Notes under the pieces: generated by a model
What the model was told of the DNA's origin: nothing
Database searches by the model: none
Seen by the model: the letters and a program-made list of their open reading frames with translations, nothing else
DNA from: a virus
DNA: 64,000 nucleotides
Virus record (IMG/VR): IMGVR_UViG_3300027741_000002
Coordinates: 65,507 to 129,506 of that record
Reading direction: 5' to 3' (one strand)
Position numbers and translations under genes: made by a program
Part shown: positions 1-64,000 of the stretch, piece after piece
Numbering within the stretch: position 1 is the stretch's first letter
Layout: every line of letters begins with the position of its first letter

Positions 1-1541
1 GCGCCACCACGGCCGTCTGTTCCAGGCTCAGGGATCCACCCAGATGCATGCCCGGCGATATATTTACCGTCTCCAGTTAAATACGCAAGAACTGGATAAG
101 TTCCACCGTCGCGCAATGGAAGTTCACGAGAGTAGTGTGTGTCGTTATTTGGATCACGTACCCAGCCGTCAGGAACTACATTTCCGTTAAGATCTTTATT
201 TCCAAGTGGTTGAGGCGCAGGCTTGCCTGCGTCAATTGCCTTGTTCTCCTGCATGCGCTGTTCTTGCATCTTAAGGATGTCTTGTGGGTTAATAACGTCC
301 TTAGCTGTAGCGCCAGGAATTTTACCAAGAGGAAGTTGACCTTCTGTGGCTTTTGCTTCTTGGCCAGCAATATACTTATCAAATGATGGTTCGTCCTTAG
401 ACATAGCTGCGTTAGCTTCTGCCCAGCTGCTAACTCGCGCAATAGCTTCTCCGGTTGGACGCCCATTTGCGTCTAGACGTAGTACAGAATGTGGACGCCC
501 GCTGCGGTCAATGACGACAGCGTAGTTATCGTCTGATATATACATCCCATTTTGATAGTGCCAACCGATTGGCGCGTCTTTACGTGTTGCAGTAAGCTCC
601 GCTAGCGTAGGAATATTTTTGTCGAGTTGATCTTTAAACGAAGGTTTCTCTGGAGCCGCATGTCCAGGAATACGTGCCTGGTATACCTGGGCGTTACCAC
701 TTTTAATAACATAAAGCCCTGGTCGAAGTCCAGGAACTCCTGATACTTCGATAAGTCCTGAGTCTGCAACAAGTGACGGGCCTTTAGGCGTATTCTCGAT
801 ACGAGTATCTCCGCCGGCGCCGATATAGTCTCCGCTGCCAACTTGAATTGAGCCGTCAGGCAAACGGAAACGGAAGTTAACACCGCGTCCCATTTCAACC
901 CAGCGGCCCTTCTTGTCACGCCACTGTAGAGCAACGCGTGCGCGACGAGCCGCGGACGAGTTTCCGCTGCTAAACGCTGCAATAATAGGTGAAAGGTTGT
1001 CAAGCTTAAAGTATGACGCAAGAAGAGTCTTGTTTGCATTGAGTCGAGCAAACGCATGTTCACGCTCGATAGACCCTGGCATTGCTCCGTGAGCTGAGGC
1101 AACTAGTGGACGAATAGACTCGTCGATGGAAGTATCAGCTGCAATCCACTGCGCGTTCTTTGCAAGAAATTCCTCGGCAGAAAGCGACGCGTTAAGAGAA
1201 GATAGAGGGTGGCCTGCGACTAGCAAATCTGTGTTACTTGTCTCGCTGGCTGTAAATGTCTTTGTTGCAACACTAAGGAAGCGTGATACCTCCTTGAGGA
1301 CCGCAAAGTTGCGCGCCTCGTCGTCAAGTGTTGATAGATCTGCAAGTGCACGATTCATTACGATAAGCGCGGCGCGCGGAGTTACATGACGCTCCTCGGA
1401 TACCTTAGAGTTTGCATCCTTGACGAGAGATAAGACTTGCTCATGCAAAGAGAAGACAGGTAAAAAGTTACTGTCTTTTTTCTTACGAGCTGCCTTGCGC
1501 TTGAGCATACGCTCAATCTTGTCGTTTAGAGGTGCATCCAT
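1..1541 (-). CDS. Large head-module protein, N-terminal part (appears to continue beyond the window start; absent from the ORF track)
   Basis: My translation from ATG at 1541: MDAPLNDKIERMLKRK...NTDLLVAGHPLSS...ALQWRDKKGRWVEMG. It starts 12 nt after the stop of the upstream gene. An RDxKGRW motif is common in actinophage head-associated proteins. I read about the first 240 codons; continuity to base 1 is assumed. Confidence 0.75.
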   Translation of the reverse strand, partial: MDAPLNDKIERMLKRKAARKKKDSNFLPVFSLHEQVLSLVKDANSKVSEERHVTPRAALIVMNRALADLSTLDDEARNFAVLKEVSRFLSVATKTFTASETSNTDLLVAGHPLSSLNASLSAEEFLAKNAQWIAADTSIDESIRPLVASAHGAMPGSIEREHAFARLNANKTLLASYFKLDNLSPIIAAFSSGNSSAARRARVALQWRDKKGRWVEMGRGVNFRFRLPDGSIQVGSGDYIGAGGDTRIENTPKGPSLVADSGLIEVSGVPGLRPGLYVIKSGNAQVYQARIPGHAAPEKPSFKDQLDKNIPTLAELTATRKDAPIGWHYQNGMYISDDNYAVVIDRSGRPHSVLRLDANGRPTGEAIARVSSWAEANAAMSKDEPSFDKYIAGQEAKATEGQLPLGKIPGATAKDVINPQDILKMQEQRMQENKAIDAGKPAPQPLGNKDLNGNVVPDGWVRDPNNDTHYSRELPLRDGGTYPVLAYLTGDGKYIAGHASGWIPEPGTDGRGG

Positions 1542-1552
1542 CTAGATGATAC

Positions 1553-3607
1553 CTATCCCTTACGCTTCTTTGGGAGTAAATCCGCGTCCTTAGAATCATA
1601 GAGTTTTGTCGCTAGGGTGTATGCTCGCTCAAACGGGATATCCCCGTCTCTTACACCTCGTAGCCACGCACCGCGTAGCGCAGGGATTGCCTCATAACCT
1701 AGAGATGAGTACTCGGCCATCGCATGGATAGCGTGCTCTGGTGAGCCGTATTCATCAGCAGTCTTAAGCGCAATAGATAAAAGTTCGTGCTGCATTATTG
1801 AAGCCTCAGCGCGAGAAGACTTAGGGTGAGCCTTAGGCAATAGATCATTGTCCTGCTTATAGTTTGGATTTGCAGGAGAGCCAGACTTGAGAAGTTTGAG
1901 GAACGCATTAACGCGAGCCATTGCCCAACCATCACGAGTCATACCTGGTCGGTGGCTAGACGAGAACGCGCCTGAACCTCTACGGTAAACTGCCTTTAGC
2001 ATTGGAAGGGTTGCCTTACGCCCAGGCTTCGCACCCTTGTTATGAGTTTCTACTTTAGCGCGAAGGCTTGCTTCAGTTCTTGCAGAGAAAACGATCTTCT
2101 TAGATCCTGCGGCGCTTCCTGGCTTATTTTTCTTTGAGCCGTGAATACGATCTTTCTTTGGAGCTGGGCGTGAGCCTGCAGATGTGATTGGACCTCCGAC
2201 TGCCCACGCGTTACACGTGCGTGTCGCGGCGCACTTAAAATCTAGTGCTTCGCAGTAGCCAAGATCTGCTTGCTTGATAGCTGCATCAGCATCTACTTGA
2301 CTTGAGTCTCCTTGTTCTAGTCCTTGTGCGATGCAGTCGAGCATCTTAGGTGTTTGAACAAAAAAGACACAGTTACCGCAGCGACTAGTCTTTGCCTCTT
2401 CAGGAGTTGTTTTCCACTTGTCTGCTTTTTCCTGCCAAAATTCTTCGTTAGGCTCGTTTGGATTCAACGGGCCATAGCCCACGTTGTCAATTGCGTTTTG
2501 ACGATTCTTTAAGTTAACTTGAATATCCTGAGTCGCGACAGGGCATGCATCACCTTCACCTGCAGCAACGATAACTTCTCCGTCACCGTTATCTGCTCCG
2601 TCAACGTTAACTACACCGTCAGGGATAACAGCAAAGCGGCACTTGCCGTCGTCTTCAATAGTAGGTGCGATAATCTTGCAAACGCCAGGACCGTCATACA
2701 GGACACAGTTGACGCACTTAACACCGATCTCCTTGTACTCGTTTTCAGCCGCAGGAGTGTACCCTGCCCAGATGCCTGTCTCGTCTTCGTTAAACTTTCC
2801 GTACTTGTCCGCGATCTCTAGTAGAGCTGCTGCAAGATCCTGCTCTTCGGCAACGATAACTCCTGCTGCTTGAAGAGCTTCAACCCGCTGCTCTTGAAAA
2901 GAGAAATACATATCCTGCGAGGTATACTGTCCGTACTCGTCTGCAGACAGACATTGATTACACACACAACCGGAGTCACATAGACATGTTCCTCCGTCAC
3001 ATCCTGGACATACACAGCCAGCTGGTCCACAAAGTGGGCAGCCGTCTGCGTCGTCCATAAGCTGCTCAACAACAGGAGTGTCTCCTGCGTCTAAAAGTTC
3101 AGCAGCTTCAGATTTTCCCGGCATACCGGAATCTGTAGGTGTTAAATATGCGCCAATCTGCCAACGCCACTTCTTGTGCATGTCATCACGGTCTGCGAGG
3201 AAGTTGATAACTCCCTGCTCGTTGTATTTAGCAGCAAGATCAAGGGCTTGTCCGATAACTGCAATCATTACATCGTTAGCTGCGTAGAGATCTGCTAGCA
3301 TGGAGAATGGGTCGTCTGTAACGTCCATATCCTGTGTCTGGTTAAGATCAATAAAGTCTTGAAGCTTGTAAGGAGCATCATGACCCATCTTTAGCATAAG
3401 CTCTGCCGTAGGATCGATAGACTCGTAGAGATCCTCGTAGATCTCTTGGAAAAACTCGTGAAACTCTGCAAAGTCGCGTCCCTTTACGTTCCAGTGATGG
3501 CCGTGCGTCTTAAAGTACATAGTTACTACGCTGCCTAGAACTACAGCAATCGAGCTGCTAAGCTCCGATCTGTCGGTATTAGTGTCTATGTTTTGATTTT
3601 CGTACAT
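1553..3607 (-). CDS. Multidomain protein: Dps/ferritin-like domain + metallothionein-like Cys cluster + two HiPIP-like Cys domains + DUF5824-like C-terminal domain
   Basis: Dps signature YFKTHGHHWNVKGRDFAEFHEFF...IDPTAE. Ten Cys in 30 aa. CVNC..C..C and CGNC..C..C..CNAW modules. C-terminal AVYRRGSGAFSSSHRPGMTRDGWAMARVNAFL. Confidence 0.8.
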   Translation of the reverse strand: MYENQNIDTNTDRSELSSSIAVVLGSVVTMYFKTHGHHWNVKGRDFAEFHEFFQEIYEDLYESIDPTAELMLKMGHDAPYKLQDFIDLNQTQDMDVTDDPFSMLADLYAANDVMIAVIGQALDLAAKYNEQGVINFLADRDDMHKKWRWQIGAYLTPTDSGMPGKSEAAELLDAGDTPVVEQLMDDADGCPLCGPAGCVCPGCDGGTCLCDSGCVCNQCLSADEYGQYTSQDMYFSFQEQRVEALQAAGVIVAEEQDLAAALLEIADKYGKFNEDETGIWAGYTPAAENEYKEIGVKCVNCVLYDGPGVCKIIAPTIEDDGKCRFAVIPDGVVNVDGADNGDGEVIVAAGEGDACPVATQDIQVNLKNRQNAIDNVGYGPLNPNEPNEEFWQEKADKWKTTPEEAKTSRCGNCVFFVQTPKMLDCIAQGLEQGDSSQVDADAAIKQADLGYCEALDFKCAATRTCNAWAVGGPITSAGSRPAPKKDRIHGSKKNKPGSAAGSKKIVFSARTEASLRAKVETHNKGAKPGRKATLPMLKAVYRRGSGAFSSSHRPGMTRDGWAMARVNAFLKLLKSGSPANPNYKQDNDLLPKAHPKSSRAEASIMQHELLSIALKTADEYGSPEHAIHAMAEYSSLGYEAIPALRGAWLRGVRDGDIPFERAYTLATKLYDSKDADLLPKKRKG

Positions 3608-3609
3608 TG

Positions 3610-5334
3610 CTACGCTCCTTCTTGTAGAGCCGGTGGTAGTGGTGGTTCAGGTGTTGCAGTTGGAGCAGGGGCAACGGGTGTTGCTTTGTCCAAAATCTGT
3701 TGAATCTCTGGAGGTACTGGCGCGGCAGACTCTGCCTGTTGCGCTTCACGCACAGACTTCATAATCTCTGGAGCGATAGCTCCAATCATGGCCTGGGTAA
3801 GCTCTTGTGAAAGAACGCCCTTCTCTACAAGAAGACGAATTGCAAGTTCATTCGCGTCCGGCGCATCGGTAGCTGCAAATCCGTGAGCGCGACGCCATGC
3901 GTCATAGGAGACTGCCATCTTGTCAAAGCCCATGTCAGCATCTGCCGCGCGGTCGTTACGTGTTGAAACTGCGCTTGGGTCATACCAGATGCATACACGG
4001 GCTACGTCCTCCTCTACGAAGCCTGCAGCAAGGAGCGCAGGTCGTAGGTAGGCAACTGTAAGAGAATCCGCGATAAGAAGCATGAGAGGCTCGATATGCG
4101 CCTTGTACAAGTTATCATCGATAGTCTGGGCGTTAGTGTACTTAACGTTTGCTAAACCGGTAATAATATCCTTAGGCACATCAAGCCCTTGAAGGATACG
4201 GTCAAGTACCTTATCGGAGCGATCTGCAAGTGCAGGGTCAAACGAGCGCTCAAACTTAAACTGCTTAATTTTGTCGCCAAGCTCTGCAGGTCCGCGAATA
4301 ATAAGTGGAACAACCGCTGAAGCCGAGTCCTCGTCACGAATCGGAGTCGTCATCGCATCCATGAGTTGATCTTCAAACTCGTCGGCTGCTTCCTCCGCGG
4401 TCATGCCAGGATTGAGATCATTCTCGTCATCATACGGATAGTCAGGATCTGGAGACGCGGCAACAGAGAGACCGTCTGGGAGATAGAGAGCGCCAGCGTT
4501 TAGACGTGAGCGAGCTGTCGCGCGGAACGTACGGTTGAGCAAAAGTAGCTCTGAGCAAAGATCAAGTAGACCGCGTAATGATGAATCAGCCTCGTCTGAG
4601 TAGCGTGGGTGAGCTCTCCAGATACGAGCAACAAACGCTGTGTTAGGAAGTTTAACTCCGTTTGCGCCGGAGCGTGAAGACTGCGTTCCAATAATGTCGC
4701 GGCGTGGAATAACAACGTATGAATTCTTAGAGTCTAGCTGCAACTCGTCTGTTGAGCGAATATCCCAGGACTCCTTAAGTCCTGAGCCCTTACGCTCGGG
4801 GAATTGAACAAGATAGCACTCGCCACTGACTAATAAGTTAAGAGCTGCATCCTTCAAAAGACCAGCTTGTCCGCCATACGCGGAGCTTAGACGCGCGAGG
4901 GCACGTTCAGCTGCGGCCGCGAGACGTGTATCAACTACCTCGCTGATGTTTACAGAGACAGGGTTCTCTCCGGCGTTATCAATAGCTCCTGCGTATAAAC
5001 GGATACGAGATACTACAGATGAAACAAGATTAAAGGCGTACTTGATCTCTCCGATTGCGTCGTAGTATTCCCATGCCTCGGACTGCCAGTCGCTGGATCC
5101 TCCGGAGCGGCGTTGCTTAAACTTCTCAACTTCGCCCTTGTCGTTAATCTGTAACTGAACTGCGGCGGCTGTAAGAGAGCGAGGAGCAGAGTAAGGAAGT
5201 GCCTGGGCATAGGTCTTGCCGTCAAAAACTACTGTCGCAGGCAGAGTGTTACGAGGCGCCTGTGCGGTGATACGACGAGTACGGGCAGGGTTGCCTTTAG
5301 GCTTCTTACTATTATCCTTAGAGAATAGTCCCAC
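3610..5334 (-). CDS. Portal protein (actinophage type)
   Basis: DWQSEAWEYYDAIGEIKYAFNLVSSVVSRIRLYAG, IWRAHPRYSDEADS, SAVVPLIIRGP; 574 aa; downstream of the terminase in the same orientation. Confidence 0.85.
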   Translation of the reverse strand: MGLFSKDNSKKPKGNPARTRRITAQAPRNTLPATVVFDGKTYAQALPYSAPRSLTAAAVQLQINDKGEVEKFKQRRSGGSSDWQSEAWEYYDAIGEIKYAFNLVSSVVSRIRLYAGAIDNAGENPVSVNISEVVDTRLAAAAERALARLSSAYGGQAGLLKDAALNLLVSGECYLVQFPERKGSGLKESWDIRSTDELQLDSKNSYVVIPRRDIIGTQSSRSGANGVKLPNTAFVARIWRAHPRYSDEADSSLRGLLDLCSELLLLNRTFRATARSRLNAGALYLPDGLSVAASPDPDYPYDDENDLNPGMTAEEAADEFEDQLMDAMTTPIRDEDSASAVVPLIIRGPAELGDKIKQFKFERSFDPALADRSDKVLDRILQGLDVPKDIITGLANVKYTNAQTIDDNLYKAHIEPLMLLIADSLTVAYLRPALLAAGFVEEDVARVCIWYDPSAVSTRNDRAADADMGFDKMAVSYDAWRRAHGFAATDAPDANELAIRLLVEKGVLSQELTQAMIGAIAPEIMKSVREAQQAESAAPVPPEIQQILDKATPVAPAPTATPEPPLPPALQEGA

Positions 5335-5373
5335 GTGTTACTCCTCGTCGTTGGCTAACGGAGCGTCGAATCA

Positions 5374-5682
5374 TTACTGATCCAGGCGCGCAGTTATAAG
5401 TCCTGCTATAGCGGACAGGGTAAATATACACCCAATTAGAATAGTTATACTTGGAAATAGAGCGTACGAGAACACAATCGGGAGCGCAACCCACATCGAG
5501 ACGCACCAAGGGCATGTAAAGAAATATCCGATTTGAGAAGAGCGCGGAGGCTTACGGTCCCAGATCCAGTCACGGACTGGAGCTAGGACTTCATCTAAGA
5601 CGATGAGCCGTGTCAATCGGTAGACGAATAAGGCAAGGATGATTACGTGCAAGACAGACATCTTTTCTATCACTGAGTTCAT
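5374..5682 (-). CDS. DUF1360-like membrane protein
   Basis: YRLTRLIVLDEVLAPVRDWI...FFTCPWCVSMWVA; start chosen at the ATGA overlap with the upstream stop. Confidence 0.8.
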   Translation of the reverse strand: MNSVIEKMSVLHVIILALFVYRLTRLIVLDEVLAPVRDWIWDRKPPRSSQIGYFFTCPWCVSMWVALPIVFSYALFPSITILIGCIFTLSAIAGLITARLDQ

Positions 5683-6071
5683 TCGGTAGGGTCCTTTACT
5701 GAGTCCATTGTTATGTAAGGGCTCCAAGATCGCAGTCTGCTGCCGCAGGTTGAGCAACCTTGGGTCTTACGAAACGCTATAATCTTCCCTGACTCCATAA
5801 GTGCCTGGGAATCCTGTGTCTTACTTCCTGACCAGTTAAAAAGTGAAATTTTCTCGCGAAAGATTAAGCGCGGTCCTTCGTGGTGATCCGCCGCTATCAT
5901 GATGATCTGCTCGTTAAAGTTGTTCTCAAGAATCACGACGCGAACACGCTCGAAATACTTGTTGCCGCTAGGCACGTCCTCGCGGTTTGTCGTCACCGTC
6001 ATAAAGTCCTGGACGATACCAGGCGCAACCGCAACTATGGTTGCAGGGAAGAAATCATGAAGAACCTTCAT
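5679..6071 (-). CDS. Hypothetical protein with C-terminal CxxCG
   Basis: ATGA-coupled to both neighbours; GCSTCGSRLRSW. Confidence 0.7.
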   Translation of the reverse strand: MKVLHDFFPATIVAVAPGIVQDFMTVTTNREDVPSGNKYFERVRVVILENNFNEQIIMIAADHHEGPRLIFREKISLFNWSGSKTQDSQALMESGKIIAFRKTQGCSTCGSRLRSWSPYITMDSVKDPTE

Positions 6072-6559
6072 TGTGTAAGTGCCTTATCTACTCTACGTTT
6101 CATCGCACGATAGGTAACTCCTGAAGCACGAGCTAACTCAGACACGGTAACACCTTTGTTGTAGAGAAGTCCTGCGATGCTAGTAAGCTCCTGATTCGCG
6201 GTGAAAGAAACGGATGAAGGATTTGTCCTTGCGCGGAAGCGCCGAGCAACGGGTGACAGGCGCGCGATGTGCAACTGCTCGTGGAGCGGGATTCCTGGAG
6301 ACCTTGGACGTTTACGTCTAGACTTTGCCTTGGGCTGAGGCGGGGTAGGGGTCGCGGTGATAAACTCGAACTCAGGCGTATCCTTGATAACCCAACTGCG
6401 AATCGTTGAGCGACGACGCGGTGGCGAGAATGCGTCCGCAATGGACTGAAGGGTCCAGCCTGCATCGTTCAGATCTTTTACACGACGCCAGAGTTGCTCC
6501 TTAGAGAGGGAGGCTAGGAATTCAGCTTCGCTCTTTGGGAGATCGGGTGTATGCGCCAT
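6068..6559 (-). CDS. Tandem helix-turn-helix DNA-binding protein
   Basis: AGWTLQSIADAF and KGVTVSELARASGVTYRAMKRRV; paralog of 14946..15548. Confidence 0.75.
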   Translation of the reverse strand: MAHTPDLPKSEAEFLASLSKEQLWRRVKDLNDAGWTLQSIADAFSPPRRRSTIRSWVIKDTPEFEFITATPTPPQPKAKSRRKRPRSPGIPLHEQLHIARLSPVARRFRARTNPSSVSFTANQELTSIAGLLYNKGVTVSELARASGVTYRAMKRRVDKALTQ

Positions 6560-6586
6560 GAGAATAATGTATCATCTTTGAAGACG

Positions 6587-6624
6587 AATGTGTACAAACT
6601 GCGCTTATAGTAATGTGTACAAAC
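6587..6624. repeat. 13-bp direct repeat AATGTGTACAAAC x2 (candidate operator)
   Basis: Exact copies at 6587-6599 and 6612-6624, just upstream of the HTH gene promoter. Confidence 0.7.
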
Positions 6625-6791
6625 GAAGCAGAAACAGTACCTTTTGGTTAAAATGGCTTGGAGGTGAGAAAGGGTTACGTATAGGTGTGGGCAGTCCGCG
6701 AGTTGTCTCCAAGCTTTTTTTAGTTTGCCTTGTGAAAGTAAGAAAGACCAATACTCGTTATAAGTATTGGTCTTCCTTTTGTGAAGAAGAT

Positions 6792-7286
6792 CTAGAGTAC
6801 TACGCGTACGTGTACGTCCCCTTCAAAGATCTTAATAAAGGTATCAGCGTCTACAGAGCCTGTGACGTCCATTCCTTTGTCAGCCTGGAACTCCTTGATT
6901 GAAGCTACAGTCTCATCGCCTAACCAACCATCCTTGTCAGCGTCAGCGTCCTTGTAACCAAGTTCGATGAGTCGACGTTGTAGATGATGTACTGTCAATG
7001 ACTTGCGTGCATAGACATTTTTGTAGATACAGTTAGCAAGGAGTACGTCGTCGACGTCTTCTCCACTGACTGCTTGACTTGGCTGATATGTAACCTTAGT
7101 CTCTTCAATAGCTACAGGTTCAGGCATAGGCTCAGGCATAGGCTCATCAGCAATTACTTGCTCAGGCTCTACGTCAGGAGCTTGCACTTCTTCCTCAACT
7201 ACTTCTACAGCTTCATCTTCAGCCACAGCAATATCTTCTGTGTCATCGATGTCGCCCGCAGGTTCGATGTTTGTTTCTTCAGTCAT
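6792..7286 (-). CDS. Peptidoglycan-binding domain protein with acidic N-terminus
   Basis: VHHLQRRLIELGY..DGWLGDETVASIKEFQADKGMDVTGSVDADT matches the PG_binding_1 pattern. Confidence 0.8.
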   Translation of the reverse strand: MTEETNIEPAGDIDDTEDIAVAEDEAVEVVEEEVQAPDVEPEQVIADEPMPEPMPEPVAIEETKVTYQPSQAVSGEDVDDVLLANCIYKNVYARKSLTVHHLQRRLIELGYKDADADKDGWLGDETVASIKEFQADKGMDVTGSVDADTFIKIFEGDVHVRVVL

Positions 7287-7312
7287 GTGAATACTATATT
7301 CCTATCTTGTGA

Positions 7313-7885
7313 TTATGACTTAGGGTATTGGGTTATCCACAAGGTCACCGCAGGCTCTGCCGCAGATCCATCGTAGGCATTAGGACCTAAGCCCCATGAA
7401 CCCCAGTCCTTACCTCCAGCAGTCATGTAGTAAGCAGCCTTAGCGTTTGCTACAGGGTCAAGTAGATCAGCATGTTTAGTGATGCCTACCCTGTCCTGAA
7501 ACTTAGCTAGACGGTCTACGCCTAGACTACCGATCATGTTGATTTGGAATAGGCCGTATGAATTGTCGCCAGTGCTGGCGTTCACGTTGTGAGAAGTGGG
7601 ATGTCCACGTGACTCACGCATGGCAACTGCCCATGCAGTCTTGAGAGCCTTGCCCTCAAAGCCAACAGCCGCAAGCAGCTCTACAAGCTCTTGGCTTGTT
7701 AGCTCTACCGCGTTCTTATATTTAACTAGTGGGTCTACCACGACAGGCGCGGTAACCATTAGTTCTTTTGTATTGATGTCGTCGGCGTAGCTGCTCACCA
7801 TAGTGAGCGAGAATACACCAATTGTTAGTGCCGTAATATAGGCTACGGTCGACATTGCTATTCCACGTATTGTGAGTTTTTGCAA
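7313..7885 (-). CDS. Exported lytic transglycosylase (SLT/lysozyme-like)
   Basis: N-terminal hydrophobic segment; AVAMRESRG (catalytic Glu); DNSYGLFQINM; LLDPVANAKAA; AAGGAGG RBS before the TTG start. Confidence 0.85.
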   Translation of the reverse strand: MQKLTIRGIAMSTVAYITALTIGVFSLTMVSSYADDINTKELMVTAPVVVDPLVKYKNAVELTSQELVELLAAVGFEGKALKTAWAVAMRESRGHPTSHNVNASTGDNSYGLFQINMIGSLGVDRLAKFQDRVGITKHADLLDPVANAKAAYYMTAGGKDWGSWGLGPNAYDGSAAEPAVTLWITQYPKS

Positions 7886-8302
7886 CGCTAGTTCGCCTCC
7901 TTAGGTCGGGGATGGGACAACCCATTGAGTTTCCAATGAGCTTCTTGCTACCGCTATGCTTCTCAAGCTCGCGCTTGTCCTCTACCGCTTGCATAGGGCC
8001 GGAGATAAAAAGGGATAACATTGTTAGTCCTTTCGTCTCTCCGTAGTAGGCTGTTTGCCTGGTGTTAATAATACCACATAGAAAGAGAAACAGGCACCCG
8101 TAGGTGCCCGTTACCCGCTACTTTTTTGCTATACGGTCTGAGCTAGCCCAGCCCAGGCAATCGCAGATAACCCTAGGGCTAAGGCAAGGACGCCTTTATC
8201 CGGGGTTAGAAGCGCAGTGAGTATGGACAGGATGGAAAGGACAGCTGATATAACAGCAGGCCAAATTAGGCTCTGCAGTGTAAGCATTAGTCTATCCATG
8301 GA

Positions 8303-8488
8303 TTACTTGACCTTACGGGTTTTACCCTTGAGTCTATCGGAGGTATTGCGAATAGGAGTCCCCGAGTCCGCGATGAGCTTACGAGCCTTACCGTATGTGA
8401 TTGATAGCTCTTTAGCTACTTCGTCTACAGACTTCCCTGCGCTATAGAGCGCGGCTGCTTGGTTTGGTGTAACTGTTGCTGTTGTCAT
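8303..8488 (-). CDS. Small HTH DNA-binding protein
   Basis: LYSAGKSVDEVAKELSITYGKARKLIADSGTPIR. Confidence 0.75.
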   Translation of the reverse strand: MTTATVTPNQAAALYSAGKSVDEVAKELSITYGKARKLIADSGTPIRNTSDRLKGKTRKVK

Positions 8489-8555
8489 TGTTTTCCTCTC
8501 GTATGTACGTAATCACACTGTATGATTATGCATTTAATTGAGCGTATGGTACTGC

Positions 8556-9008
8556 TCAAGATTTCTTGCTCTTTACAGGCTTTGGCGGGATCTTCCCATG
8601 CTTGTCGCAAAGGGAACGTCCATTCCACGGTCCACGTGGTTTTATGTTGTTATCGCAGTCTGTGCCGTAACCAGCTGCGTCACATTTAATTTTAGTTCCT
8701 TGAGTAAAGTTATTGACCAGCGAAACGATTGCCCGCTTGACAATAGAGCTATCAACCGCAAATCCATTTTCCTGGTGGCATGACCAACACAGGTATTCGT
8801 TTCTGCGATGTGATGGATCTCGGACTGCGTTTCCCGCTCCACATTTATCACACGGCGTAACCCTTTTTACAGTTCTTGCTTTGTCCCTGTAGTGCTCTGC
8901 ACAGAGTAGTTGTTCACCACACTCGTAGACGAGAACGTTTTGTTCTCCGCATTGCTGGCAGTTGTCGTAGACGTATATCTTGTCTCGCTGGACGGTTCCC
9001 TGTGTCAT
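8556..9008 (-). CDS. Cys/His-rich zinc-finger-like protein
   Basis: CQQC..CAEH, CDKC..CWSCH, C..C..CDKH. Confidence 0.65.
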   Translation of the reverse strand: MTQGTVQRDKIYVYDNCQQCGEQNVLVYECGEQLLCAEHYRDKARTVKRVTPCDKCGAGNAVRDPSHRRNEYLCWSCHQENGFAVDSSIVKRAIVSLVNNFTQGTKIKCDAAGYGTDCDNNIKPRGPWNGRSLCDKHGKIPPKPVKSKKS

Positions 9009-9052
9009 AGCTAGATCCTAATCCTTATTCGGTATCTTGTAAACTATTAACC

Positions 9053-9265
9053 CTATTTCTCACTGGACCCCCACTGAACGCGAGGTTCACCACGGAGAAT
9101 CGAGGCTGAACAGTCTGAATGGTTAATGTGAAACGGGGCAAGACGAAGAACCGACTTACCTACCTTTGGCATCTGGTCAAACGGCTGTGACTCGTAGATG
9201 TAGTGTCCACATTTGGAACAGATTTCGTACGTGTCAGCTGTGCGCTTGACGGGCTTGCCTAACAT
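9053..9265 (-). CDS. Hypothetical protein (CSKC)
   Basis: TAATG-coupled to the upstream gene. Confidence 0.55.
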   Translation of the reverse strand: MLGKPVKRTADTYEICSKCGHYIYESQPFDQMPKVGKSVLRLAPFHINHSDCSASILRGEPRVQWGSSEK

Positions 9266-9549
9266 TACTTGTCACCCTTTGGACCAACCACACCTAGAAG
9301 CGTTGTTGGGCTCTTGCGCTTTAGGCGAAGGTTAGAGAACTCTTCCTTTGCGATAAGCTCTGTGCGAAGTGAGAAGAACCAAAGAGGTCCTGAGCCAGCT
9401 GCAATCAAGAACGCAGATGCTAGAAATGCGATGAGACTTGGATAGATAAAGAAAGATTGAGCGGCATACGGAATCCAAGCTAAAGCTAGGAGACGTAGAG
9501 CTACCGTATATCGGCGGTATTTATGTCCACGGAATGTGCTGATTTTCAT
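9265..9549 (-). CDS. Small membrane protein
   Basis: Two hydrophobic segments; GAAAGGA RBS. Confidence 0.6.
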   Translation of the reverse strand: MKISTFRGHKYRRYTVALRLLALAWIPYAAQSFFIYPSLIAFLASAFLIAAGSGPLWFFSLRTELIAKEEFSNLRLKRKSPTTLLGVVGPKGDK

Positions 9550-9695
9550 TTTGCGTCCTTTCGGTTACAGTGCTTGCAAGGATTCTTTTTTGCTCCTCGC
9601 GGTTTCTTTCCCCAACAGTACATACATACCATTTTCTGTTCCTTTCGTCGTTTGGCGTACAGGTTAATTATAACAGGTAGATCAGGATAATGAAA

Positions 9696-11090
9696 CTACC
9701 TAACGCGGAAGGTGTTTCTCAGACCAGGGATCTTTCGGCCAGCTGGAGACTTAGCCGTAATCTTTCCGCCTACGAATCCGGCTGGTGGTTTAATGAGTAG
9801 AGCGGTAAGGGCATGGACCAGCGCATCGACGCGGTCAGGTGATTTGCCTTCGCCTGGAATCCACGAGGTCATCTGGGACTCGAGGTCCGCTAGGTACCCT
9901 ATGTGGTGCACGCGGTTCTGCTCGTAAGCTAGCGTGATTGGCTCGGCTCGAAGGGCCTTGCCGTATTTGGAGTGAACCTCAAGTACCTTAACCGTTGGGT
10001 CAATCGTGTTGATGGCGTTGCGAACAAGCGCACCGCCTTGGTTTACCTCCGCGATAACGGGGCAACCCCACTTACGCGCCATGGCTACTACCTTGTTTGC
10101 CCACACATCCGGTGAGCCTAAGATTGAAGCATCCTCAAGTACCCAGCTCTGACGTTTGTAAAGATCTCTATCGGCCGTTGCAGCTACAACAACTATGCCG
10201 CATTCATCTCTTGGATTTTCAGCTACCGATGGATCAACACCGATGCAACGAAGCGGTGCGCCTTGTGGCATAACAAGTTCGCGTGTATTATCGATAAGTT
10301 CTACTGTCCAGAGTGCTCCCTCAACGTCTGAAAGCATCTCGCCGTAAAGTTCCTGCGCAGCTAGACGAGTTCCTTCGTACACTCCAAGAATTCCTTCCAT
10401 GTAGGCCGCAGAAAGGTTTCCGCTGTTGTCCATGGTTGAACCTTTAGTAATAATAACCTTGCCGGGATTTGTATCGGCCTCACGTAAAAGATCATATAGC
10501 AACGGCACGCGCTTCGGCGTTGTTGTAATCATAATTTTAGGATTTTGACCAAGACGAGTACCAATACGTAAGTTTTCAAATGCGGTAAGCCCAGCTCCAT
10601 CTGGAGTCTGACGCCAAGCGGCAACCTCGTCTCCCCAAGCATGCGTGAATTGAGGACCACGAAGAGAATCTGGCTCATCGGCAGTAAAGCATGTTGCCGT
10701 ATTGCCGTTAGGCCAAGTCAGTCTTCGCTTTGACGGTTCGTACAACGGACGCTCACTAGGAGGCGTTACATTGATAATACCTGATTCACCTTCAACGATA
10801 ACGTCTCGTACGTCAGCAGCTGTACGAGCTACCAATGCAAAACGGCGTTGACCGGTGTTTGTGTATTTAGCTTCTTCTCTTACCCACTCTGAAGCCGTAC
10901 GAGTTTTACCAGCACCGCGTCCTGCGAGGTACATCCATATGTTCCAGTCATCACCTTGAGGACGCTGTTGTTCAGGACGTCCCCAGAAACTCCAGTCCCA
11001 TTGAAGAGCGTCTGGATCTAGACCTGCTAGAACCTCTGCCTTTTCTTCATCAGACATTGCCGCAATGATTTGTGCTAGACTCTTTCCCAT
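9696..11090 (-). CDS. terL: Terminase large subunit
   Basis: Walker A AGRGAGKT, Walker B AWGDE, coupling motif TTTPK, nuclease motifs GVDPS and DRVDA. Confidence 0.95.
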   Translation of the reverse strand: MGKSLAQIIAAMSDEEKAEVLAGLDPDALQWDWSFWGRPEQQRPQGDDWNIWMYLAGRGAGKTRTASEWVREEAKYTNTGQRRFALVARTAADVRDVIVEGESGIINVTPPSERPLYEPSKRRLTWPNGNTATCFTADEPDSLRGPQFTHAWGDEVAAWRQTPDGAGLTAFENLRIGTRLGQNPKIMITTTPKRVPLLYDLLREADTNPGKVIITKGSTMDNSGNLSAAYMEGILGVYEGTRLAAQELYGEMLSDVEGALWTVELIDNTRELVMPQGAPLRCIGVDPSVAENPRDECGIVVVAATADRDLYKRQSWVLEDASILGSPDVWANKVVAMARKWGCPVIAEVNQGGALVRNAINTIDPTVKVLEVHSKYGKALRAEPITLAYEQNRVHHIGYLADLESQMTSWIPGEGKSPDRVDALVHALTALLIKPPAGFVGGKITAKSPAGRKIPGLRNTFRVR

Positions 11091-11120
11091 ATGTACTATG
11101 GTACCTTATAAAAGGAAAAG

Positions 11121-12044
11121 TTATACGGGTACGTTGCTAATATCTGAATATATTTCTGATACTACAGTTGCCCACACCTTTGGTGTGTGGTCGAAAGGTT
11201 GATAACCACCGGCTCCTCCAATAAGTACTCTGCCTCTTGCATGCTTGTTAGCGATGTCCGCAATGATGCGAGCAGCAGCTCGATACCCAGGATAATCAAA
11301 GTTAAGACCAGACAATGGATCTGAATGATGTGCGTCAGCTCCGGTAGCTAGAAGAATAACATCTGGCTGAATATCATCCGCAAGCAGCTCGATCTCTTGC
11401 ATCGCATCCAGAAATTCTACGTCACCATCTCCGTTAGCTAATGCCCAGTTGTATACTCCATTTTCTGGCTCGTTCTTAAGACCAGTTCCCGGGAAGATTC
11501 CACCTTGGTGGATACTTGCCGTAACTAGATTTCGATACGGGCGCAGGATATTCTCAACGCCGTCACCATGATGCGCATCCCAATCAATGTACATAGGCTT
11601 AAGCCCTGCAGCCATAAATAACTTAGCAACTAACGCCATGTCGTTGAATACACAAAAACCAGAGCTATGGTCATACTGCGCATGATGCTTAGCTCCTTGC
11701 GGATTGAAGGCTACCTGAGCTTCTCCTGAAAGAATCTTTTCATACATGCGAATAGTCCCCGCAGCCATCTCAAGAGCAACGGCTCCAAGATGTAGCTGGT
11801 CAGGATACCATTCACCGCAGTGACCTTTATCTAAAACCTTAGAAATGTATTCATCAGAGTGAACATGATTTAACAAGTCTCTGTCTGATTCAGACGCTGA
11901 TGGCTTAACCATTACTGGTTCTAAGTCTTTAAGAAGCTCTACCGCAAGCTTAGCACGAATTGGATTAGTTGGGTGACTACCGTCACCATTTCCTAGCTGC
12001 CAATCAAGATAGATATCGTCGTATGCGACGTGTAGCTTACTCAC
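11121..12044 (-). CDS. Zn-dependent histone-deacetylase-family (AcuC-like) hydrolase
   Basis: GAKHHA, SGFCVFND, YIDWDAHHGDG, SIH..FPGTG, GADAH..DPL, GGY. The likely GTG start at 12044 overlaps the phosphatase stop. Confidence 0.92.
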   Translation of the reverse strand: MSKLHVAYDDIYLDWQLGNGDGSHPTNPIRAKLAVELLKDLEPVMVKPSASESDRDLLNHVHSDEYISKVLDKGHCGEWYPDQLHLGAVALEMAAGTIRMYEKILSGEAQVAFNPQGAKHHAQYDHSSGFCVFNDMALVAKLFMAAGLKPMYIDWDAHHGDGVENILRPYRNLVTASIHQGGIFPGTGLKNEPENGVYNWALANGDGDVEFLDAMQEIELLADDIQPDVILLATGADAHHSDPLSGLNFDYPGYRAAARIIADIANKHARGRVLIGGAGGYQPFDHTPKVWATVVSEIYSDISNVPV

Positions 12045-12558
12045 TTGCTTTGTCCAACGTTCGAACATACGCTTCAAACTCACCGTTACATAAAACATAT
12101 GAGGTTCGCTTAGTACGAAGAAGCGTGATAGCTTCATCAGGAGTATAACCAGCTTTGATAAGAACAAGAGCCGCAGTTAAACCAGAGCGGTTAAGCCCAG
12201 CTTGACAACGAATTAAAACCTTCTTACCAGCCTTCCACTTGCTATGCGCAAATGAGACAGCTGTAGCTAGAGACTCTGAGTCAATATGGTCTACGTCTGA
12301 ATCATAAAAACCAAAGCGTAGTTCCTCAACCATCCAGTCAACTGGATTTGCCCATGCGTATAAAGTTACTACCGCATCGAAATCTTTCTTTGTGATTTGT
12401 TTAGGCGCGTCTAATACTGCTGACTCTTCAATTGTGTCCAGGTCATCAGTTCCGCCTACCCATAAACCAGGCAAGATCTCGCTGTGCAATGGAAAGTCCC
12501 AGCTGTCTAACTGATGTGCTGGTGCATATCCTTCGTTTGTTTCAATGAGCTTTGCCAT
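12037..12558 (-). CDS. Dual-specificity/tyrosine phosphatase
   Basis: SEILPGLWVG; active-site loop VLIRCQAGLNRSG (CX5R). Confidence 0.9.
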   Translation of the reverse strand: MAKLIETNEGYAPAHQLDSWDFPLHSEILPGLWVGGTDDLDTIEESAVLDAPKQITKKDFDAVVTLYAWANPVDWMVEELRFGFYDSDVDHIDSESLATAVSFAHSKWKAGKKVLIRCQAGLNRSGLTAALVLIKAGYTPDEAITLLRTKRTSYVLCNGEFEAYVRTLDKASE

Positions 12559-12628
12559 TGTGTTTCTCCTTTTGTCATTTTGTCATTTAATGGTACTATT
12601 ATATCAGGATAAGTTACCTGCTAGTAAC

Positions 12629-13195
12629 TTACTCTTCTTGTATAAACGTGTGGATGTTGCCACCGGAGTAGATGTCATGCTTGATAGCAATTTCTACTGC
12701 ACGGTAAACAATCTTCTCAGCTTCCTTTGCGGTCTTACACTTTTGATAGTTAAGAGCTTCAAGAACACCGAGAGCTAGATCCGAACCACTACCTGAGTGA
12801 TACACGTTTCGTTCTTCTCTGTCCCAAGAGTAGTCTTCGTAAATCGGATACAGAACTCCGTACACTGAGACAATGAACTCTGAGTCGTGAGCCGCAGCTT
12901 CACCGTCAGCCTTCATGTCGTAGCCAGACTCGACGAAAACCTTACGCATAGACGGAATAAATGTTTTCGTCATGAATACATCAAGGTCCTGTCCAGCTTT
13001 CGGACGAGGAGCTCTCCAACCAAATTGAAGTATGTTTGAGCCGCGTCCCGCACCAGACCCTGCAATTAAAATACCGTTATTCTCTACGACTTTATGCGTA
13101 GCCATTTCTAGGTAGCGACCACTTTCGTCAGACGAACGCGAATCACAACCAATGACGGACCAGCCGTCACCTTGAATTGCTACAAGTGTAGTCAC
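12629..13195 (-). CDS. Proteasome-beta/HslV-like Ntn-hydrolase threonine protease
   Basis: MTTLVAIQ (Thr exposed after Met removal), CDSR, conserved K in THKV, GSGS, AIKHDIYSGG. Confidence 0.85.
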   Translation of the reverse strand: MTTLVAIQGDGWSVIGCDSRSSDESGRYLEMATHKVVENNGILIAGSGAGRGSNILQFGWRAPRPKAGQDLDVFMTKTFIPSMRKVFVESGYDMKADGEAAAHDSEFIVSVYGVLYPIYEDYSWDREERNVYHSGSGSDLALGVLEALNYQKCKTAKEAEKIVYRAVEIAIKHDIYSGGNIHTFIQEE

Positions 13196-13266
13196 GGAAT
13201 TCCTCTCCAGGTAAAACGCCTATCCAGGCGCTAGGAAAACTGTATCCTAAGCGCCTGGACTACGTC

Positions 13267-13602
13267 TTACTTTACGAGATCAATTATAGCCACAGGAACA
13301 ACAATATCTGCTGATTCTGATTTACCCGTAATTGGGTTAATTTTTTCGAATCTTCCAACGGGTGTCTCCAGTCTTACAACAACCTTCTTCTGTTTCATCC
13401 CTGTCACAGTTGCCTTGCGGCCAACCATGTAGCGAGTCCCAGTTAGATCATTGAAGACCACCGTGTCACCGATGTGATAATCCGCAATTGTGCGTGAGAC
13501 ACGAGACGCCTTTAGGCGTGAATCTACCGCATCCTTGATTTTGACTAAGCCAGAATCAAATGTTCCTGACTCAATCTGAGATACAAGATCTTCGATATTC
13601 AT
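13267..13602 (-). CDS. Hypothetical protein (SH3/KOW-like beta barrel possible)
   Basis: Own promoter and RBS motif; IGDTVVF..GRKATVTGMKQKKVVVRL. Confidence 0.7.
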   Translation of the reverse strand: MNIEDLVSQIESGTFDSGLVKIKDAVDSRLKASRVSRTIADYHIGDTVVFNDLTGTRYMVGRKATVTGMKQKKVVVRLETPVGRFEKINPITGKSESADIVVPVAIIDLVK

Positions 13603-13647
13603 GTTATTCCTTCCGTCGCAGTTATAGTACTATTATATCAGGTTTTG

Positions 13648-13860
13648 TCAGGAAAGTACAATAGCTGCTTGGTCAGGGCAATACCCAAATAACTGAGCAG
13701 ACATCTGCATACTGGTCTTACCTGTATCAGTCCAGTCCTTGTAGACTCTCTTCCACTCGTTGGAAGAAGCCTTAGGATGATAAATTAAGCACTGGCAAGG
13801 AGACGTAGATAGTTCTTCCACAGCCCTTGTCTGCTCAGCTAATTGGTTAATCCAAGTCAT
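13648..13860 (-). CDS. Hypothetical protein
   Basis: TAATG-coupled to 13860..14102. Confidence 0.6.
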   Translation of the reverse strand: MTWINQLAEQTRAVEELSTSPCQCLIYHPKASSNEWKRVYKDWTDTGKTSMQMSAQLFGYCPDQAAIVLS

Positions 13861-14102
13861 TATGCATCAACCTCTGCACGGAAATAACCGATACCTTGCT
13901 CAGCTTGAGCTAGATCTTCTACCCAAGGTAGACGTTTACGCTCAGTGTCTAAGAAAGAACTAGCGTAGAGGACTGCCTCTTTTTTGGCAGGTCCAAGAGA
14001 TTTGAAAGCTCCACGGCGTGTTTCACCACTTGCAAGGTCCTTGACCTCAACTAGCCATGCAGCGTTAGGGGCTTTGCTTTTATGTAAGGTTGCTACTATC
14101 AT
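13860..14102 (-). CDS. Hypothetical protein
   Basis: GAAAGGA RBS. Confidence 0.65.
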   Translation of the reverse strand: MIVATLHKSKAPNAAWLVEVKDLASGETRRGAFKSLGPAKKEAVLYASSFLDTERKRLPWVEDLAQAEQGIGYFRAEVDA

Positions 14103-14190
14103 GATGTCCTTTCGACATTGTTAGGTGGGTAGTTTAGTGACTTGCCCAGGTCGTTCTGTAGCGGATTGGAGTACGTTACAGAAGTTTAAT

Positions 14191-14433
14191 TTATACGGCG
14201 TAAGCTAATTCGTAACCTTTGTTTAGTTTTTCTTGAACCTTCATGAATGCCATTTGACGTGCATAGAACTCGTCACGATAGTTCTTTATCTCATTCTGGC
14301 GGACTGGCTTTTCTGCCATTCCCCAGCTAGTGCGAACTACTGGACCATCTACAGTTACCTCGTAGATCTTACGCTTTCCGTTTGCTCCACGTTGACCATC
14401 GCTGGATTTTAGGAGACACCATTTCTTTTGCAT
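14191..14433 (-). CDS. WGR-domain protein
   Basis: KIYEVTVDGPVVRTSWG...KVQEKLNKGY. Confidence 0.75.
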   Translation of the reverse strand: MQKKWCLLKSSDGQRGANGKRKIYEVTVDGPVVRTSWGMAEKPVRQNEIKNYRDEFYARQMAFMKVQEKLNKGYELAYAV

Positions 14434-14515
14434 TTTGGATCCTTCCGTCGTTTTGTCGTTTTCACCGTTTCCGATGATAGTACTATTATATCAGGAAGAT
14501 CTAGGGAAGTATACC

Positions 14516-14788
14516 TTACTCGTCGGTAACATCTTCATCCGGCCACATCTCCGGGCGAAGGGCGTGTTCATATTGGTCACCGCGCCAGGAATTGGATGCG
14601 AACGAGATGTCTTCCTCCATGAGCTTATTTAATGAGAGGACTGCGGTATGACCCTCAGCCTCGAACATGATGATGAGCTTTGTGTCTGACTGTTCAGGGT
14701 CATCTACAAGCGCCACGGTGAAAGGCATCCCACCAATGCCATTTCGGTGAGTGTCCATATCTACGATTTCTAGCTTATCAGCATTCAT
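14516..14788 (-). CDS. Hypothetical protein
   Basis: ATGA-coupled; HRNGIGGMPF..NSWRGD. Confidence 0.65.
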   Translation of the reverse strand: MNADKLEIVDMDTHRNGIGGMPFTVALVDDPEQSDTKLIIMFEAEGHTAVLSLNKLMEEDISFASNSWRGDQYEHALRPEMWPDEDVTDE

Positions 14789-14945
14789 CGGTTCCTCTTT
14801 ATCTCTGGTCGTCTTTTTGAAATCTCATACTTGCTAACATCTACTCCTTTTTTCTTGAGCCAGTCCTTAGCAACTTCTTCATTGATGAATTCACCTAGCC
14901 ACTCACCTTGCTCATTAAAAACATTTACCAAATCATATAGTGAAC

Positions 14946-15548
14946 TCATTGGGCTACCGCACGATTCGTTTGTTTGATTGGCGAGTAGCATTTACTTTTA
15001 CCTGTTTTTGGAGTTAGGTATCCGTAACGCGCAAGACGGAATCTAAGAGCTCCGTGTGTCACGCCAAGACATTTTGCGAGTCGATACAAGGTTACACCCT
15101 CAACTGAATATACATGCCACACGAGTGCAGAGTATTCCTCAGCTTCCTTACGATACGTAGAATGGTCATAGCGAACTTTCTGCGCAAGAGGTTGAAGCTC
15201 AAGTAGACGAGCTAATGTTTCAGGTGAAGGTTCAACATACTCTGGATCTCCTGGGACTTCAATTTCTCTAGTCTCTAGCTCAGGCACAGGGAACTCACCG
15301 GGATTAGAAAGAATATAGACAATGTTAGCAGGAGACGCCATTAGCTGAATTTGGCGAATACGCTCACGAGTAAGATCAAGTGCAAAGGCAATTGACTCGA
15401 GGGTCCAGCCTTTTAACCGAAGAGCTTTAACGTACGCCGCGCGTAGGTCCTTATCAGTTGTCAAGTTAAGGGCAAGCGTAGTAACTGCCGGCATTGTTTG
15501 ATGCTGGTTAACAGATACTTGCTTTTTAACTCTAGGTCGTTTTTTCAT
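14946..15548 (-). CDS. Tandem HTH DNA-binding protein (sigma region-4-like first HTH)
   Basis: KGWTLESIAFALDLTRERIRQI; EGVTLYRLAKCLGVTHGALRFRL. Confidence 0.8.
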   Translation of the reverse strand: MKKRPRVKKQVSVNQHQTMPAVTTLALNLTTDKDLRAAYVKALRLKGWTLESIAFALDLTRERIRQIQLMASPANIVYILSNPGEFPVPELETREIEVPGDPEYVEPSPETLARLLELQPLAQKVRYDHSTYRKEAEEYSALVWHVYSVEGVTLYRLAKCLGVTHGALRFRLARYGYLTPKTGKSKCYSPIKQTNRAVAQ

Positions 15549-15954
15549 TTGTAATCCTTAGTCTATTGCTAGTGGGTCGCAGGTTGGGAGAGCATGTGTT
15601 CTCCAGTCAGTAAGAATCTGTTCAAGTACCTCGTGGTACTCATAGGGAAGATCCTCTGATACTTTTTTCATCATTGCATACCACTTTGCAGTATCCGCAA
15701 AAACGTTTTCATGTTCCTCTACGTAGTAGGCGCAGAAGTCACAGAGAGTTAGTTCGTCACTCACACAACCACCGGCAATTGATTCTTGATGCGTGCTTGA
15801 AGATCTGACACGCAGTGAGCAAGATGATGGAATCCTGAGTCCTGGCAGAATTTCTTTTCCTTGCCAAGTGCACGGATAATAAGTTCAATGTCTTTATCTG
15901 TAAGATCTTTAATGTCGATGTTCATGGTTTATCCTTCCGTCGTTGGTGAGTTAA

Positions 15955-16245
15955 TTATATCTTATCTGTTGTTAAAAGTACAGCCTTCTTGACAAGTTCA
16001 ACTACATCTCGGTTGAATCCACCGATGTTGTACTCCATAACTTCATCCATGTCAGGTGCGCCTAAGTCGTAGCGCTTCCAATCGTAGATTGTTGCAACTG
16101 AACCATCTGAAAAAGTGTGGACCCATTCAACAGTAACTTTATCTCCTGGGTAATAAAAAGTTGGTTCATCAAATGCTGAGATGAGATCTCGCATCGTGGT
16201 AGTGACATACCCTTGTAGGGATGTGCCATTTTTAATGTCATGCAT
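15955..16245 (-). CDS. Conserved phage hypothetical protein
   Basis: GTSLQGYV..LISAFDEP..DKVTVEW..ATIYDWK; own promoter and RBS. Confidence 0.7.
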   Translation of the reverse strand: MHDIKNGTSLQGYVTTTMRDLISAFDEPTFYYPGDKVTVEWVHTFSDGSVATIYDWKRYDLGAPDMDEVMEYNIGGFNRDVVELVKKAVLLTTDKI

Positions 16246-16286
16246 TTTCTTGTCCTTTCGTCGTTGATAGTACTATTATAACATGT

Positions 16287-16502
16287 TTACTTGTCGAAGT
16301 ACACTATTTCGATGAATTCTTTTGCCCAGCCTGTGAGCCCAGCTTCCATCTTGTTTTTGTGATGACCGCAGAAGAATAGCTCTCCGCTTTGGCCGACGAC
16401 TTTCCAGATTGCCTGAGCTGTCTGGCATGAATCACAAGGAACCCAACTGTAAGACTCCTGGGTTGTCTCTTCTACTACTTCTTCGGTAATGGTGGACTCC
16501 AC
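16287..16502 (-). CDS. Small CxxC..CxxH zinc-binding protein
   Basis: CDSC..GELFFCGHH; paralog of 36485..36691. Confidence 0.7.
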   Translation of the reverse strand: MESTITEEVVEETTQESYSWVPCDSCQTAQAIWKVVGQSGELFFCGHHKNKMEAGLTGWAKEFIEIVYFDK

Positions 16503-16538
16503 GTCTTCTCCCTAGCTCGTAGTTAGATAATACTTGGT

Positions 16539-16778
16539 TTAGAAGTTGTCGTTTGGGTCATACCAACCTTCGCGGGAGTTTTCCTCACCGCACTTGTTGC
16601 ACACCCACTCAGCAGTCCAAGTTATCTCGCCGTGCGAGTACTCTTCTATGCTAGGAACTTCGTAGCATGCGTCACATGTATCGTTGCCGCAATCGAGTTC
16701 TTGAACGCTTTCACTTTCGTTTGACCCGGCAATTTGAGGTTCAAATCCAGAAACTCCTGGTGGATAGTTGCTTGACAT
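16539..16778 (-). CDS. Small Cys-rich protein
   Basis: Start reassigned to the ATG behind the RBS motif at 16786; MSSNYPPGV..CNKCG. Confidence 0.65.
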   Translation of the reverse strand: MSSNYPPGVSGFEPQIAGSNESESVQELDCGNDTCDACYEVPSIEEYSHGEITWTAEWVCNKCGEENSREGWYDPNDNF

Positions 16779-16818
16779 GATGTGTCCTTTCGTCGTTGGG
16801 TTAATTATATCAGGATAA

Positions 16819-17016
16819 TCAGGAAGATTCAAGGACAGAGCAATCGAATGATAAGGCGATTCCTCTATTTCTTTCTTCGGCATTGGGCAGGTCGCTGACG
16901 TCAATCTCTTCGTCCATTACCTGTTGCATCAAAGCCTTAGCCTGCTCTTCGTTGTCGGCATCAAACCAAACCTGGTTCATTGCTACCTCATCGAAGCGAA
17001 ATGTAAACTTAGCCAT
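16819..17016 (-). CDS. Hypothetical protein
   Basis: Start reassigned to the ATG behind the RBS motif at 17024 (MAKFTFRF). Confidence 0.65.
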   Translation of the reverse strand: MAKFTFRFDEVAMNQVWFDADNEEQAKALMQQVMDEEIDVSDLPNAEERNRGIALSFDCSVLESS

Positions 17017-17067
17017 TAGTAATCCTTCCGTCGTTGTAAGGTTAATTATATCAGGTTTTCTTCCATA

Positions 17068-17117
17068 AAGTAAAATAAGAGTGGGACCAGCCCATGTCGA
17101 ATGAAAACTGGTCCCAC
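17068..17117 (-). terminator. Intrinsic terminator
   Basis: GTGGGACCAG/CTGGTCCCAC 10-bp stem followed by a T-rich tract on the minus strand. Confidence 0.7.
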
Positions 17118-17352
17118 AACTACTGGACAGGCGTCTCTCCCTCAACTCTTTGGGCCGACCTCAAAAGCTTTAGCCTAACTAAGCACCTTGCTTTACTCTT
17201 GGTAGAGTCTCTACGAATAACACTAAGCAATGCAGAGGTCTTATGACATACAGTTGCTACCCTTTCCGCACCTTACTAGCTTATTGGGAGTACTCCACCA
17301 TGTGGAACCCGTACGCCTTCAGGCTTGGTTAGTCCAATCCTTTTATTTAGTT
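17070..17352 (-). ncRNA. Candidate structured non-coding RNA (about 280 nt)
   Basis: Exact promoter copy at 17361, no GACGRAAGG motif, no credible sense ORF, several nested stems, terminator at 17081-17117. Confidence 0.6.
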
Positions 17353-17371
17353 ATAGTTGAATTATATCAGG

Positions 17372-17551
17372 TTATTCCCAATCTGTTAGGTATACTGCCT
17401 CGAAGTCAGCCAATGGGCGTTTCAACCCAACTGAAGCCATCTGCAGCATCCGGTCAACGTCCGCGCGCTTGCGCGCCCTAAACTTTGAGATACGTTCGCC
17501 CGTATGAACATCACGGATCTCCCAGATGCCGGCAGATGCATTTTTACTCAT
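17372..17551 (-). CDS. Hypothetical protein, 59 aa (not in ORF track)
   Basis: MSKNASAGIWEIRDVHTGERI...LTDWE; ATGA overlap with the upstream stop. Confidence 0.65.
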   Translation of the reverse strand: MSKNASAGIWEIRDVHTGERISKFRARKRADVDRMLQMASVGLKRPLADFEAVYLTDWE

Positions 17552-17919
17552 GAGAAGAACTTAGTCTCTGCTTCGTATGCTCTACGAAGCTTCTCCGCAA
17601 GTTCCTCGAGCTGTAACTGCCAAGGATACGGCAAAGGCAGGTTGTCACCTTCATCGTCCGTTCCACCGGTGAACACGATGTCACCCATAATGATGTCCGT
17701 CATGCCGAAGCTTTTCTCCCACATGTGCGTGCCGATGATATTTGGTTGCATGCCGTTAATAAGCTTGCCCTCTTCGTTGCACCATAGTGTTAGGTTGTCG
17801 TGCAGGTCAGCTGCTTGAACCAAGCCACCGACTGCTCCCTGGAGTTGTTCGAGACTGTCCACCTCAAGATCTAAGATCTCTGTGGTGAAGTCCGTGTTAA
17901 TTCGCAATGCTGTTTTCAT
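17548..17919 (-). CDS. DUF3846-like protein
   Basis: SLEQLQGAVGGLVQ..LWCNEEGKL..PN..IMGDIVFTG. Confidence 0.8.
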   Translation of the reverse strand: MKTALRINTDFTTEILDLEVDSLEQLQGAVGGLVQAADLHDNLTLWCNEEGKLINGMQPNIIGTHMWEKSFGMTDIIMGDIVFTGGTDDEGDNLPLPYPWQLQLEELAEKLRRAYEAETKFFS

Positions 17920-17922
17920 AGT

Positions 17923-18120
17923 TTACTCGATCTCTTCAATAAATTCTTGAACCGCATCTGTCACCGCGTCATTAAGTAAGTCGTGTAACTTGTCGAGTTG
18001 AGCTGCAGTAAAAGATTCAGCGGTGTACTCGTCGGTGTCACGCATGTAGTTCGCGTGGTCAAGAAAATCTTCGACTGTCATTGTGTAGCTGTATAGTACG
18101 TGATCTGCTGGGTAACTCAT
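17923..18120 (-). CDS. Acidic hypothetical protein
   Basis: Own promoter and RBS motif. Confidence 0.65.
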   Translation of the reverse strand: MSYPADHVLYSYTMTVEDFLDHANYMRDTDEYTAESFTAAQLDKLHDLLNDAVTDAVQEFIEEIE

Positions 18121-18186
18121 TGTGTATCCTTCCGTCGTTGTGTTGGTTTAATTATATCAGGTAGTGGGGAAGAAGTACAGGGTGCC

Positions 18187-18480
18187 TCAGCAGAGGCAAA
18201 CCCCGGACTTTGATGGTATTGTGAAACAGTTACCGCAGACTACCGGAGCTGGGGTTAGTGGTTTGTTTGAGTGTCTGTGGTGACTTGTCGCACCAATGTT
18301 AATAAGCTTTGTTGAGACTGAGTAGTAAGAGCGTCCTAAAACTTTTGCTATCTCCTTTATAGACTTGCCAGAGGCTTTCATAGTCTCAAGTTCGCGAGCT
18401 TCAGCTAAGGTCCATTCGGACCCTGTGTTGACCGCAGCCTCAAGGGAGCGGCTTTGAGTTTCAATAAGCCAGGTGTTCAT
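18187..18480 (-). CDS. HTH (Myb/GcrA-like) protein with C-terminal Cys knuckle
   Basis: WTLAEARELETMKASGKSIKEIAKVLGRSYYSV; CGNC..CLC. Confidence 0.7.
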   Translation of the reverse strand: MNTWLIETQSRSLEAAVNTGSEWTLAEARELETMKASGKSIKEIAKVLGRSYYSVSTKLINIGATSHHRHSNKPLTPAPVVCGNCFTIPSKSGVCLC

Positions 18481-19001
18481 TTGAATCCTTCCGTCGTTGT
18501 TATAGTACTATTATAACATGTATCTATTATAAAGTACAACACCTTCCGGAATTACTTTTTGTTGTTTTCAAACTCCCAGTAGCTTTTGGCTAGTTCGTAG
18601 AACATCTGGGCAAGACCTGGAGTAATCTCATAACCGATCTGCTCGCAGGCATCGCGGCAATAACCGTTCTCAAGGCTATCGTTAATCTCACCAACCGCGT
18701 CAGCAGCTGAGAAGATGTATCCGGTGTCGGACATCGTAAAGAATGTATCCATGCCCTCATGGGCAACGTAAATGTTGTTCATTATCCTACCTGCATAAGC
18801 TCGCCGCAATCGGCACACCAATATGAATCTCCAAGAATAGAGTCATCATCATACTCGTGGGTCCACTCAACGTGAGCGCACTTAACTGTGGTGGTACTCA
18901 TGTCTATCCTTTCGTCGTTTAGATGGGCAACCAGCGGAAGAAAGTCTGGTAGACTCTCGCCTACAGTTTCATATCCGCTGGCTGCGCGTAGTACTATTAT
19001 A

Positions 19002-19919
19002 TCAGGTTTGGTAGAACTTTAGTTCGAAATTGGTAAGAGTTCGGTAGGCGTTTTGTAGGGACGCGTTGACCTTGCCCATGACCGTATCTAGGGTAGAACA
19101 ATCAGATAGGCTTTGAGCCAGTCTGGTGGCCACAAGTACGGTAGCATTCGAGGTACCTAGGGTAACTGTCGTGTTTCCCTGGACGTCGGTTGTGGCGGCC
19201 CTTCCAAGGGCATACAGGTCAAGGTCTGGCCCGGAGTTAGAGATCAACATGATTGGGTAGACCCAACCGGTGACTTCCTTCATGGAGTACGGGGTATCCG
19301 TTGCTCCTACGGCGATTGCCTGAGGGATACATGCCGGATAGTTAACTTTCTTTTGGTCAGAGTTGTTGCCTGAAGAAATAACCGTTGGGATATTCTTTGC
19401 AGCAAGCTGAACGATAAGTGGTTGAAGCTTTGGATCCGACGATACAGGACACGCTGCTTCCTTGTAGACACGACCGATTGATACGGATACCGCGCCGACA
19501 TTGAGTCTGTCAGCGTTTGCCGCAACCCAATCAAGTGCAAGTGTGACAGCTTTAGTTGTATAAGTAGTTGCGTATCCTTTAGCGCTCATGCCGACGATGC
19601 GGATGAACACGATCTTTACATTTGGATTAGCAGCTACCGCAACCGAAGCCATCTGCGTTCCGTGGCTCATGGCCTTGTCGACTACGAGCTTTGGGTCTAA
19701 AGATGCAGCTCCGGGACCGACCATACTTGGTAGCATGTTTGGGCAGTTGCCGAACTCGATGAAGCAAGCTTCCTCAACTACCGCGGCCTTAGCCCAAGGT
19801 AGTTGCGTGTTGATACCGGAGTCGATGATGACAAGAGTTTTGTCTCCTGCCGCATGCGCCGGTGTTATTAGCAATGACAGACCTAAGGCTGCCGCAATCA
19901 GTAGTACTTTTGTTTTCAT
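19002..19919 (-). CDS. Exported subtilisin-like (S8) serine protease
   Basis: Signal peptide ending AHA; triad motifs VIIDSG, SHGTQMASVA, GTSNAT; oxyanion motif SSGN. Confidence 0.88.
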   Translation of the reverse strand: MKTKVLLIAAALGLSLLITPAHAAGDKTLVIIDSGINTQLPWAKAAVVEEACFIEFGNCPNMLPSMVGPGAASLDPKLVVDKAMSHGTQMASVAVAANPNVKIVFIRIVGMSAKGYATTYTTKAVTLALDWVAANADRLNVGAVSVSIGRVYKEAACPVSSDPKLQPLIVQLAAKNIPTVISSGNNSDQKKVNYPACIPQAIAVGATDTPYSMKEVTGWVYPIMLISNSGPDLDLYALGRAATTDVQGNTTVTLGTSNATVLVATRLAQSLSDCSTLDTVMGKVNASLQNAYRTLTNFELKFYQT

Positions 19920-20012
19920 CTTTTTCTCTTTTCGTCTTTGTTAGTTGGTTGGTTAAAAATAACCGATGCAGGTAGAGTAATCTGACGGAAGGTCTACCCA
20001 CACCGGAGCTTG

Positions 20013-21809
20013 TTACGCAGCATTACGTGCGCCAATCTTTGTTAGAGCGTCTGCCGCAGCTTTTCCGATTTGGAGTGCAGCGTCTGCTGGGTCTTTCACA
20101 TCTTGTAATAGGGCAACTGATGTTCCCTTAACTATGCTACGGACATATTCTAGTTGATATTCTTGTGTGAAAGGAAGCCACATGATTGCGACCCCTGACT
20201 TCTCACATTCGCGAACCCACTTCTTAGCATTCTCTATCTCATCTGGTGTATAGCAACCATCGCTAACAACCACGAGTAGACGAGCGCCAGTTCCATTGAG
20301 AAGATTTAGAGAACCATCGAGTGCCTTGAACGCCTTATCGAACTTTTCAGTTGCATCAGGAGCTGTATAGACATTTACCTCAGGAAGATGCTGCCCTGGC
20401 TTTAGAGTAGGGAATACACCTGAACCATAGTAGACCATTGCGCAACGTCCTTGAACGCGTCGCACTGCCTCGGACATTGCCCAGGCGGTAACTGCCATTG
20501 GCTGCATTGCGTCTGCCATTGAACCAGAGATGTCAACCATAACTCCAACGTTAAGTGTTGGGTCATCAGTATGCTTACGCACTGTACGCTTCCATGGCTC
20601 TGCATGCATCATTGAACCACGAGCTTTGTACGCAGCTTCTTGAACCATCGCACGAGAACGTAGACGCCCTGGAGGAAGAATCGAAGTTACTTCCTTTTCA
20701 TCGCGCTCACGATACTTTGCACGCTCAAGCATGTTTGCGATTTTCACCGCAGCCGCACGCTCTGGACCAGATGGTGCACGAGTCTCCTTGATGCGTGAGT
20801 AGCTACCAGAGCTTCCTAGCTCAGCAGTAGACTTGTTGAAGACTTCATCTGAAATCTTTTCATGATCTCTTTGTTGTTTTGCGGCCTTGCCACGAAGATC
20901 AACAACGTCATTCCAGTCTTCCTTCTGCTCTTGTTCCTGGGCTTCGTCGCCAATTGCAATTGCAATATCTTCCGCTGCTTCTTCAAGGGCTTCAATAATC
21001 TCTGCGATGATACCTGCCATAGCAGCAGTGACAGGATTGTCTTCCTCTTCATCACTGTTCTCTTTAGAAACTTCAGAGATAAGCTTTTCCCATTCGCGGG
21101 CAAGTTCGTAAAGTGGCAGAGCGTTTGTGTGCCCTTCATACTTTTGGAATCGAAGCCAGATGTCACGAAGTTGTGAATAGCGAGTATCACCAAAGTACTC
21201 AGCGACAAGCTCTTGAACGTCTAGAGCATCTTCGTTATCTAGTGAACCTGCATCAACACGAGCACATACGAGAGCAGCTAACTGCGCCATAGCACGAGTA
21301 GTGGTGCTCTTCTCTAGATATTCACGAACGTCATCAAGGATGATGTCCATCGCGCACGCGCGAAGGAACACTCGGTTAGCTGGGAAGTTTTCTATACCGA
21401 AAGCTTCAATGCGAGTCTCCTCAAGAATAGTAAGTGCCTGAAGTTCATTCTTTGAAAGATCCTCGTGGGCTTTGAATAAATCGTAGCGAGAGTAACGAGC
21501 GTGTAGTGCCTCATGAAAGATCGCACCGGATGCTCGTGGATAATCGAATTGTGTTCCGCGCTCGCGGACGTCTCCTATATTCTCAGGAGTTACTGTTGGA
21601 CCGAAGGCAACAGAGACGTTTACCTCGACCTCAGCCATTGGTGGGTTGAAGCAGGCTGGTGCAGATTGCCCAGCGCCTGGGCCAACGTAGGCAACGATGT
21701 CTGAGCGTCCTGCCCAGGTGTTGACTAGCTCGCCGAGTTGAGCTCCGACCTTTAGCCATTCCGGCGGAGTCTGTTCCGCGCGGGTTTTAGAAACCTTTAT
21801 ATGTGCCAT
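20013..21809 (-). CDS. vWA-domain protein with N-terminal HExxH (CobT-like)
   Basis: FHEALH..LEETRIE; MIDAS motif VDISGSM; LVVVSDG. Confidence 0.88.
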   Translation of the reverse strand: MAHIKVSKTRAEQTPPEWLKVGAQLGELVNTWAGRSDIVAYVGPGAGQSAPACFNPPMAEVEVNVSVAFGPTVTPENIGDVRERGTQFDYPRASGAIFHEALHARYSRYDLFKAHEDLSKNELQALTILEETRIEAFGIENFPANRVFLRACAMDIILDDVREYLEKSTTTRAMAQLAALVCARVDAGSLDNEDALDVQELVAEYFGDTRYSQLRDIWLRFQKYEGHTNALPLYELAREWEKLISEVSKENSDEEEDNPVTAAMAGIIAEIIEALEEAAEDIAIAIGDEAQEQEQKEDWNDVVDLRGKAAKQQRDHEKISDEVFNKSTAELGSSGSYSRIKETRAPSGPERAAAVKIANMLERAKYRERDEKEVTSILPPGRLRSRAMVQEAAYKARGSMMHAEPWKRTVRKHTDDPTLNVGVMVDISGSMADAMQPMAVTAWAMSEAVRRVQGRCAMVYYGSGVFPTLKPGQHLPEVNVYTAPDATEKFDKAFKALDGSLNLLNGTGARLLVVVSDGCYTPDEIENAKKWVRECEKSGVAIMWLPFTQEYQLEYVRSIVKGTSVALLQDVKDPADAALQIGKAAADALTKIGARNAA

Positions 21810-21905
21810 GATTTTCCTTCCGTCATTTTGTTAGTACTATTATATCAGGTAAAGAAGGTCCCAGGCACCCATACCCAGGACCTTCCTTTACTGCGCCAAG
21901 GGGAA

Positions 21906-22898
21906 TTAAATCTTGGCTGGTCGGCACTCTTCGCCGTACACCCTAGTGAGCACGTCCGCAACGACGGGGCGGTCGAGCTCAGGCGCACAGGCAATCAGGT
22001 TCGCGATAGCGAACTTAGTGCCGAACGATTTTGAGATGTCGCGGAATGCGAGCAACTCACGCATTTGTGGACACCAACCACATTCACCAGATGCCTGGCG
22101 ACGATTGATGTTTTGTGCAACTGTAACGATCTGTGCAGAGGCGCCAAGCTTTTTAGCAAGACCCCAGTCTGTAGTCATCTCAGATTGCACAACGAATCGA
22201 GATAGAAGAGCTTCGGATAAGCGAACTCCAGGAGCGTTTGGGTTAGTAGCAGCGATGACATAGAACCCATCTTTTGCTTTTACAGTTCCACGCTCTGGGT
22301 TTGCAGTAATTGTTAGTTCCTTACGTCCATCCATAAGTCCGTAGACTCCTGAAAGAACCTTAGGATCAATCAAGCCAACTTCGTCGATGAGCAATGGCAC
22401 ACCTTCTTCGGCAGCTTTTACAAGCGGACCGTCTTCCCACATGAATCCACCGGTTGGAGTTTGTACGTATCCACCAATGAAGTCAGCGAGTTCAGTGTCA
22501 CCTGTACCCATGATTGTGTATAGCTTTTCATAGGCAGCTTCAACGAGTGCGGTTTTGCCGCAACCTGGAGCTCCGTAGAGAAGAATAAACTGTTGATCCA
22601 TACGCGCCTTGCGAAGAACCATGACGTCATCATGCTCTCCCCACTTACGTGCATGGTACTGCTCGCCATTTGGACGAGTGTAGACTGAATCGCCTACGAG
22701 TGCATCTGCTGATACCACAGGGACTACCTTTGCTTTGGGTGTTGGTCGTGCGTTTACTTTACCCTGAGCGAGAACTAGTGAGTCGAGAGTTGCAGAAGAC
22801 TCTGGGTGAGTTGTCTGCATAAGTGATGTAAGAAGTGTAGAGCCTAGGTTAGCTCCGGGTGCGAATGTTTCAATCGCGTCCATAATTGCTGTAGACAT
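21906..22898 (-). CDS. MoxR/CbbQ/CobS-like AAA+ ATPase
   Basis: GAPGCGKT, LLIDE, VIAATNP, LSEALLSRF. Confidence 0.92.
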   Translation of the reverse strand: MSTAIMDAIETFAPGANLGSTLLTSLMQTTHPESSATLDSLVLAQGKVNARPTPKAKVVPVVSADALVGDSVYTRPNGEQYHARKWGEHDDVMVLRKARMDQQFILLYGAPGCGKTALVEAAYEKLYTIMGTGDTELADFIGGYVQTPTGGFMWEDGPLVKAAEEGVPLLIDEVGLIDPKVLSGVYGLMDGRKELTITANPERGTVKAKDGFYVIAATNPNAPGVRLSEALLSRFVVQSEMTTDWGLAKKLGASAQIVTVAQNINRRQASGECGWCPQMRELLAFRDISKSFGTKFAIANLIACAPELDRPVVADVLTRVYGEECRPAKI

Positions 22899-22930
22899 TT
22901 GTGTATCCTTTCGTCGTTTGGGTGGGTGGG

Positions 22931-23389
22931 TTACTCTACGATTAACTCGCCGAACCCAAGGGTGCGTCGAACTCTCGTAATGCGACCTAAAATTTTGTAA
23001 GGAGTCTTTGAGAGTCTAATAGACTCTAGATCTTCCTGGGCAACTTCTACAATGATGGGGCTCTTGTATAGTCTATAACTGTATGAGTTAAGTTGAGACA
23101 GCGTAGTCGCCATATAGTTTAAGCGCAACTCTGCTCCTTGGACCGCATCATCGTTTGACTGAGTCTCGTAGGCTCCGAACGAGTTGATGGGTAGTGCCGG
23201 TAGACTGTAGGTCTTCCATGCACGGCGTGGCTTTTGCTTTGAGATTTGGCGGCGGTACAATGTTGAAGGTACTGCGCGACCATTTGAGGAGATGCCATCT
23301 GGGGTAAGAAGCATCTGATAGGTTTGATTGGTTGGAGTGCGAAGCTCTAAGTAGAGAGCTTTTCCAATCACCTTATCCTTGTCTGCCAT
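22931..23389 (-). CDS. Hypothetical protein
   Basis: Own promoter and RBS motif. Confidence 0.7.
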   Translation of the reverse strand: MADKDKVIGKALYLELRTPTNQTYQMLLTPDGISSNGRAVPSTLYRRQISKQKPRRAWKTYSLPALPINSFGAYETQSNDDAVQGAELRLNYMATTLSQLNSYSYRLYKSPIIVEVAQEDLESIRLSKTPYKILGRITRVRRTLGFGELIVE

Positions 23390-23443
23390 TTTCTGTCCTT
23401 TCGTCGTTTTGGGTGGTTATAGTACTATTATATCAGGTAGATG

Positions 23444-23674
23444 TTAAACTGAACAATCGCAATTGCCACAACTACAGTGAGGCTCGCCAGGTTTGGCTTC
23501 GCACACGTCACAACCTTCATGGAGAGGGTAGAGATAGTTTCCAAGGTCGATGCCCATTCCAGTGCGGATGATTACCTCATCGCCATCAAGCAAGACAGTA
23601 GAACCAGTGAGGCGTTCCTCGATATACTCGCGAAGATGTTCTAATGTTTGTATGTCTGAAAGTTGTATTTTCAT
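23444..23674 (-). CDS. Hypothetical protein with Cys-rich tail
   Basis: CDVC..HCSCGNCDC; start reassigned to MKIQ behind the RBS motif at 23682. Confidence 0.65.
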   Translation of the reverse strand: MKIQLSDIQTLEHLREYIEERLTGSTVLLDGDEVIIRTGMGIDLGNYLYPLHEGCDVCEAKPGEPHCSCGNCDCSV

Positions 23675-23714
23675 TTTATTTCCTTCCGTCATTTATTGTT
23701 ATAAGTTAATTATA

Positions 23715-24116
23715 TCAGGTTGACTCCACTGTAGAGGAATAAAGCTCTGCAAATAGCTCGCGAACATAAACCTTTGGGAGCTCAAGCGCCGCACGAGGAA
23801 TTTCCTTTGAGATATACACCCAGCTCGTTGCGTTATTAAAGAATGCCGCACTGTGGTCGGTACCTGGTTCCCAGAGTCCTACGTCAGTCTTAGAGGTCTT
23901 GATTTCCCAGACATGAATCGAATCATGCGCCTCAACGCCGAAAGATTCAGGAGTCCTGTGGACATGGTCAAGCAGGCGGAACCACATAAACTGAAGAGCG
24001 TCGCCTGGAGTCTCGGCCGCATAGATCTCACCAAAAGCAGACTTGAGCCCGTCAGCGTTAATGCTACCTAGTGCGCACTCGGGCGCTGCATGATAGAGCT
24101 TCTTTGGAACTGTCAT
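23715..24116 (-). CDS. ADP-ribosyltransferase-fold (Tpt1/DUF952-like) protein, tentative
   Basis: KLYHAA..SINADGLK..EIYAA..KEIPRAAL pattern. Confidence 0.5.
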   Translation of the reverse strand: MTVPKKLYHAAPECALGSINADGLKSAFGEIYAAETPGDALQFMWFRLLDHVHRTPESFGVEAHDSIHVWEIKTSKTDVGLWEPGTDHSAAFFNNATSWVYISKEIPRAALELPKVYVRELFAELYSSTVEST

Positions 24117-24303
24117 TGCGCATCCTTCCGTCATTAAAATTAGTAACGATGAAGGCGCCGTATTGTTTCGGACCCCTGCAGGTTTCGAGTCTTTAGTTTG
24201 GCCAGCGGCCGCCCCTTCATCGTTATGAGTTAATTATATCAGGTACATAATTAAAAGTAAAATAGGAAACCCCTGGCTGTTAGGCCAGGGGCTTCGTTAA
24301 CTC

Positions 24304-24648
24304 TTAGAGAGTTTTAATGAATGTGTAGGGTGTCTTTACCAGGGTTGCCTCAAAGGCTTCTGGGAAAAGTTCCTGTAGGACCTTGCGGTCGATTTTGGAA
24401 TTGGTTGAGTGTGCAAGCTTGAATCGCTCTACCCCACCAATGACTGCGGTATCCGCGTCACCTAAAAGTTCGCGTAGCAGTAACTCTGCTTCAGCTTTCT
24501 TTTCTTCGTACGCCTTAATCGCATCCTTTGCGAATGTGAATGCTGCCAATGCTTTTTCGGCTGCTGCAGCTTTTGATGTTAGGTCTACCTTGTTGGTAAC
24601 CTTTGTTACTGTAGAGACTTTAGTCTCTGTGATTACGGTGCTAACCAT
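24304..24648 (-). CDS. Hypothetical protein resembling the C-terminal region of YqaJ-type proteins
   Basis: LRELLGDADTAVIGG..IDRKVLQELFPEAF; followed by a terminator-like hairpin near 24266-24295. Confidence 0.6.
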   Translation of the reverse strand: MVSTVITETKVSTVTKVTNKVDLTSKAAAAEKALAAFTFAKDAIKAYEEKKAEAELLLRELLGDADTAVIGGVERFKLAHSTNSKIDRKVLQELFPEAFEATLVKTPYTFIKTL

Positions 24649-24718
24649 GTGGTTACTTCCCTTTCGTCATTTTGTCGTTGGCGCCAGGTTTCCGGCGTTG
24701 GCACTATTATATCAGGTT

Positions 24719-24943
24719 CTACTCTGTAAGTAACACACCACCGGCGCATGAATCGCAAACAATCCAGGAGTCGTTCTCAGCCTCAACGATGACACAGGAG
24801 ACAAAGCGGCTGTTCACGAAGCCAATGGCTACGTCACAGTTCTCGCAGGCGAGGTCGTCTGCGTCAAAGTCCATGAGATCAAGAGACTCGGCTCTGTGAG
24901 CCTGGTCAGTATTCTCAACTACATATAAGTGTACGTTCACCAT
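24719..24943 (-). CDS. Small zinc-finger protein
   Basis: CENC..CDSC. Confidence 0.6.
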   Translation of the reverse strand: MVNVHLYVVENTDQAHRAESLDLMDFDADDLACENCDVAIGFVNSRFVSCVIVEAENDSWIVCDSCAGGVLLTE

Positions 24944-24964
24944 GGGGTGAACAATAAACGGATA

Positions 24965-25624
24965 TTAGAGAGCTGACTTAAAAAGCTCCTGAAGTTTGTC
25001 GAGCTTGGCGTTGGCCGCATCCAGCTGTGACTGGATCTCGGCGGTACGCTCCGCAACCATCTTCTCGATGAGGTAATCGACTACCGCATTTGAGTTCGTT
25101 GGCACCGGTGTCACGTCGACAAGCTCGACCTCAGTAAACCGACGCTTAGATTTAGACGCAGCCTTTGTTGAGTACTTATATACCCTACGAGCTATGACTC
25201 CTGTTTGAGAGTAAAGTCTCAGCCCTGGTACTGCTTCAGCAACCGTACGAGCTGGAACCACGCCCGCAGGAGCCCAGTAGAGAGTAGCAAGAATATTAGG
25301 AGCTCGCCCGCCATCAGCGCGAACACCTTGTTCGTGCTTAGTCTCTTTTCGAGATGAGACTAGGTTTCCGGAGATGAGAGCCTTAACTTCGGTGCGAACC
25401 TGCATTTCGCCATATGGTCGATTTGCAATGCGCGATGCCGCCTCTGCGATTTCAATAATACTTAAAGGCTGCGATGATTCAGTTAACGCCTGCAGGATTG
25501 ATTTACGGGCGCTGCTTAATACGGGAGTGTATGTATTGATGGGAGTGTCCTTTTTGTCGTTTGAATTTAGTGAATTTAGATTTACAGGAGTTGTAAATCT
25601 AGCCAGGTGTTTTAACTGTGGCAT
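24965..25624 (-). CDS. Winged-helix-like protein with C-terminal coiled coil
   Basis: RKSILQALTESSQPLSIIEIAEA..VRTEVKALISGNLV. Confidence 0.6.
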   Translation of the reverse strand: MPQLKHLARFTTPVNLNSLNSNDKKDTPINTYTPVLSSARKSILQALTESSQPLSIIEIAEAASRIANRPYGEMQVRTEVKALISGNLVSSRKETKHEQGVRADGGRAPNILATLYWAPAGVVPARTVAEAVPGLRLYSQTGVIARRVYKYSTKAASKSKRRFTEVELVDVTPVPTNSNAVVDYLIEKMVAERTAEIQSQLDAANAKLDKLQELFKSAL

Positions 25625-25810
25625 CTAATAATTCCTTTCGTCATTTTTTCCTACAACTTAATTATATCAAGATAAGTGCAAAATGGACCACAGGCTGGGC
25701 CGATTATTTTTTGAGCTCCACTTCTTTTACTTTACTAAGAAGCAAGCTAGCTAGAGCCGAGCTGGAGCCGAGCTGTACTGAGTGAGAGTCCTACCAAGAA
25801 GTGGGATGCC

Positions 25811-26563
25811 CTAGGCATCAAGCTGGAAGACGCCGGTGATCTCACCAAGAAGTCTTAAGCTACGCTCGTCGGCGATTCCTGTCGCCCTGTCGTTTGCGTA
25901 CCCGATCTGGCGCTGCCATCTGGCATATGCGTGCTTGGTCAACCCGTCATACATATCCGGCGTAAATCGTCCCAGGCCTCCTGTCACTTTTGAGAGCGCA
26001 AGCTGGACAAGCCCGATTGACTGGTTACGTCGCCCTGGGCGGATGCTGGATAGCTGCAAGCCTGCCCGCTGGCCCGTTGGGGCTTTTTTACTCACAGGCC
26101 GGTAATTTGGTTTTCCAAAACCGATGATCTCATGTTTAGACCTGACACGCCGGTACACACCCATTACGTGAACGTCAGCCTTAGGCAGGCCGCTGTTTAT
26201 CTGGCCCTCGATTGTTCCGACGAGCCCGTCCGTGTTCCAACGGCTAACGTCAGCTACCAGGCCTACATGTGAAACGCCAAATGTCTCGCCCGTTGGGAAT
26301 ACGAAGAACACAACGTCGCCAAGCCGCGGTCTTTGCTTCAACCGTCCTTGCTTGTTAAACTCCGCCATGCCGCTGGGTGGATAAACGCAGCTAGGTATGG
26401 TCACGCCCGCCTCATGGAAGACAAGGTCAATGAACGCGCCTGCCCACAACGTCCCGTCATATCCGGAACGTTCTCCAAAGGGAGTCCGTCCGTTAGGGTT
26501 GGCGGTAAAGCCTAGCCAGGCCTCAGCTTGAGTTATTACATTACTTGGCGGTAAGGATTTCAA
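25811..26563 (-). CDS. CHAP-like domain (catalytic Cys replaced by Ala) + PG-binding-like domain
   Basis: LWAGAFID, PRLGDVVFF, SHVGLV, TIEGQ, IIGFGKP. Confidence 0.78.
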   Translation of the reverse strand: MKSLPPSNVITQAEAWLGFTANPNGRTPFGERSGYDGTLWAGAFIDLVFHEAGVTIPSCVYPPSGMAEFNKQGRLKQRPRLGDVVFFVFPTGETFGVSHVGLVADVSRWNTDGLVGTIEGQINSGLPKADVHVMGVYRRVRSKHEIIGFGKPNYRPVSKKAPTGQRAGLQLSSIRPGRRNQSIGLVQLALSKVTGGLGRFTPDMYDGLTKHAYARWQRQIGYANDRATGIADERSLRLLGEITGVFQLDA

Positions 26564-26726
26564 GATGTAGACTCTCCAAGTGCGTTACTAAGTTCTCTGC
26601 CTCGTTGGTGCGAGCCGTCAAGCGTACGTGTTCCTCGCGGGTTGCCGCCAGCTCCAGGTCGCTCATCATGCAGGCCGCGTGTTCGCGCGCAAAGTGTAAG
26701 ATATCCTCTAGTGCCGTCAAGTTCAT
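26541..26726 (-). CDS. Hypothetical protein
   Basis: ATGA-coupled to 26723..27664. Confidence 0.55.
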   Translation of the reverse strand: MNLTALEDILHFAREHAACMMSDLELAATREEHVRLTARTNEAENLVTHLESLHLEILTAK

Positions 26727-27664
26727 TCGTTGGGTTCCGCATCCGTTGTATCCTCTTTGTCCTGGCCGTCGTTTGTTTGGGGAATTTCCTCTGCGTCGTG
26801 TACGTCTACGCCTGCCGTCGCAAGCTGGGCCGCCGTGTTAATGGCGCCAGATGCTAAACGCCCAAGCCGCTCTGAAATAATATCTGCCGCGGACCTGCCG
26901 TCCGTGACGTTGATGTTACCGTCTAACTCTATACCGCCTCTTACTCCCGCGCGATCTAAAATCTCCGTAGATGCTTTTAATCTTACCGGCTCTGAAACCG
27001 CGGAGTTCATGAGATCCTCTAGAACGTCTACCGCATAGGGAGCAGCCTGAACTAATTTCTTGCGTGCCCGCTCTATGTCGTCGCTTGGATTCTTCTTGAC
27101 ATGCCGTAGGTGAACACGGCATAGTCCATCGTCCTTGAGACGCCCGCTGCTCCAAAGCATGCAGCGGATTGCGTCGTCCTTGACCTGCCGGCACCGATGA
27201 GGGAGAGCGGTCGGCTTACGCTTCTCGGTGGCAATCGGGTTGTCCTGCTCGTTAATCCACATCCGTGTCGCGCCGATAACCCAGGGAGGAACTATGTGAT
27301 CGGACGCCGATTCCGCAACTAGATCCAGGCCGGTTAGATAATCGCTGTTCATGTTCTTAGGATCTACCAGGATCGGACGTTTCTCAGCTAGTGAAAGAAT
27401 CCGGCGTTGTGTGACCATGTCCTTTGACCGCGCCTGGATGAGACCGGTCGGAACACCGTTCGTGGCGTAGACCGTATCCCAGCCCATCTGTGAGGAGCGC
27501 AGGATGCTGCGGTTTTCGTACGTGTCCTCGCACACGCCGCGGGAATGTTCTAGGATGCCCAAGGCTCCAAGATCCGGTCGGATGTTCGTAGGATCTTCAA
27601 TGATGGGGGTTGCATCATTGTCATCGTCCTCATCGGAGACCGGAAAGAGATTCGCTGTCGTCAT
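26723..27664 (-). CDS. Putative terminase small subunit-like protein
   Basis: RC..RC..LCRVH zinc motif followed by APYAVDVLEDLM..EPVRLKASTEILDRAG, a pattern seen in actinophage TerS candidates. Confidence 0.55.
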   Translation of the reverse strand: MTTANLFPVSDEDDDNDATPIIEDPTNIRPDLGALGILEHSRGVCEDTYENRSILRSSQMGWDTVYATNGVPTGLIQARSKDMVTQRRILSLAEKRPILVDPKNMNSDYLTGLDLVAESASDHIVPPWVIGATRMWINEQDNPIATEKRKPTALPHRCRQVKDDAIRCMLWSSGRLKDDGLCRVHLRHVKKNPSDDIERARKKLVQAAPYAVDVLEDLMNSAVSEPVRLKASTEILDRAGVRGGIELDGNINVTDGRSAADIISERLGRLASGAINTAAQLATAGVDVHDAEEIPQTNDGQDKEDTTDAEPNE

Positions 27665-27766
27665 TGTTCAATTGTACATACGTCTTAAAAAGGAGACAGA
27701 CTCCGCGACCTGGGGAGAGGGCTAATCACGGAGTCTGCCTCGTTCTTTTTTGGAGTTAGAAGTTAG

Positions 27767-27952
27767 TTACTTCGTTCTTCCAAATGCTGCGTCATTAGGA
27801 TTTAGGTAGCGAAGTACAACAGGAAGGATCGCAGCAAGACCAGCCTTTGCGATATCCGCTGGGTTTGTTACTCCTGCCATATAAACCGCGATTCCTGCGG
27901 CTAGGAATGAACGAGCCCATGAGGCTGCCATTGCTTTTAGTTCGTTAGTCAT
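27767..27952 (-). CDS. Holin-like membrane protein
   Basis: ASWARSFLAA..AAILPVVLRYLNPNDAAFG. Confidence 0.7.
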   Translation of the reverse strand: MTNELKAMAASWARSFLAAGIAVYMAGVTNPADIAKAGLAAILPVVLRYLNPNDAAFGRTK

Positions 27953-28092
27953 GTTTTCTCCTTATGAGTCAGGGTTGACTCTAGGAGAAATTCTACATCA
28001 GGTTGGAGAGGTTGAGGAGGAAAGAGGAGAGAGACTACCTCGCTTCTGCTTTGTGTAGAAACAGAATATGAATGTACGGGTAAACTGCTTCT

Positions 28093-28338
28093 TTAAAGCG
28101 GCCCGTTTCCTTGAATCACGTCAATCGCCTGTCTTAGTCCCAAGGTGTAAAGGGTCGTGTCATCTGGGACTTCAGCCTCCCAATGCTTAATCATCTTGGT
28201 AAGTTCTTTAACCTGTTTGTCTTCTAATGCTTGTAGCTTTTTATTTAGTACAAGGTACAGATCCTGCTGACGATACCCAGGGTGGGCTAGGGCAGTAATC
28301 AAATCCTTATATAATTCATTTACAAAATCGCTATTCAT
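28093..28338 (-). CDS. Hypothetical protein
   Basis: ATGA-coupled; DDTTLYTLGLRQAIDVI. Confidence 0.65.
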   Translation of the reverse strand: MNSDFVNELYKDLITALAHPGYRQQDLYLVLNKKLQALEDKQVKELTKMIKHWEAEVPDDTTLYTLGLRQAIDVIQGNGPL

Positions 28339-28547
28339 TTTGTCTCCTTTGTTTTCTTACTCACAACTATGTTAACTGGCTTCCATCCCTTGTTACAGTC
28401 ACAACCGCAGATCCATAACTTGTCGTACCACGCGATTTCATGTGGGCATGAGTCATGGGTGTCGGTCCGACAAAATCCACAGGAACCTTCAAGTGGAATA
28501 ACCTCTCGGATACTAGTCCACTCTTCATTCCTTAGCTCTTTACTCAA
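28335..28547 (-). CDS. Small Cys-rich protein
   Basis: CGFC..HDSC..CGCDC. Confidence 0.65.
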   Translation of the reverse strand: MSKELRNEEWTSIREVIPLEGSCGFCRTDTHDSCPHEIAWYDKLWICGCDCNKGWKPVNIVVSKKTKETK

Positions 28548-29232
28548 CGACGTACACCACTTGTTTATGATGTTTCAGCTTAACGGTGGGGTCTACCCAA
28601 ATCTTATATCCGGCTTCCTTAGCGCCTTCACACCAGGAGTAGTCTTCTCCCATGTTCACCGCAAAACCGTTCTCTTCCCAGAAGACCTCGCGGATCTTGA
28701 ACCAGGGTCTCTTCATACTTTCAAAGACTCCATGCTTCATCGCAACGAAACCGAAACCTACACCGCCAACCTCCACTGGCTCCCAATGGAGAAGGAAGTC
28801 AGATTTGTTGACAAGTGTTGGGCGTCCTTGTGGATCTGATAGATTAACCGCTACTGTACCGTTTGGGTTGGTTTGGTACAACCCGCTGACCACGTCCATC
28901 TCTGAATCATAGATACGTAAAAAATCTTCCGGCGTCCACTCGATATCCGAATCAATCCAAAAGATCTTCTTGTAGGTGTACTTTCCACCGCCAATCTCGT
29001 TGGTCTTCCAGTTATGTCCATAGGAATCTGTCGCAACCTGTTCACGAGTACTTGGGATAAATGAACCAGACTTATGAAGCAGGTGGTATGAGATTCCCTT
29101 CTCGTTGAGCATTCTGGTAGTGGCAACGAGACTCGTCACGTACTCTGGCACGAACGAGAATGCTGGCGTCGCAATCAGGACGTCATAGTGAAGTACATCA
29201 GCCTTGACAATCGGTAACTCTTTCATCACCAC
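28540..29232 (-). CDS. GT-A fold glycosyltransferase-like protein
   Basis: VLIATP, IFWIDSDIEW (DxD), VVSGLY, GFGFVAMKHGVFE, GEDYSWC, IWVDPTVKLKH. Confidence 0.82.
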   Translation of the reverse strand: MVMKELPIVKADVLHYDVLIATPAFSFVPEYVTSLVATTRMLNEKGISYHLLHKSGSFIPSTREQVATDSYGHNWKTNEIGGGKYTYKKIFWIDSDIEWTPEDFLRIYDSEMDVVSGLYQTNPNGTVAVNLSDPQGRPTLVNKSDFLLHWEPVEVGGVGFGFVAMKHGVFESMKRPWFKIREVFWEENGFAVNMGEDYSWCEGAKEAGYKIWVDPTVKLKHHKQVVYVVE

Positions 29233-29602
29233 TCAAAGCCCACCCAGACAAAGATCAAATCAAGATCAAAGTTGTTTGGGCTAATGGCTATCCCGAGCGC
29301 AAGACGTCTATGTGAGTAACCACAATGAAACCAACGGTTACCCGTCTTACCTAGCTTTCTTTCATAGTGTGAGCTTAGCGCCATTTGCCACCTTCTTGCT
29401 AATCTTGTTAATTGTCAATCCGGTCTCTTCGTCCGTGAAGGACTCACCGTCATACGTAAATCCCGTATCCTCAATAGCAATCACCCAGGCTTGGCCAGGG
29501 ATATTAAGAACCATCAGCATATAATTAAGTACTCTACTTTTCCACTCTGGCATCTCGATAAGAACATACGCAGGGAGATCCTTCTTTTTCTTCTTAGCCA
29601 CA

Positions 29603-30097
29603 TCACACCACCGTTCTACATGTAGGACACAACAGAGCGTCAAAGCCAGTTGCTTCATCTGCACCATATCCAGATTGAGTCACGGGGACAGGAATAACGT
29701 TCGTGGCCTTTTCACCGCACCTATCGCAGGCAAGCTCAATAATCCACTTGACGGACTTACCTGCTTGAATGCTCGAGTACATTCCACGAGCTAAGGCATG
29801 CATTGCTCCTGCACCTTCAGTCTTACGAAGGAACACACGAGTATCGTCTACCTCAAGGACAGCTCTAGGTTTCTTGCAGGGACAACGCAGAGCACTTGGC
29901 TTGCAGTCAACCATTCCAGAGTAGACCGTGTGCTTGGTCATGGCGTGACCACAAACGCAGACCCGTCGATCTCGACCACCGCTCTTAGTTTTTGCAACCA
30001 GCTTCTTATCTGCCGCCGCAACTTCCTCGAAGGATAATCCCATTGCCTTTAGGGCATCATCATCAATCATCGGTTTTCCTTTATCCATTGACTTCAA
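29603..30097 (-). CDS. Cys-rich zinc-binding protein
   Basis: CVCGH..H..C..CPC; CDRC..CPTC. Confidence 0.65.
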   Translation of the reverse strand: MKSMDKGKPMIDDDALKAMGLSFEEVAAADKKLVAKTKSGGRDRRVCVCGHAMTKHTVYSGMVDCKPSALRCPCKKPRAVLEVDDTRVFLRKTEGAGAMHALARGMYSSIQAGKSVKWIIELACDRCGEKATNVIPVPVTQSGYGADEATGFDALLCPTCRTVV

Positions 30098-30317
30098 GCA
30101 CCATGTAGATGCATAGTGCCCACAGGATAGTTATAAGGACAAGCAGTGAGTAGAGGATCTTCCTCATCACTGGATTTTCTTTTCTTGCTGACCAGCCGTA
30201 GTATGCAACTATGGCTACACCAAATGTAGCAATTACAATTGCAACCCAATCAGTTTTTAGTAACACTTTGTCTCTCCTATCGTTTGTATAAAAAACCTTA
30301 TCATGATAGCCAACCAA

Positions 30318-30700
30318 AGTACAACCAAAATCAACTTAAAATCTTAATTCTTTAATTCTTGACTATAAAAACTAAAGCCCCTAGGGAGAACTCCCTACAC
30401 GTAAACTAAATATAGTTAACTATTTAAGTATTATAATATTCAGATTATTAGGATTATTTAAGATACTAAGCAGCAATCAACTTTTCGAACCACTACTTTC
30501 ACTTAGTATCGACCTGGAGCCTTACTAAGCACTTTTGTATCTCCAGCTCTATCACTTTCACTTAGTATCTACTTTTCACCCTTCTGCAACTCCAACTCAT
30601 ATTCAACCATTCTCAACCATTTCTTTAATAATTCTCGTTCACTCTCTTCTCTCTTTTCGTCCTCTTATTCTTGCTCGCGGTGAAGATTTCACGTTAAAAT
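30318..30700. other. AT-rich non-coding strand-switch region with 16-bp direct repeats (origin/regulatory candidate)
   Basis: ACTTTCACTTAGTATC at 30495-30510 and 30554-30569; inverted core AGATACTAAG at 30461; genes diverge from here. Confidence 0.55.
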
Positions 30701-30706
30701 CCTCCT

Positions 30707-30958
30707 ATGATTATCGGCAATTCGACCGCGCACTACCAGGCGATGAACCGTATGCAGGCATGTACCTACACAATCCGTACCCTACTCTTAGAGCTAGAGG
30801 ACCCAGGTTCTATAGAGCTTCGCGCAGACCTAGCTATCCAGGCACAGGATCTTCTTAACGAGGTTGTACTCCTCTCAGACAGAATATCCAATATTACCTG
30901 GCAGGAACTTGACAAGAAAGCTCACCCATCAGATAGAAGCAATAAACAACTAGACTAA
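30707..30958 (+). CDS. Hypothetical protein (leaderless)
   Basis: TAAAAT-N6-ATG. Confidence 0.65.
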   Translation: MIIGNSTAHYQAMNRMQACTYTIRTLLLELEDPGSIELRADLAIQAQDLLNEVVLLSDRISNITWQELDKKAHPSDRSNKQLD

Positions 30959-30966
30959 GGAAAAAA

Positions 30967-33684
30967 GTGCCCCGTAAAGCTCACCGTGGGGGAGAGCACG
31001 AGACACATAAGCAACACAGGAAGAGCAACATATCTTATAGATTTTTTGCTACCCTTCTTCTAAGCGCTACACTATATCTATTAGGACAATCCTTGGCGTA
31101 CGCCGAGGATACGGTTCCTGCACCGTCTGAGCAGGTAGTTGTTAGCCCTGCACAGCAGGCGGTCAACACCGCACTGGCTACCGCCACAACTGAAGTTACC
31201 CAGGCAGCGGCTGCGTCCGATACCGCTGCCGCTACCGTCGCTATCGCACAGCCATTAGTCACTGCCTCTAACACCGCGGTTGCCACCGCAACCACCGCCG
31301 TCTCCACCGCGGTCACAGCGGTTGCAGCAGTTGCAAATACCTCAACGGTTACCGATACAGCAACTGCGACAGCTGCTACCGTTACAGCTGCCGTAACACA
31401 GGTTGCTACCGCTATCGCGGCGATACCCGTGACTATTACCGCGTCTACACCCGAGATCACTACCGCGCAGACTGCGATTACAAACGCAACAGCGGTTGTA
31501 GAAAGCGCAACTGCAACAGTTATAGCGGCTGCCAACACTATAGCGGCAGAGCCTTTAGCGACAACCTCCGCGGTTGTTACCGCGATTGCAACAGAGACTG
31601 CCCGGGCGGCGACAGCGTCCACTGCAATTCAAACAGCGTCCACCGCAATTGAATCCGCAACTGCGTCCATCGCAGCTGCAACAACAGCGGTAGCTGCTAT
31701 AGCTCCTGCACGAACAGAGGCGCAGACTCAGTTAACTCAGGCTAACGTCGCAATCAACACAGCGCAGGACGCAGTTAACGCATTGGCTGCAACCATCGGA
31801 ACGTCTACAAACGTTTTAGCAAATACAGACGATGCAGGGGTTCGCATGAACCTACCGTTTAACCTACGCATGGGAAACACCGTTTACACAAATGTTTATG
31901 TTGGTTCTAACGCAACGATTACCTTTGGTGTCAACGAAGGACAAAATTATTACTCCACTCCTAACGCACCTTCAATTTCTATCGCGGGATATGACTGGAC
32001 GACGTGGAGTAACGGATCCGGAGTTACCTACTCGACAACAACTAATACCCTATCTATCGCGTGGGACGTTCGCGTCTTTCCTCTAAGAACTGCCGATACT
32101 CAGATGACACAGATTAGATTTAACGCGGACGTTAATCCACAAGACGGCGCATGGGCAGCGGATGTAAACGTTACCGGTCTAATTCCGAATGGCGCAAGGT
32201 TTAACATGCGAGAAACTACCGGCGGAGCAGTTACCGCTATAGCGGACACAAACTCGGGACCTGGATTTAATGGAACAATCAGTCAAGGAGCTGCATTTAC
32301 GCCAACTCCAGACTCAAGCACCGCTACTATTCAAGCGGCTATCAACACAGCCAACGCGCAGATCGCAGCGCTTAACACACAGGTTACAGCGATTGTTGCT
32401 CAAAATGCCACTACTACTTCTGCGGTAGCAGCTCTCGCTCCTATCACGATAGTCTCTTCAAATACGGTTGCAGCTTTGCAAACTGCAACTACGACGTTAA
32501 CTACTAAGACTGAATCACTTGCTGCAGTTTCATCTGCAGTTGATGTTGTTGTTGCCGCACCTACTGCTATCACGGCGGCTCAAGTAGTTGTTACGCAGGC
32601 AGCTGCCATACAGTCTGCAGTTGAAGCTGCAAGAGTTTTAGCGGAGCAACTTGCTGCTCAACAAGCAGCGGCTAACGCTGCACAAGCAGCAGCAGCAGCA
32701 GCAGCGTCTGTAAACGCTCCTCAAGCACCAGAACCCCCAGCTCCAACTCCTGAACCAGTAGCTCAAGCTCCTGTAGAGCCACCTACTCCTCCGACCGAGG
32801 AGATACCTGCGCCAACACCTGAAGTCCCTGCACCGCCAATTCCAAAGCCTGAAACACCAGTCGACCCAGATACCCCAGTAGACCCAAAACCACAGCCACC
32901 AACAGAGCCGGAACAACCACCACAACCAGTGGAACCGCCAACACCAGAGCCAGAACCCGTCGAACCACCAACACCATTAGAACCTCCTGTGAAAGAACCT
33001 AAGCCAGATCCTATACCATCTGCTCATGAAAGCACGGTAGAAGCTCTTGCAGATGGCAGAGTTTCTGCGAGTGAAGCAAGGGCTGTTGGAGAATCACTTG
33101 CGGCTGATGGAAAAGTTTCTGTCGCGGAGATTAGAGATGTTGTAGCTCAAATCTCTGGAGGAGGAGAACTATCTGCGTCAGAGAAAACTGCGGTTGCAGG
33201 AGTTCTTGTTGCTGCATTTACAAACAACGGTGATGCAATTCCTGCGTCCGCGATGGCAGCTTCTGGAATTGACTACAAAGATTTACCTCCTGATACACCG
33301 GTTGAACTTGCAAACGGAGTAGTTATCGTTGCTGAAGTTCAGGCAGCGTTTGAAGTGTTAGCAGACCCAGGGCAACTCCTTGCGGCGGCCTTAACAGACC
33401 CTGGACAGGTTCTTACAGCGCTTTCTAATCTAGGCGCGGATATGTCTGATGAAGAACGTAAGCAGTCTAAGGAAGCGGTTGTGGCAACTGTTGTTGCCGC
33501 AGGAGCTGCAATTCAAGCAGCGGCAGGTGCAGCAACATCTGCAGCAGGCTCTGCTTCACGCGGCGGCTCATCATCTAGCGGTGGCTCCTCTGGAGGGGGA
33601 GGTGGTGGAGGTGGATCATCAGGAGATGGCAAAGGAAAGAAGATTGGCCGACGTCGTACAACCAATAGAACCCCAAGAAAATAA
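30967..33684 (+). CDS. Large exported Ala/Thr-rich, Pro-rich surface protein
   Basis: Signal peptide ending LAYA; A/T-rich stalk; central beta-rich domain (MNLPFNLRMG..VYVGSNATITFG); P/E-rich spacer; Gly/Ser and basic tail. Confidence 0.8.
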   Translation: MPRKAHRGGEHETHKQHRKSNISYRFFATLLLSATLYLLGQSLAYAEDTVPAPSEQVVVSPAQQAVNTALATATTEVTQAAAASDTAAATVAIAQPLVTASNTAVATATTAVSTAVTAVAAVANTSTVTDTATATAATVTAAVTQVATAIAAIPVTITASTPEITTAQTAITNATAVVESATATVIAAANTIAAEPLATTSAVVTAIATETARAATASTAIQTASTAIESATASIAAATTAVAAIAPARTEAQTQLTQANVAINTAQDAVNALAATIGTSTNVLANTDDAGVRMNLPFNLRMGNTVYTNVYVGSNATITFGVNEGQNYYSTPNAPSISIAGYDWTTWSNGSGVTYSTTTNTLSIAWDVRVFPLRTADTQMTQIRFNADVNPQDGAWAADVNVTGLIPNGARFNMRETTGGAVTAIADTNSGPGFNGTISQGAAFTPTPDSSTATIQAAINTANAQIAALNTQVTAIVAQNATTTSAVAALAPITIVSSNTVAALQTATTTLTTKTESLAAVSSAVDVVVAAPTAITAAQVVVTQAAAIQSAVEAARVLAEQLAAQQAAANAAQAAAAAAASVNAPQAPEPPAPTPEPVAQAPVEPPTPPTEEIPAPTPEVPAPPIPKPETPVDPDTPVDPKPQPPTEPEQPPQPVEPPTPEPEPVEPPTPLEPPVKEPKPDPIPSAHESTVEALADGRVSASEARAVGESLAADGKVSVAEIRDVVAQISGGGELSASEKTAVAGVLVAAFTNNGDAIPASAMAASGIDYKDLPPDTPVELANGVVIVAEVQAAFEVLADPGQLLAAALTDPGQVLTALSNLGADMSDEERKQSKEAVVATVVAAGAAIQAAAGAATSAAGSASRGGSSSSGGSSGGGGGGGGSSGDGKGKKIGRRRTTNRTPRK

Positions 33685-33715
33685 TATAGAATATGCAACT
33701 TAAGGAGCAAAAATA

Positions 33716-33901
33716 ATGAAAGATCTCTTCCGCGACATTGTAGACCAAGCATGGACTCTCCTTGGCATGTTCGTAGCTTGGCTTGTGCTTGATGGATCTG
33801 CAAAGACCATTACAGGATATGCAATCATTGCTACCTCTGCGTTTTGGATAGCTACCTACCCTCTTCGTAATCCTAAGGATGATGAAGATACAGAGGGATA
33901 A
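33716..33901 (+). CDS. Small two-TM membrane protein
   Basis: AAGGAG RBS; QAWTLLGMFVAWLVLDGSAK. Confidence 0.75.
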   Translation: MKDLFRDIVDQAWTLLGMFVAWLVLDGSAKTITGYAIIATSAFWIATYPLRNPKDDEDTEG

Positions 33902-33982
33902 TCCTCTTCTTTAAAATTATAATAAATACGCGTTTCCTGTATATAATTTAACTCGTTAATCAATAACGAGGAGAGATTATAG

Positions 33983-34297
33983 ATGAAAAGACTTGTTGTA
34001 TACGTAGTCAACGTTGATGAAGATATTGCCGAGAAAGCATTTAACAATGCTGTAGAGGCTACCTCTCTTCTTCCCTTTGTAGATATCAAGACAAAGACCA
34101 TTAACGTCGAGCCAAATGATGACTACCGTGGAATCGTTGCGTCCTTTGAGTATGATCTTACTATCCCCGACCCCGATAACGCTAATATGAAAAAGGCGTC
34201 AATCGCGGTGCATGATGCAATGCAGACAATTATTAAATCCAACCTATGGAGTATACCCGCAGTCCGAGTGATGACAGAATCAGGAAACCCACAATGA
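33983..34297 (+). CDS. Hypothetical protein
   Basis: GAGGAG RBS; ATGA-coupled to the next gene. Confidence 0.65.
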   Translation: MKRLVVYVVNVDEDIAEKAFNNAVEATSLLPFVDIKTKTINVEPNDDYRGIVASFEYDLTIPDPDNANMKKASIAVHDAMQTIIKSNLWSIPAVRVMTESGNPQ

Positions 34298-34773
34298 GCA
34301 AACAGTTTGAAGAGATTACCGAAAAGTACGCGGCTAAAATTGCGCCTCACCTTGAGCTTGCAAAGAAGGCCTACGGACTTCGCGGACAGGCAACCCCTGC
34401 CCACAGGGCATCCGCCAAGTACACAGAGCTAATTAAGGAATACTACTCTAAGGGTGGATCCCTCGTTGCTCTCTCAGAGAAGTTAGGTGTTGCCTATTCC
34501 GGCCTGCGGCGGAGAGTTTTCACCTCGGCCATTCCCCCTGTAGCTCGTAAAAACCGTTCACGCGCGACCGAGGAGACCATCGCTAAGTCACTTGAGTCCA
34601 TTCTAAAGGCACGTGATACGTCAACCGAGGATTACCATCAAGAGTTGCATGATGCGTACCACGCGGGCATCTCCCTTGCTACCGTCTCTAAGGCGCTAGG
34701 TCTTTCATCATCCGCTCCTCTCTATTACGCCGTTCAGCGTCACGCTATGCGCGTGCAGGAAGGCAAGAAGTAA
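34294..34773 (+). CDS. Tandem HTH DNA-binding protein
   Basis: KGGSLVALSEKLGVAYSGLRRRV; AGISLATVSKALGLS. Confidence 0.75.
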   Translation: MSKQFEEITEKYAAKIAPHLELAKKAYGLRGQATPAHRASAKYTELIKEYYSKGGSLVALSEKLGVAYSGLRRRVFTSAIPPVARKNRSRATEETIAKSLESILKARDTSTEDYHQELHDAYHAGISLATVSKALGLSSSAPLYYAVQRHAMRVQEGKK

Positions 34774-34960
34774 TTATGCTAACTACAATTTTCGCCATGC
34801 TTGTTACGTGGTATGCGACTAAGGTTTATTACACGGGGTCGACTGTTTTTAAGTTAAGCAAGTTTAATAGCAAGGATCTTATCCACGCAAAGTGTTCTAA
34901 GTGCTGCATTGTTGTCACCACCAACAAAGATAACCTTCGCGTTCCCTTCTACTGTTCGTC

Positions 34961-35590
34961 ATGCAAATGACAAAGCTTATGGATAAAGAGCAAATAAAAT
35001 CAATAAAAAACTATGTTGAACCGTCGGACGCTCAAGCATTGATTAACTTGATGGAAGAGTTAAAATTAAAAGATCAACTAAATAACGAAAGAGGAGACGG
35101 CACTTTTAGACTATACAACTCTGATAACCCTGTCTTGATTGATTTTGTAAAAAAGTATTCTAATAAATTTATTGATCAAGAAGAACTTTACGTAGCAGAA
35201 AACTTAGTAGGGCTGTACGAAGAGGGCGCCTTCATGAAAGTTCATAGAGACGTTGAAGATGAGTCTGAGACGATAAGCACAGTCATATATCTAAATGATG
35301 AGTACGAAGGCGGAGAACTATCTTTCCCAGAAATCGATGGTGGATACACTTACAGACCAGAAAAGTATGAACTTATTTATTTCCCAACACCGTACCTACA
35401 CGGGGTAAATCCAGTAATATCTGGCAAAAGATACATAATTACCATTTCTTACACAGATAAAGTGCCCACTAATGCGACGCAGTACTGGTCCCCGGCAGTT
35501 AAGGTATGCAAAACTTGTAGCCCTGATGCAACTACACCTTGCCAGCTTTCTCATACCTTTTGCCCTTATAGAGATATCAACACGAAGTAA
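34961..35590 (+). CDS. 2OG-Fe(II) oxygenase (prolyl-4-hydroxylase-like)
   Basis: VHRD, STVIYLNDEYEGGELSF, YLHGVNPVISGKRY. Confidence 0.9.
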   Translation: MQMTKLMDKEQIKSIKNYVEPSDAQALINLMEELKLKDQLNNERGDGTFRLYNSDNPVLIDFVKKYSNKFIDQEELYVAENLVGLYEEGAFMKVHRDVEDESETISTVIYLNDEYEGGELSFPEIDGGYTYRPEKYELIYFPTPYLHGVNPVISGKRYIITISYTDKVPTNATQYWSPAVKVCKTCSPDATTPCQLSHTFCPYRDINTK

Positions 35591-35772
35591 AAAGAAGTAT
35601 AAATGAGCGCCCCGACCAGACTTTTTTGTCACGTATTCAGAAGGGTGCCATCCTCTCTTGATGAACAGGTTAAGAAGGATCTAATGACGCACAAGCACGA
35701 CTTCGTGCAAGATTTAGACGGACAGGTTACCTGCTCTATTTGCGGAGCTACAGATGACGGGAAGGAACTTAA

Positions 35773-35991
35773 TTGATGTGGTCCTGGGTACTTGCGGTGA
35801 TAGGTGTGACAGGGATATACTTTGTAGGTCGCAAGACTATATGGGGTTGGCTTGTTCTTTTAACTAACGAGTGTATCTGGATTGTGTACGCTCTTGCGAC
35901 AGATCAATACGGATTTATCTTTGCAGCCACCGCTTACTCCGCGGTATATGTTAAATCATATCTACACTGGAGACGTGCAGAGCGGTTATGA
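35773..35991 (+). CDS. Small PnuC-like membrane protein
   Basis: GRKTIWGWLV..WIVYALATDQYGFI..YLHW. Confidence 0.65.
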   Translation: MMWSWVLAVIGVTGIYFVGRKTIWGWLVLLTNECIWIVYALATDQYGFIFAATAYSAVYVKSYLHWRRAERL

Positions 35992-36245
35992 AGAAAATGA
36001 AGGAGCCTCCAATTGGCTCGGTAGTCGTCGCTAGAAACGGAAGCGCCTGGCAAAAAGATCCAAAGGGCTGGGGCATGGTTGGCTCAGATGGATCTTGGAA
36101 ATATAGCTGGTCAACGCTTGTAAAAGAGCTATATGAAGATATGTACTACCCAACGCAGGAATGGCAACCAGTTCTTGGAGATAAAAGACTCCCCTGTATT
36201 GTTTACGTCCCGCACGATGAGTTGATTGTAGAGGATGAAGAGTGA
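35988..36245 (+). CDS. Hypothetical protein
   Basis: ATGA-coupled; EPPIGSVVVARNGSAWQ. Confidence 0.6.
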   Translation: MKKMKEPPIGSVVVARNGSAWQKDPKGWGMVGSDGSWKYSWSTLVKELYEDMYYPTQEWQPVLGDKRLPCIVYVPHDELIVEDEE

Positions 36246-36388
36246 CAGTTCAATTCACGTTCTTTTGTCCTAACTGCAAGGGTAAAGCCTACGGAGTTGT
36301 GTCAGACCAGCTTACCATCGACGGTGATGATACCTGCTATGATTGTAACTCTGATTGGGAAAAGGTTATAGTAAACAGATAGTACAAC

Positions 36389-36461
36389 GCGGACGTAGCG
36401 CAGTTGGTAGCGCGGAACCTTGCCAAGGTTCAGGTCGCCGGTTCAAACCCGGTCGTCCGCT
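36389..36461 (+). tRNA. tRNA-Gly (GCC), CCA not encoded
   Basis: Acceptor stem GCGGACG/CGTCCGC, D-arm GCGC..GCGC, anticodon arm GAACC-TTGCCAA-GGTTC, T-arm GCCGG-TTCAAAC-CCGGT, U73. Confidence 0.96.
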
Positions 36462-36484
36462 CTGGTTCACGATATTATAAAGTC

Positions 36485-36691
36485 ATGCCCTTGACCTATG
36501 GAGTCATCTCTCCGATAGTTCCTAGTGACGTCTGTGATCTCTGCCCGTCCTTTGCTGCGGTGAAGGCTGAGATTAAAAACAAGATAATCTTTCTATGTGA
36601 CATACATGCGTTCGTGCACAGCGAAACAATCTGGGAGGCGGCAACAGCCGTCTATGACAAGCTGGACATACTTCCGCCAAAAGACGCTTAA
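36485..36691 (+). CDS. Small CxxC..CxxH protein (leaderless)
   Basis: TATTAT-N6-ATG; CDLC..FLCDIH. Confidence 0.65.
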   Translation: MPLTYGVISPIVPSDVCDLCPSFAAVKAEIKNKIIFLCDIHAFVHSETIWEAATAVYDKLDILPPKDA

Positions 36692-36692
36692 A

Positions 36693-36929
36693 CTAGATAA
36701 CTAGTGTAGCAGCTTCTTCTTCTGTCAAAGGTGTTCCTGCAACAAGCTTAGCCTTAGCTGAAGCCTTCAGAGCTGCGAGTGCCGCGGCTGCAGCTTCTTC
36801 CTCTTCGCGACGAGCTGCAGCATCTGCTGCATCTTGGTCACGCTGAGCGATTTCAGCTGCTGTAAGTTCAAGGATCTGTTGTTCGCCTGTTGAGCAATCA
36901 ACTACGATCTTTGTTGGTGTATCTGACAT
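36693..36929 (-). CDS. Fibre-associated small protein (chaperone-like)
   Basis: PTKIVVDCSTGEQQILELTAAEIAQR..KLVAGTPLTEEEA; similar architecture to 52832..53041. Confidence 0.65.
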   Translation of the reverse strand: MSDTPTKIVVDCSTGEQQILELTAAEIAQRDQDAADAAARREEEEAAAAALAALKASAKAKLVAGTPLTEEEAATLVI

Positions 36930-37270
36930 TATGCTGTTACCTGAACCCAAGATGTTGTAGCTTCATCCCATGTGTACATCTTGTCATCTTCTGGACGAGC
37001 AACAGGTGCGTCCCAGTTGCATGTCTCTTCGTTCAAGACCCAAGACGCAAAAGGCTTAGGTGGAATAAAAGCATCGCGGCCGGAATCAAATGTGTATCCA
37101 ATTCCTGCGTAGTTCTTGCGAATACGCGCGTTGTAAGATGTCTGAACCCATGTGCCACCAAGACCGAGGTCGGCAGCTAGGTAATCATTTCCGCGGTTTT
37201 CCTGCTCGTCTGGGACAACAAGAACACGTGTTACGAGGTTGTCTCCGTCAATTTCTGCAAAGTGTGCCAT
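36929..37270 (-). CDS. Conserved phage protein typically accompanying Gly-rich fibre genes
   Basis: MAHFAEID..VLVV..WVQTSYNARIRKNYAGIGYTFD..DAFIPPKPFASW. Confidence 0.75.
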   Translation of the reverse strand: MAHFAEIDGDNLVTRVLVVPDEQENRGNDYLAADLGLGGTWVQTSYNARIRKNYAGIGYTFDSGRDAFIPPKPFASWVLNEETCNWDAPVARPEDDKMYTWDEATTSWVQVTA

Positions 37271-37556
37271 TGTTATATATCTCCTTGGTTACGGCGTTAG
37301 TCCAATAATATCACAGGTACTTGTTTACTACTTCGGGTCTAGGTTACCTTCCCCGTAGACCACATCTGCGTTGACGAGCTTGACGTCACGTCGAGTGACG
37401 ATTCCGCCCTTTTCGTCCAATTGCTTCTTTGCGGTGATCTCGTCGTCCGCAATGATATGGATAAGCATAGTGACCTCATAGCTGAAGCACTGCGTTACCT
37501 TTTTGTCCTTGATAGGTGTTACCTTTGCCATGTCTTCTCCCTTGTTAATAGGTCTA

Positions 37557-39215
37557 TTAAATCGCGTATCTAACAATTATGATACCGGAGCCGCCGCTGG
37601 CTTTATAACCGCCACCGCCACCGCCCATATTTGCTGGAGCGTTTGTATTTTGTTCTCCACCACCACCAAGACCTGGCGCTGGAGTGTTATACCAACCTGC
37701 TCCACCACCTGCGTAATAATAATTACCACCCGATAATTGACCTGTTGATGTAGCAGAACCCATTGCGTTAATTAAGGCAGATGTTGCACCAATTCCACCA
37801 GTTCCACCGATTACTGAACCGTTTGCATTTCCACCAACTCCACCAGCACCTCCACCACCACCAGTACAAAATGCAGCAGTACCGCCAGCGTTACCTTGTC
37901 CAAAAGTACCACTTCCAGGATTAGTAGTTCCCCCACCATTATTAGAGTTACCACCTGCACCTGATCCGCCAGTAGGGTTTTGGCTTCTATACCTTGCTCT
38001 ACCACCACCAACACAAAGGGTCAAGGAACCAAATTGAGAATCATTACCGCTTGTTGCATCATCAACATAATTATCAGTAGCAGTAGTACCACCTGCACCT
38101 ACTGTGCAAGTATATGCCTGAGCAGTAAGGGATTGAGAACTAAAAGTTAATAATCCACCAGCACCACCGCCACCTGAATCTTGTGAAGTTCCACCTCCGC
38201 CAGCAACAACTAATATATCTGCACTTAAGGATATGGTTGGAGTAAATGTACCTGACCCAGTAAATGCGTGATACACATATCCATCAGCGTAACTTACAGT
38301 TCCGCCAGTTGCCTTAGGTGCAGCAGTGTAAAAAATACCTGAAGATAAAAATGTGTGAATTGTATTTCCACCTGATGTGGTTACAGTTCCACCAATCGCT
38401 TTTTGTGTAGTGCCTGAGTATCGGGCTATAACAATTCCTGAGCCGCCGTTGCCTCCATTTTTATTGGCTTGATAAGCACCGCCGCCACCGCCACCGCCTG
38501 TATTAGATGAACCATTGTTAGTATTTCCATTTGCTCCACCGCCAGTTCCACCAGTACCAGGGCCAGTTGCAGAGCCGTAACGATAAGATGAACCACCACC
38601 ACCACCACCAGCATAAGTAGTTGATGAGCCTGAAATAGATGTGGCTACACCATTACCACCATTACCTTGTGTTGAATAATTACCACCAACAGCACCAGCG
38701 CCACCGCCACCGCCAGGACTTTGGTCATAACCACTAATTCCAACAGCAGCATCACCACCAGCATAACCTTGATTAATTGTACCAGCAGCGCCCGTAGAAA
38801 CAACAGAATAATCTCCAGTACCACCACCACCACTACCACCTGTACCAGGTGCAGCATTTGCTGAATTAATACCTGATGAACTTCCTTTACCACCACCAAT
38901 AGAAGTTATAGTAGAAAATACAGAATTACCACCTTGAGTAGCATAAGTTGTTGAAGATTGTATTCCACCATTACCACCAGCACCAACAGTTACTGTGTAT
39001 GCAGTATTAAGTGCCATTGATAAAACAGTTTCTAGTGAACCACCACCACCAGTTGCAGTAACAGTAGAGCGTAAACCTCCTGCTCCGCCGCCACCACCAC
39101 CAGCATTTGAAGCAGCAAATCCTGCACCACCACCACCTGCAACAACAAGGTAGTCAACTGCAAGTGTTAAACGACTCAACGCTCCCGCTGAAGCGGCAGT
39201 TCCAAGAATTGGCAT
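37557..39215 (-). CDS. Glycine-rich-domain protein (two repeats), putative virion fibre/adhesin
   Basis: MPILGTAAS; LVVAGGG twice; GGSGI[VI]I[AV]RY twice; HxF motifs. Confidence 0.8.
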   Translation of the reverse strand: MPILGTAASAGALSRLTLAVDYLVVAGGGGAGFAASNAGGGGGGAGGLRSTVTATGGGGSLETVLSMALNTAYTVTVGAGGNGGIQSSTTYATQGGNSVFSTITSIGGGKGSSSGINSANAAPGTGGSGGGGTGDYSVVSTGAAGTINQGYAGGDAAVGISGYDQSPGGGGGAGAVGGNYSTQGNGGNGVATSISGSSTTYAGGGGGGSSYRYGSATGPGTGGTGGGANGNTNNGSSNTGGGGGGGAYQANKNGGNGGSGIVIARYSGTTQKAIGGTVTTSGGNTIHTFLSSGIFYTAAPKATGGTVSYADGYVYHAFTGSGTFTPTISLSADILVVAGGGGTSQDSGGGGAGGLLTFSSQSLTAQAYTCTVGAGGTTATDNYVDDATSGNDSQFGSLTLCVGGGRARYRSQNPTGGSGAGGNSNNGGGTTNPGSGTFGQGNAGGTAAFCTGGGGGAGGVGGNANGSVIGGTGGIGATSALINAMGSATSTGQLSGGNYYYAGGGAGWYNTPAPGLGGGGEQNTNAPANMGGGGGGYKASGGSGIIIVRYAI

Positions 39216-39290
39216 TAGTTTATCCTTCTCTAAATATACATACAATTCTATACCAATTCTATACTAGTACGGACAAAGCGTCTTAAGGCA

Positions 39291-39322
39291 TAAGAAAAGC
39301 GGGGCCAGTTTCCTGACCCCGC
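39291..39322 (-). terminator. Intrinsic terminator
   Basis: GCGGGG..CCCCGC stem with a T-rich tail on the minus strand after 39337..40353. Confidence 0.65.
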
Positions 39323-39336
39323 CTTAATGACCTACT

Positions 39337-40353
39337 TTACTTAATCGCGGTGAACTTATACTTCTTTGCCATCGCGTTGTACTTAGCCTTAATTGAGGCC
39401 ATGTCCTTATTGAGCTTAGCAACTGCGGCTGAAAGATCAGCAACTGCCTTATCTGTAACAACCTTAGCAGCCGCGTTATCCGCTACTACCTTAGCCATTG
39501 CCGCGTCCGCTGCAGTCTTATCAGCTGCGCGTCCTGCCTTCTCAGCGGCAAGTTCAGCCTTGACCTTTGCAAGTTCTGCTGCAAGATCGCTTACGACTGT
39601 TGTAGCTGCAACTGCAGCCACGCCTGTAGCTGTTGCTACAACTGTAATAGATCCAGTAGCAGGAGCAAGAACCTTAAGCTCTGCGTTGCCAAGACCTACT
39701 GTAGCTGTATCAACCGCTGTTGTCACTGTTGCCACGTTAAGGCCAGTTGAAGCAACTGTTGCACCTGCAACTGTAGCGTTAATCGCAAGGCCGGAAACCT
39801 TGTTGCCGAAAACGTCTAGAGCTGTAAATGTGTATGTTGCCACTGTGCCAGAAGCTACAGCTGAAGGAGCAACTACAGAAACTGCTGATGCTGCGCCTGC
39901 TGTGCCCTTCATGTAAATTGTGTTGGTAACTCCACCGTTAGAAACGATGATTGTACCTGCCGCTACATTAGTTGTGTAAGCATAAACAGTTGCAGTGTTA
40001 CCTGTTCCTGTTGCTACAACAACTGATGAAGCTCCGTCTGTCGAGCGTACACGCACTGCCGCTGGATTATCTAGAGCTGCAACGAGCTTGATAGCTCCTG
40101 TTGCGACGAATGAAACTGAGGTACCTGCGTCTACAGTTGCGACCAAACGGACTACGTCTGCTTCGTCGATTGTGTTATCTGCTGGAACCGTTACTACTGC
40201 AGGTACTAAAGCTGTTGTTGCGTTCGAACTTGCAACAGCTGCTCCGACCTTTACTGATAGTGACATGTCCGCAGCGCTTGCCGGGAGTGCAACTGCAGCT
40301 CCAAGACCTAGCGCAACGACAGATGTCATTGCTATGTTACGTATTAACTTCAT
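39337..40353 (-). CDS. Exported Ig-like/S-layer-like protein with C-terminal coiled coil
   Basis: Signal peptide ending PASA; A/T/V-rich beta strands; TALDVFGN; LNKDMASIKAKYNAMAKKYK. Confidence 0.75.
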   Translation of the reverse strand: MKLIRNIAMTSVVALGLGAAVALPASAADMSLSVKVGAAVASSNATTALVPAVVTVPADNTIDEADVVRLVATVDAGTSVSFVATGAIKLVAALDNPAAVRVRSTDGASSVVVATGTGNTATVYAYTTNVAAGTIIVSNGGVTNTIYMKGTAGAASAVSVVAPSAVASGTVATYTFTALDVFGNKVSGLAINATVAGATVASTGLNVATVTTAVDTATVGLGNAELKVLAPATGSITVVATATGVAAVAATTVVSDLAAELAKVKAELAAEKAGRAADKTAADAAMAKVVADNAAAKVVTDKAVADLSAAVAKLNKDMASIKAKYNAMAKKYKFTAIK

Positions 40354-40533
40354 TATTCTCCTATAGGTTTTTCTAACTACTTCTCAGTAGCTAGGTGTCT
40401 ATCCTCACAGTCTCTTGCTAGCGATGAAACAACATATACCTTGTCACAAATGGCACACGTCCATTGCTGCATACGTCGTTCATTACTCATAAAGCCGTAA
40501 GAATCATTAAATGTAGACATAGGTGTCTACGGG

Positions 40534-40689
40534 TTATTCTGCAGCTGCTCGCTTGTCTACCGCGGCAAATGCCGTGTTAACGTCCTCTTTTGTAAGTCTA
40601 AATATGATTTCAGCCGTCAAGTAAGAGACTATGTATATAACGCCTAAAGTTCCAAAAACCATAAGTCCTAGCTTTAGTGTAGGGCTCAT
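40534..40689 (-). CDS. 51-aa paralog of the C-terminal half of the upstream membrane protein (not in ORF track)
   Basis: FGTLGV..RLTKEDVNTAFAAVDKR versus AGTLGV..KLTVQEINAAFNSVDKK. Confidence 0.65.
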   Translation of the reverse strand: MSPTLKLGLMVFGTLGVIYIVSYLTAEIIFRLTKEDVNTAFAAVDKRAAAE

Positions 40690-40691
40690 AT

Positions 40692-40985
40692 TTAGTTAGC
40701 CTTCTTGTCTACAGAGTTAAATGCAGCGTTAATTTCTTGAACGGTAAGTTTTCCATCGTCCATGAATCCACGAGCAAGGCGCTCAACTACAGTTGCAACA
40801 CCAAGTGTTCCAGCAAGGATTACTGCCTTCGCGGTGCTAATTCCAACAACAGCGCCAGCGCCGATAACACTAAGTCCTGATGCAGCGAATACTGCTATGA
40901 TACGAAGCAAGATGTTCTTAATCGCGGTGACTGGTCCTGCTGCCACTGAAACATCAGCTTCCATAATGTCGTTCTTTTTTGCCAT
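40692..40985 (-). CDS. Holin-like membrane protein
   Basis: Two hydrophobic segments; DDGKLTVQEINAAF. Confidence 0.65.
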   Translation of the reverse strand: MAKKNDIMEADVSVAAGPVTAIKNILLRIIAVFAASGLSVIGAGAVVGISTAKAVILAGTLGVATVVERLARGFMDDGKLTVQEINAAFNSVDKKAN

Positions 40986-41050
40986 ATAATCTCCCTAGGG
41001 ATAGAGGTAGTAAGGTTTGCTTACCTCTCCCAAGAAGCTTTATTATTCTA

Positions 41051-41353
41051 TCATTTATTGCTGTTTGTTACTTTTAACTTTCTGCGGTGAACACGTCGTT
41101 CTTTCTGGGTAGTTCCGCCCCAGATTCCCATTTCATCGTGCTCTACTGCCCATGCAAGGCACGGCTCTTTATAAGGACAGCCTGCACACATTCTTCGCGC
41201 TGCGCCAATGATGTATTGAGATTGGCCCTTTGCTCCTTTTTCTGGAAAGAAAATCTCAGGATCTGTAGTCGCACAAGCAGGGACTCCAAGATCTTTGAAG
41301 ACAGGGTAATTGCTAGATAGCTGTATGTCTAGTGCCATGGACGGACCATACAC
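41051..41353 (-). CDS. whiB: WhiB-family Fe-S transcription factor
   Basis: ACATTDPEIFFP, MCAGCPYKEPC, GIWGGTTQKER. Confidence 0.93.
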   Translation of the reverse strand: MYGPSMALDIQLSSNYPVFKDLGVPACATTDPEIFFPEKGAKGQSQYIIGAARRMCAGCPYKEPCLAWAVEHDEMGIWGGTTQKERRVHRRKLKVTNSNK

Positions 41354-41394
41354 ACAATAGGAATTCTTGTAAACTATAAGTTTTTAGTTTACAC

Positions 41395-41697
41395 TTACTT
41401 AACTATTCTTAATCCTTGCTTGCGAAGAATAAAGTTTCGTTCGTCCGCTGTCATTCCGCCCCAGACACCAAAGAACTCTGGAATTGAAAGAGCATGACTT
41501 AAGCATTGTTCCAAAACAGGACAACCTCTACACACCTTCTTGGCAGCTTTTTCTTTTTCACGTTTTTCCTTGCCACGTGCCATCAGATCTAAAAAGAATA
41601 GATCTGAATCTACATCACGACAGTTAGACTGTTCCTGCCATGCCCAGTCATCATAGACAGGGCGCAGGTTGAGAAGCTGCGGGTTATGTTTTGCCAT
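41395..41697 (-). CDS. whiB: WhiB-family Fe-S transcription factor (WhiB3-like)
   Basis: WAWQEQSNCRDVDSDLFF, AKKVCRGCPVLEQC, GVWGGMTADER. Confidence 0.93.
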   Translation of the reverse strand: MAKHNPQLLNLRPVYDDWAWQEQSNCRDVDSDLFFLDLMARGKEKREKEKAAKKVCRGCPVLEQCLSHALSIPEFFGVWGGMTADERNFILRKQGLRIVK

Positions 41698-41732
41698 TAA
41701 ATAATTCTATATTGAACTATGACAAAAGTACG

Positions 41733-41912
41733 TCATTTAGACGTTGAGTAAAACCCGTTTCCTTTGAAGCTTATTGAAGGTACGCTGTACTGTCTCTTAA
41801 GCTCTTCAGAGCACTCCGGAGCGGTGCAGGTTGGATTACCCTCTGGCTCGCTTATGCTACGCTCTATGAGGTTGTAGTGACCATTCTTGCAATGATATTC
41901 GTACTGTGGCAT
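41733..41912 (-). CDS. FmdB-family zinc-ribbon protein, 59 aa (not in ORF track)
   Basis: MPQYEYHCKNGH..CTAPEC..ISFKGNGFYST; TAATG overlap with the RNR stop. Confidence 0.85.
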   Translation of the reverse strand: MPQYEYHCKNGHYNLIERSISEPEGNPTCTAPECSEELKRQYSVPSISFKGNGFYSTSK

Positions 41913-43954
41913 TACTTCATGTTCTCCACGATAAGCTTAACCTCGCACGCATCAGTTGTGCAGTACGCATCTCCGATTGCATCCGACGCCATTCCTGCGT
42001 AGACTCCGGTGAAGTCAATAGGAAACAACTTCATCGTCGCATCCTCATACTCACTTGCGGTGATCTGCGTGTATGGCATCTGCGGATATGTGAAGTTACC
42101 CATCGGCAGGAAGGACACTGTCTTCAACTGTCCGTCGTACATGTGAAGAACTGTTCCTACGTGCTCCGCTTCCTTTTCAGGATCAAATGATACGGTTACA
42201 GAGACAGAGTTGTCTGACCAGTAGCGCTGCGCTGTTGCGGCGATTGCTGTCTTCTCAAAGATTGATACTTCCTTCTCGGCACGCTTAGCGCTTGACTTGA
42301 TAGGGAAGAACACGACGCTCGTAAAGTCTGGTGACTCTGACGCAGGCTCAACTCTGTAGTTTGCCATCTTGAAGAGAGGCAACATTGGATCTTCGTTAGA
42401 GAAACGAATTGCGCGGTTAAAGTACTCTCCGCCTGGTGTCCAGTGAACTCCCGGTGACTCTCCTGCCAAGATTGAAACTGTACCTGAAGGCTTAACGGTA
42501 GTCATCTTAATAGACTCACGAATACCAAGCCACTCTGAATACGTGTTGTCATACGTCTTGACTGTCTTGTATCCTTCGTCCATCCACTCACGCAGAGTTG
42601 GTAAACCAACGTTGTCTGCAAAGTTAGCTACACCGGACATTGAAGTTCCGATACGGCGGTTGCGTTGCATGATTGCGTTTGTCTCCTCCCAGTGAGTAGG
42701 AAGCAGCGTCACTGTCTTAGCATATAGATATGCAAACTTCAACGTGCGCTTGTAGTCTTCTAGTGAATCGTGACGTCCTAGATACGTCTCAACAAGCGTG
42801 CAACACTCGTATGATTCAAGTGACTGCTCTGCGCAAGGGTTGTATCCAACTACGCGGTGATCCTTGTTGTTTACTGGATCTGCTAAACGACCATACTTAC
42901 GTGATACGTCCATCCAGACTACGCCAGGCTCTCCGTTGCGGGCAATGCCCTCAACGATCTTGTCTAGATCTTGTCCTACTGTTGTTTCAATGGAGTTGTT
43001 TGACATCCAGCCCCAACCCGGTGATGCTGGGTCATAGCTATTGCGCTCTGGGAAACGCTCTGTGTTCTTAAGGTTTAGGAACGTATCGTCATCAAGGCGA
43101 CCGATTAGAAGTTCAGCTGAGCGACGAACGTTGCCAGAAACAACGCACACGCCAATAAGATTACCGATGTCAGCAAGATCAGTACGAGTAACTTTTTCAC
43201 CGGCGCGTCCTTCAAATAGTTTACGGATGTAGTTGTGTAAACGTTCTAACGGTTCGTGTCCTGCGGCTGTGCCACCGAACGTCTTGATTGGAATACCTGC
43301 TGGGCGGACTTGGCTGTAATCATATAATGGAGCCTTCTGATCTGGCTTGAGGTAAGCATTGAGGATGATTGAGAGTGATTCAACCCATCCTTCTCTTGTG
43401 TCTGGGACAACGTATGTTTCCTCTCCTTGCGGTGAATAAATCACAAAATCTTTGTCTGCACCTTTATCATCAAATCCTACACCAACGCCGAGCATTGACG
43501 CTTCCATAAGAAACGCAAAAGGCTTTGCTGGGTTTTGCTTTGTCATTTCAAGTGTTGAAACAAATGCACAGTTTTGCAGTGCTGCAGAGTTCTTTTGCAC
43601 GTTAACTAAAGGAGTACCCATAACCCAGAGACCACGACCTGGCGGTGTCCACTTTAGATTAAATAGTCTATCAAATCCATCCTTTGCAGATGCCTGTGCC
43701 TTTGAATCATTCCAAGGAAGTCTTTGGCTTTTGCAGTGATCTTTTTGAATAGAGTACATGCCATTGATGACACGCTCGCATACGTCAGCCCAAGTTTCCT
43801 TGGTGCCGTCTTCTTTTAAGCGAGAGTACGTGCGAAGAAAAGTAATTTCTCCAACAGAGTTTCCTGCTGCATCAGTGTAGCCAAAAGGAGCTTTCTTTCC
43901 TCGATACCCTTGCACAAAATCATCGCTTAGTTTGAAAGAGAAAAAGCTCACCAA
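41912..43954 (-). CDS. nrdJ: Class II (adenosylcobalamin-dependent) ribonucleotide reductase
   Basis: PPGRGLW, ALQNC, GYNPCAEQ, TTVKPSGTVS, C-terminal CTTDAC. Confidence 0.95.
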   Translation of the reverse strand: MVSFFSFKLSDDFVQGYRGKKAPFGYTDAAGNSVGEITFLRTYSRLKEDGTKETWADVCERVINGMYSIQKDHCKSQRLPWNDSKAQASAKDGFDRLFNLKWTPPGRGLWVMGTPLVNVQKNSAALQNCAFVSTLEMTKQNPAKPFAFLMEASMLGVGVGFDDKGADKDFVIYSPQGEETYVVPDTREGWVESLSIILNAYLKPDQKAPLYDYSQVRPAGIPIKTFGGTAAGHEPLERLHNYIRKLFEGRAGEKVTRTDLADIGNLIGVCVVSGNVRRSAELLIGRLDDDTFLNLKNTERFPERNSYDPASPGWGWMSNNSIETTVGQDLDKIVEGIARNGEPGVVWMDVSRKYGRLADPVNNKDHRVVGYNPCAEQSLESYECCTLVETYLGRHDSLEDYKRTLKFAYLYAKTVTLLPTHWEETNAIMQRNRRIGTSMSGVANFADNVGLPTLREWMDEGYKTVKTYDNTYSEWLGIRESIKMTTVKPSGTVSILAGESPGVHWTPGGEYFNRAIRFSNEDPMLPLFKMANYRVEPASESPDFTSVVFFPIKSSAKRAEKEVSIFEKTAIAATAQRYWSDNSVSVTVSFDPEKEAEHVGTVLHMYDGQLKTVSFLPMGNFTYPQMPYTQITASEYEDATMKLFPIDFTGVYAGMASDAIGDAYCTTDACEVKLIVENMK

Positions 43955-44027
43955 AACCCCCTGGAATATGTTGTAATTTTAGATCAAAATTAGATGACGA
44001 ATTATACTGCTTTTTCGTTAAAGCGTG

Positions 44028-44255
44028 TTAACTTCCTAGTGTTTCAAAGATTTCTTTACACGGCTTGCAGACAGGAAATTTTGTTCCGTCTCTTGTTGGA
44101 ACCCATATTTTTCCACATAAAGCGATAGCAGGCTTGCCTTCTACGTATGCTTCCATTGCTGCATCGCGGTGAATATAATGCGAAAACTTGTCGTGATCTC
44201 CGCTGTTAGTGCGCAGATCTGCTTCAGTATCAACTTCTATTATTACGTCGCTCAT
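44028..44255 (-). CDS. DUF3039-like actinobacterial protein
   Basis: GDHDKFSHY..ALCGKIWVP..FPVCKPCKEI. Confidence 0.85.
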   Translation of the reverse strand: MSDVIIEVDTEADLRTNSGDHDKFSHYIHRDAAMEAYVEGKPAIALCGKIWVPTRDGTKFPVCKPCKEIFETLGS

Positions 44256-44272
44256 ACTTGCAATTATATTAC

Positions 44273-45169
44273 TTAACCACCCACTGCAGAACGAAGATAG
44301 CGAACAATAACAATACCAGATCCACCTATGCCACTTACTGTATTGTATTGACCGCCGTTCAAAGCTCCGCCGCCGCCACCACCAGTATTAGTGCCACCTG
44401 CAACTCCGTACCCACCGCCTCCACCTGCGCCAGCTTGTCCACTAGAAGCATCAACTCTGTATCCGCCGCATCCACCACCTGCGTAATATCCGCTTCTACC
44501 AGTTCCAGTTGCAGTTGCCCAAGATGACCAAGTGCTTAATCCATCTCCGCCCGACCCGCCAGGAGTTTCTCCGTACCCTCCGCTAAGAGACACGCTACCT
44601 CCTGCTGCGCCCGCGCCGCCTCCGCCACCTTGCGCTGGATACGCACCGTTTGTGCCACCAAAAGAATCTCCACCTTTATTTCCATAAAAAATTCCGCCAG
44701 TGCCGCTTGTAGCTGCGCCACCTGTTGCTGTTGCTGATGTGCCCTGATTACCGCTTGCTCCACCGCCAGATCCGCCAGCTACTCCGTCTACAGCACTAGC
44801 TAATACGCCTCTACCGCCGCCCTTTGCGATAAATAAAGAACCTAGTGAAGAATCAACTCCATTAGACCCAAGGCTGCCACCGCCACCAATTGTTGCCGTG
44901 TAAGTTCCCGCCGAAAAAGAAGTTGCAGCTCCATATTGAACTCCACCAGCTCCACCGCCAGAAGCGTATCCTCCAGCCGAGTTATTTCCGCCTGGGCCTC
45001 CGCCTGCAATTACAAGAGCATCTGCAGTAAGAGGAGCTGCAGTGACTACTAAGTCTGCGGTAGAAGTAAATGTACGGTAGTAATAAGTTGCGTCACTAGT
45101 AAGTGTACCGCCAGTGACAATTGACAAAGGTACATTGTACCCGCTCGCGATTGTTCCAAGAATAGGCAT
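44273..45169 (-). CDS. Glycine-rich-domain protein, putative fibre/adhesin
   Basis: MPILGTIAS; LVIAGGG; GGSGIVIVRY. Confidence 0.8.
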   Translation of the reverse strand: MPILGTIASGYNVPLSIVTGGTLTSDATYYYRTFTSTADLVVTAAPLTADALVIAGGGPGGNNSAGGYASGGGAGGVQYGAATSFSAGTYTATIGGGGSLGSNGVDSSLGSLFIAKGGGRGVLASAVDGVAGGSGGGASGNQGTSATATGGAATSGTGGIFYGNKGGDSFGGTNGAYPAQGGGGGAGAAGGSVSLSGGYGETPGGSGGDGLSTWSSWATATGTGRSGYYAGGGCGGYRVDASSGQAGAGGGGGYGVAGGTNTGGGGGGALNGGQYNTVSGIGGSGIVIVRYLRSAVGG

Positions 45170-45208
45170 AGGCTTATTTTATCTTATCTACATATGATTG
45201 ATAAAAGC

Positions 45209-45766
45209 CTACTCCGCGGTCTTACGAATCCAGACCTGGTAGTTCGTAACGATAAGGTTGTAGCGTCCTCTAAACAGCCTTAGAACGCAATCAATACCGT
45301 CCTTAGGGTGTAAGGGTGTTCCTTGATACATGTGCCAGTCGTAGTCGTCAAATATCATGATCCCGCCAACCTCCAGCACGCGCCAGCCATGAAGGGCATC
45401 AATCACGGTCTGCAGTGCGGTGTGATCTCCGTCTATGTAGACAACGTTAAATCTTTCACTTGCAGGGCATGTCGCAAAGTATTTATCACTTGTGCCCTTA
45501 CGCTTTTCAACCTTTTCAATTTTAGCAAATCGCTCGTCGTAGACTCTCTCAACCTGGTTAAAGTCAAAGGTACCTTCGTGCTCTATTGAGCCTTCCCAGG
45601 TGTCAACGTCTACTATCCTGTTGATGTTTTTATTGTCTAATAACCACTGTGTTGTGTCACCCTCATATACTCCGATCTGTAAAACAGTTAAGGGAGATTC
45701 AATCCTCAGGTAGTTTTCAAAGTTTGGTTTAACGTGGTTAAACCACGTAGGAAGCTCTTGCTCCAC
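45209..45766 (-). CDS. Class I SAM-dependent methyltransferase (Methyltransf_24-like)
   Basis: LQIGVYEG, VDTWEGS, VYIDGDH, LEVGGIMIFDDY. Confidence 0.88.
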   Translation of the reverse strand: MEQELPTWFNHVKPNFENYLRIESPLTVLQIGVYEGDTTQWLLDNKNINRIVDVDTWEGSIEHEGTFDFNQVERVYDERFAKIEKVEKRKGTSDKYFATCPASERFNVVYIDGDHTALQTVIDALHGWRVLEVGGIMIFDDYDWHMYQGTPLHPKDGIDCVLRLFRGRYNLIVTNYQVWIRKTAE

Positions 45767-46116
45767 TACTCAACACGTCCAAAATCATCTTCATATCTAA
45801 TGATGTCATCTTCTCCAAGATACTCACCTGTTTGAATCTCGATAAAGACGAGGTCGCCTTCGCCTTCGGCTCTTACGCGGTGAACTTCTCCAACCCCAAT
45901 TGAGACGTAGTCTCCTGGGCCAAGATGAAGTATCTGGTCAAATAGCTCGACCTCCGCGTAACCTTGCGTGATGTACCAATGCTCCGCGCGGTGTTTGTGT
46001 GATTGCTTACTTAAACGACTTCCGTTTTCAACGTGTATTCGTTTGACCTGTACTTTTTGCTCAGTGTGAAGGATTACATAGAAGCCCCAAGGGCGAACAA
46101 AGATCTCCGGTGTCAT
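45766..46116 (-). CDS. Cupin, type II mannose-6-phosphate isomerase C-terminal-like
   Basis: RPWGFY, LSKQSHKHRAEHW, FIEIQTGEYLGEDDIIRYEDDFGR. Confidence 0.88.
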   Translation of the reverse strand: MTPEIFVRPWGFYVILHTEQKVQVKRIHVENGSRLSKQSHKHRAEHWYITQGYAEVELFDQILHLGPGDYVSIGVGEVHRVRAEGEGDLVFIEIQTGEYLGEDDIIRYEDDFGRVE

Positions 46117-46139
46117 GAATGAACTGTATCATAAAAATT

Positions 46140-46370
46140 AGAAAGAATCGGGTCTAGCACTGGCAGCGCTTCTTATGCTACCCGTAACGATAGCTCGCTA
46201 ATCAACAACCCACTCGATGTCTACCCAGCCAGTGCTAGACACTCAACTCTGAAGTTGGAGTGGATGACAGTTGTACGTCTTATCCAGGACGATTCGCATT
46301 GGCGGGATTAGCGAAGGTTCGCTTTCGTTGTGACAAGCTACTGATGGCGGCACCAGGCCAGTGGCGATGC
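46140..46370 (-). ncRNA. Candidate structured, pseudoknotted non-coding RNA (about 230 nt)
   Basis: TGTTATAAT promoter at 46375; 13-bp perfect stem 46152-64/46228-40; 9-bp and 6-bp crossing pairings; only an 18-codon ORF inside. Confidence 0.6.
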
Positions 46371-46388
46371 TTAAATTATAACAGGATC

Positions 46389-46664
46389 CTAGACAGCTTT
46401 TAGCGTATTTACCCAGCCGACGATACCTTCAATAGATAAGTCCATCATGCCGTCTTCCCCTAGAAGATCCTCTAGACGGGTTAAGATCTCGCTAAGTTCA
46501 TCCCTATCTACGTCACATACGTTCTGGATGTATGTCTCCATGAGAGCCATCAGTTCCTTCATGAACTCAACGGGGACGAGGAGTAGCCCTTCCTCCTCAA
46601 GATACTGCATTAGAACATCATCATCTCTACCAAAATCAGGGTCTATATCGTCGTTGAATTCCAT
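46389..46664 (-). CDS. Acidic hypothetical protein (leaderless)
   Basis: TACTAT-N6-ATG; very D/E-rich. Confidence 0.65.
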   Translation of the reverse strand: MEFNDDIDPDFGRDDDVLMQYLEEEGLLLVPVEFMKELMALMETYIQNVCDVDRDELSEILTRLEDLLGEDGMMDLSIEGIVGWVNTLKAV

Positions 46665-46766
46665 TGATAGATAGTATCCCACAAAACCTGCGGTGATAGT
46701 TGTACGTTCTGGCCTCTATGTGATATTGTCTATTATACTAAATGACACACTACGAAAGGCACTAAG

Positions 46767-47903
46767 ATGAAAAGACGTATAACGCTACTTGGGATTGTTT
46801 CCATGGCAACTCTCATCGCAACACCTGCTCACGCGGACTGGGCAATTGACACAGACTCTAGCTCCACAGTTTCCCGCATGGCAGGAGACGATCTGCTTCA
46901 GACTAGGGCAGACGGCTACTTTTTAATTACCGCAGACGAAATTTTTTCTACTCCTCAGATGTCTCTTCAGACAGAAGCTCCTAGGCCAAAGGCGCAGTAT
47001 GCAGTTATCGTTGGCGGAGTTGTTGATAAGATTGTTACCTGGGACGGTTATACGCCTAATCGCAAGATTGATGCGTACGGCATTATCGTAAAGCTTCCTG
47101 TGTCAAAGGGAGTCAAGTACGTAGACTCAAATGGAGTAATTCGATTTAAGCCAGTTACACAGGGATCCATCATTTCTGTTCTACAGGATACAGGCAAGGT
47201 TGTTACACCTTCGTATGATGTTATTCTAAACGAGCTACTTTCACTAGTACAACCGATGGGTAACGCTGTAGCCGAGGCTAACACTCCGGTTGTCGTATCT
47301 CAAACTGTTGCTACGAATAACTCAGTTTCTCTTAATATTCAGGTACCTGACGTTGCAAATCTTCCTTTAACGTCATCTGTATCTGTCTACGTCATAACGG
47401 ACGGTAGATCTACCACTGCTATTGGTTTAGCTCCATCACAAACTGCGGTGACAGTAACGGACGTACCTCAAGGGCAGAACGTTACAGTTAAGACCGTTAT
47501 TCGTGACTCCGTGACAAACACGGAAAGAGTCATCTCAAATCCGGTAATTGCTACAGTAGCTGCAACACTTCCTGCTACCGTTGCTGCAAGAGACGCTGCA
47601 CGTGATGTTGCTACGATTGCTGCTCCGGTAACCCAGGCGGTAACCACCGACACGTCGGGCGCTCGTCAGGCAACGATCTCAATACCTGCGGTGACGAACT
47701 TTGATGGTAATAAGACCTGGGCAACCCTTATGGTTGTTGATAAGAAGACAGGGTCTACTACCGCGATTGGCACCGACGGGTCTGCACAGACTATCGACGT
47801 TAACTCGTTAGGGTCTAGCAGCGAGTATACCGTTAAGCTTGTTCTTCGCGATCTAGCAACAGGACAAGAGACAACTATCTACGGTGAGACAATTAACAAG
47901 TAA
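46767..47903 (+). CDS. Exported protein with two FN3-like repeats
   Basis: Signal peptide ending AHA; repeats GRSTTAIG..KTVIRDSVT and GSTTAIG..KLVLRDLAT. Confidence 0.72.
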   Translation: MKRRITLLGIVSMATLIATPAHADWAIDTDSSSTVSRMAGDDLLQTRADGYFLITADEIFSTPQMSLQTEAPRPKAQYAVIVGGVVDKIVTWDGYTPNRKIDAYGIIVKLPVSKGVKYVDSNGVIRFKPVTQGSIISVLQDTGKVVTPSYDVILNELLSLVQPMGNAVAEANTPVVVSQTVATNNSVSLNIQVPDVANLPLTSSVSVYVITDGRSTTAIGLAPSQTAVTVTDVPQGQNVTVKTVIRDSVTNTERVISNPVIATVAATLPATVAARDAARDVATIAAPVTQAVTTDTSGARQATISIPAVTNFDGNKTWATLMVVDKKTGSTTAIGTDGSAQTIDVNSLGSSSEYTVKLVLRDLATGQETTIYGETINK

Positions 47904-47914
47904 TTAGTTAAAAG

Positions 47915-47956
47915 AAAGAGCCGGTTGCATATGTAAATATGCTCCCGGCTCTCTTT
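47915..47956. terminator. Bidirectional terminator between convergent genes
   Basis: AGAGCCGG/CCGGCTCT stem flanked by A-rich and T-rich tracts. Confidence 0.65.
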
Positions 47957-47968
47957 AATTCTTAATAG

Positions 47969-48808
47969 TTAAAAGGTTATGCTCCCCGAAGCGTTAAATT
48001 GATAGATATGATAGCTTCCAGAAGTTGTGTATACCGGCGAGCCTACTGTTGTGCGTGCTGCGCTAGTTGCTCTTAGTATAACCACACCTGATCCTCCAGC
48101 GCCTTGATTTGTATTTGCCGCACCAGTAATTCTATCGTTTCCACCACCGCCACCGCCAGTATTTGCTGTGCCGCTTGTTCCGTAGTCTGCACCAGAAGCT
48201 CCACCCCCGCCTAGACCTCCATCTGCTCCCCCGTCCATTGGTGACCCTCCGCCACCGCCTGCACGATATACAGATGTGCCAGTAATTGATGAGGCAATTC
48301 CATTACCTCCAGTTGCTGGTCCCCCTGTTGTGCCTACAGCACCAGCTCCACCGCCTCCACCACCCCAAGGATGACTTCCTCCTCCACCATTAAATCCTTG
48401 ACCAGCTGTTCCTTGTCCACCATTTCCAGTGCTATTTGCTCCTCCGCCACCACCAGAACCTCCCGTGTATCCAGTGTTAGTAGCATGTACTCCTGCTCCT
48501 CCGCCTAAAGAAGTTATTGTTGAAAATACAGAATCAGTTCCATTTGTTCCAACATATGCAGTTTTAGCTCCACCACCTCCTACTGTGACGCCATAACTGA
48601 CGCCTGCAGTTAAAGATAAAACTGCTTCTGCTGAAGTATTTCTTCCTGAAAGTTCTCCTACTACTGAGGACCTATATCCTCCTGCTCCGCCGCCTCCGCC
48701 GTGATAAGTAGAACCTCCAGATGCACCACCAGCAATAACTAAGTACTCGACGTTAAATGTTAAAAATGATTTTGTATTCTGTGATGCGCTAGTTCCTATA
48801 AGTGGCAT
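47969..48808 (-). CDS. Glycine-rich-domain protein, putative fibre/adhesin
   Basis: MPLIGTSAS; YLVIAGG; GGSGVVILR; YHIYQFNASGSITF. Confidence 0.8.
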   Translation of the reverse strand: MPLIGTSASQNTKSFLTFNVEYLVIAGGASGGSTYHGGGGGAGGYRSSVVGELSGRNTSAEAVLSLTAGVSYGVTVGGGGAKTAYVGTNGTDSVFSTITSLGGGAGVHATNTGYTGGSGGGGGANSTGNGGQGTAGQGFNGGGGSHPWGGGGGGAGAVGTTGGPATGGNGIASSITGTSVYRAGGGGGSPMDGGADGGLGGGGASGADYGTSGTANTGGGGGGNDRITGAANTNQGAGGSGVVILRATSAARTTVGSPVYTTSGSYHIYQFNASGSITF

Positions 48809-48949
48809 AAGGCTATTTTATCACAACAACAGCAAAGCGATAGTTTAAGTTTCAACTAGCTACTTCCTCATAAGGCACCAAGAAGTCCTACTAAGAAGTA
48901 GCTGGAGTATGATAGATTAGACCTAACTAGTTTTTAGGGTAGGGGTATT

Positions 48950-50946
<1,997 letters not shown>

Positions 50947-51142
50947 TTCAAAACTCTAAGCCCTCTCATACCGCGTAAAGACGCCTTAAAAGCATACACC
51001 CTTCAACTTAAGGGTTTACAGCAGTTTGATTCTCTTGTTTGTTTGTAAGAATTGTACATTAGAACGGACAAAGTATTATGTCTGCAATAAATGTACATAT
51101 GGTATTTAGCACATTTTAAGCTAAATAGGGTATGATATCTTA

Positions 51143-51802
51143 ATGGAACTTGACGACAAGATAGCGCTACTTTACGCACGTGTATCTACGTCTATGCAGG
51201 TTCAAGACGGCATCTCGCTAGAGGTTCAAGAGCGCACGTTGCGCCAGGCCGCGGAGCTTGCAGGGTATAAAAATGTACAATTGATACGCGAGGAAGGACG
51301 CTCTGGCAAATCAATTAAAGGCCGTCCCGTCCTCCGTAAGGCCTTATTAGATCTTGAGTTAGGCAAAGCCCATGCATTATTTGTTACCCGCCTAGATCGC
51401 CTATCTCGCTCAACTCAAGACTTCCTATCTATCATTGACCACTCTAAGACGTACGACTGGCGCCTTGTTCTTCTTGATCTTAATCTGGACACTTCTTCAT
51501 ACCAGTCTCGCTTTGTCGTGACAATCATGTCCGCGCTCGCAGAGATGGAAAGATCTATCATCTCCGAGCGTCAGAAGGACGTTCACTCATATAGACGCTC
51601 AACAGGTAAAGTATGGGGTGTAGACCTAGGCCCTAAGCAACTTATCTCTGACGAGATACGTAGTCGTATTATAGCAGAACGAGAAAAGGGTCTTTCTTTG
51701 CGTGTTATTGCAAACACATTGCAAGCTGAAGGTATTCCTACAGCTTATGGCGGGAAATGGTCTGCTTCTAGTATTAAGTACGTATTAGACCAGCAAAAAT
51801 AA
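51143..51802 (+). CDS. Serine recombinase (resolvase/invertase family)
   Basis: LYARVST..Q, SGKSIKGRP, RLDRLSRS, LAEMER, C-terminal HTH GLSLRVIA..GGKWSASSIK. Confidence 0.92.
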   Translation: MELDDKIALLYARVSTSMQVQDGISLEVQERTLRQAAELAGYKNVQLIREEGRSGKSIKGRPVLRKALLDLELGKAHALFVTRLDRLSRSTQDFLSIIDHSKTYDWRLVLLDLNLDTSSYQSRFVVTIMSALAEMERSIISERQKDVHSYRRSTGKVWGVDLGPKQLISDEIRSRIIAEREKGLSLRVIANTLQAEGIPTAYGGKWSASSIKYVLDQQK

Positions 51803-51932
51803 GAAGTCTGGACAAGATAGTATAAGACATATTGTTGTTACAGGTATATGATAACAACGTTGATCTAGGGCACTTAGCTTTTAAAGCCAGTAAGTCTCCT
51901 TCTTTAACCTGTATACGGAGAAGAAGGAAACT

Positions 51933-52058
51933 ATGCTCGTAGTAGGCACAGTATCATCCAGTTCGAAGGTATCTACCTCGTGGGAAAACGTGTCTTCTTC
52001 CTTACAGTGGAATGAAGTACCAGAAACATTTATCTGGTCTTCTCTAACTAAACTCTAA
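51933..52058 (+). CDS. 41-aa peptide, putative fibre adaptor (not in ORF track)
   Basis: AAGGA RBS; MLVVGTVSSS..WENV..WNEV..WSSL. Confidence 0.6.
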   Translation: MLVVGTVSSSSKVSTSWENVSSSLQWNEVPETFIWSSLTKL

Positions 52059-52068
52059 GGAAAATCCT

Positions 52069-52830
52069 ATGGCAACAACTACCAACTTCGGGTGGACAAC
52101 TCCCGATGACTCATCTCTCGTCCAACAAGGCGCCTCAGCCATTCGCTCATTAGGCACCTCAGTTGATACCACTGTTGCAACTATGATTCCAAAATCTATT
52201 GTAGACGCTAAGGGTGACATTGTTGCTGCTACTGCAGCAGATACTGTTGCTCGTCTTGCTGCAGGTGCTAACGATACAGTACTTACTGCAGACTCTACTG
52301 CTGCTACTGGATTGAAGTGGGCTGCTGCTCCTGCTGCTGGTTCTATGACTCAAATTGCCACAGGTGATATATCTAGTGGTGGTGGTTCTAGCCTAACAAT
52401 ATCTTCTATTCCTCAAACTTATAAATCTTTGCAACTGCAACTTTTTAATGTTACAGGTGATTCTTCAATTACCAATATGGGTCTTCAACTTAATGGTAAT
52501 ACTAATAGCAATTATTCTTATACTTATACTCTTAATACTTCAACTGCAAATACTAGTCAATTTAGCAATATAGATAGTCTTTATATAGGTCGTTTTGGTG
52601 GCAACTATACTTATTCTATGGTTATGGATATTCCTTTATATACACAATCTTCTATGGCTAAATATGTTAGTTGGTATTCAAGTTGGCAATATAGCACTTA
52701 TATGTATGTTTCTATGGGGGTTGGCGGAACTACTGGAGTAACTTCAGCGGTTACAAGTATTACACTTTTATCAAATGGTATTTCTGCTTTTACAAGCGGA
52801 AGTACCTACATACTATACGGAGTAAAATAA
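52069..52830 (+). CDS. Tail-fibre-like protein
   Basis: MATTTNFGWTTPDD..AKGDIVAATAADTVARL..GLKWAA; C-terminal ISSIPQTYKSL..YILYGVK. Confidence 0.8.
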   Translation: MATTTNFGWTTPDDSSLVQQGASAIRSLGTSVDTTVATMIPKSIVDAKGDIVAATAADTVARLAAGANDTVLTADSTAATGLKWAAAPAAGSMTQIATGDISSGGGSSLTISSIPQTYKSLQLQLFNVTGDSSITNMGLQLNGNTNSNYSYTYTLNTSTANTSQFSNIDSLYIGRFGGNYTYSMVMDIPLYTQSSMAKYVSWYSSWQYSTYMYVSMGVGGTTGVTSAVTSITLLSNGISAFTSGSTYILYGVK

Positions 52831-52831
52831 T

Positions 52832-53041
52832 ATGAGCAGACCAATGGTAAGAATTCACGACCTATCAACAGACACAGTCATTGACCGTGAAATGAACGAT
52901 GAAGAATTTGCTGCCTATGAAGCACAGCAAGCAGCCAATGCTGTTGCTGCTCAGCAAGAAGCAGATAAGGCAGCAGCCAAAGAAGCACTATTAAGCAAGC
53001 TCGGCATTACAGCAGACGAAGCAAAACTACTTTTAAGTTAA
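52832..53041 (+). CDS. Fibre chaperone-like small protein
   Basis: IDREMNDEEFA..KEALLSKLGITADEAKLLL, directly after the fibre gene. Confidence 0.7.
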   Translation: MSRPMVRIHDLSTDTVIDREMNDEEFAAYEAQQAANAVAAQQEADKAAAKEALLSKLGITADEAKLLLS

Positions 53042-53079
53042 AGACTTTCCTTGTTTTTAGGATTAAAAGATCTATACCT

Positions 53080-53125
53080 AAAAATAGAGCCGGACGCGCG
53101 ATTACTCACGCTGTCCGGCTCTTTA
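53080..53125. terminator. Bidirectional terminator
   Basis: AGAGCCGGAC/GTCCGGCTCT stem between convergent genes. Confidence 0.7.
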
Positions 53126-53194
53126 TGTTTTAGGCGTTCTCTCCCAGGACACCAAAAACTAGTATTACTGTATACCTGTTTCCAGGCTCTTGCG

Positions 53195-53959
53195 CTATTT
53201 TACGGGCAATCCTGTAATAGCATTCCAAGTTTTTGGGCCGATAACCCCGTCCGCCGCGCCTAGCTTAGGGTTCTTCTCCTGAAACGCAATTACTGCCTTC
53301 TTAGTTACAGGTCCATATTGTCCATCAGCTGGTTTAATACCTAAAGCTTTCTGTACTGTAGCAATATGGATACCAGCTTCTCCTGGGTCGATTGTCTCGC
53401 CTGGATAAACCTGTCCAGTTGTGTCTACTGCCTTTTCAACCTTTACCTCTACCGCCGCGCCGAAGACTGGACTACCAAAACCTACAACAAAAATAGGAAG
53501 ACCTTTTTTATTTGCCTTATACGCGCGGATCTTTTTTGCAACTTCTCCGCCGTTGTTTTGACTTCCTTTTTCATTACCTGCTGTGTTACCTTCAATGGTA
53601 GTTACAGATCCGTCGCCGTTATCCTTAACTACGATACCGACGTGCTGAATACCTGCTGTCATTCCTCTAGAGAAATCAAAATAAACAAGATCTCCTGGCT
53701 GAGGAGTAGCTGACGCTGCGTCTGTCCACTGTTTTGCCTTCTTAAACGCAGTCGCGCCCGCAACAGTTGAAACTGTGTTGGGAAGCTTTACTCCTGCTTG
53801 ATTTGCAGACCACATGCAAAAACTACCACACCATGGCAAAAAGTTTGCCTTAGTAAACGCGCCATACTTAGTTTGATTATCCTTTGGTCCTTCTGCTGTG
53901 CCTAGCTCTGCTAGCGCCACTTCTACTAAGCGAGCTGCTGTTCCTTGTGCTGCTGCCAT
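53195..53959 (-). CDS. CHAP-domain endolysin with PG-binding domain
   Basis: PWCGSF, PQPGDLVYF, QHVGIV, TIEGNT; ADGQYGPVT..ADGVIGPKTW. Confidence 0.9.
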   Translation of the reverse strand: MAAAQGTAARLVEVALAELGTAEGPKDNQTKYGAFTKANFLPWCGSFCMWSANQAGVKLPNTVSTVAGATAFKKAKQWTDAASATPQPGDLVYFDFSRGMTAGIQHVGIVVKDNGDGSVTTIEGNTAGNEKGSQNNGGEVAKKIRAYKANKKGLPIFVVGFGSPVFGAAVEVKVEKAVDTTGQVYPGETIDPGEAGIHIATVQKALGIKPADGQYGPVTKKAVIAFQEKNPKLGAADGVIGPKTWNAITGLPVK

Positions 53960-54054
53960 TTTTACTTACCTCCCTTAGGCTTTGATGGTTTTGGCTTTGA
54001 TTTTCTGCATCCACATGTTGCACACATATTATTTTCCTTTCTACTGGTTTTTAA

Positions 54055-54582
54055 TTAACCGTTTGATTCAACAACTTTTACATCCGCGGGGACAGAGTAT
54101 TTATTGTACGCTGCCACCCAGTCTTTAGAAATTGCTTTCTGTGCGTCTTTAAGTGTAATAGCTCCAGCACAGATCATTCTCTTTAACTTTGTCTCGATGA
54201 CGTCTTTCTTTCGTGCATTTGCTCCTACATACGGTTGCGGCCAAAGATTTTTAGGGTCAGAAGGTGATCCGCCTAGCTGTAGTGAAATAAGATGATCTTC
54301 TTCATAGCCGGATAGATCTGCTCCGTATGTCGCAACTAAGAACTTATAGGTTGTTGCAAGCTGTGTTTCCTTTAGCTTATTTGTGTATGTAGTAGTAGGA
54401 CGCACGGTATCTGTCCACCCTGACTTACAGATATTGTCCTTAATGTTTGCCTGTGTTACATCTGGATTTGTTATACCAGGTGTCAACTTTGCCTTTGGCT
54501 TTACCCAATCTGCCGCATATGACGGAGTTGTAATCGCAAGAGCAATGGCTACCGCTATAGAAATTCGTGTGCTATTTTTCAT
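54055..54582 (-). CDS. Exported HNH-like protein
   Basis: Signal peptide ending SYA; YEEDHLISLQLGGSPSDPKNLWPQ. Confidence 0.7.
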   Translation of the reverse strand: MKNSTRISIAVAIALAITTPSYAADWVKPKAKLTPGITNPDVTQANIKDNICKSGWTDTVRPTTTYTNKLKETQLATTYKFLVATYGADLSGYEEDHLISLQLGGSPSDPKNLWPQPYVGANARKKDVIETKLKRMICAGAITLKDAQKAISKDWVAAYNKYSVPADVKVVESNG

Positions 54583-54602
54583 TGGTGTTCTTTGACCAGT
54601 CC

Positions 54603-57224
54603 TTATCCGCGAGAGTAGCGAGAAGCAAGACCCCAGTCGACCTCGCCAGTTTGTACAGCGCGCGGAACAAGTATTCGACCTTGAATTTCAGCCTTTGAAC
54701 CAAGACCGACTACAGTCATTCCGCGATCCGATATCTTACGCTGGAATGCAATCTGTGTCATTGGTCTTTCACCGCGTTCTTCACTCCATGCACGATATAC
54801 AGAGTACAAAGCCTTGATAGGAACTACCGTTCCTTCAGACTCCTTTGTCTCTTCGTTTAAGAAGATGCCGATACGGTCTTCGTTCTTTCTGTAGATCTCA
54901 GATGCCTCGGTTACAACCTTACAGGTTCCAAGAGCATCACGTGCAGACGAGCCAAGCAGTTTAATCGCACCCTCAACTGCCCAGGATAGAACAGCAGGCA
55001 ACGCGCCTTCAGGATCAAATATATAGTGCTTCAAGTCTGGGTCTGGAGATTCAGGAACGTTGTTCAATGGCACAGGACGAATACGACGCCACATCGCATC
55101 ATCGTTAATGATAGGTCTGTGGTTTGTTGTAACCCACAGTTTCGCGCGCGATGAAAACGTAAATGGTTTTTCACCAGGTGAACGTGCAGAGATTTCAGAA
55201 GAACCTGTAAGCTTCTTAACTGAGTTTTCTTTAAGTCTTTCAGACTCGGGCAACTCGTCAACCCACACCATACGACGTCCGCGTAACTCTGCCCAGTGAT
55301 AAAGATCTGAGCCATTGGCGTGACCGTCTCCTTGCGCAAGGATAGAAGAATCAAGAGGCCAGGCATATTGCTGTGTGCCCATGCACTTAACCAACGCTTC
55401 AACAAGTGTGTTCTTGCCTGAACCTGCAGGGCCATAGATCAAAAACATTACGTCGTATGTACGTAGACCGGTTAACGAGTAACCTGCTGCACGTTGAATC
55501 CAATCTTGCAGCTCTTTATCTCCGCCTGTTGCAAAGTCTAAGAACTGTTCCCACTTAACATTTCGCATTCCTGCGGTGTATGCAACAGGTGCGCGGCGAG
55601 TAATAAACAAATCAGGACGTCCCTTAAGTAATTCACCGGTGCGAAGATCAATAACTCCGTTGGCAACGCCAAGTAGTGTCTCGTCTGAATCCCACGCGTT
55701 AACCTCAACCTGCACGCGAGGATCTGACGTTGCGTTTTCGATACAGCCTGCGATGCGCGAGTTAGATTTTGCTTGCAATGCCCACTTCATTAACTCTGCT
55801 TGCTTGTCTGCGTCCTCATAGTTAACAACTTCAGATGCAATAACCGGCGCAAGCTTCTTTGTTAACTCTTGTAGTTCAAGATTTTCTACGTCAGGTTTCC
55901 AGTATCCGCCGTCCCAGTGAAACCAACCAAGTCCTGGCGTGTAACGAATTGCAGGACCAAATGCATCTACAAGACGACGACCGTTTCCCGTATCTGTAAG
56001 TGTGCGCTTACCAGGTTCTCCACCGTCGTTCTCGTTAATAGCGTCAACATCCTTAGGCACGTCCATCTTTAAAAGACTTGACGCCTCAGAAATTGAATCG
56101 CCATCTGAGATTGACTGTGTAATTGATCCGCCGATAGTTCCTGGTGCGTTATATGTATCCTGCGGTGAATAATTTTCAGTTGTTCTAATTTCCTGTTGCT
56201 TTGTAGGCTTAGAGCGTGTTTCATCTTGAGACTTGTTAGCCCACTCCTGTAGTCCTGGCCACATGCGCTCTGACTTTGGATTGTCAATAACAAACTGAAT
56301 TGCTCTGCGAACGTGCATGAGCAATCCGCCTTGGCCTTCAAGCTCAAGCGGAGGCCGCACCTTTTCAGCGTTAAAGCGAATCATCATAGTTTCGACTGCA
56401 AGTTTACCAGCCTCGGTGTTGATTGGAAACTTATTAGCAAGCGCACATGTCATCGAGTAAATATCAACAGCGCGTGAGCCTTCTTCAATTCCTTCCTCAA
56501 GCAAACGTTCTACGTCGATGCGCTCGCCAGCAAAGTCTAGGTCCTCTAGGAAAGTCCAATCGCCTTCACCAAGATTCGTGCCACCGCGACGACTATTCTT
56601 CTTACGAAGAGACTGCAGTAACTCTTCAGGTGCGGTTGCCATCTCAATTTCCCACGGCGCATGACCTGGTGCCCACTCGTAACAAACTCCAGAGAAGTGT
56701 CGTGATGGAGTAATTAAAACGTATCCATTGTGTTTAATATCAACGCCCGGAAGGTTTGCCTTCTTAAGATTTCCAACAAGCTGCTCTGACTCTTCGCACT
56801 TATAAAATAGGTGACGACCGCGCATTACCTTTCCACCGGCGATTGTGTACTCGCCTGTGATTGCCTCAACTGTTGGAGGCAGGAATCCTTCGACTAATGC
56901 TTCAAACTTTTCAAATGAATCTGGTCCACCTGAGCGCGGATCAATATCAATTACAAAAAATCCACTGGAGCGACACATGACACCGATGTTCATGTTTGGA
57001 TCTCTGTCCCACCAAGAGTCTACAGTTGCAGCGTCTGTAGTTGCAAACTTGTTCCACTCTGGAAGTGATGGGTGCTTGCCTACGTCCTTTGGCTCAACGT
57101 GCGCGCCGCCACAAGTGCAACGACCTCCGACGATTCCATAGCAAGGAAGTATAGACCAGTTATGAGTCGCGTACCAATTTGCAGCAGGACCTAGACGTCC
57201 CTCTGCTGACTCCCATGCGCTCAT
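54603..57224 (-). CDS. Bifunctional primase-polymerase fused to a D5/P4-type SF3 helicase
   Basis: GKHP, NIG..FVIDIDPR, GRHLFY; TDTGNGRRL; GPAGSGKNT; TNHRP..DDAMWRR. Confidence 0.93.
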   Translation of the reverse strand: MSAWESAEGRLGPAANWYATHNWSILPCYGIVGGRCTCGGAHVEPKDVGKHPSLPEWNKFATTDAATVDSWWDRDPNMNIGVMCRSSGFFVIDIDPRSGGPDSFEKFEALVEGFLPPTVEAITGEYTIAGGKVMRGRHLFYKCEESEQLVGNLKKANLPGVDIKHNGYVLITPSRHFSGVCYEWAPGHAPWEIEMATAPEELLQSLRKKNSRRGGTNLGEGDWTFLEDLDFAGERIDVERLLEEGIEEGSRAVDIYSMTCALANKFPINTEAGKLAVETMMIRFNAEKVRPPLELEGQGGLLMHVRRAIQFVIDNPKSERMWPGLQEWANKSQDETRSKPTKQQEIRTTENYSPQDTYNAPGTIGGSITQSISDGDSISEASSLLKMDVPKDVDAINENDGGEPGKRTLTDTGNGRRLVDAFGPAIRYTPGLGWFHWDGGYWKPDVENLELQELTKKLAPVIASEVVNYEDADKQAELMKWALQAKSNSRIAGCIENATSDPRVQVEVNAWDSDETLLGVANGVIDLRTGELLKGRPDLFITRRAPVAYTAGMRNVKWEQFLDFATGGDKELQDWIQRAAGYSLTGLRTYDVMFLIYGPAGSGKNTLVEALVKCMGTQQYAWPLDSSILAQGDGHANGSDLYHWAELRGRRMVWVDELPESERLKENSVKKLTGSSEISARSPGEKPFTFSSRAKLWVTTNHRPIINDDAMWRRIRPVPLNNVPESPDPDLKHYIFDPEGALPAVLSWAVEGAIKLLGSSARDALGTCKVVTEASEIYRKNEDRIGIFLNEETKESEGTVVPIKALYSVYRAWSEERGERPMTQIAFQRKISDRGMTVVGLGSKAEIQGRILVPRAVQTGEVDWGLASRYSRG

Positions 57225-57452
57225 ACGCAGTTACCTTGCTCTAGCATCTTTTCGTCGTTAACTCCAATCAAATATAATTATAAAACTCTAATTTTTCTAG
57301 AGAAACTCTATCATATCACTTATTTAGAATCTTTGTTACTTGGCAACTATAAAGGGTACGTATCATATAAGTAAACAACCAAAACAACTAATACTTTAAT
57401 CCTTAATATATAATTTGATATATCTTTGATACTTAACTGAAAGGCAACTACC

Positions 57453-57830
57453 TTGCTTAATCAACTATCAATGCAGGTAGGCGCAATGGTTGGAATCGTA
57501 GGCGGAGGCTTATTTCTCCTAGCCTTCATCTATAAGATCTACAAGGTCATCAACCGCGTCGAGACCGCCATCGGCGTAGACGACAAAGGAAGAACTATGT
57601 CCGAACGCATGGAAAGAGTCGAGTACCAACTTTGGGAAAATGGAGGAAACTCCATGAAGGATCAGATAAATACGCACGGGGAACTAGCTAAGCAGACAGC
57701 CACAGAGGTTAAGTTTATTAAGGACGTTCTTCTTCAGCTTCTATCTCTTCCCGAAATGCATCAAGGCCCTGCTCCAGTTGAACCAAAGATGACAAAGGCA
57801 CCACGCAAAAAGAAGGCTTCAACCGCATAA
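57453..57830 (+). CDS. Single-TM membrane protein with coiled coil (lysis-associated-like)
   Basis: N-terminal TM segment; QLWENGGNSMKD. Confidence 0.65.
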   Translation: MLNQLSMQVGAMVGIVGGGLFLLAFIYKIYKVINRVETAIGVDDKGRTMSERMERVEYQLWENGGNSMKDQINTHGELAKQTATEVKFIKDVLLQLLSLPEMHQGPAPVEPKMTKAPRKKKASTA

Positions 57831-58060
57831 CAGAAGCAGTTTTATTTTGTCTTGTTTTACGTCTTTCTGTACTGTATTCCTGCTGTAAGTACACTTATAA
57901 GTACAGTTAACATTACTTTTTAATTAACTATTTATTTGCCTAATAAGCAGTACTTTTGCTTACTTCTTGTTACAATTTTCCTAACCGTTAGCTCAAGGCT
58001 TATGGTTCACTTAACCGGAGATGCCGTTAAGTAGCGTGTAGACAATACTTGGAGAGCTAT

Positions 58061-58339
58061 ATGTCACTTGCAGAACGTTTATCTCAATCCTCAGGAATCG
58101 GTGCGGGTCTACCGTGCAAGATAGGAAGCCTACTAACAGGCGAACAACTTTCAAAGGAAGATAAGGCAAAGCTTGCCGAGGTACTTGAGGTTCCTTACGG
58201 TGCTCCAGGACGTCTTCCTAACACGGTTATTGCCGCTGCTCTACGAGACGAAGGATTAGACGTAGGTGACGCTGCGGTGACAAAGCACCGTCGCGGCGCG
58301 TGCCGATGCTTCGGATCTAATCCTAAGATTAGTGCGTAG
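58061..58339 (+). CDS. Hypothetical Cys/His protein
   Basis: PCKI..VTKHRRGACRC. Confidence 0.7.
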   Translation: MSLAERLSQSSGIGAGLPCKIGSLLTGEQLSKEDKAKLAEVLEVPYGAPGRLPNTVIAAALRDEGLDVGDAAVTKHRRGACRCFGSNPKISA

Positions 58340-58350
58340 GTATTAACTAG

Positions 58351-59544
58351 ATGACATTATTTGATAAGCTCTCTGTTCCAGGGCGCTCGGGCTCAGACTT
58401 TAAGACAAAGAACAGCGCTCCCGACGAGGCATGGCGTCCGCGCATGGACGTAGGAGACGACGGCGGTTATGTAATCTCGATACCACGCCCGATTACTGAT
58501 ATTCCTGACGCAAGAGAGTTACTAGTTGAGTTTGACCTTAACCCAGACCATTGGGCAATTACATCGGTAAGAAAATCACGTTGGCAAAGGTACGACGGCG
58601 AGCTTTTAGAATCGCAAAGAATTAACATAGTTCCAATATCATCTCAAACAGAATTAGACCTAGACGTAAAAGATCTAATGAAGAGTATGCAAAATTGGAA
58701 GCCTGGCAAGAAGCCTTCGGTGACGACTGGAGACCTTGCCTTTATTTTTGCGCCCAGCGACCAGCAACTAGGTAAGAAAGCTAACGGAGAGGGAACCAAG
58801 GAAACCGTAGAGCGTATACAGACGGCAACCGAAGGTGCGGTTCATCGTCTACACGACCTTAGAAAAGTTGGAAGAGAAATAGGCACGGTTGTTATCGCGC
58901 TGCTAGGAGATCACGTTGAAGGAAACGTTTCTCAAGGTGGGCGTCTACAAAGCCACTTCGCGTCGGACATGGGTCTTACCGAACAAATACGCGTAGGTAT
59001 TGGTCTGCTTATGGTTCAAATAAAGGCGTTTGCCCCGTTGGTAGACCGTGTCGTAGTCGCGGTAGTAAACGGAAACCATGACGAGGTAAGTCGCCAAGTT
59101 GCGCTTGATCCATCTGAAGGATGGAACACTCATATTGCAAACGTAGCTCAGTCTATCTGCGCGGAAAGTAGCGCGCTATCACACGTAGAGTTTAGGTTCC
59201 CTGCGAGAGATCATCAAACACTTGCGGTAGAAGTATGCGGAACTATGATTGGACTATTTCACGGTCATCAAAGTGGAAAAGATGTTACTAAATATCTGTC
59301 AGAGCAGGCTGCAGGCCAGACTGCGCTGGGCGGATGTGATGTTTGGCTGTCAGGACATTTCCACAACTTTAGATCAATGGATGTTGGCGGCAGATTTTGG
59401 GCGCAATGTCCGACGGTCGACCCAGGCTCCGCATGGTTTAGAGACCGACGTGGTCTAGAGTCTAACCCAGGTATATTGACCATGGTGGTAGGTAAAGATC
59501 ACGATCCAAGGCTCGATGTTAGCGTAATTCCAGCTAATAAATAA
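58351..59544 (+). CDS. Calcineurin-like metallophosphoesterase (Mre11/SbcD-like)
   Basis: SDQQLGK, LGDHVEG, GNHDE, FHGH, GHFH. Confidence 0.85.
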   Translation: MTLFDKLSVPGRSGSDFKTKNSAPDEAWRPRMDVGDDGGYVISIPRPITDIPDARELLVEFDLNPDHWAITSVRKSRWQRYDGELLESQRINIVPISSQTELDLDVKDLMKSMQNWKPGKKPSVTTGDLAFIFAPSDQQLGKKANGEGTKETVERIQTATEGAVHRLHDLRKVGREIGTVVIALLGDHVEGNVSQGGRLQSHFASDMGLTEQIRVGIGLLMVQIKAFAPLVDRVVVAVVNGNHDEVSRQVALDPSEGWNTHIANVAQSICAESSALSHVEFRFPARDHQTLAVEVCGTMIGLFHGHQSGKDVTKYLSEQAAGQTALGGCDVWLSGHFHNFRSMDVGGRFWAQCPTVDPGSAWFRDRRGLESNPGILTMVVGKDHDPRLDVSVIPANK

Positions 59545-59621
59545 TAAAGTATCCAAGTAAAGATTTTATATGTTTGGTAGTATATACCTGTCTCCTATTG
59601 ATGTCTTTGCTATGTTGATAA

Positions 59622-61838
<2,217 letters not shown>

Positions 61839-61851
61839 GGGAGGATAGTAA

Positions 61852-63639
<1,788 letters not shown>

Positions 63640-63738
63640 GCTGCAGTTTTTTACCTCTATCACCTTCTTTCATTTAGTATAAGATATCTTTTAGGAGCCT
63701 CTCTGCTCCTAACACTCGAGTGAAATGAGAAAGCATAT

Positions 63739-64000
<262 letters not shown>

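Follow-up and report, generated by a model that had tools for sequence, protein, structure and literature searches.

A modular polyprotein in the head locus of a lake phage links a Dps domain to cysteine modules and may act as protease-cut iron or redox cargo

Why would a phage keep a Dps domain among the genes that build its head? The question is raised by a 64,000-nucleotide stretch of IMG/VR record IMGVR_UViG_3300027741_000002 (positions 65,507 to 129,506; hereafter the window), which derives from a large uncultured lake phage, and in which one open reading frame on the minus strand (1553–3607) encodes a modular protein of 684 aa. The portal gene lies directly upstream (3610–5334, minus strand; 574 aa; match to phrog_776, E = 8.9e-109), with 2 nt between its stop and the start of the polyprotein ORF. 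Directly downstream is the start of the gene for a giant head-module protein (3–1541, minus strand), which runs off the window and whose 1912-aa product has a kinase-like end. The order then continues with a 197-aa protein, a 1717-aa protein that carries a head maturation protease domain (phrog_18402, aa 1190–1367), and the major head protein. The gene order from portal to major head protein, together with the portal match, bears out the initial annotation, which had placed a single multi-part ORF directly after the portal and inside a head-assembly module. In the protease region the PHROG 'head maturation protease' was the sole match and no Pfam family was found; searches of the capsid protein and the protease region against PDB sequences gave no useful matches, and megablast of the first 12 kb of the window against GenBank phages gave none. 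Full-length relatives of the polyprotein with 92–96% identity are present on other contigs, and because such near-identical proteins occur there we rejected a frameshift or an assembly accident as the origin of the fusion.

The N-terminal domain (aa 8–160; 3128–3586, minus strand) belongs to the Dps (mini-ferritin) family. In particular, aa 28–156 match the Pfam Ferritin profile PF00210 (E = 1.9e-14; 54.2 bits against a cut-off of 24.5), and phmmer aligns aa 8–155 with residues 12–158 of the solved Dps 3iq1 over its full length (E = 7.6e-14), with a further match to the solved Dps 8ff9 (E = 1.8e-13). Scores against the NCBIfam Dps equivalogs were far under their cut-offs (38 versus 170), so we regard the domain as a member of the family and not as an equivalog. 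It contains the motifs HHW (aa 37–39), FHEF (aa 49–52) and DPTAE (aa 65–69); in a 34-row alignment D65 does not vary, and conservation reaches at least 90% at H38, W39, H50 and E69. From the Dps literature we take H38, H50, D65 and E69 to be the ferroxidase ligands. The earlier description of a Dps domain that keeps ferroxidase-type residues (HW..FHE..DxxAE) is upheld by the PF00210 match and by this conservation, and, judged by its sequence, the domain looks functional. Predicted as a dimer, the domain scored 0.48 as compared with 0.00 for the best control, a pass that probably reflects likeness to solved Dps dimers; of the solved pairs 20 of 30 attained the mark applied, of the single chains 1 of 23. 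The prediction runs agreed in at least 97% of contacts, with a partner pLDDT of at least 87, and gave a two-fold symmetric dimer whose interface includes residues 35–40 and 64–69, residue 39 of one copy contacting residues 65, 68 and 69 of the other. The domain resembles the Dps family in its full-length alignment and its ferroxidase-type residues, and may, if the prediction holds, form a two-fold dimer with these residues across the interface; it differs from the family in being fused to ~520 more residues within a phage head operon. Furthermore, E. coli Dps binds DNA through a Lys-rich N-terminal tail, whereas the N-terminus of the Dps domain here has no such tail.

A linker (aa 161–186, GKSEAAELLDAGDTPVVEQLMDD; 3050–3127, minus strand) connects the Dps domain to a Cys-rich stretch (aa 190–219; 2951–3040, minus strand). 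The Cys residues of this stretch, at aa 190, 193, 198, 200, 203, 208, 210, 214, 216 and 219, are exactly the 10 in 30 residues that had been noted at 2951–3040. A Pfam scan of the whole polyprotein at E up to 1 returned nothing besides Ferritin and DUF5824, so that the term 'metallothionein-like', which the initial annotation had applied to this stretch, can be kept as a description of composition only. The linker is without the joint motif described below, and the Cys-rich stretch would therefore stay attached to the Dps domain.

Two further Cys modules follow, both of which had been called HiPIP-like. For H1 (aa 250–334; 2606–2860, minus strand) the assignment is supported by Cys spacing together with weak structural matches of a predicted model. 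The spacing C298-x2-C301-x8-C310-x12-C323 is identical to that of the HiPIP PioC in the HMMER alignment, and the four Cys are kept in 66 rows having the module, with another residue in one additional row at three of the positions. The AlphaFold model (pLDDT 64–90) consists of a helix and a small sheet, and its five best matches among 48,161 chains are all HiPIPs, but with Z scores of just 3.1–3.4: 1pih (Z 3.4, rmsd 2.5 Å, 45 residues) and 6xyv (Z 3.3, 47 residues) rank ahead of 3h31, 1isu and 1hpi. The best Foldseek match, 3h31, is weak (E = 1.2), the HiPIP family PF01355 gave no Pfam match to the polyprotein at E up to 1, and an H1 profile searched against the PDB gave non-significant matches to PioC (E = 0.5) and 3h31 (E = 0.8). 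Among HiPIPs, H1 is most readily compared with the minimal PioC (6xyv), with which it shares its Cys spacing and of whose 54 residues 47 are aligned; identity to the five best-matching HiPIPs is 24–28%. It differs from HiPIPs in an extra N-terminal helix.

H2 (aa 351–473; 2189–2557, minus strand) would, by its sequence pattern, be a second Cys module of the HiPIP motif type. Its conserved Cys (355, 410, 413, 425, 452, 459 and 465) are kept in all 60 rows having the module; at Cys 425 the residue is K, E or some other in nine additional rows. The motif, C-x2-C ... GYC-x12-C-N-A-W, appears here as C410-x2-C413 ... C452-x12-C465-N-A-W, and H2 differs from HiPIPs by an insert of 38 aa and by three additional conserved Cys. 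The label 'high potential iron-sulfur protein' is given in two GenBank phage records with a match to aa 345–468; no PHROG match was obtained for the five neighbours of the HiPIP-annotated gene in MW202879. A search of the PDB with an H2 profile found no HiPIP at E up to 10, the best matches, to SURP and aldehyde oxidase (E = 0.19–1.9), being taken as chance; the AlphaFold model is of low confidence (pLDDT < 50), and ESM Atlas returned viral hypothetical clusters alone. Homology between H1 and H2 was considered and dropped, with an hhalign probability of 4% over 9 columns, and for this reason the MAFFT overlay of H1 rows on H2 columns is no evidence of homology. The HiPIP label thus fares differently in the two modules: Cys spacing and the best, though weak, fold matches favour it for H1, while for H2 the motif and the two GenBank annotations speak for it and the PDB profile search against it. 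As standalone modules H1 occurs in 100 proteins and H2 in 558; the portion of the literature on high-potential iron-sulfur proteins and bacteriophages that was available holds incidental mentions alone and nothing on phage HiPIPs.

The remainder of the polyprotein comprises a basic linker with a DUF5824-type core (aa 479–605; 1793–2173, minus strand), marked by AVYRRGxGA, SHRP, WAMARVNAF and YxQDNDLLP, and a C-terminal helical subdomain (aa 606–684; 1556–1792, minus strand) that ends in DADLLP. The suspected DUF5824-like domain proved to be a match to PF19141 on aa 534–582 (28.4 bits against a cut-off of 25; profile positions 71–119 of 127), and the same profile is matched by 87 of the 105 more remote proteins related to the C-terminal part. 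The model of aa 476–684 is confident (pLDDT 90.1) and all helical. Foldseek against the PDB gave no match to it at E < 1, VIA-align, run on 48,161 chains, reached at best Z 5.8 (with gamma-secretase and with sigma-factor region 2), a value in the noise range that the tool gives for helical models, and BFVD returned only unnamed or multi-domain phage proteins (XkdF, prohead protease, ChaB, DUF5824). Because these structure searches gave no clear relative, no function can be assigned to DUF5824, on which our literature search found no paper. Across 1424 clusters the core has invariant Arg, Asp and His residues, a sequence pattern more in keeping with catalysis or ligand binding than with simple anchoring. 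Partners of DUF5824 in 114 distant representatives include Ferritin (20), Peptidase_S78 or S78_2 (8) and Phage_Mu_F (2). One distant protein has the architecture portal-DUF3721-DUF5824-MuF, MuF or portal domains occurring altogether in two of the distant proteins, and ParB-like, 2H phosphoesterase and D12 methylase domains are also found; in Salinibacter phage 5_12 a 934-aa DUF5824 protein is encoded directly upstream of the major head protein. The polyprotein studied here itself contains neither a MuF nor a portal domain.

The place of the gene is kept among relatives, of which a word-based search found 876 (the survey also drew on 443 stretches in IMG/VR and 1424 DUF5824 clusters). In 78 IMG/VR loci carrying relatives, a portal homolog lies directly upstream of the polyprotein gene in 71 of 71 loci with enough flank, and the giant protein directly downstream in 63 of 63. 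The slot after the portal, about which the initial annotation had asked, is conserved across these loci. A further 52 loci were reached through H1; in 47 the module sits in the portal slot, in 2 in a protease polyprotein next to the capsid gene, and in 3 elsewhere.

What varies is the content of the slot. The polyprotein is a cassette array, the modules of which are shuffled, dropped, duplicated or relocated among relatives with the gene slot unchanged. We counted 24 architecture strings among 122 mapped proteins: 62 have the order Dps-Cys-H1-Cterm, 21 have the order found here, 21 are without the Dps module (some of these possibly being truncated gene calls), one has H2 ahead of H1, and one has a ParB-like insert. 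The same C-terminal part ends all 122, and in those permuted relatives for which the translation was inspected the helical subdomain comes at the end. More distant kin have the order DUF5824-H1-Csub, with Dps as a separate ORF. Since Dps is dispensable in relatives and can be a separate gene, it would appear to be accessory cargo and not a core part of the head. The Cys modules also travel: H1 occurs inside protease polyproteins of 1475 and 1655 aa, behind IATAG or AITAAG, and in 10 loci H2 is fused to the 197-aa protein or encoded just upstream of the protease protein. H1-DUF5824-H2 proteins adjoin non-head genes in nine loci, and in unrelated phages standalone H2 lies between replication genes and the terminase (locus L138).

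Every module joint carries a short motif, hydrophobic-x-Ala-Ala-Gly/Ser/Ala. In the protein studied here these are LQAAG (joint 1, aa 245–249; 2861–2875, minus strand), a degenerate version of the E-A-[LMI]-x-A-A-G found ahead of H1 in the tabulated joints of relatives; IVAAG (joint 2, aa 346–350; 2558–2572, minus strand), which is preceded by an acidic run; and ITSAG (joint 3, aa 474–478; 2174–2188, minus strand). Tabulated joints before H1 read [LMIV]-x-[AS]-A-G, and those before the tail x-A-A-[ASG] or T-[AS]-[AS]-[AG]. Among 121 family proteins, 174 of 175 sites of the strict motif fall in joint windows. In this genome the motif is enriched only in head proteins: the head-module ORFs have 9 strict sites where 1.4 ± 1.2 are expected, a number reached in 0 of 500 shuffles, and the remaining ORFs have 13 where 9.6 are expected (35 of 200 shuffles). 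Sites outside the polyprotein include aa 248 of the capsid protein (PVTAAA), aa 54 of the portal, and three in the protease protein, two of them before repeated modules and one at the end of the protease domain; the 1912-aa giant protein has no strict site. By their sequence the joints look like protease sites. Ala-rich joints could instead be plain linkers or recombination scars.

Taken together, the kept slot, the DUF5824 fusions, the occurrence of H1 and H2 in or near protease polyproteins and the joints form a context that points to entry into the procapsid. The suggestion of the initial annotation, a packaged iron- or metal-buffering cargo, is supported in part. We infer packaging, cleavage and metal binding, and put at roughly one half the probability that the ORF encodes a head-internal polyprotein that is cut by the prohead protease and acts as iron- or redox-buffering cargo. 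It is probable that the polyprotein reaches the inside of the capsid and undergoes cleavage there. It would be made late, alongside the head proteins, and taken into the procapsid, where it may be held by its C-terminal part (DUF5824 and/or the last helical domain). Cutting by the prohead protease at the joints would yield predicted pieces of ~27 kDa (Dps with the Cys-rich stretch), 11 kDa (H1), 14 kDa (H2) and 23 kDa (the tail). The Dps piece would assemble as Dps proteins do and clear Fe(II) and H2O2 close to the packed DNA, and the Cys modules may bind Fe-S clusters or metals and serve as redox buffers or electron carriers. Neither an assembled Dps cage nor a folded cluster protein would be able to pass a tail channel, and the metal chemistry would therefore be expected inside the capsid and not after injection. 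Several observations weigh against this main reading: the polyprotein is devoid of MuF and portal domains, H1-DUF5824-H2 proteins and standalone H2 also adjoin non-head genes, the giant protein has no strict joint site, the HiPIP matches of H1 score low, the residue pattern of DUF5824 resembles that of an enzyme or ligand binder, and the Dps N-terminus is without a Lys-rich tail. A more specific picture, which we consider rather unlikely, is that virions of this abundant group of ~130-kb freshwater phages contain, inside the DNA-filled capsid, an iron-loading Dps cage with Cys-rich tails and free HiPIP-type modules, all released from the polyprotein by the protease and guarding the genome.

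Three other readings of the locus were weighed. Small Cys domains often bind zinc, and the modules might be zinc-stabilised mini-domains with Dps as an oligomerisation hub, building up scaffold or inner body and playing no part in iron or redox chemistry. That neither H2 nor the Cys-rich stretch matches a metal-protein family, and that the modules are interchangeable, as expected of bulk material, would fit such a filler. However, a mere hub would not need ferroxidase-type residues with a conservation of 90% or more, DUF5824 is accompanied by Dps in other, unrelated architectures too (20 of 114 proteins), and both the Cys spacing and the best fold matches of H1 are those of HiPIPs; we find this reading quite improbable. 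The protein might otherwise remain in the cytoplasm as a late, unpackaged auxiliary that, while heads are assembled and DNA is packaged in the infected cell, removes Fe(II) and H2O2 and protects the phage DNA under replication or a host sensitive to oxidants; the neighbouring portal gene would then be a sign of late co-expression only. The standalone Dps genes of gut and Lactobacillus phages are read in this way in the available portion of one report (PMC8008677), Dps is optional among the relatives, and head modules are not the only place where H1-DUF5824-H2 proteins and standalone H2 genes are found. Against it stand the strictness of the slot (71/71 and 63/63 loci), the presence of H1 and H2 in or beside the prohead-protease polyprotein, the fusions of DUF5824 to portal, MuF and prohead proteases, and a joint motif common to the capsid protein, protease and portal of this genome, so that a cytoplasmic role seems to us rather unlikely.

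Packaging could also serve delivery, in that the polyprotein would be packaged, then unfold, leave the virion together with the DNA and refold in the new host, there altering iron or redox state or shielding the entering DNA. Distant DUF5824 proteins with MuF, ParB-like, 2H phosphoesterase and D12 methylase domains and the kinase-like end of the neighbouring giant protein are in keeping with an effector of this kind, as are the polyvalent proteins, for which genes adjoining portal and MuF and a predicted injection are described (PMC5512222, in the part available). However, passage through the tail would presumably require Dps cages and cluster modules to unfold and give up their metal, and none of the terms Dps, ferritin, HiPIP and iron-sulfur occurs in PMC5512222; delivery as an effector is accordingly improbable in our estimation. 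We return to the reading preferred here, that of cargo cut by the protease and retained inside the head.

If the more specific picture of an iron-loading Dps cage in the virion is true, the arrangement would parallel the iron compartments of encapsulins, the packed genome would be shielded in sunlit water from Fenton damage and photochemical H2O2, and virions would be iron carriers. Among the main agents of phage decay in surface waters are sunlight and peroxide, and we know of no virion-borne antioxidant or iron store described. Iron in phage tails is the subject of the 'Ferrojan Horse' idea (10.1101/674382, in the part available). New here are the cassette array, the kept slot, the occurrence of H1 and H2 at the protease polyprotein, the DUF5824 fusions and the joint motif. 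The natural presence and absence of modules across a large family supply ready-made comparisons, and the regular joints offer a route to the cleavage code of an uncharacterised prohead protease and a first context for DUF5824 and for H1 and H2, widespread and unannotated modules of phages.

Several known systems invite comparison. Encapsulin nanocompartments pair a shell of the phage-capsid type with ferritin-like cargo, and the arrangement proposed here would share with them a phage-type shell, a ferritin-superfamily cargo and a constant C-terminal part on that cargo. Unlike an encapsulin shell, the capsid here holds DNA; its cargo would be a Dps in place of the ferritin-like proteins typical of encapsulins, and loading would follow the procapsid and protease route. 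Loading of head proteins and their trimming by prohead proteases are familiar from the internal proteins of T4, with gp21, and the inner-body proteins of phiKZ, with gp175, and the likeness here is that one short motif stands at the module borders of several head-internal proteins, at which cleavage is predicted. Herpesvirus assemblin cleaves at (V/L/I)-x-A|S, which the motif hydrophobic-x-A-A-G/S/A resembles.

The polyvalent proteins of phages and conjugative elements are multi-domain, variable and predicted to be packaged (Iyer et al. 2017; PMC5512222). They share with the polyprotein a multi-domain build, a domain order that changes from one relative to the next, predicted packaging, and a position next to portal or MuF in phages that package by portal and terminase. 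The polyprotein differs in that MuF and portal domains are absent from it, its cassettes are not named in that paper, and the regular Ala-Ala joints have no counterpart in the part of it available. The available portion of the DSL-LC01 paper does not mention Dps or ferritin. Also comparable are the ferritin-like gp346 of phage G, which was found in particles by proteomics (bioRxiv 10.1101/2024.12.16.628780), and the standalone Dps genes of Lactobacillus phages and the gut 'Gratiaviridae' (PMC8008677, in the part available). All of these are, like the domain studied here, phage-encoded members of the Dps or ferritin family; they are single-domain, are not described in a head operon and have no Fe-S-like partners, whereas here the Dps domain is joined to Cys modules in a gene that sits between the portal and the remainder of the head module.

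The ORF at positions 1553–3607 of the window (minus strand, 684 aa) begins 2 nt past the stop codon of the portal gene directly upstream (minus strand, 574 aa; phrog_776, E = 8.9e-109), and lies where the initial annotation had placed it. That annotation had described a protein combining a Dps domain that keeps ferroxidase-type residues, a stretch with 10 Cys, two HiPIP-like modules and a DUF5824-like domain. Pfam identified Ferritin at aa 28–156 (54.2 bits; cut-off 24.5) and DUF5824 at aa 534–582 (28.4 bits; cut-off 25), and no further family at E values up to 1. The N-terminal domain aligned over its whole length with Dps structures (3iq1, E = 7.6e-14; 8ff9, E = 1.8e-13), and in a 34-row alignment of this domain H38, W39, H50 and E69 were conserved at at least 90%, with D65 invariant; following the Dps literature, we take H38, H50, D65 and E69 to be ferroxidase ligands. 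The ten Cys fall exactly within aa 190–219 (nt 2951–3040). The fusion itself is real, as shown by the presence of near-identical full-length proteins on other contigs. When two copies of the Dps domain were predicted together, the score was 0.48 versus 0.00 for the best control; 20 of 30 solved pairs attained this level, as did 1 of 23 single chains. Runs shared at least 97% of contacts, the pLDDT of the partner was at least 87, and residue 39 of one copy was predicted to contact residues 65, 68 and 69 of the other. The prediction favours the canonical Dps dimer, a pass that probably stems from likeness to solved Dps structures.

The two putative HiPIP-like modules fared differently. H1 (aa 250–334) contains Cys 298, 301, 310 and 323, kept in 66 rows, and in a profile of 46 sequences these four align with those of the minimal HiPIP PioC at identical spacing, at an E value of only 0.5 (0.8 for 3h31). 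An AlphaFold model of aa 246–476 was usable for H1 only (pLDDT 64–90; below 50 for H2). Compared with 48,161 PDB representatives, the H1 model retrieved HiPIPs as its five top chains, with low absolute scores: 1pih (Z = 3.4, rmsd 2.5 Å over 45 residues), PioC 6xyv (Z = 3.3, 47/54 residues), and then 3h31, 1isu and 1hpi, with three more HiPIP-type chains lower down; the top Foldseek match was also a HiPIP (E = 1.2). On the basis of Cys spacing and predicted fold, we cautiously regard H1 as HiPIP-like and as a candidate member of the HiPIP family. For H2 (aa 351–473; Cys 355, 410, 413, 425, 452, 459 and 465, kept in all 60 rows) the assignment rests on a HiPIP-type motif (C-x2-C ... GYC-x12-C-N-A-W), on matches of aa 345–468 to two GenBank phage records annotated by their depositors as "high potential iron-sulfur protein", and on its wide occurrence as a standalone phage protein of 133–145 aa (558 matches), but its profile found no HiPIP, and hhalign gave no link between H2 and H1.

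The source record (129,506 bp, of which the window spans bases 65507–129506) has direct terminal repeats and is rated 100% complete in IMG/VR. Its minus-strand head operon runs portal, target, 1912-aa protein, 197-aa protein, 1717-aa protein, major head protein (683 aa) and tail genes. The giant 1912-aa protein directly downstream of the target (minus strand; window 3–1541, extending over G000:C1:61309–67047 of the whole record) has as its sole Pfam match a weak PI3/PI4-kinase-like one at aa 1756–1797 (22.4 bits, under the cut-off). In its N-terminal region a TDLL..HP.S stretch resembles the end of the DUF5824 core; relatives have NTDLLPLTHPRSTR at this point, which could be a shared tag. The 1717-aa protein (minus strand; G000:C1:55593–60746, or L004:5594–10747 in locus coordinates) combines a head maturation protease domain (about aa 1000–1413) with two repeated modules, each starting MTAAGG(P/L)D(R/Q)NRGN; in relatives an H1 cassette is also found within this protein. 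The major head protein (minus strand; G000:C1:53412–55463, L004:3413–5464) matches PHROG capsid proteins from aa 171.

Among 78 IMG/VR loci with relatives of the target, the portal gene was directly upstream in 71 of the 71 with enough flank and the giant protein directly downstream in 63 of 63. A further 52 loci were found through H1, 47 of them in the slot, 2 within a protease polyprotein by the capsid gene and 3 elsewhere. Through H2 we found 79 loci: 12 in the portal slot, 10 with the protease protein directly downstream of H2, 6 with an H1–DUF5824–H2 protein beside non-head genes, and the remainder having nothing else in common with this genome. In L091 and L100, H2 is fused to a homolog of the 197-aa protein. 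PHROG searches of four of these unrelated H2 loci placed H2 after the portal (L159), after the major head protein and an anti-restriction-type giant protein (L122), and between replication genes and the terminase (L138); L126 gave no PHROG match. In L087, L088, L094, L096, L104, L109, L179, L201 and L204, proteins of the form H1–DUF5824 core–H2 have as neighbours genes whose homologs in this genome are non-head genes (such as those at G000 99222–99407 and 106198–106859), so that the modules also occur outside head operons.

Among named phages, the closest is Actinomycetia phage DSL-LC01 (129,469 bp, OQ999401), which was assembled from a metagenome and for which its authors predicted an actinobacterial host (PMC10611076); the target has only its last 200 residues in common with it (64% identity), and a megablast search with the first 12 kb of the window found no match among GenBank phages. 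In DSL-LC01 three ORFs (466, 62 and 347 aa; positions 6005–8633) instead of one fill the slot after the portal, lacking Dps, H1 and H2 and sharing with the target only a two-Cys mini-module and the DUF5824 tail. Its 466-aa ORF carries a RRDRKGRFAEMGGG motif resembling one in the N-terminal part of the giant protein.

Modules were mapped on 122 proteins, made up of the top 120 of 876 matches together with the target and one protein of DSL-LC01. All of them ended in the C-terminal part; 62 had the architecture Dps–Cys–H1–C-terminal part, 21 had the order of the target, and another count of 21 applied to proteins without Dps, some keeping its first helix only and some perhaps representing truncated gene calls. 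Single cases had H2 ahead of H1, no Cys-rich stretch or a ParB-like insert; such an insert (DLIPTQ...GHHRC) lies between modules in P0123 (803 aa) and P0251. Among 105 distant DUF5824 proteins, 2 gave a Pfam ParBc_2 match. Many contain an extra two-Cys mini-module, (S/G/D)PCW(D/E)GY...NCVP, an option seen family-wide (for example, P0010, P0038 and L180), which may correspond to Pfam DUF3721. In more distant kin, whose portal is about 65–70% identical, the order is DUF5824 core–H1–last helical domain, at times with H2 in front, and one of them, L184, encodes Dps in this slot as an ORF of its own (157 aa); the "constant" C terminus therefore consists of two modules, of which only the last helical domain (aa 606–684, ending DADLLP) has a fixed place.

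With the C-terminal 209 aa of the target as query, 1424 clusters at 50% identity were retrieved (E up to 0.001), the majority matching the core (aa 477–605) only. A Pfam scan of 114 of the 150 representatives listed, the 35 shortest being left out, found Ferritin in 20, in orders unlike that of the target, together with DUF3721 (9), Peptidase_S78 (5), XkdF-type S78_2 (3), Phage_Mu_F (2), Mu-like_Pro (1) and ParBc_2 (2), as well as 2H phosphoesterase, PNKP-type HAD and D12 methylase domains. One such protein reads portal–DUF3721–DUF5824–MuF, and in Salinibacter phage 5_12 a 934-aa DUF5824 protein immediately precedes the major head protein. The DUF5824 domain was confidently modelled as all helical (pLDDT 90), with no convincing match among solved folds. 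The invariance of Arg, Asp and His residues in it suggests a site for binding or catalysis; no mention of DUF5824 was found in the literature searched.

At the module borders we noted short Ala-rich joints. Of 175 matches to the strict pattern [ILVM][TVI][AS]A[ASG] in 121 family proteins, 174 sit in windows just ahead of module starts. In the tabulated sequences the joint reads [LMIV]-x-[AS]-A-G ahead of H1, and x-A-A-[ASG] or T-[AS]-[AS]-[AG] ahead of the tail (aa 479–684); permuted forms keep the same joint ahead of H1, as does H1 inside protease polyproteins (AITAAG in L141, IATAG in L150). The eight head-module ORFs contain 9 strict matches versus 1.4 ± 1.2 in shuffles (0 of 500 shuffles reached 9), and the other 148 ORFs contain 13 versus 9.6 ± 3.1 (35 of 200 shuffles). 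Matches occur at portal aa 54, in the protease protein (two ahead of the repeated modules, and LVAAG where the protease domain ends) and in the capsid protein, where PVTAAA at aa 248, after an acidic run, may be the boundary of a scaffold-like N-terminal part; the giant protein has no match to the strict pattern. Herpesvirus assemblin cleaves sites of the form (V/L/I)-x-A|S, which the joint motif resembles.

We infer that the target protein would be taken into the procapsid and cut at the joints into a 27-kDa Dps piece with the Cys-rich tail, H1, H2 and a 23-kDa tail. The Dps piece would form the assembly usual for Dps proteins, and Fe(II) and H2O2 would be removed around the DNA inside the capsid. 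The modules might instead be injected into the host, but a Dps-type cage and folded cluster proteins would not be able to pass a tail channel, and action inside the capsid is accordingly the favoured of the two. Of the initial annotation, then, the domains, fusion and position stand, with the HiPIP likeness of the Cys modules tentative, and the proposal of a packaged, encapsulin-like iron cargo is partly supported.

Bacterioferritin is paired with the ferredoxin Bfd, and the ferritin-type store and small Fe-S modules of the target recall that pair; by analogy, this suggests that one role of H1 and H2 may be to pass electrons to the iron core or take them from it. The target-type polyprotein is widespread in freshwater phages of about 130 kb. 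Phage Dps genes have been described as standalone auxiliary genes (PMC8008677), and particles of phage G were reported to contain a ferritin-like protein (bioRxiv 10.1101/2024.12.16.628780). Polyvalent proteins have been described next to portal and MuF genes (PMC5512222), but the terms Dps, ferritin, HiPIP and iron-sulfur do not occur in that paper. Our sequence comparisons partly support the view that the target is of this polyvalent, head-internal polyprotein type, equipped with putative metal-handling cassettes.

Follow-up and report, generated by a model that had tools for sequence, protein, structure and literature searches.

A lake actinophage gene for a structured, probably stable non-coding RNA that appears to represent an undescribed family

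GOLLD and ROOL, two families listed in Rfam with lengths of ~400–800 nt, are like the RNA reported here phage-borne, stand-alone and intricately folded, with many conserved unpaired nucleotides. The present RNA differs from both in its core of 215 nt, in the lack of a model match and in its absence from bacterial genomes (185,579 species, exact pattern). With the pRNA of phage phi29, a protein-binding scaffold essential for packaging, and with other stable phage RNAs it has in common a promoter of its own and a discrete, stable product, which would here be made by the host polymerase. However, it matches phi29 pRNA neither in sequence nor in structure, resides in an unrelated genome of ~130 kb with terminal repeats and is dispensable in sister phages. 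The bacterial and phage Y RNAs (YrlA), which act with Ro60, are likewise stable RNAs with paired ends encoded beside the gene of a partner protein (a candidate in our case), but the genome investigated here is devoid of TROVE/Ro60 and the RNA has no Y-RNA or tRNA-like match. Structured phage RNAs without an assigned function form a small, slowly growing class, any member of which might reveal new RNA biochemistry or a new tactic in the conflict between phage and host. Fremin, Bhatt and Kyrpides (2023; PMC10690425) screened IMG/VR and reported, on covariation evidence, 10,006 unnamed structured-RNA candidates. Its data source (IMG/VR contigs) and its evidence are of the same type as ours, and the present RNA could be one of these candidates; the portions of that article considered here make no mention of promoter-bounded RNA or of Actinobacteria. 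Judged by title and abstract, no description of the RNA was found among the articles listed on phage-encoded structured RNA in freshwater metatranscriptomes, although the candidates in PMC10690425 may include it.

The DNA analyzed here (the window, 64,000 nt) makes up the latter half of a virus record of 129,506 bp in IMG/VR (IMGVR_UViG_3300027741_000002, positions 65,507–129,506), in which direct terminal repeats are present. Its primase/helicase shares 77% identity over 67% of the query with that of the metagenome-assembled Actinomycetia phage DSL-LC01 (named in PMC10611076), the nearest named phage, and 51–53% identity with those of large Microbacterium phages. Judged by this relatedness, the source is an uncultured lake actinophage. 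Between ~9.6 and 25.7 kb of the window every gene lies on the minus strand, arranged as promoter-headed cassettes. An ORF-free unit at 17371–17070, also on the minus strand, as are all its elements given below, consists of a promoter copy, a folded RNA of ~215 nt, a hairpin and a U-tract. We consider it very probable that this unit specifies a real, expressed and new structured ncRNA, and likely that lake actinophages have here a separate gene whose product, a stable and structured non-coding RNA, belongs to a family not described before. The initial annotation of the window had proposed an early phage ncRNA that stands alone and forms a cassette with a promoter of its own, and the lack of a conserved ORF, the covariation, the discrete contigs in RNA libraries and the exchange of the block between phages all support that proposal.

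The promoter of the unit (17389–17360) combines a −35-like CTAACA (17389–17384), a 17-nt spacer and the extended −10 element TGATATAAT, which lies inside the repeat CCTGATATAATT and whose TG-extended form has its last base at 17361. This repeat, at 17371–17360, is an exact copy of the early extended −10 promoter, which is of the host type, as had been claimed for the exactness of the copy, and one of six exact copies in the window; 17 copies are found at up to one mismatch, and the chance expectation is 0.27. Leaders of the GACGRAAGG type follow 12 of the 16 minus-strand copies. The copy at 17371–17360 is one of the other four, with neither such a leader nor a start codon in the 58 nt examined, which bears out the earlier observation that no RBS motif or gene stands behind it. 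The usual leader is absent within 58 nt also at the copies at 19006 and 24243 (window 18925–19006 and 24144–24243), and the regions behind these two could be leaders or further small RNAs.

Transcription of the unit, whose promoter adjoins the stop codon (17372–17374) of the upstream gene, would start near 17354, ~7 nt past the −10 element, and the predicted 5′ leader would extend from there to helix P1 (17354–17338). In one short-leader subtype of the family this leader is missing, and the −10 element sits ~7 nt ahead of P1. The P1-closed core of 215 nt (17337–17123) corresponds to the whole match of the main-subtype covariance model. It is followed by a terminator-like hairpin and U-rich tract (17117–17070): a 10-bp stem (17117–17108 with 17090–17081) with a 17-nt loop, then the tract at 17080–17070 with TCTTATTTT at 17080–17072. 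Hairpins equivalent to this one covary in relatives. A terminator scan listed no site at the unit because the loop exceeds the 8 nt allowed by its rule; of the terminator claimed for this position, the hairpin and U-tract are thus present, but not as a site under that rule. Promoter, terminator and covariance-model matches agree on the minus strand, the orientation favored at the outset.

With its aptamer-like size and conservation and a hairpin plus U-tract behind it, the RNA might also be a cis-acting leader or riboswitch in which the hairpin serves as the regulated terminator of the downstream gene. We rejected this candidate as very unlikely. A full promoter copy (17055–17044, minus strand) and the leader of the next gene stand directly past the hairpin; since the downstream 66-aa gene is served by this copy of its own, the RNA unit is not its leader. 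Furthermore, the downstream gene differs between loci, and the RNA contigs described below stop short of it.

Covariance-model scans of the window and of all five subtypes of the family agree with the initial statement that the RNA could not be assigned to a known family. At gathering cut-offs, Rfam 15 gave nothing at the RNA locus in a scan of the whole window, where only a tRNA reached the cut-off (36389–36461; tRNA-Gly at 36389–36462 according to ARAGORN). Permissive scans of the window region, of 8 loci from four subtypes and of subtype C yielded only matches with E 0.044–9.7, far below the cut-offs; one of the relatives (L012) gave a Tymo_tRNA-like match of 16.3 bits (cut-off 40) inside the RNA interval and on the opposite strand. 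ARAGORN found no tRNA or tmRNA at 17070–17352.

Several known types of RNA were considered and rejected. A type III toxin–antitoxin RNA (ToxI-like) is not indicated, as 16900–17500 contains no tandem repeats and the RNA is neighbored by the gene of a DUF3846 protein and by small uncharacterized genes. Neither a retron msr-msd RNA nor a Y RNA/Ro60 particle fits, because the whole 129.5-kb genome contains no reverse transcriptase (PF00078) and no TROVE gene (PF05731), with positive search controls in both cases. An antisense regulator of phage genes was discarded since the longest non-self matches in the phage genome measured 12–15 nt, compared with 12–19 nt in 20 shuffles.

To assess the distribution of the RNA, we used the 123-aa protein encoded upstream as a query and fetched 52 related loci, in which nhmmer detected weak but syntenic similarity to the cassette. 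Eleven homologous cassettes, taken from promoter to next promoter, were 296–346 nt long. A pattern from the most conserved stretch, the 5′ domain, matched in 23 IMG/VR stretches and in 52 metagenome stretches of freshwater origin according to run or contig source labels. Among 185,579 prokaryote species, represented by one genome each, this exact pattern, which misses diverged copies, matched no contig. A blastn search in distant mode with the cassette gave no match among 50,697 phage records, and DSL-LC01 has neither the motif nor a DUF3846 homolog nor any match to R1, the covariance model that we built from alignment A2 of the main subtype. R1 matched all 52 motif-bearing sources, and in 34 related sources that lack the motif it gave no match at E ≤1. 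In the window, it matched end to end (model 1–218) at 17338–17122 on the minus strand with 34.5 bits and E 7e-8, the only copy in the 129.5-kb genome.

Altogether, the family comprises 90–93 occurrences with 46–48 distinct sequences, depending on the compared length. By distinct sequences, these fall into five subtypes, a main type (31), the type of the window (8, with 91–99% mutual identity) and three smaller types with 2, 5 and 2 members. All versions have in common a 5′ domain with P1, P2, a three-tier P3 and an invariant AUG triloop, whereas the 3′ domain comes in five types. From the sequences surveyed, the family appears to be confined to uncultured lake actinophages of roughly 115–130 kb and not to have been described before. 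In subtype E (L093:1756–2014, minus strand, and L108), the model match covers only ~108 nt (P1, P2, P3 and a short joiner) and further hairpins follow; these ~108 nt may be the smallest core with which the family can do.

For the main subtype, eleven helices were placed by hand on the MAFFT alignment A2, one of which (helix 8) was weak, with 79% pairing, and was excluded from the model. In total, 54 pairs were scored, and 94.6% of 1,486 cells were standard-paired, compared with 26–43% in controls in which the 3′ partners were slid by 1–3 columns. Two-sided changes were found at 13 of the 54 pairs (81 cells), and none of 500 shuffles reached the covariation score. In this architecture, P1 closes the molecule, and P2 encloses the arm formed by P3a, P3b and P3c together with P4, a hairpin that varies. 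The joiner GGAAAG, rich in purines, connects to P5, which stacks on P1, and P6 encloses the hairpins P7 and P8 with conserved loops. Family-wide, P1 and P3 (15 pairs in 49 distinct rows) were 99.4% paired, a count favored by the fitting of the underlying alignment A3 to R1, and 8 of the 15 pairs showed two-sided changes. Covariation of P1 and P3 is also seen in A1 and A2, two alignments made without a model. Many unpaired positions are invariant across 46–48 versions.

In the window, P1 (17337–17332 with 17128–17123) closes the molecule; this is the end helix TTGGAC/GTCCAG of the first reading, and it covaries throughout the family. The universal 5′ domain (17331–17278) contains the tentative 5′ strand of P2 (17324–17321, to pair with 17273–17270), P3a (17317–17315 with 17280–17278), P3b (17310–17308 with 17288–17286) and P3c (17306–17302 with 17298–17294), capped by the invariant AUG triloop (17301–17299). 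P3c is identical to the stem TTCCAC/GTGGAG noticed before and also covaries family-wide. For P2, RNAduplex predicted a duplex at the respective position in all 47 representatives, with sequences differing by subtype. Next to P3b lies a UAC/AAU internal loop, which we take to resemble a UAA/GAN motif. A non-Watson–Crick pair at this place exchanges A/G for C/A within both the main and the window subtype, as expected of a specific non-canonical pair. Two pairings proposed from the single sequence did not hold as conserved elements. AGGCGT/ACGCCT can form in the window but uses the same bases as the family-wide P3a, so the two helices are mutually exclusive. The crossing pairing AGCCTGA/TTAGGCT is complete (7/7) in four window-type sequences, but reaches only 6/7, 4/7, 4/7 and 4/7 in the others. 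The single-sequence folding energy of the window (z = −1.59 for the minus and −1.40 for the plus strand) is within the range of shuffles.

R1 aligns only P1 and the 5′ domain of the window's RNA; the multi-helix 3′ domain (17277–17129) is subtype-specific, non-homologous to that of the main subtype and replaced in the closest overall relative (L094). Here, a helix GACCUC/GAGGUC (17240–17235 with 17162–17157) encloses three inner elements, namely the helix UUGCUU/AAGCAA (17230–17225 with 17193–17188), a GUAGA hairpin (17214–17202) and a GCUU/AAGC hairpin (17184–17167). The first three had been predicted at the outset, and they fared differently among the eight window-type sequences. The GUAGA hairpin is invariant. 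The outer helix is present in the window and intact (6/6) in four sequences but carries a G–A mismatch (5/6) in the other four, and UUGCUU/AAGCAA, also present, shows a compensatory change from U–A to C–G in two sequences but is reduced to 4/6 in three. The GCUU/AAGC hairpin is swapped for a different hairpin with a GUAA loop in two of the eight. These eight close sequences tentatively suggest a three-way junction analogous to P6–P7–P8. RNAalifold models of the 3′ domain from seven window-type sequences were inconsistent with and without constraints; because of this disagreement, and because folding was indistinguishable from shuffles, we give only a partial model for the window subtype.

The most conserved part of the RNA also contains a potential start codon, and the RNA could therefore be a short coding gene, or a mini-ORF that engages ribosomes, either for a peptide of 6–8 aa or as a trap for initiating ribosomes. 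The AUG lies 6 nt past UAAGGG, a run resembling a Shine–Dalgarno sequence; neither the AUG nor the purine run varies in any version, and in 31 of 47 representatives the reading frame spans 8 aa and conforms to M-[GE]-[TK]-L-[LI]-P-[IT]-S. However, the frame shifts between subtypes (MVEYSQ vs MGTLLPIS) and the length of this loop-AUG mini-ORF varies from 6 to 39 aa. The G/E/V changes in codon 2 track the covariation of P3c exactly, AUG and purine run are both within helices, and ~190 further nt are conserved and structured. A protein-coding gene was also rejected on more general grounds: stop codons interrupt each of the three forward frames in the cassette of the window and in the 11 homologous ones (12 of 12), the mini-ORF is kept neither in frame nor in length, and the sole minus-strand ORF inside the interval is a 36-aa ORF starting with TTG. 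A translated or ribosome-engaging mini-ORF is thus highly unlikely to account for the locus.

The RNA gene has a characteristic genomic neighborhood. Directly upstream on the minus strand lies p59 (17551–17372), a 59-aa gene co-inherited with the RNA, preceded by the gene for the 123-aa DUF3846 (PF12957) protein (17919–17548). A homolog of one or both was found within 800 nt upstream on the same strand at 87 of 93 motif loci; at the remaining six, the upstream sequence (≤330 nt) is too short to judge. The 123-aa protein belongs to phrog_3777 in PHROGs, where no function is given, and to DUF3846 in Pfam, on which a literature search found nothing relevant. Its structural model is a confident fold (pLDDT 91.5), for which neither Foldseek (best E 0.15, HEN1) nor VIA-align (best Z 5.1) revealed a clear relative. 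p59 matched nothing in PHROGs or Pfam, and an Atlas search returned only unnamed clusters with scores ≤0.82. Its model (pLDDT 91.4) has a beta-beta-alpha-beta topology with a weak likeness to GIY-YIG domains (E 0.056–1.3, TMq up to 0.67), including the nuclease domains of I-TevI and UvrC, and GIW...RIS occupies the positions of the GIY and YIG strands. What we take to be the catalytic residues of GIY-YIG enzymes (Tyr, Tyr, Glu) are not evident; too short and without these residues, p59 may be a degenerate nucleic-acid-binding remnant.

The RNA gene is accessory: one 100% complete sister genome with terminal repeats contains no R1 match anywhere, and two other sister genomes carry one R1 copy each. 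Phages that lack the RNA still keep p59 and the DUF3846 gene, for which reason the linkage of these genes to the RNA may reflect only a fixed insertion site. In two loci, L017 and L020, protein genes stand after p59, with a gene for a small Cys-rich protein (CxxC...CGHH) in the place of the RNA (L017:3567–3790, and L020). A paralog of this gene is encoded at window 16502–16287 (minus strand), ~600 nt downstream of the RNA.

Comparison with close relatives points to exchange at two scales. L116 and L101 share with the window only 17533–17023, at 96% identity, a block that holds p59, the RNA and the next promoter, and their flanks differ. L094 is the closest relative of the window in its flanks (92–98% protein identity) and aligns at 17919–17279 and 17087–16444, leaving a gap that coincides exactly with the RNA 3′ domain and the first hairpin arm. 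According to these alignments, the p59–RNA block (17533–17023) is exchanged as a unit between phages, and the 3′ domain is a replaceable module in itself. The recombination breakpoints lie at the promoter/leader repeats in L116 and L101, and in L094 inside the RNA gene just past the 5′ domain (window 17088–17278).

Parts of the region 16800–17950 are contained in 24 sequencing runs. Six of them are metatranscriptomes, four of which we examined by Logan contigs; the DNA runs contain the whole stretch. Each of these four lake metatranscriptomes yielded a single contig restricted to the RNA core, at 17123–17321 (run X19, word depth 53.8), 17128–17328 (X21, 83.5), 17130–17322 (X23, 5.5) and 17135–17321 (X8, 23.7), where each Logan contig carries one depth figure and strand, level and true ends cannot be read from it. 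Separate contigs from the flanks had depths of 2.1–5.8. The hairpin and the leader were covered by none of the four core contigs, and 17034–17111 and 17346–17696 had no RNA contig cover, a gap that is not evidence of absence. In the X19 contig, a sequence that we take to be the Illumina adapter abuts 17123, the last base of P1, an observation from a single contig. The four metatranscriptome studies may stem from a single sampling campaign, and libraries of this kind often under-represent hairpins. The discrete core contigs are good evidence for the existence and accumulation of the RNA, which seems to be one of the better-represented phage transcripts in RNA libraries from lakes. Their confinement to the core, with an end at the base of P1, is a hint that a stable RNA is trimmed to the P1-closed core. 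The initial annotation had named three findings that would speak against an RNA gene, the absence of a transcript, of covariation among homologs, or the presence of a conserved small ORF. All three were examined: transcript contigs were detected in these assemblies, covariation was strong both in the main subtype and family-wide in P1 and P3, and the only small ORF of note was not conserved.

The same contig ends, at or near 17123 and ahead of the hairpin, would also be expected of a new ribozyme that processes itself by removing its own 3′ hairpin at the base of P1; alternatively, such a ribozyme could act on host or phage RNA. A compact tertiary fold, as suggested by the invariant unpaired nucleotides and by the loop resembling UAA/GAN, would be in line with catalysis. 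Yet trimming by host exonucleases to a stable helix also accounts for the ends, no Rfam ribozyme family is matched, and a catalytic core would not usually tolerate the free replacement seen in the 3′ domain, which makes up about half of the RNA. We regard a ribozyme as unlikely. The RNA data bear also on the view that the locus is a non-functional remnant, i.e., a decayed cassette or a recombination scar between promoter repeats. The accessory nature of the gene, missing from the complete sister genome and from DSL-LC01, and the modest folding z-score would fit this view, but the helices are kept by compensatory changes, many unpaired positions are invariant over 46–48 versions, and in assemblies of RNA libraries the depth of the RNA exceeds that of its flanks. 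This makes a remnant extremely improbable.

For the separate ncRNA gene that we favor, the following scheme can be envisaged. Early in infection, the host polymerase would make a primary transcript of ~283 nt that is trimmed to the 215-nt core, and this core would bind protein in trans, as a scaffold or a decoy. The early promoter, the invariant loops, the modular 3′ domain, the accessory status and the linkage to p59 lead us to this tentative assignment, which has perhaps a modest chance of being correct. The invariant 5′ domain might serve as the handle of a conserved partner (p59, which is inherited along with the RNA, or a host protein), and the swappable 3′ domain might set the specificity in the phage–host conflict. 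A bolder and rather doubtful extension is that RNA and GIY-YIG-like p59 form a new RNP with the 3′ domain as guide or decoy cartridge against a variable host factor, for instance, an RNA-sensing or RNA-cleaving defence, or else that the RNA represents a new class of ribozyme. Ligand-binding and ribosome-engaging functions are putative as well. Phages of abundant freshwater Actinomycetia carry this RNA, which is unusually tractable. It measures only 215 nt, its ends, promoter and conserved 5′ domain are defined, and nature provides five versions of the 3′ domain, a sister genome devoid of the RNA and a candidate partner gene.

Additionally, we noted several proteins encoded elsewhere in the window. 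Three large collagen-repeat proteins are encoded within 49303–50946 and 59661–63639 on the plus strand, and a glycine-rich-domain protein at 37557–39245. A 684-aa protein (1553–3607) contains a ferritin-like domain at its N-terminus.

What the first reader, a model, noticed from the sequence alone, without database searches (positions are those of the whole stretch)
46140..46370. Second candidate structured RNA, pseudoknotted with a possible switch, upstream of the mannose-isomerase cupin
Seen: an own TGTTATAAT promoter and a 13-bp perfect stem. Its loop can pair outside via TCGCTAATC/GATTAGCGA (46195/46306) and CCACTC/GAGTGG (46210/46258). The 7-mer GCCAGTG occurs at 46228 and 46357, so the 5' end can compete for the 3' arm of the main stem. 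A T-rich tract follows. Known: the manA RNA motif occurs upstream of such isomerase genes in aquatic phages, but I cannot confirm a match. The cupin also has its own leaderless-type -10, which favours a stand-alone RNA.
Basis: partly seen in the sequence, partly recalled or inferred. Interest (0 to 1): 0.7.

Follow-up and report, generated by a model that had tools for sequence, protein, structure and literature searches.

The report
Double-pseudoknot RNA gene of lake phages
A lake phage carries a small gene that makes a folded RNA of about 230 bases instead of a protein; its relatives keep the fold, no catalogued RNA family matches it, and its front part copies a tiny RNA knot also found in some bacteria and many other phages, but its job is still unknown.

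Summary
On the minus strand, between a 97-aa ORF and a mannose-isomerase-type cupin gene, lies a ~230-nt RNA gene (about 46368 to 46133). Its promoter, CCTGTTATAAT, is one of 17 copies of the phage's repeated promoter.

Two clades of uncultured phage contigs share a ~150-nt core. There are 40 distinct cores in 106 loci. On 22 sequences, 98.6% of cells pair and 22 of 40 pairs change on both sides.

I found a second pseudoknot (hairpin loop with UGUC). I also found a conserved alternative pairing of the 3' tail that extends the long stem up to a U-tract.

No Rfam 15 family matches, manA and wcaG included.

The first 33 nt of the core is a small H-type pseudoknot that recurs elsewhere. It follows a conserved micro-ORF in 11 of 151 sampled Actinomycetota genomes. 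It sits in 5' leaders on 77 IMG/VR stretches, and occurs once more in this phage.

Best reading: a stand-alone, accessory non-coding RNA built on a widespread pseudoknot module. Its function is untested. A leader or terminator switch for the cupin operon is the main rival.

This scan earlier found a different new RNA in the same genome.

The parts
46375..46385 (-). Promoter CCTGTTATAAT (extended -10: TG at 46383-46382, TATAAT at 46380-46375). The predicted transcription start is about 46368.
   Evidence: Read. CCTG[T/A]TATAAT occurs 17 times in the window with at most 1 mismatch, all on the minus strand, against 1.07 expected. It is conserved directly upstream of the RNA in all clade-A relatives. 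The start site is inferred, not measured.
46133..46368 (-). The whole predicted RNA, about 230 nt: a 5' accessory domain, the conserved core, a tail and a U-rich tract.
   Evidence: The ends are inferred from the promoter and from the tail with its U-rich tract. Contigs from metatranscriptome libraries cover parts of it. No 5' or 3' end has been measured.
46294..46367 (-). Lineage-specific 5' accessory domain ('type 1'). Closing helix UCGC (46367-46364) with GCGA (46297-46294). Hairpin GCUUGUC (46338-46332) with GAAAGC (46326-46321).
   Evidence: Found by RNAalifold on 14 full-length sequences. Pair counts are: the closing helix is 92.9% paired with 2 pairs changed on both sides, and the hairpin has one covarying pair (AU 5, GC 5, GU 4). 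Some relatives have a different 5' domain here (L019, L092, L093, clade B) and L088 has none.
46266..46291 (-). Small H-type pseudoknot module. P1/H1 is CGUC (46291-46288) with GACG (46279-46276). The loop GAUA (46284-46281) pairs with UGUC (46269-46266), which lies after the tract GUACAAC.
   Evidence: H1 is invariant in 22 of 22 sequences. The loop pairing is 95.5% paired and 3 of 4 pairs change on both sides, for example AU 11 and GC 11. The same module aligns without gaps to 12 bacterial copies. The central P2 pairs are GC 15/AU 5, GC 14/AU 4/GU 2 and CG 13/UG 5/UA 1.
46210..46263 (-). Second pseudoknot, H2: CCACUC (46263-46258) with GAGUGG (46215-46210). It crosses H4.
   Evidence: 100% paired, with 3 of 6 pairs changed on both sides in clade A. 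In clade B the helix is UCCCGA/UCGGGG, with one pair AU 7 and GC 5.
46244..46257 (-). Hairpin H3: CAACU (46257-46253), loop UCAG, AGUUG (46248-46244).
   Evidence: 99.1% paired. One pair changes from A-U to U-A in 3 sequences. Clade B carries an extra hairpin inserted in the loop.
46152..46240 (-). It encloses the 3' strand of H2, H6 and H5.
   Evidence: Perfect inverted repeat. 10 of 13 pairs change on both sides across 22 sequences. Clade B has a different sequence here, GCUAGACGCUGG/CCAGCGUCUAGC.
46165..46199 (-). H6 is AGCG (46199-46196) with CGCU (46168-46165). It encloses hairpin H5, GCUAUC (46194-46189) with GGUAGC (46182-46177).
   Evidence: H6 has 3 of 4 pairs changed on both sides. 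H5 has 2 of 4. The clade-B equivalents are GGGG/CCCC and GAUAGC/GCUAUC, with 2 pairs changed on both sides.
46133..46151 (-). 3' tail CGAUUC (46150-46145) followed by the U-rich tract UUUCUAAUUUUU (46144-46133). The tail can pair with GAGUUG (46249-46244), which includes the 3' strand of H3. That pairing would extend H4 up to the U tract.
   Evidence: All 6 tail pairs are kept in 14 of 14 type-1 sequences, by one-sided changes only. In 40 of 44 distinct variants at least 5 of 6 tail positions can pair. The terminator or switch role is inferred.
46114..46131 (-). The cupin gene's own leaderless-type promoter: TG (46131-46130), TACAGT (46128-46123), 6 nt, then ATG (46116-46114).
   Evidence: One match in the window against 0.12 expected. 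It is conserved before the cupin in both clades. In L017, which has no RNA, it stands before the methyltransferase gene.
45766..46116 (-). Downstream gene: a 116-aa cupin that corresponds to the C-terminal isomerase domain of GMP/PMI enzymes.
   Evidence: Pfam PF01050, E 6e-30. TIGR01479 positions 360-466, E 3e-30.
46389..46682 (-). Upstream gene: an acidic 97-aa ORF with no known family. It is linked to the RNA in clade A only.
   Evidence: No Pfam, PHROG or NCBIfam match. Homologues lie 93-122 nt upstream of the core in clade A, and 21 nt upstream in the L088 group, which has no 5' domain. It has no similarity to the ORF that lies upstream of the RNA in clade B.
14117..14156 (-). Second, diverged copy of the small pseudoknot module in the same phage. 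It lies in the leader of the 80-aa ORF 13860-14102, and its P1 is flipped to GAC/GUC.
   Evidence: Model R2 scores it 21.9 bits, E 2.3e-4, over the window with filters off.

Best explanation
It is a separate gene for a structured non-coding RNA of about 230 nt. It is an accessory element of a group of large lake phages that probably infect actinobacteria.

Transcription starts at one of the phage's own repeated CCTG(T/A)TATAAT promoters.

The RNA has three parts:
- A replaceable 5' domain.
- A conserved ~150-nt core with two pseudoknots.
- A 3' tail plus U-tract. The tail probably extends the long stem H4 to form the terminator.

The first 33 nt of the core is a small H-type pseudoknot: a 3-4 bp stem whose loop pairs just after an A-rich tract. 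The same module follows a conserved micro-ORF in some Actinomycetota genomes and sits in the 5' leaders of many unrelated phage genes.

My inference is that the RNA acts in trans. It would display this module, held by the larger double-pseudoknot scaffold, to whatever host or phage factor or ligand recognises it. That would make it a decoy or sponge, or a recruiter.

What is shown and what is inferred:
- Shown: the fold, the family, the promoter family and the shared module.
- Inferred: the transcript ends, action in trans and the decoy role.
For: Structure
- On 22 clade-A cores, 98.6% of 880 cells pair and 22 of 40 pairs change on both sides. No shuffle in 500 reaches this. Slid controls give at most 4 such pairs.
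- The same model holds on 14 full-length RNAs: 99.4% paired, 16 of 47 pairs changed on both sides.
- It holds on 12 clade-B RNAs: 98.4% paired.

Family
- R1 scores fall into separate bands. Clade A scores 135-166 bits in 29 loci, clade B scores 56-62 bits in 10 loci, and all the rest score 34 bits or less.
- There are 40 distinct cores in 106 loci.
- There is a single copy in the phage's own genome.

Own transcription unit
- The promoter is one of 17 near-identical copies in the window, against 1.07 expected.
- In L088 the promoter abuts the core directly.
- Clade B has its own TTGTAC-N17-GATATAAT promoter.
- A tail plus U-rich tract follows the core.
- The cupin has its own conserved leaderless -10.

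Not tied to one downstream gene
- Other genes, some on the opposite strand, lie between the RNA and the cupin in 11 core-contexts. The cupin is absent in 2.
- In L111 and in the L164 group a convergent gene follows directly.

Accessory element
- The complete relative G001 (cupin 90% identical) lacks the RNA. So does Actinomycetia phage DSL-LC01.

Not a known family
- No Rfam match.

Shared module

RNA libraries
- Contigs from metatranscriptome libraries of 3 studies cover parts of the RNA. X1 covers 46186-46421 with no differences. X4 covers 46196-46295. X3 covers 46073-46472 and comes from a relative.
Against: - No transcript end, abundance or strand has been measured. The library contigs may derive from DNA. 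The X1 contig runs across the promoter into the upstream ORF.
- A cupin gene lies downstream on the same strand in 30 of 32 core-contexts that could be judged, and directly adjacent in 19. A cis or functional link to the cupin is therefore a live option.
- Relatives of the L092 type have no U-tract between the RNA and the cupin promoter. In those, read-through is likely.
- Nothing identifies the factor or ligand. The decoy idea rests only on the shared module.
- The bacterial genomes that carry the module are not shown to be hosts of these phages.
Confidence: 0.55

Rival explanations
1. It is a cis-acting leader, either a riboswitch-like attenuator or a protein-dependent one, for the cupin-methyltransferase operon. 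The double-pseudoknot core would be the sensor. The 3' tail would compete with the 5' strand of hairpin H3 for the strand GAGUUG. When the tail wins, H4 extends up to the U-tract and transcription from the strong early promoter stops. When H3 forms, transcription reads through into the cupin.
For: - A cupin lies downstream on the same strand in 30 of 32 core-contexts that could be judged, across two clades whose cupins are only 44-59% identical to this one.
- The alternative tail pairing is kept in 14 of 14 type-1 sequences. At least 5 of 6 positions can pair in 40 of 44 variants, in three different sequence forms.
- A U-rich tract follows the tail in most variants.
- Homologous cupins in cyanophages also sit beside a candidate riboswitch, wcaG (PMC2864571, passages read).
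Against: - The cupin has its own conserved -10 at leaderless distance and no Shine-Dalgarno sequence.
- In most of clade B, genes lie between the RNA and the cupin, some convergent.
- In L111 and the L164 group no gene follows on the same strand.
- G001 keeps the cupin without the RNA.
- When H3 changed (CAUCU/AGAUG), its 5' strand changed with it. The tail did not.
- The tail pairing shows one-sided changes only.
Confidence: 0.25
2. It is a catalytic or self-assembling RNA. One option is a self-cleaving ribozyme that processes the early transcript. The other is an RNA-only multimer, like the cages recently reported for manA RNAs.
For: - Many nucleotides in loops and junctions are invariant: 47 invariant columns of 157 in 22 sequences.
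- Two pseudoknots form a compact ~150-nt core.
- There is a precedent. manA RNAs, long taken for riboswitches, form 8-, 10- and 60-subunit assemblies (bioRxiv 10.64898/2026.07.01.735769, passages read).
Against: - No match to any ribozyme family in Rfam 15.
- No cleavage site, loop-loop complementarity or palindromic loop emerged from the alignments I made. I ran no dedicated test.
- Nothing in the contigs laid shows a processed end, and contigs cannot show ends in any case.
Confidence: 0.1
3. It is not an RNA gene. The conservation would reflect a small protein-coding gene, a DNA-level site such as an operator or an attachment site, or plain chance.
For: - The single-sequence fold is only weakly better than shuffles: z -1.71 on the minus strand and -0.61 on the plus strand.
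- A 47-aa ORF (46260-46403, plus strand) overlaps the region.
- H1 is an invariant inverted repeat and could be a DNA site.
Against: - Strand-specific compensatory changes, including G-U pairs, occur in seven helices.
- One- and two-base insertions and deletions are scattered through the alignments, which rules out a conserved reading frame.
- The 5' domains are swapped as whole units.
Confidence: 0.03

Closest known systems
manA (RF01745) and wcaG (RF01761) RNA motifs of cyanophages and marine bacteria
   Same: Both are complex-folded RNAs of aquatic phages whose function is unproven. Both lie next to small 'mannose-6-phosphate isomerase' cupin genes and sugar genes. Cupins 41-45% identical to this one occur in Synechococcus phages. 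There, wcaG lies just downstream of the cupin in L210 and L212 (66.4 and 64.1 bits), and it is annotated so in S-SCSM1. The gene associations are described in PMC2864571 (passages read).
   Different: There is no sequence or structure match. Neither family appears at E<=10 in the window region or in 10 relatives' loci. The hosts, the helices and the position (upstream here, with its own promoter and terminator-like tail) all differ.
Pseudo-ToxI RNA of phage PhiTE (RNA mimicry of a type III antitoxin pseudoknot)
   Same: It is a precedent for a phage-encoded RNA that copies a host pseudoknot RNA in order to titrate a host factor (PMC3475682; I saw the search listing and the start of the abstract only). 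Here too, a phage RNA carries a near-copy of a small pseudoknot found in bacterial genomes.
   Different: There are no tandem 34-40-nt repeats. No ToxN-like gene was looked for or seen. Here the bacterial module follows a micro-ORF, and its partner is unknown. The resemblance concerns a possible mode of action only.
preQ1-I riboswitch class (smallest H-type pseudoknot aptamers)
   Same: The topology matches that of the 33-nt module: a short P1 hairpin, an A-rich 3' tract, then a 3' strand that pairs with the hairpin loop. This description of preQ1-I comes from my own recall, not from a call.
   Different: Rfam's PreQ1 models do not match the module in the window, in two bacterial loci or in 11 viral loci. 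P1 is 3-4 bp and P2 up to 6 bp here. The genes beside the module are unrelated to queuosine.
Abundant early small non-coding RNAs of Cluster A mycobacteriophages (D29, L5, StarStuff)
   Same: They are actinophage RNAs made from an early lytic promoter. They are non-coding and their function is unknown (PMC5712189, abstract read).
   Different: No sequence relation was tested. Those RNAs were found by RNA-seq and lie at the genome end. No covarying double-pseudoknot fold is described in the abstract.
The other new structured RNA of this same phage (window 17069-17371, earlier finding e1-6144932)
   Same: It is in the same genome and on the same strand. A copy of the same promoter type lies at 17361-17371. 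It too is a stand-alone RNA absent from Rfam.
   Different: It is not a paralogue. Model R1 finds only one copy in the whole genome. Model R2 finds no module there.

Membership tests
manA RNA motif (RF01745) | A match to the Rfam covariance model at or near its gathering score. | tested here: not met
   No manA match at E<=10 in window 45900-46600, at gathering score in the whole window, or at E<=10 in 10 loci of relatives.
wcaG RNA motif (RF01761) | A match to the Rfam covariance model. | tested here: not met
   No match. Positive control: the same tool found wcaG at 66.4 and 64.1 bits beside homologous cupins in cyanophage loci L210 and L212.
Any Rfam 15 family (4227 models) | A match at the gathering score. 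| tested here: not met
   In the window only a tRNA at 36389-36461 reaches gathering score. The best hit in the region is SNORD108 at 15.1 bits, E 8.1.
tRNA / tmRNA | Detected by ARAGORN. | tested here: not met
   0 genes in 45900-46700.
Riboswitch or cis-regulatory leader (generic) | Lies consistently in the 5' UTR of the regulated gene, with no intervening promoter or gene. | tested here: inconclusive
   The cupin is adjacent in 19 core-contexts, distal with other genes between in 11, and absent in 2. A conserved leaderless -10 lies between the RNA and the cupin.
Riboswitch or cis-regulatory leader (generic) | An expression platform with mutually exclusive pairings. | tested here: inconclusive
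   The tail-versus-H3 alternative is conserved in potential. It shows one-sided changes only and is missing in the L092 type.
Riboswitch (generic) | Binds a ligand specifically. | not testable with these tools
   This needs in-line probing, ITC or SHAPE with candidate ligands.
Type III antitoxin RNA (ToxI-like) or its phage mimic | Tandem direct repeats of a ~35-nt pseudoknot unit. | tested here: not met
   No such repeat family appears in 46050-46450. The module occurs once in the RNA and once 32 kb away.
preQ1-I riboswitch | A match to the Rfam PreQ1 model. | tested here: not met
   No PreQ1 hit at E<=10, E<=5 or E<=1.
New family defined here (model R1) | Core with helices H1, H3, H4, H5 and H6 plus the two pseudoknots. 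| tested here: met
   The window scores 156 bits with R1. The window sequence was part of the seed alignment, so this match is by construction. Independent members score 135-166 bits (clade A) and 56-62 bits (clade B).

The most novel reading that the evidence does not exclude
The 33-nt H-type pseudoknot (consensus GUCC-YGRGCAW-GACG-YWAAAC-UGCC) is an undescribed, widely spread RNA module that binds a common cellular factor or small ligand. Bacteria place it at the stop codon of a conserved micro-protein gene (M-K-R-F-x-x-P-R-x-A-H-C-x-E-G-H/C). Phages place it in the leaders of many genes. This phage group has fused it to a second pseudoknotted domain to make a free-standing decoy or sensor RNA that is functionally coupled to the cupin (sugar-modification) operon.
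Probability: 0.3. Interest if true: 0.85.

Novelty: new variant of a known kind. Interest (0 to 1): 0.72.

Why it matters
- Phage-encoded structured RNAs are few, and most have no known function. This one has unusually clean comparative support for a double-pseudoknot fold, so it is ready for bench work.
- It links three settings through one tiny pseudoknot: a free phage RNA, the leaders of many phage genes, and a bacterial micro-ORF. If that module binds a shared factor or ligand, it would be a new general regulatory element. The phage RNA would then be a natural decoy or sensor.
- It gives a second, unrelated case beside manA and wcaG of a complex RNA travelling with the small isomerase-type cupin of aquatic phages. 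That makes the old question of what such RNAs do with these genes testable in another system.

Tried and rejected
Ideas tested and dropped:
1. The repeated word AGTTGTACGT (46269 and 46698) as a phage motif. It has 3 matches against 4.84 expected, so it is chance.
3. Pairing of GAAUCG, just 5' of H1, with the tail CGAUUC. It is 91.7% paired but shows no change on both sides, one pair breaks in 6 of 14 sequences, and it overlaps H1.
4. RNAalifold's alternative to H1 and H2 (UGGA/UCCA and GACG/UGUC). All its pairs are invariant in type 1. By reading, it cannot form in clade B or in L093.
5. Pairing of CAAC in the junction with GUUG after H2. By reading, half of the relatives have GUCG there.
6. 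Antisense pairing of UGUCAU with the cupin start AUGACA. By reading, it is not kept in L019, L092, L093 or L088.
7. A relation between the 97-aa ORF and the ORF upstream of the RNA in clade B. No alignment at E<=100.
8. A regulated pathway for the bacterial micro-ORF unit. The downstream genes are unrelated to each other: LemA, TPR, FAD oxidoreductase and pentapeptide-repeat proteins.
9. A passing likeness of GGACAAGACG to the guanidine-III riboswitch. That sequence is recalled from memory, not taken from a call. The two would differ in topology, and Rfam's ykkC-III model gave no hit.

Searches that gave nothing:
- blastn of the region against 50,697 phage records found no match.
- The 14 matches of the 30-nt pattern in 185,579 species genomes are chance. 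R1 scores them at 28 bits or less.
- Of 58 more distant cupin loci, only L029 and L057 hold the RNA.
- Pfam and NCBIfam have no family for the micro-ORF peptides.
- Paper searches found nothing on this RNA or on the module.
- In Fremin et al. 2023 (PMC10690425) the words cupin and mannose do not occur in the main text. That paper's supplementary tables list over 10,000 candidate RNAs. I could not see them, and they may include this family or the module.

Reads:
- Only Logan contigs were available, so no ends, strand or expression level can be read from them.
- In one search, runs X1, X2 and X4 laid nothing on most of the flanking genes. No run laid anything on 46477-46800.
- As the tool states, a part without cover proves nothing. 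I draw no conclusion from it.

A script that failed:
- One long regular expression meant to pick out the clade-B helices matched none of 13 sequences.
- I replaced it with an alignment and pair counts.

Rows dropped before counts:
- L135 and L188, which are chance pattern matches, and the self-loci L101, L208, L214 and L215 were left out of the count.
- In one search, L176 and L120 were mis-located by the script (9 of 11 stem pairs; L120 is cut by its contig end). They count among the 4 of 44 variants with fewer than 5 tail pairs.
Full report
**Where it is.** The window is bases 65507-129506 of a 129,506-bp phage record with direct terminal repeats. The finding lies in the 272-bp gap between two minus-strand genes. 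Upstream is a 97-aa acidic ORF (46389-46682) with no family in Pfam, PHROGs or NCBIfam. Downstream is a 116-aa cupin (45766-46116). The cupin matches the C-terminal isomerase domain of GMP/PMI enzymes (PF01050, E 6e-30; TIGR01479 positions 360-466). The feature must therefore be read on the minus strand.

**Host clue.** The phage's class II ribonucleotide reductase is 79.9% identical to that of Actinomycetia phage DSL-LC01 and 57% identical to those of mycobacteriophages. This fits an actinobacterial host but does not prove one.

**The observation.** Folding the single sequence gives only z = -1.71 on the minus strand and -0.61 on the plus strand. The case therefore rests on comparison with relatives.

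**Relatives.**
- Protein-anchored searches with the cupin and with the 97-aa ORF brought in close and distant phage contigs. A blastn of the gap against these loci showed that it is conserved.
- A 30-nt pattern from the most conserved part found 33 IMG/VR stretches, 60 metagenome stretches and 14 stretches in species genomes.
- A covariance model, R1, was built from 22 cores. Its scores separate three groups: clade A at 135-166 bits, clade B at 56-62 bits, and chance matches at 34 bits or less. All 14 bacterial and archaeal matches fall in the chance group.
- In total there are 106 member loci and 40 distinct 140-nt cores.
- The phage itself has one copy.

**Structure.** All window coordinates are on the minus strand.
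- H1: 46291-46288 with 46279-46276. It is invariant.
- A pseudoknot that I added: loop GAUA (46284-46281) with UGUC (46269-46266).
- Hairpin H3: 46257-46244.
- H6: 46199-46196 with 46168-46165. It encloses hairpin H5 (46194-46177).

**Support for the structure.**
- On 22 sequences, 98.6% of 880 cells pair and 22 of 40 pairs change on both sides. None of 500 shuffles reaches the observed values. Sliding the partners by 1-3 columns leaves 30-45% paired and at most 4 such pairs (one search gives the model without the new pseudoknot).
- H4 alone has 10 of 13 pairs changed on both sides.
- On 14 full-length RNAs the model, with two helices of the 5' domain added, is 99.4% paired.
- On 12 clade-B RNAs it is 98.4% paired. 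Those RNAs are 285-329 nt long and carry extra hairpins. Their H4 has a different sequence, and one pseudoknot pair is A-U in 7 and G-C in 5.

**The 5' domain is replaceable.** The window type, a second type shared by other clade-A members and related to that of clade B, and no domain at all in L088 are all found. Scattered 1- and 2-nt insertions and deletions exclude a conserved reading frame.

**What is not supported.** The 9-bp TCGCTAATC/GATTAGCGA pairing uses the 5' strand of the covarying H6 and pairs in only 72% of cells. The 5' 7-mer pairs with the 3' arm of H4 in 82% of cells but breaks where H4 has changed. On the covariation measures, 97 to 122 of 500 shuffles do as well.

**A different alternative pairing.** The six bases after H4 (CGAUUC here, CGGCUY or CAACUA elsewhere, CGGCC in clade B) can pair with the 3' strand of H3.
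- This would lengthen H4 up to the U-rich tract.
- All six pairs hold in 14 of 14 type-1 RNAs, by one-sided changes only.
- At least 5 of 6 pair in 40 of 44 variants.
- Where H3 changed, to CAUCU/AGAUG, its own 5' strand followed and the tail did not.
- I therefore take H3 as the selected fold and the tail pairing as a terminator or switch state. This last step is inference.

**Transcription unit.**
- CCTG(T/A)TATAAT occurs 17 times in the window, always on the minus strand, against 1.07 expected. One copy heads the other new RNA of this phage.
- The cupin has its own TGATACAGT element six bases before its ATG. The same arrangement stands before the cupin in both clades. In L017, which has no RNA, it stands before the methyltransferase gene.

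**Expression.** Contigs from metatranscriptome libraries cover parts of the RNA. X1 has a 236-nt contig identical over 46186-46421. X4 covers 46196-46295 and continues into a type-2 5' domain. X3 has a 1322-nt contig from a relative. This shows presence in RNA libraries only. It does not show transcription, ends or strand.

**Link to the cupin.**
- Of 32 core-contexts that could be judged, 30 have a cupin downstream on the same strand: 19 adjacent and 11 with other genes between. Two have none.
- The genes in between include a convergent thioredoxin-like ORF in L110 and a glycine-rich fibre gene in L181.
- The reverse does not hold. Only 2 of 58 more distant cupin loci have the RNA.
- The complete relative G001 (cupin 90% identical) and DSL-LC01 have no RNA.
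- The RNA is thus an accessory gene that has stayed next to the cupin operon. This may reflect function or merely old synteny.

**Known families.** Rfam 15 gives nothing and ARAGORN gives nothing. Cupins 41-45% identical occur in Synechococcus phages. There the wcaG RNA lies just downstream. The association of complex RNAs with this cupin therefore has a precedent (PMC2864571, passages read), but the RNAs are unrelated.

**The shared module.**
- Scanning 151 Actinomycetota genomes with R1 gave two weak hits that match only the first part of the core.
- A 23-nt pattern then hit 18 of 401 genomes, against 2 for the reversed control.
- Twelve copies in 11 loci share one context. A Shine-Dalgarno sequence is followed by a micro-ORF, in 11 of the 12 by my script and in L219 by reading. 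The peptide is M-K-R-F-x-x-P-R-x-A-H-C-x-E-G-H/C, 16-28 aa long, with many synonymous differences. The motif lies at or across the ORF's stop codon, and an intrinsic terminator often follows.
- The motif is an H-type pseudoknot, with P1 GUC/GAC. The loop YGRGCA pairs with UGCYCR right after the tract G-YWAAAC.
- In a gap-free alignment of 12 bacterial and 8 phage modules, the three central P2 pairs are 100%, 100% and 95% paired. They are G-C 15/A-U 5, G-C 14/A-U 4/G-U 2, and C-G 13/U-G 5/U-A 1.
- A small model, R2, finds the module in 11 of 151 sampled genomes, including all 5 of one order.
- R2 finds it twice in this phage: in the RNA, and in the leader of the 80-aa ORF 13860-14102. In that second copy P1 is flipped to GAC/GUC, the only variation seen in P1.
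- A very strict 25-nt pattern finds 77 IMG/VR stretches. There is no micro-ORF in those (1 of 78 matches). An ORF of at least 50 aa starts 10-39 nt downstream in 48 of 78.
- The genes that follow are diverse: PcfJ-like, DUF5895, UDG/exonuclease, DUF932, scaffold and ferritin-like.
- Rfam has no family at the module. My paper searches found no description.

**Reading.**
- Shown: a new family of double-pseudoknotted phage RNAs, their promoter, their accessory distribution, and a core that begins with a widespread small pseudoknot.
- Inferred: the RNA is a free transcript ending at the H4 tail, and it works by presenting that module to a factor or ligand. The known case of a phage RNA mimicking the ToxI pseudoknot (PMC3475682, listing and start of abstract) is a model for how that might work. 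It is not a family assignment.
- The main rival is a cis-acting attenuator of the cupin operon that uses the tail/H3 alternative. A ribozyme or an RNA-only assembly remains possible.

**Verdict.** It is a new RNA family of unknown function and of good interest. This scan had already reported another, unrelated new RNA in the same genome.

Noticed in passing
L216:1329-1540, L219:1440-1540, L224-L232 around position 1501 (loci from G-handle Actinomycetota genomes): A conserved micro-gene. A Shine-Dalgarno sequence is followed by an ORF of 16-28 aa (M-K-R-F-x-x-P-R-x-A-H-C-x-E-G-H/C) and then a small H-type pseudoknot at its stop codon, often followed by a terminator. It matches no Pfam or NCBIfam family, and the genes downstream are unrelated to each other. 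In G025 two copies stand in tandem between serS and a tRNA.
   Followed up: partly
L233-L309 (77 IMG/VR stretches): The same pseudoknot module, matched by a strict 25-nt pattern, lies 10-39 nt upstream of the first long ORF in 48 of 78 cases. The genes are diverse (PcfJ-like, DUF5895, UDG/exonuclease, DUF932, scaffold, ferritin-like). It looks like a widespread leader element that Rfam does not hold.
   Followed up: partly
window 14117-14156 (-): A second, diverged copy of the module, in the leader of the 80-aa ORF 13860-14102. Its stem is flipped from GUC/GAC to GAC/GUC.
   Followed up: partly
window 46114-46131 (-); L017:2405-2425: A leaderless-type promoter, TGATA(C/T/A)AGT plus 6-7 nt and then ATG, heads the cupin operon. 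In L017 it heads the methyltransferase gene, which there stands before the cupin instead of after it.
   Followed up: partly
L209:2317-2403, L210:2416-2519, L212:2416-2519: In Synechococcus phages the wcaG RNA lies directly downstream of a cupin 41-42% identical to this one, ahead of 2OG-Fe(II) oxygenase and GDP-mannose dehydratase genes.
   Followed up: yes
L181 about 2120-2260; L008, L167 and L177 downstream of the RNA: In several relatives a glycine-rich fibre-like gene (start MPIIGT...), with its own promoter and Shine-Dalgarno sequence, is inserted between the RNA and the cupin.
   Followed up: no
window 46389-46682 (-): The 97-aa protein upstream of the RNA is very acidic and has no family. 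It is conserved in clade A, and also in G001, which lacks the RNA.
   Followed up: partly
L246:100-224 (-): A partial tmRNA-like match (37.2 bits, below the gathering score of 47) on a viral contig that also carries two copies of the pseudoknot module.
   Followed up: no
window 46269-46278 and 46698-46707 (+): The word AGTTGTACGT occurs twice within 430 bp. Window-wide there are 3 matches against 4.84 expected, so it is chance.
   Followed up: yes
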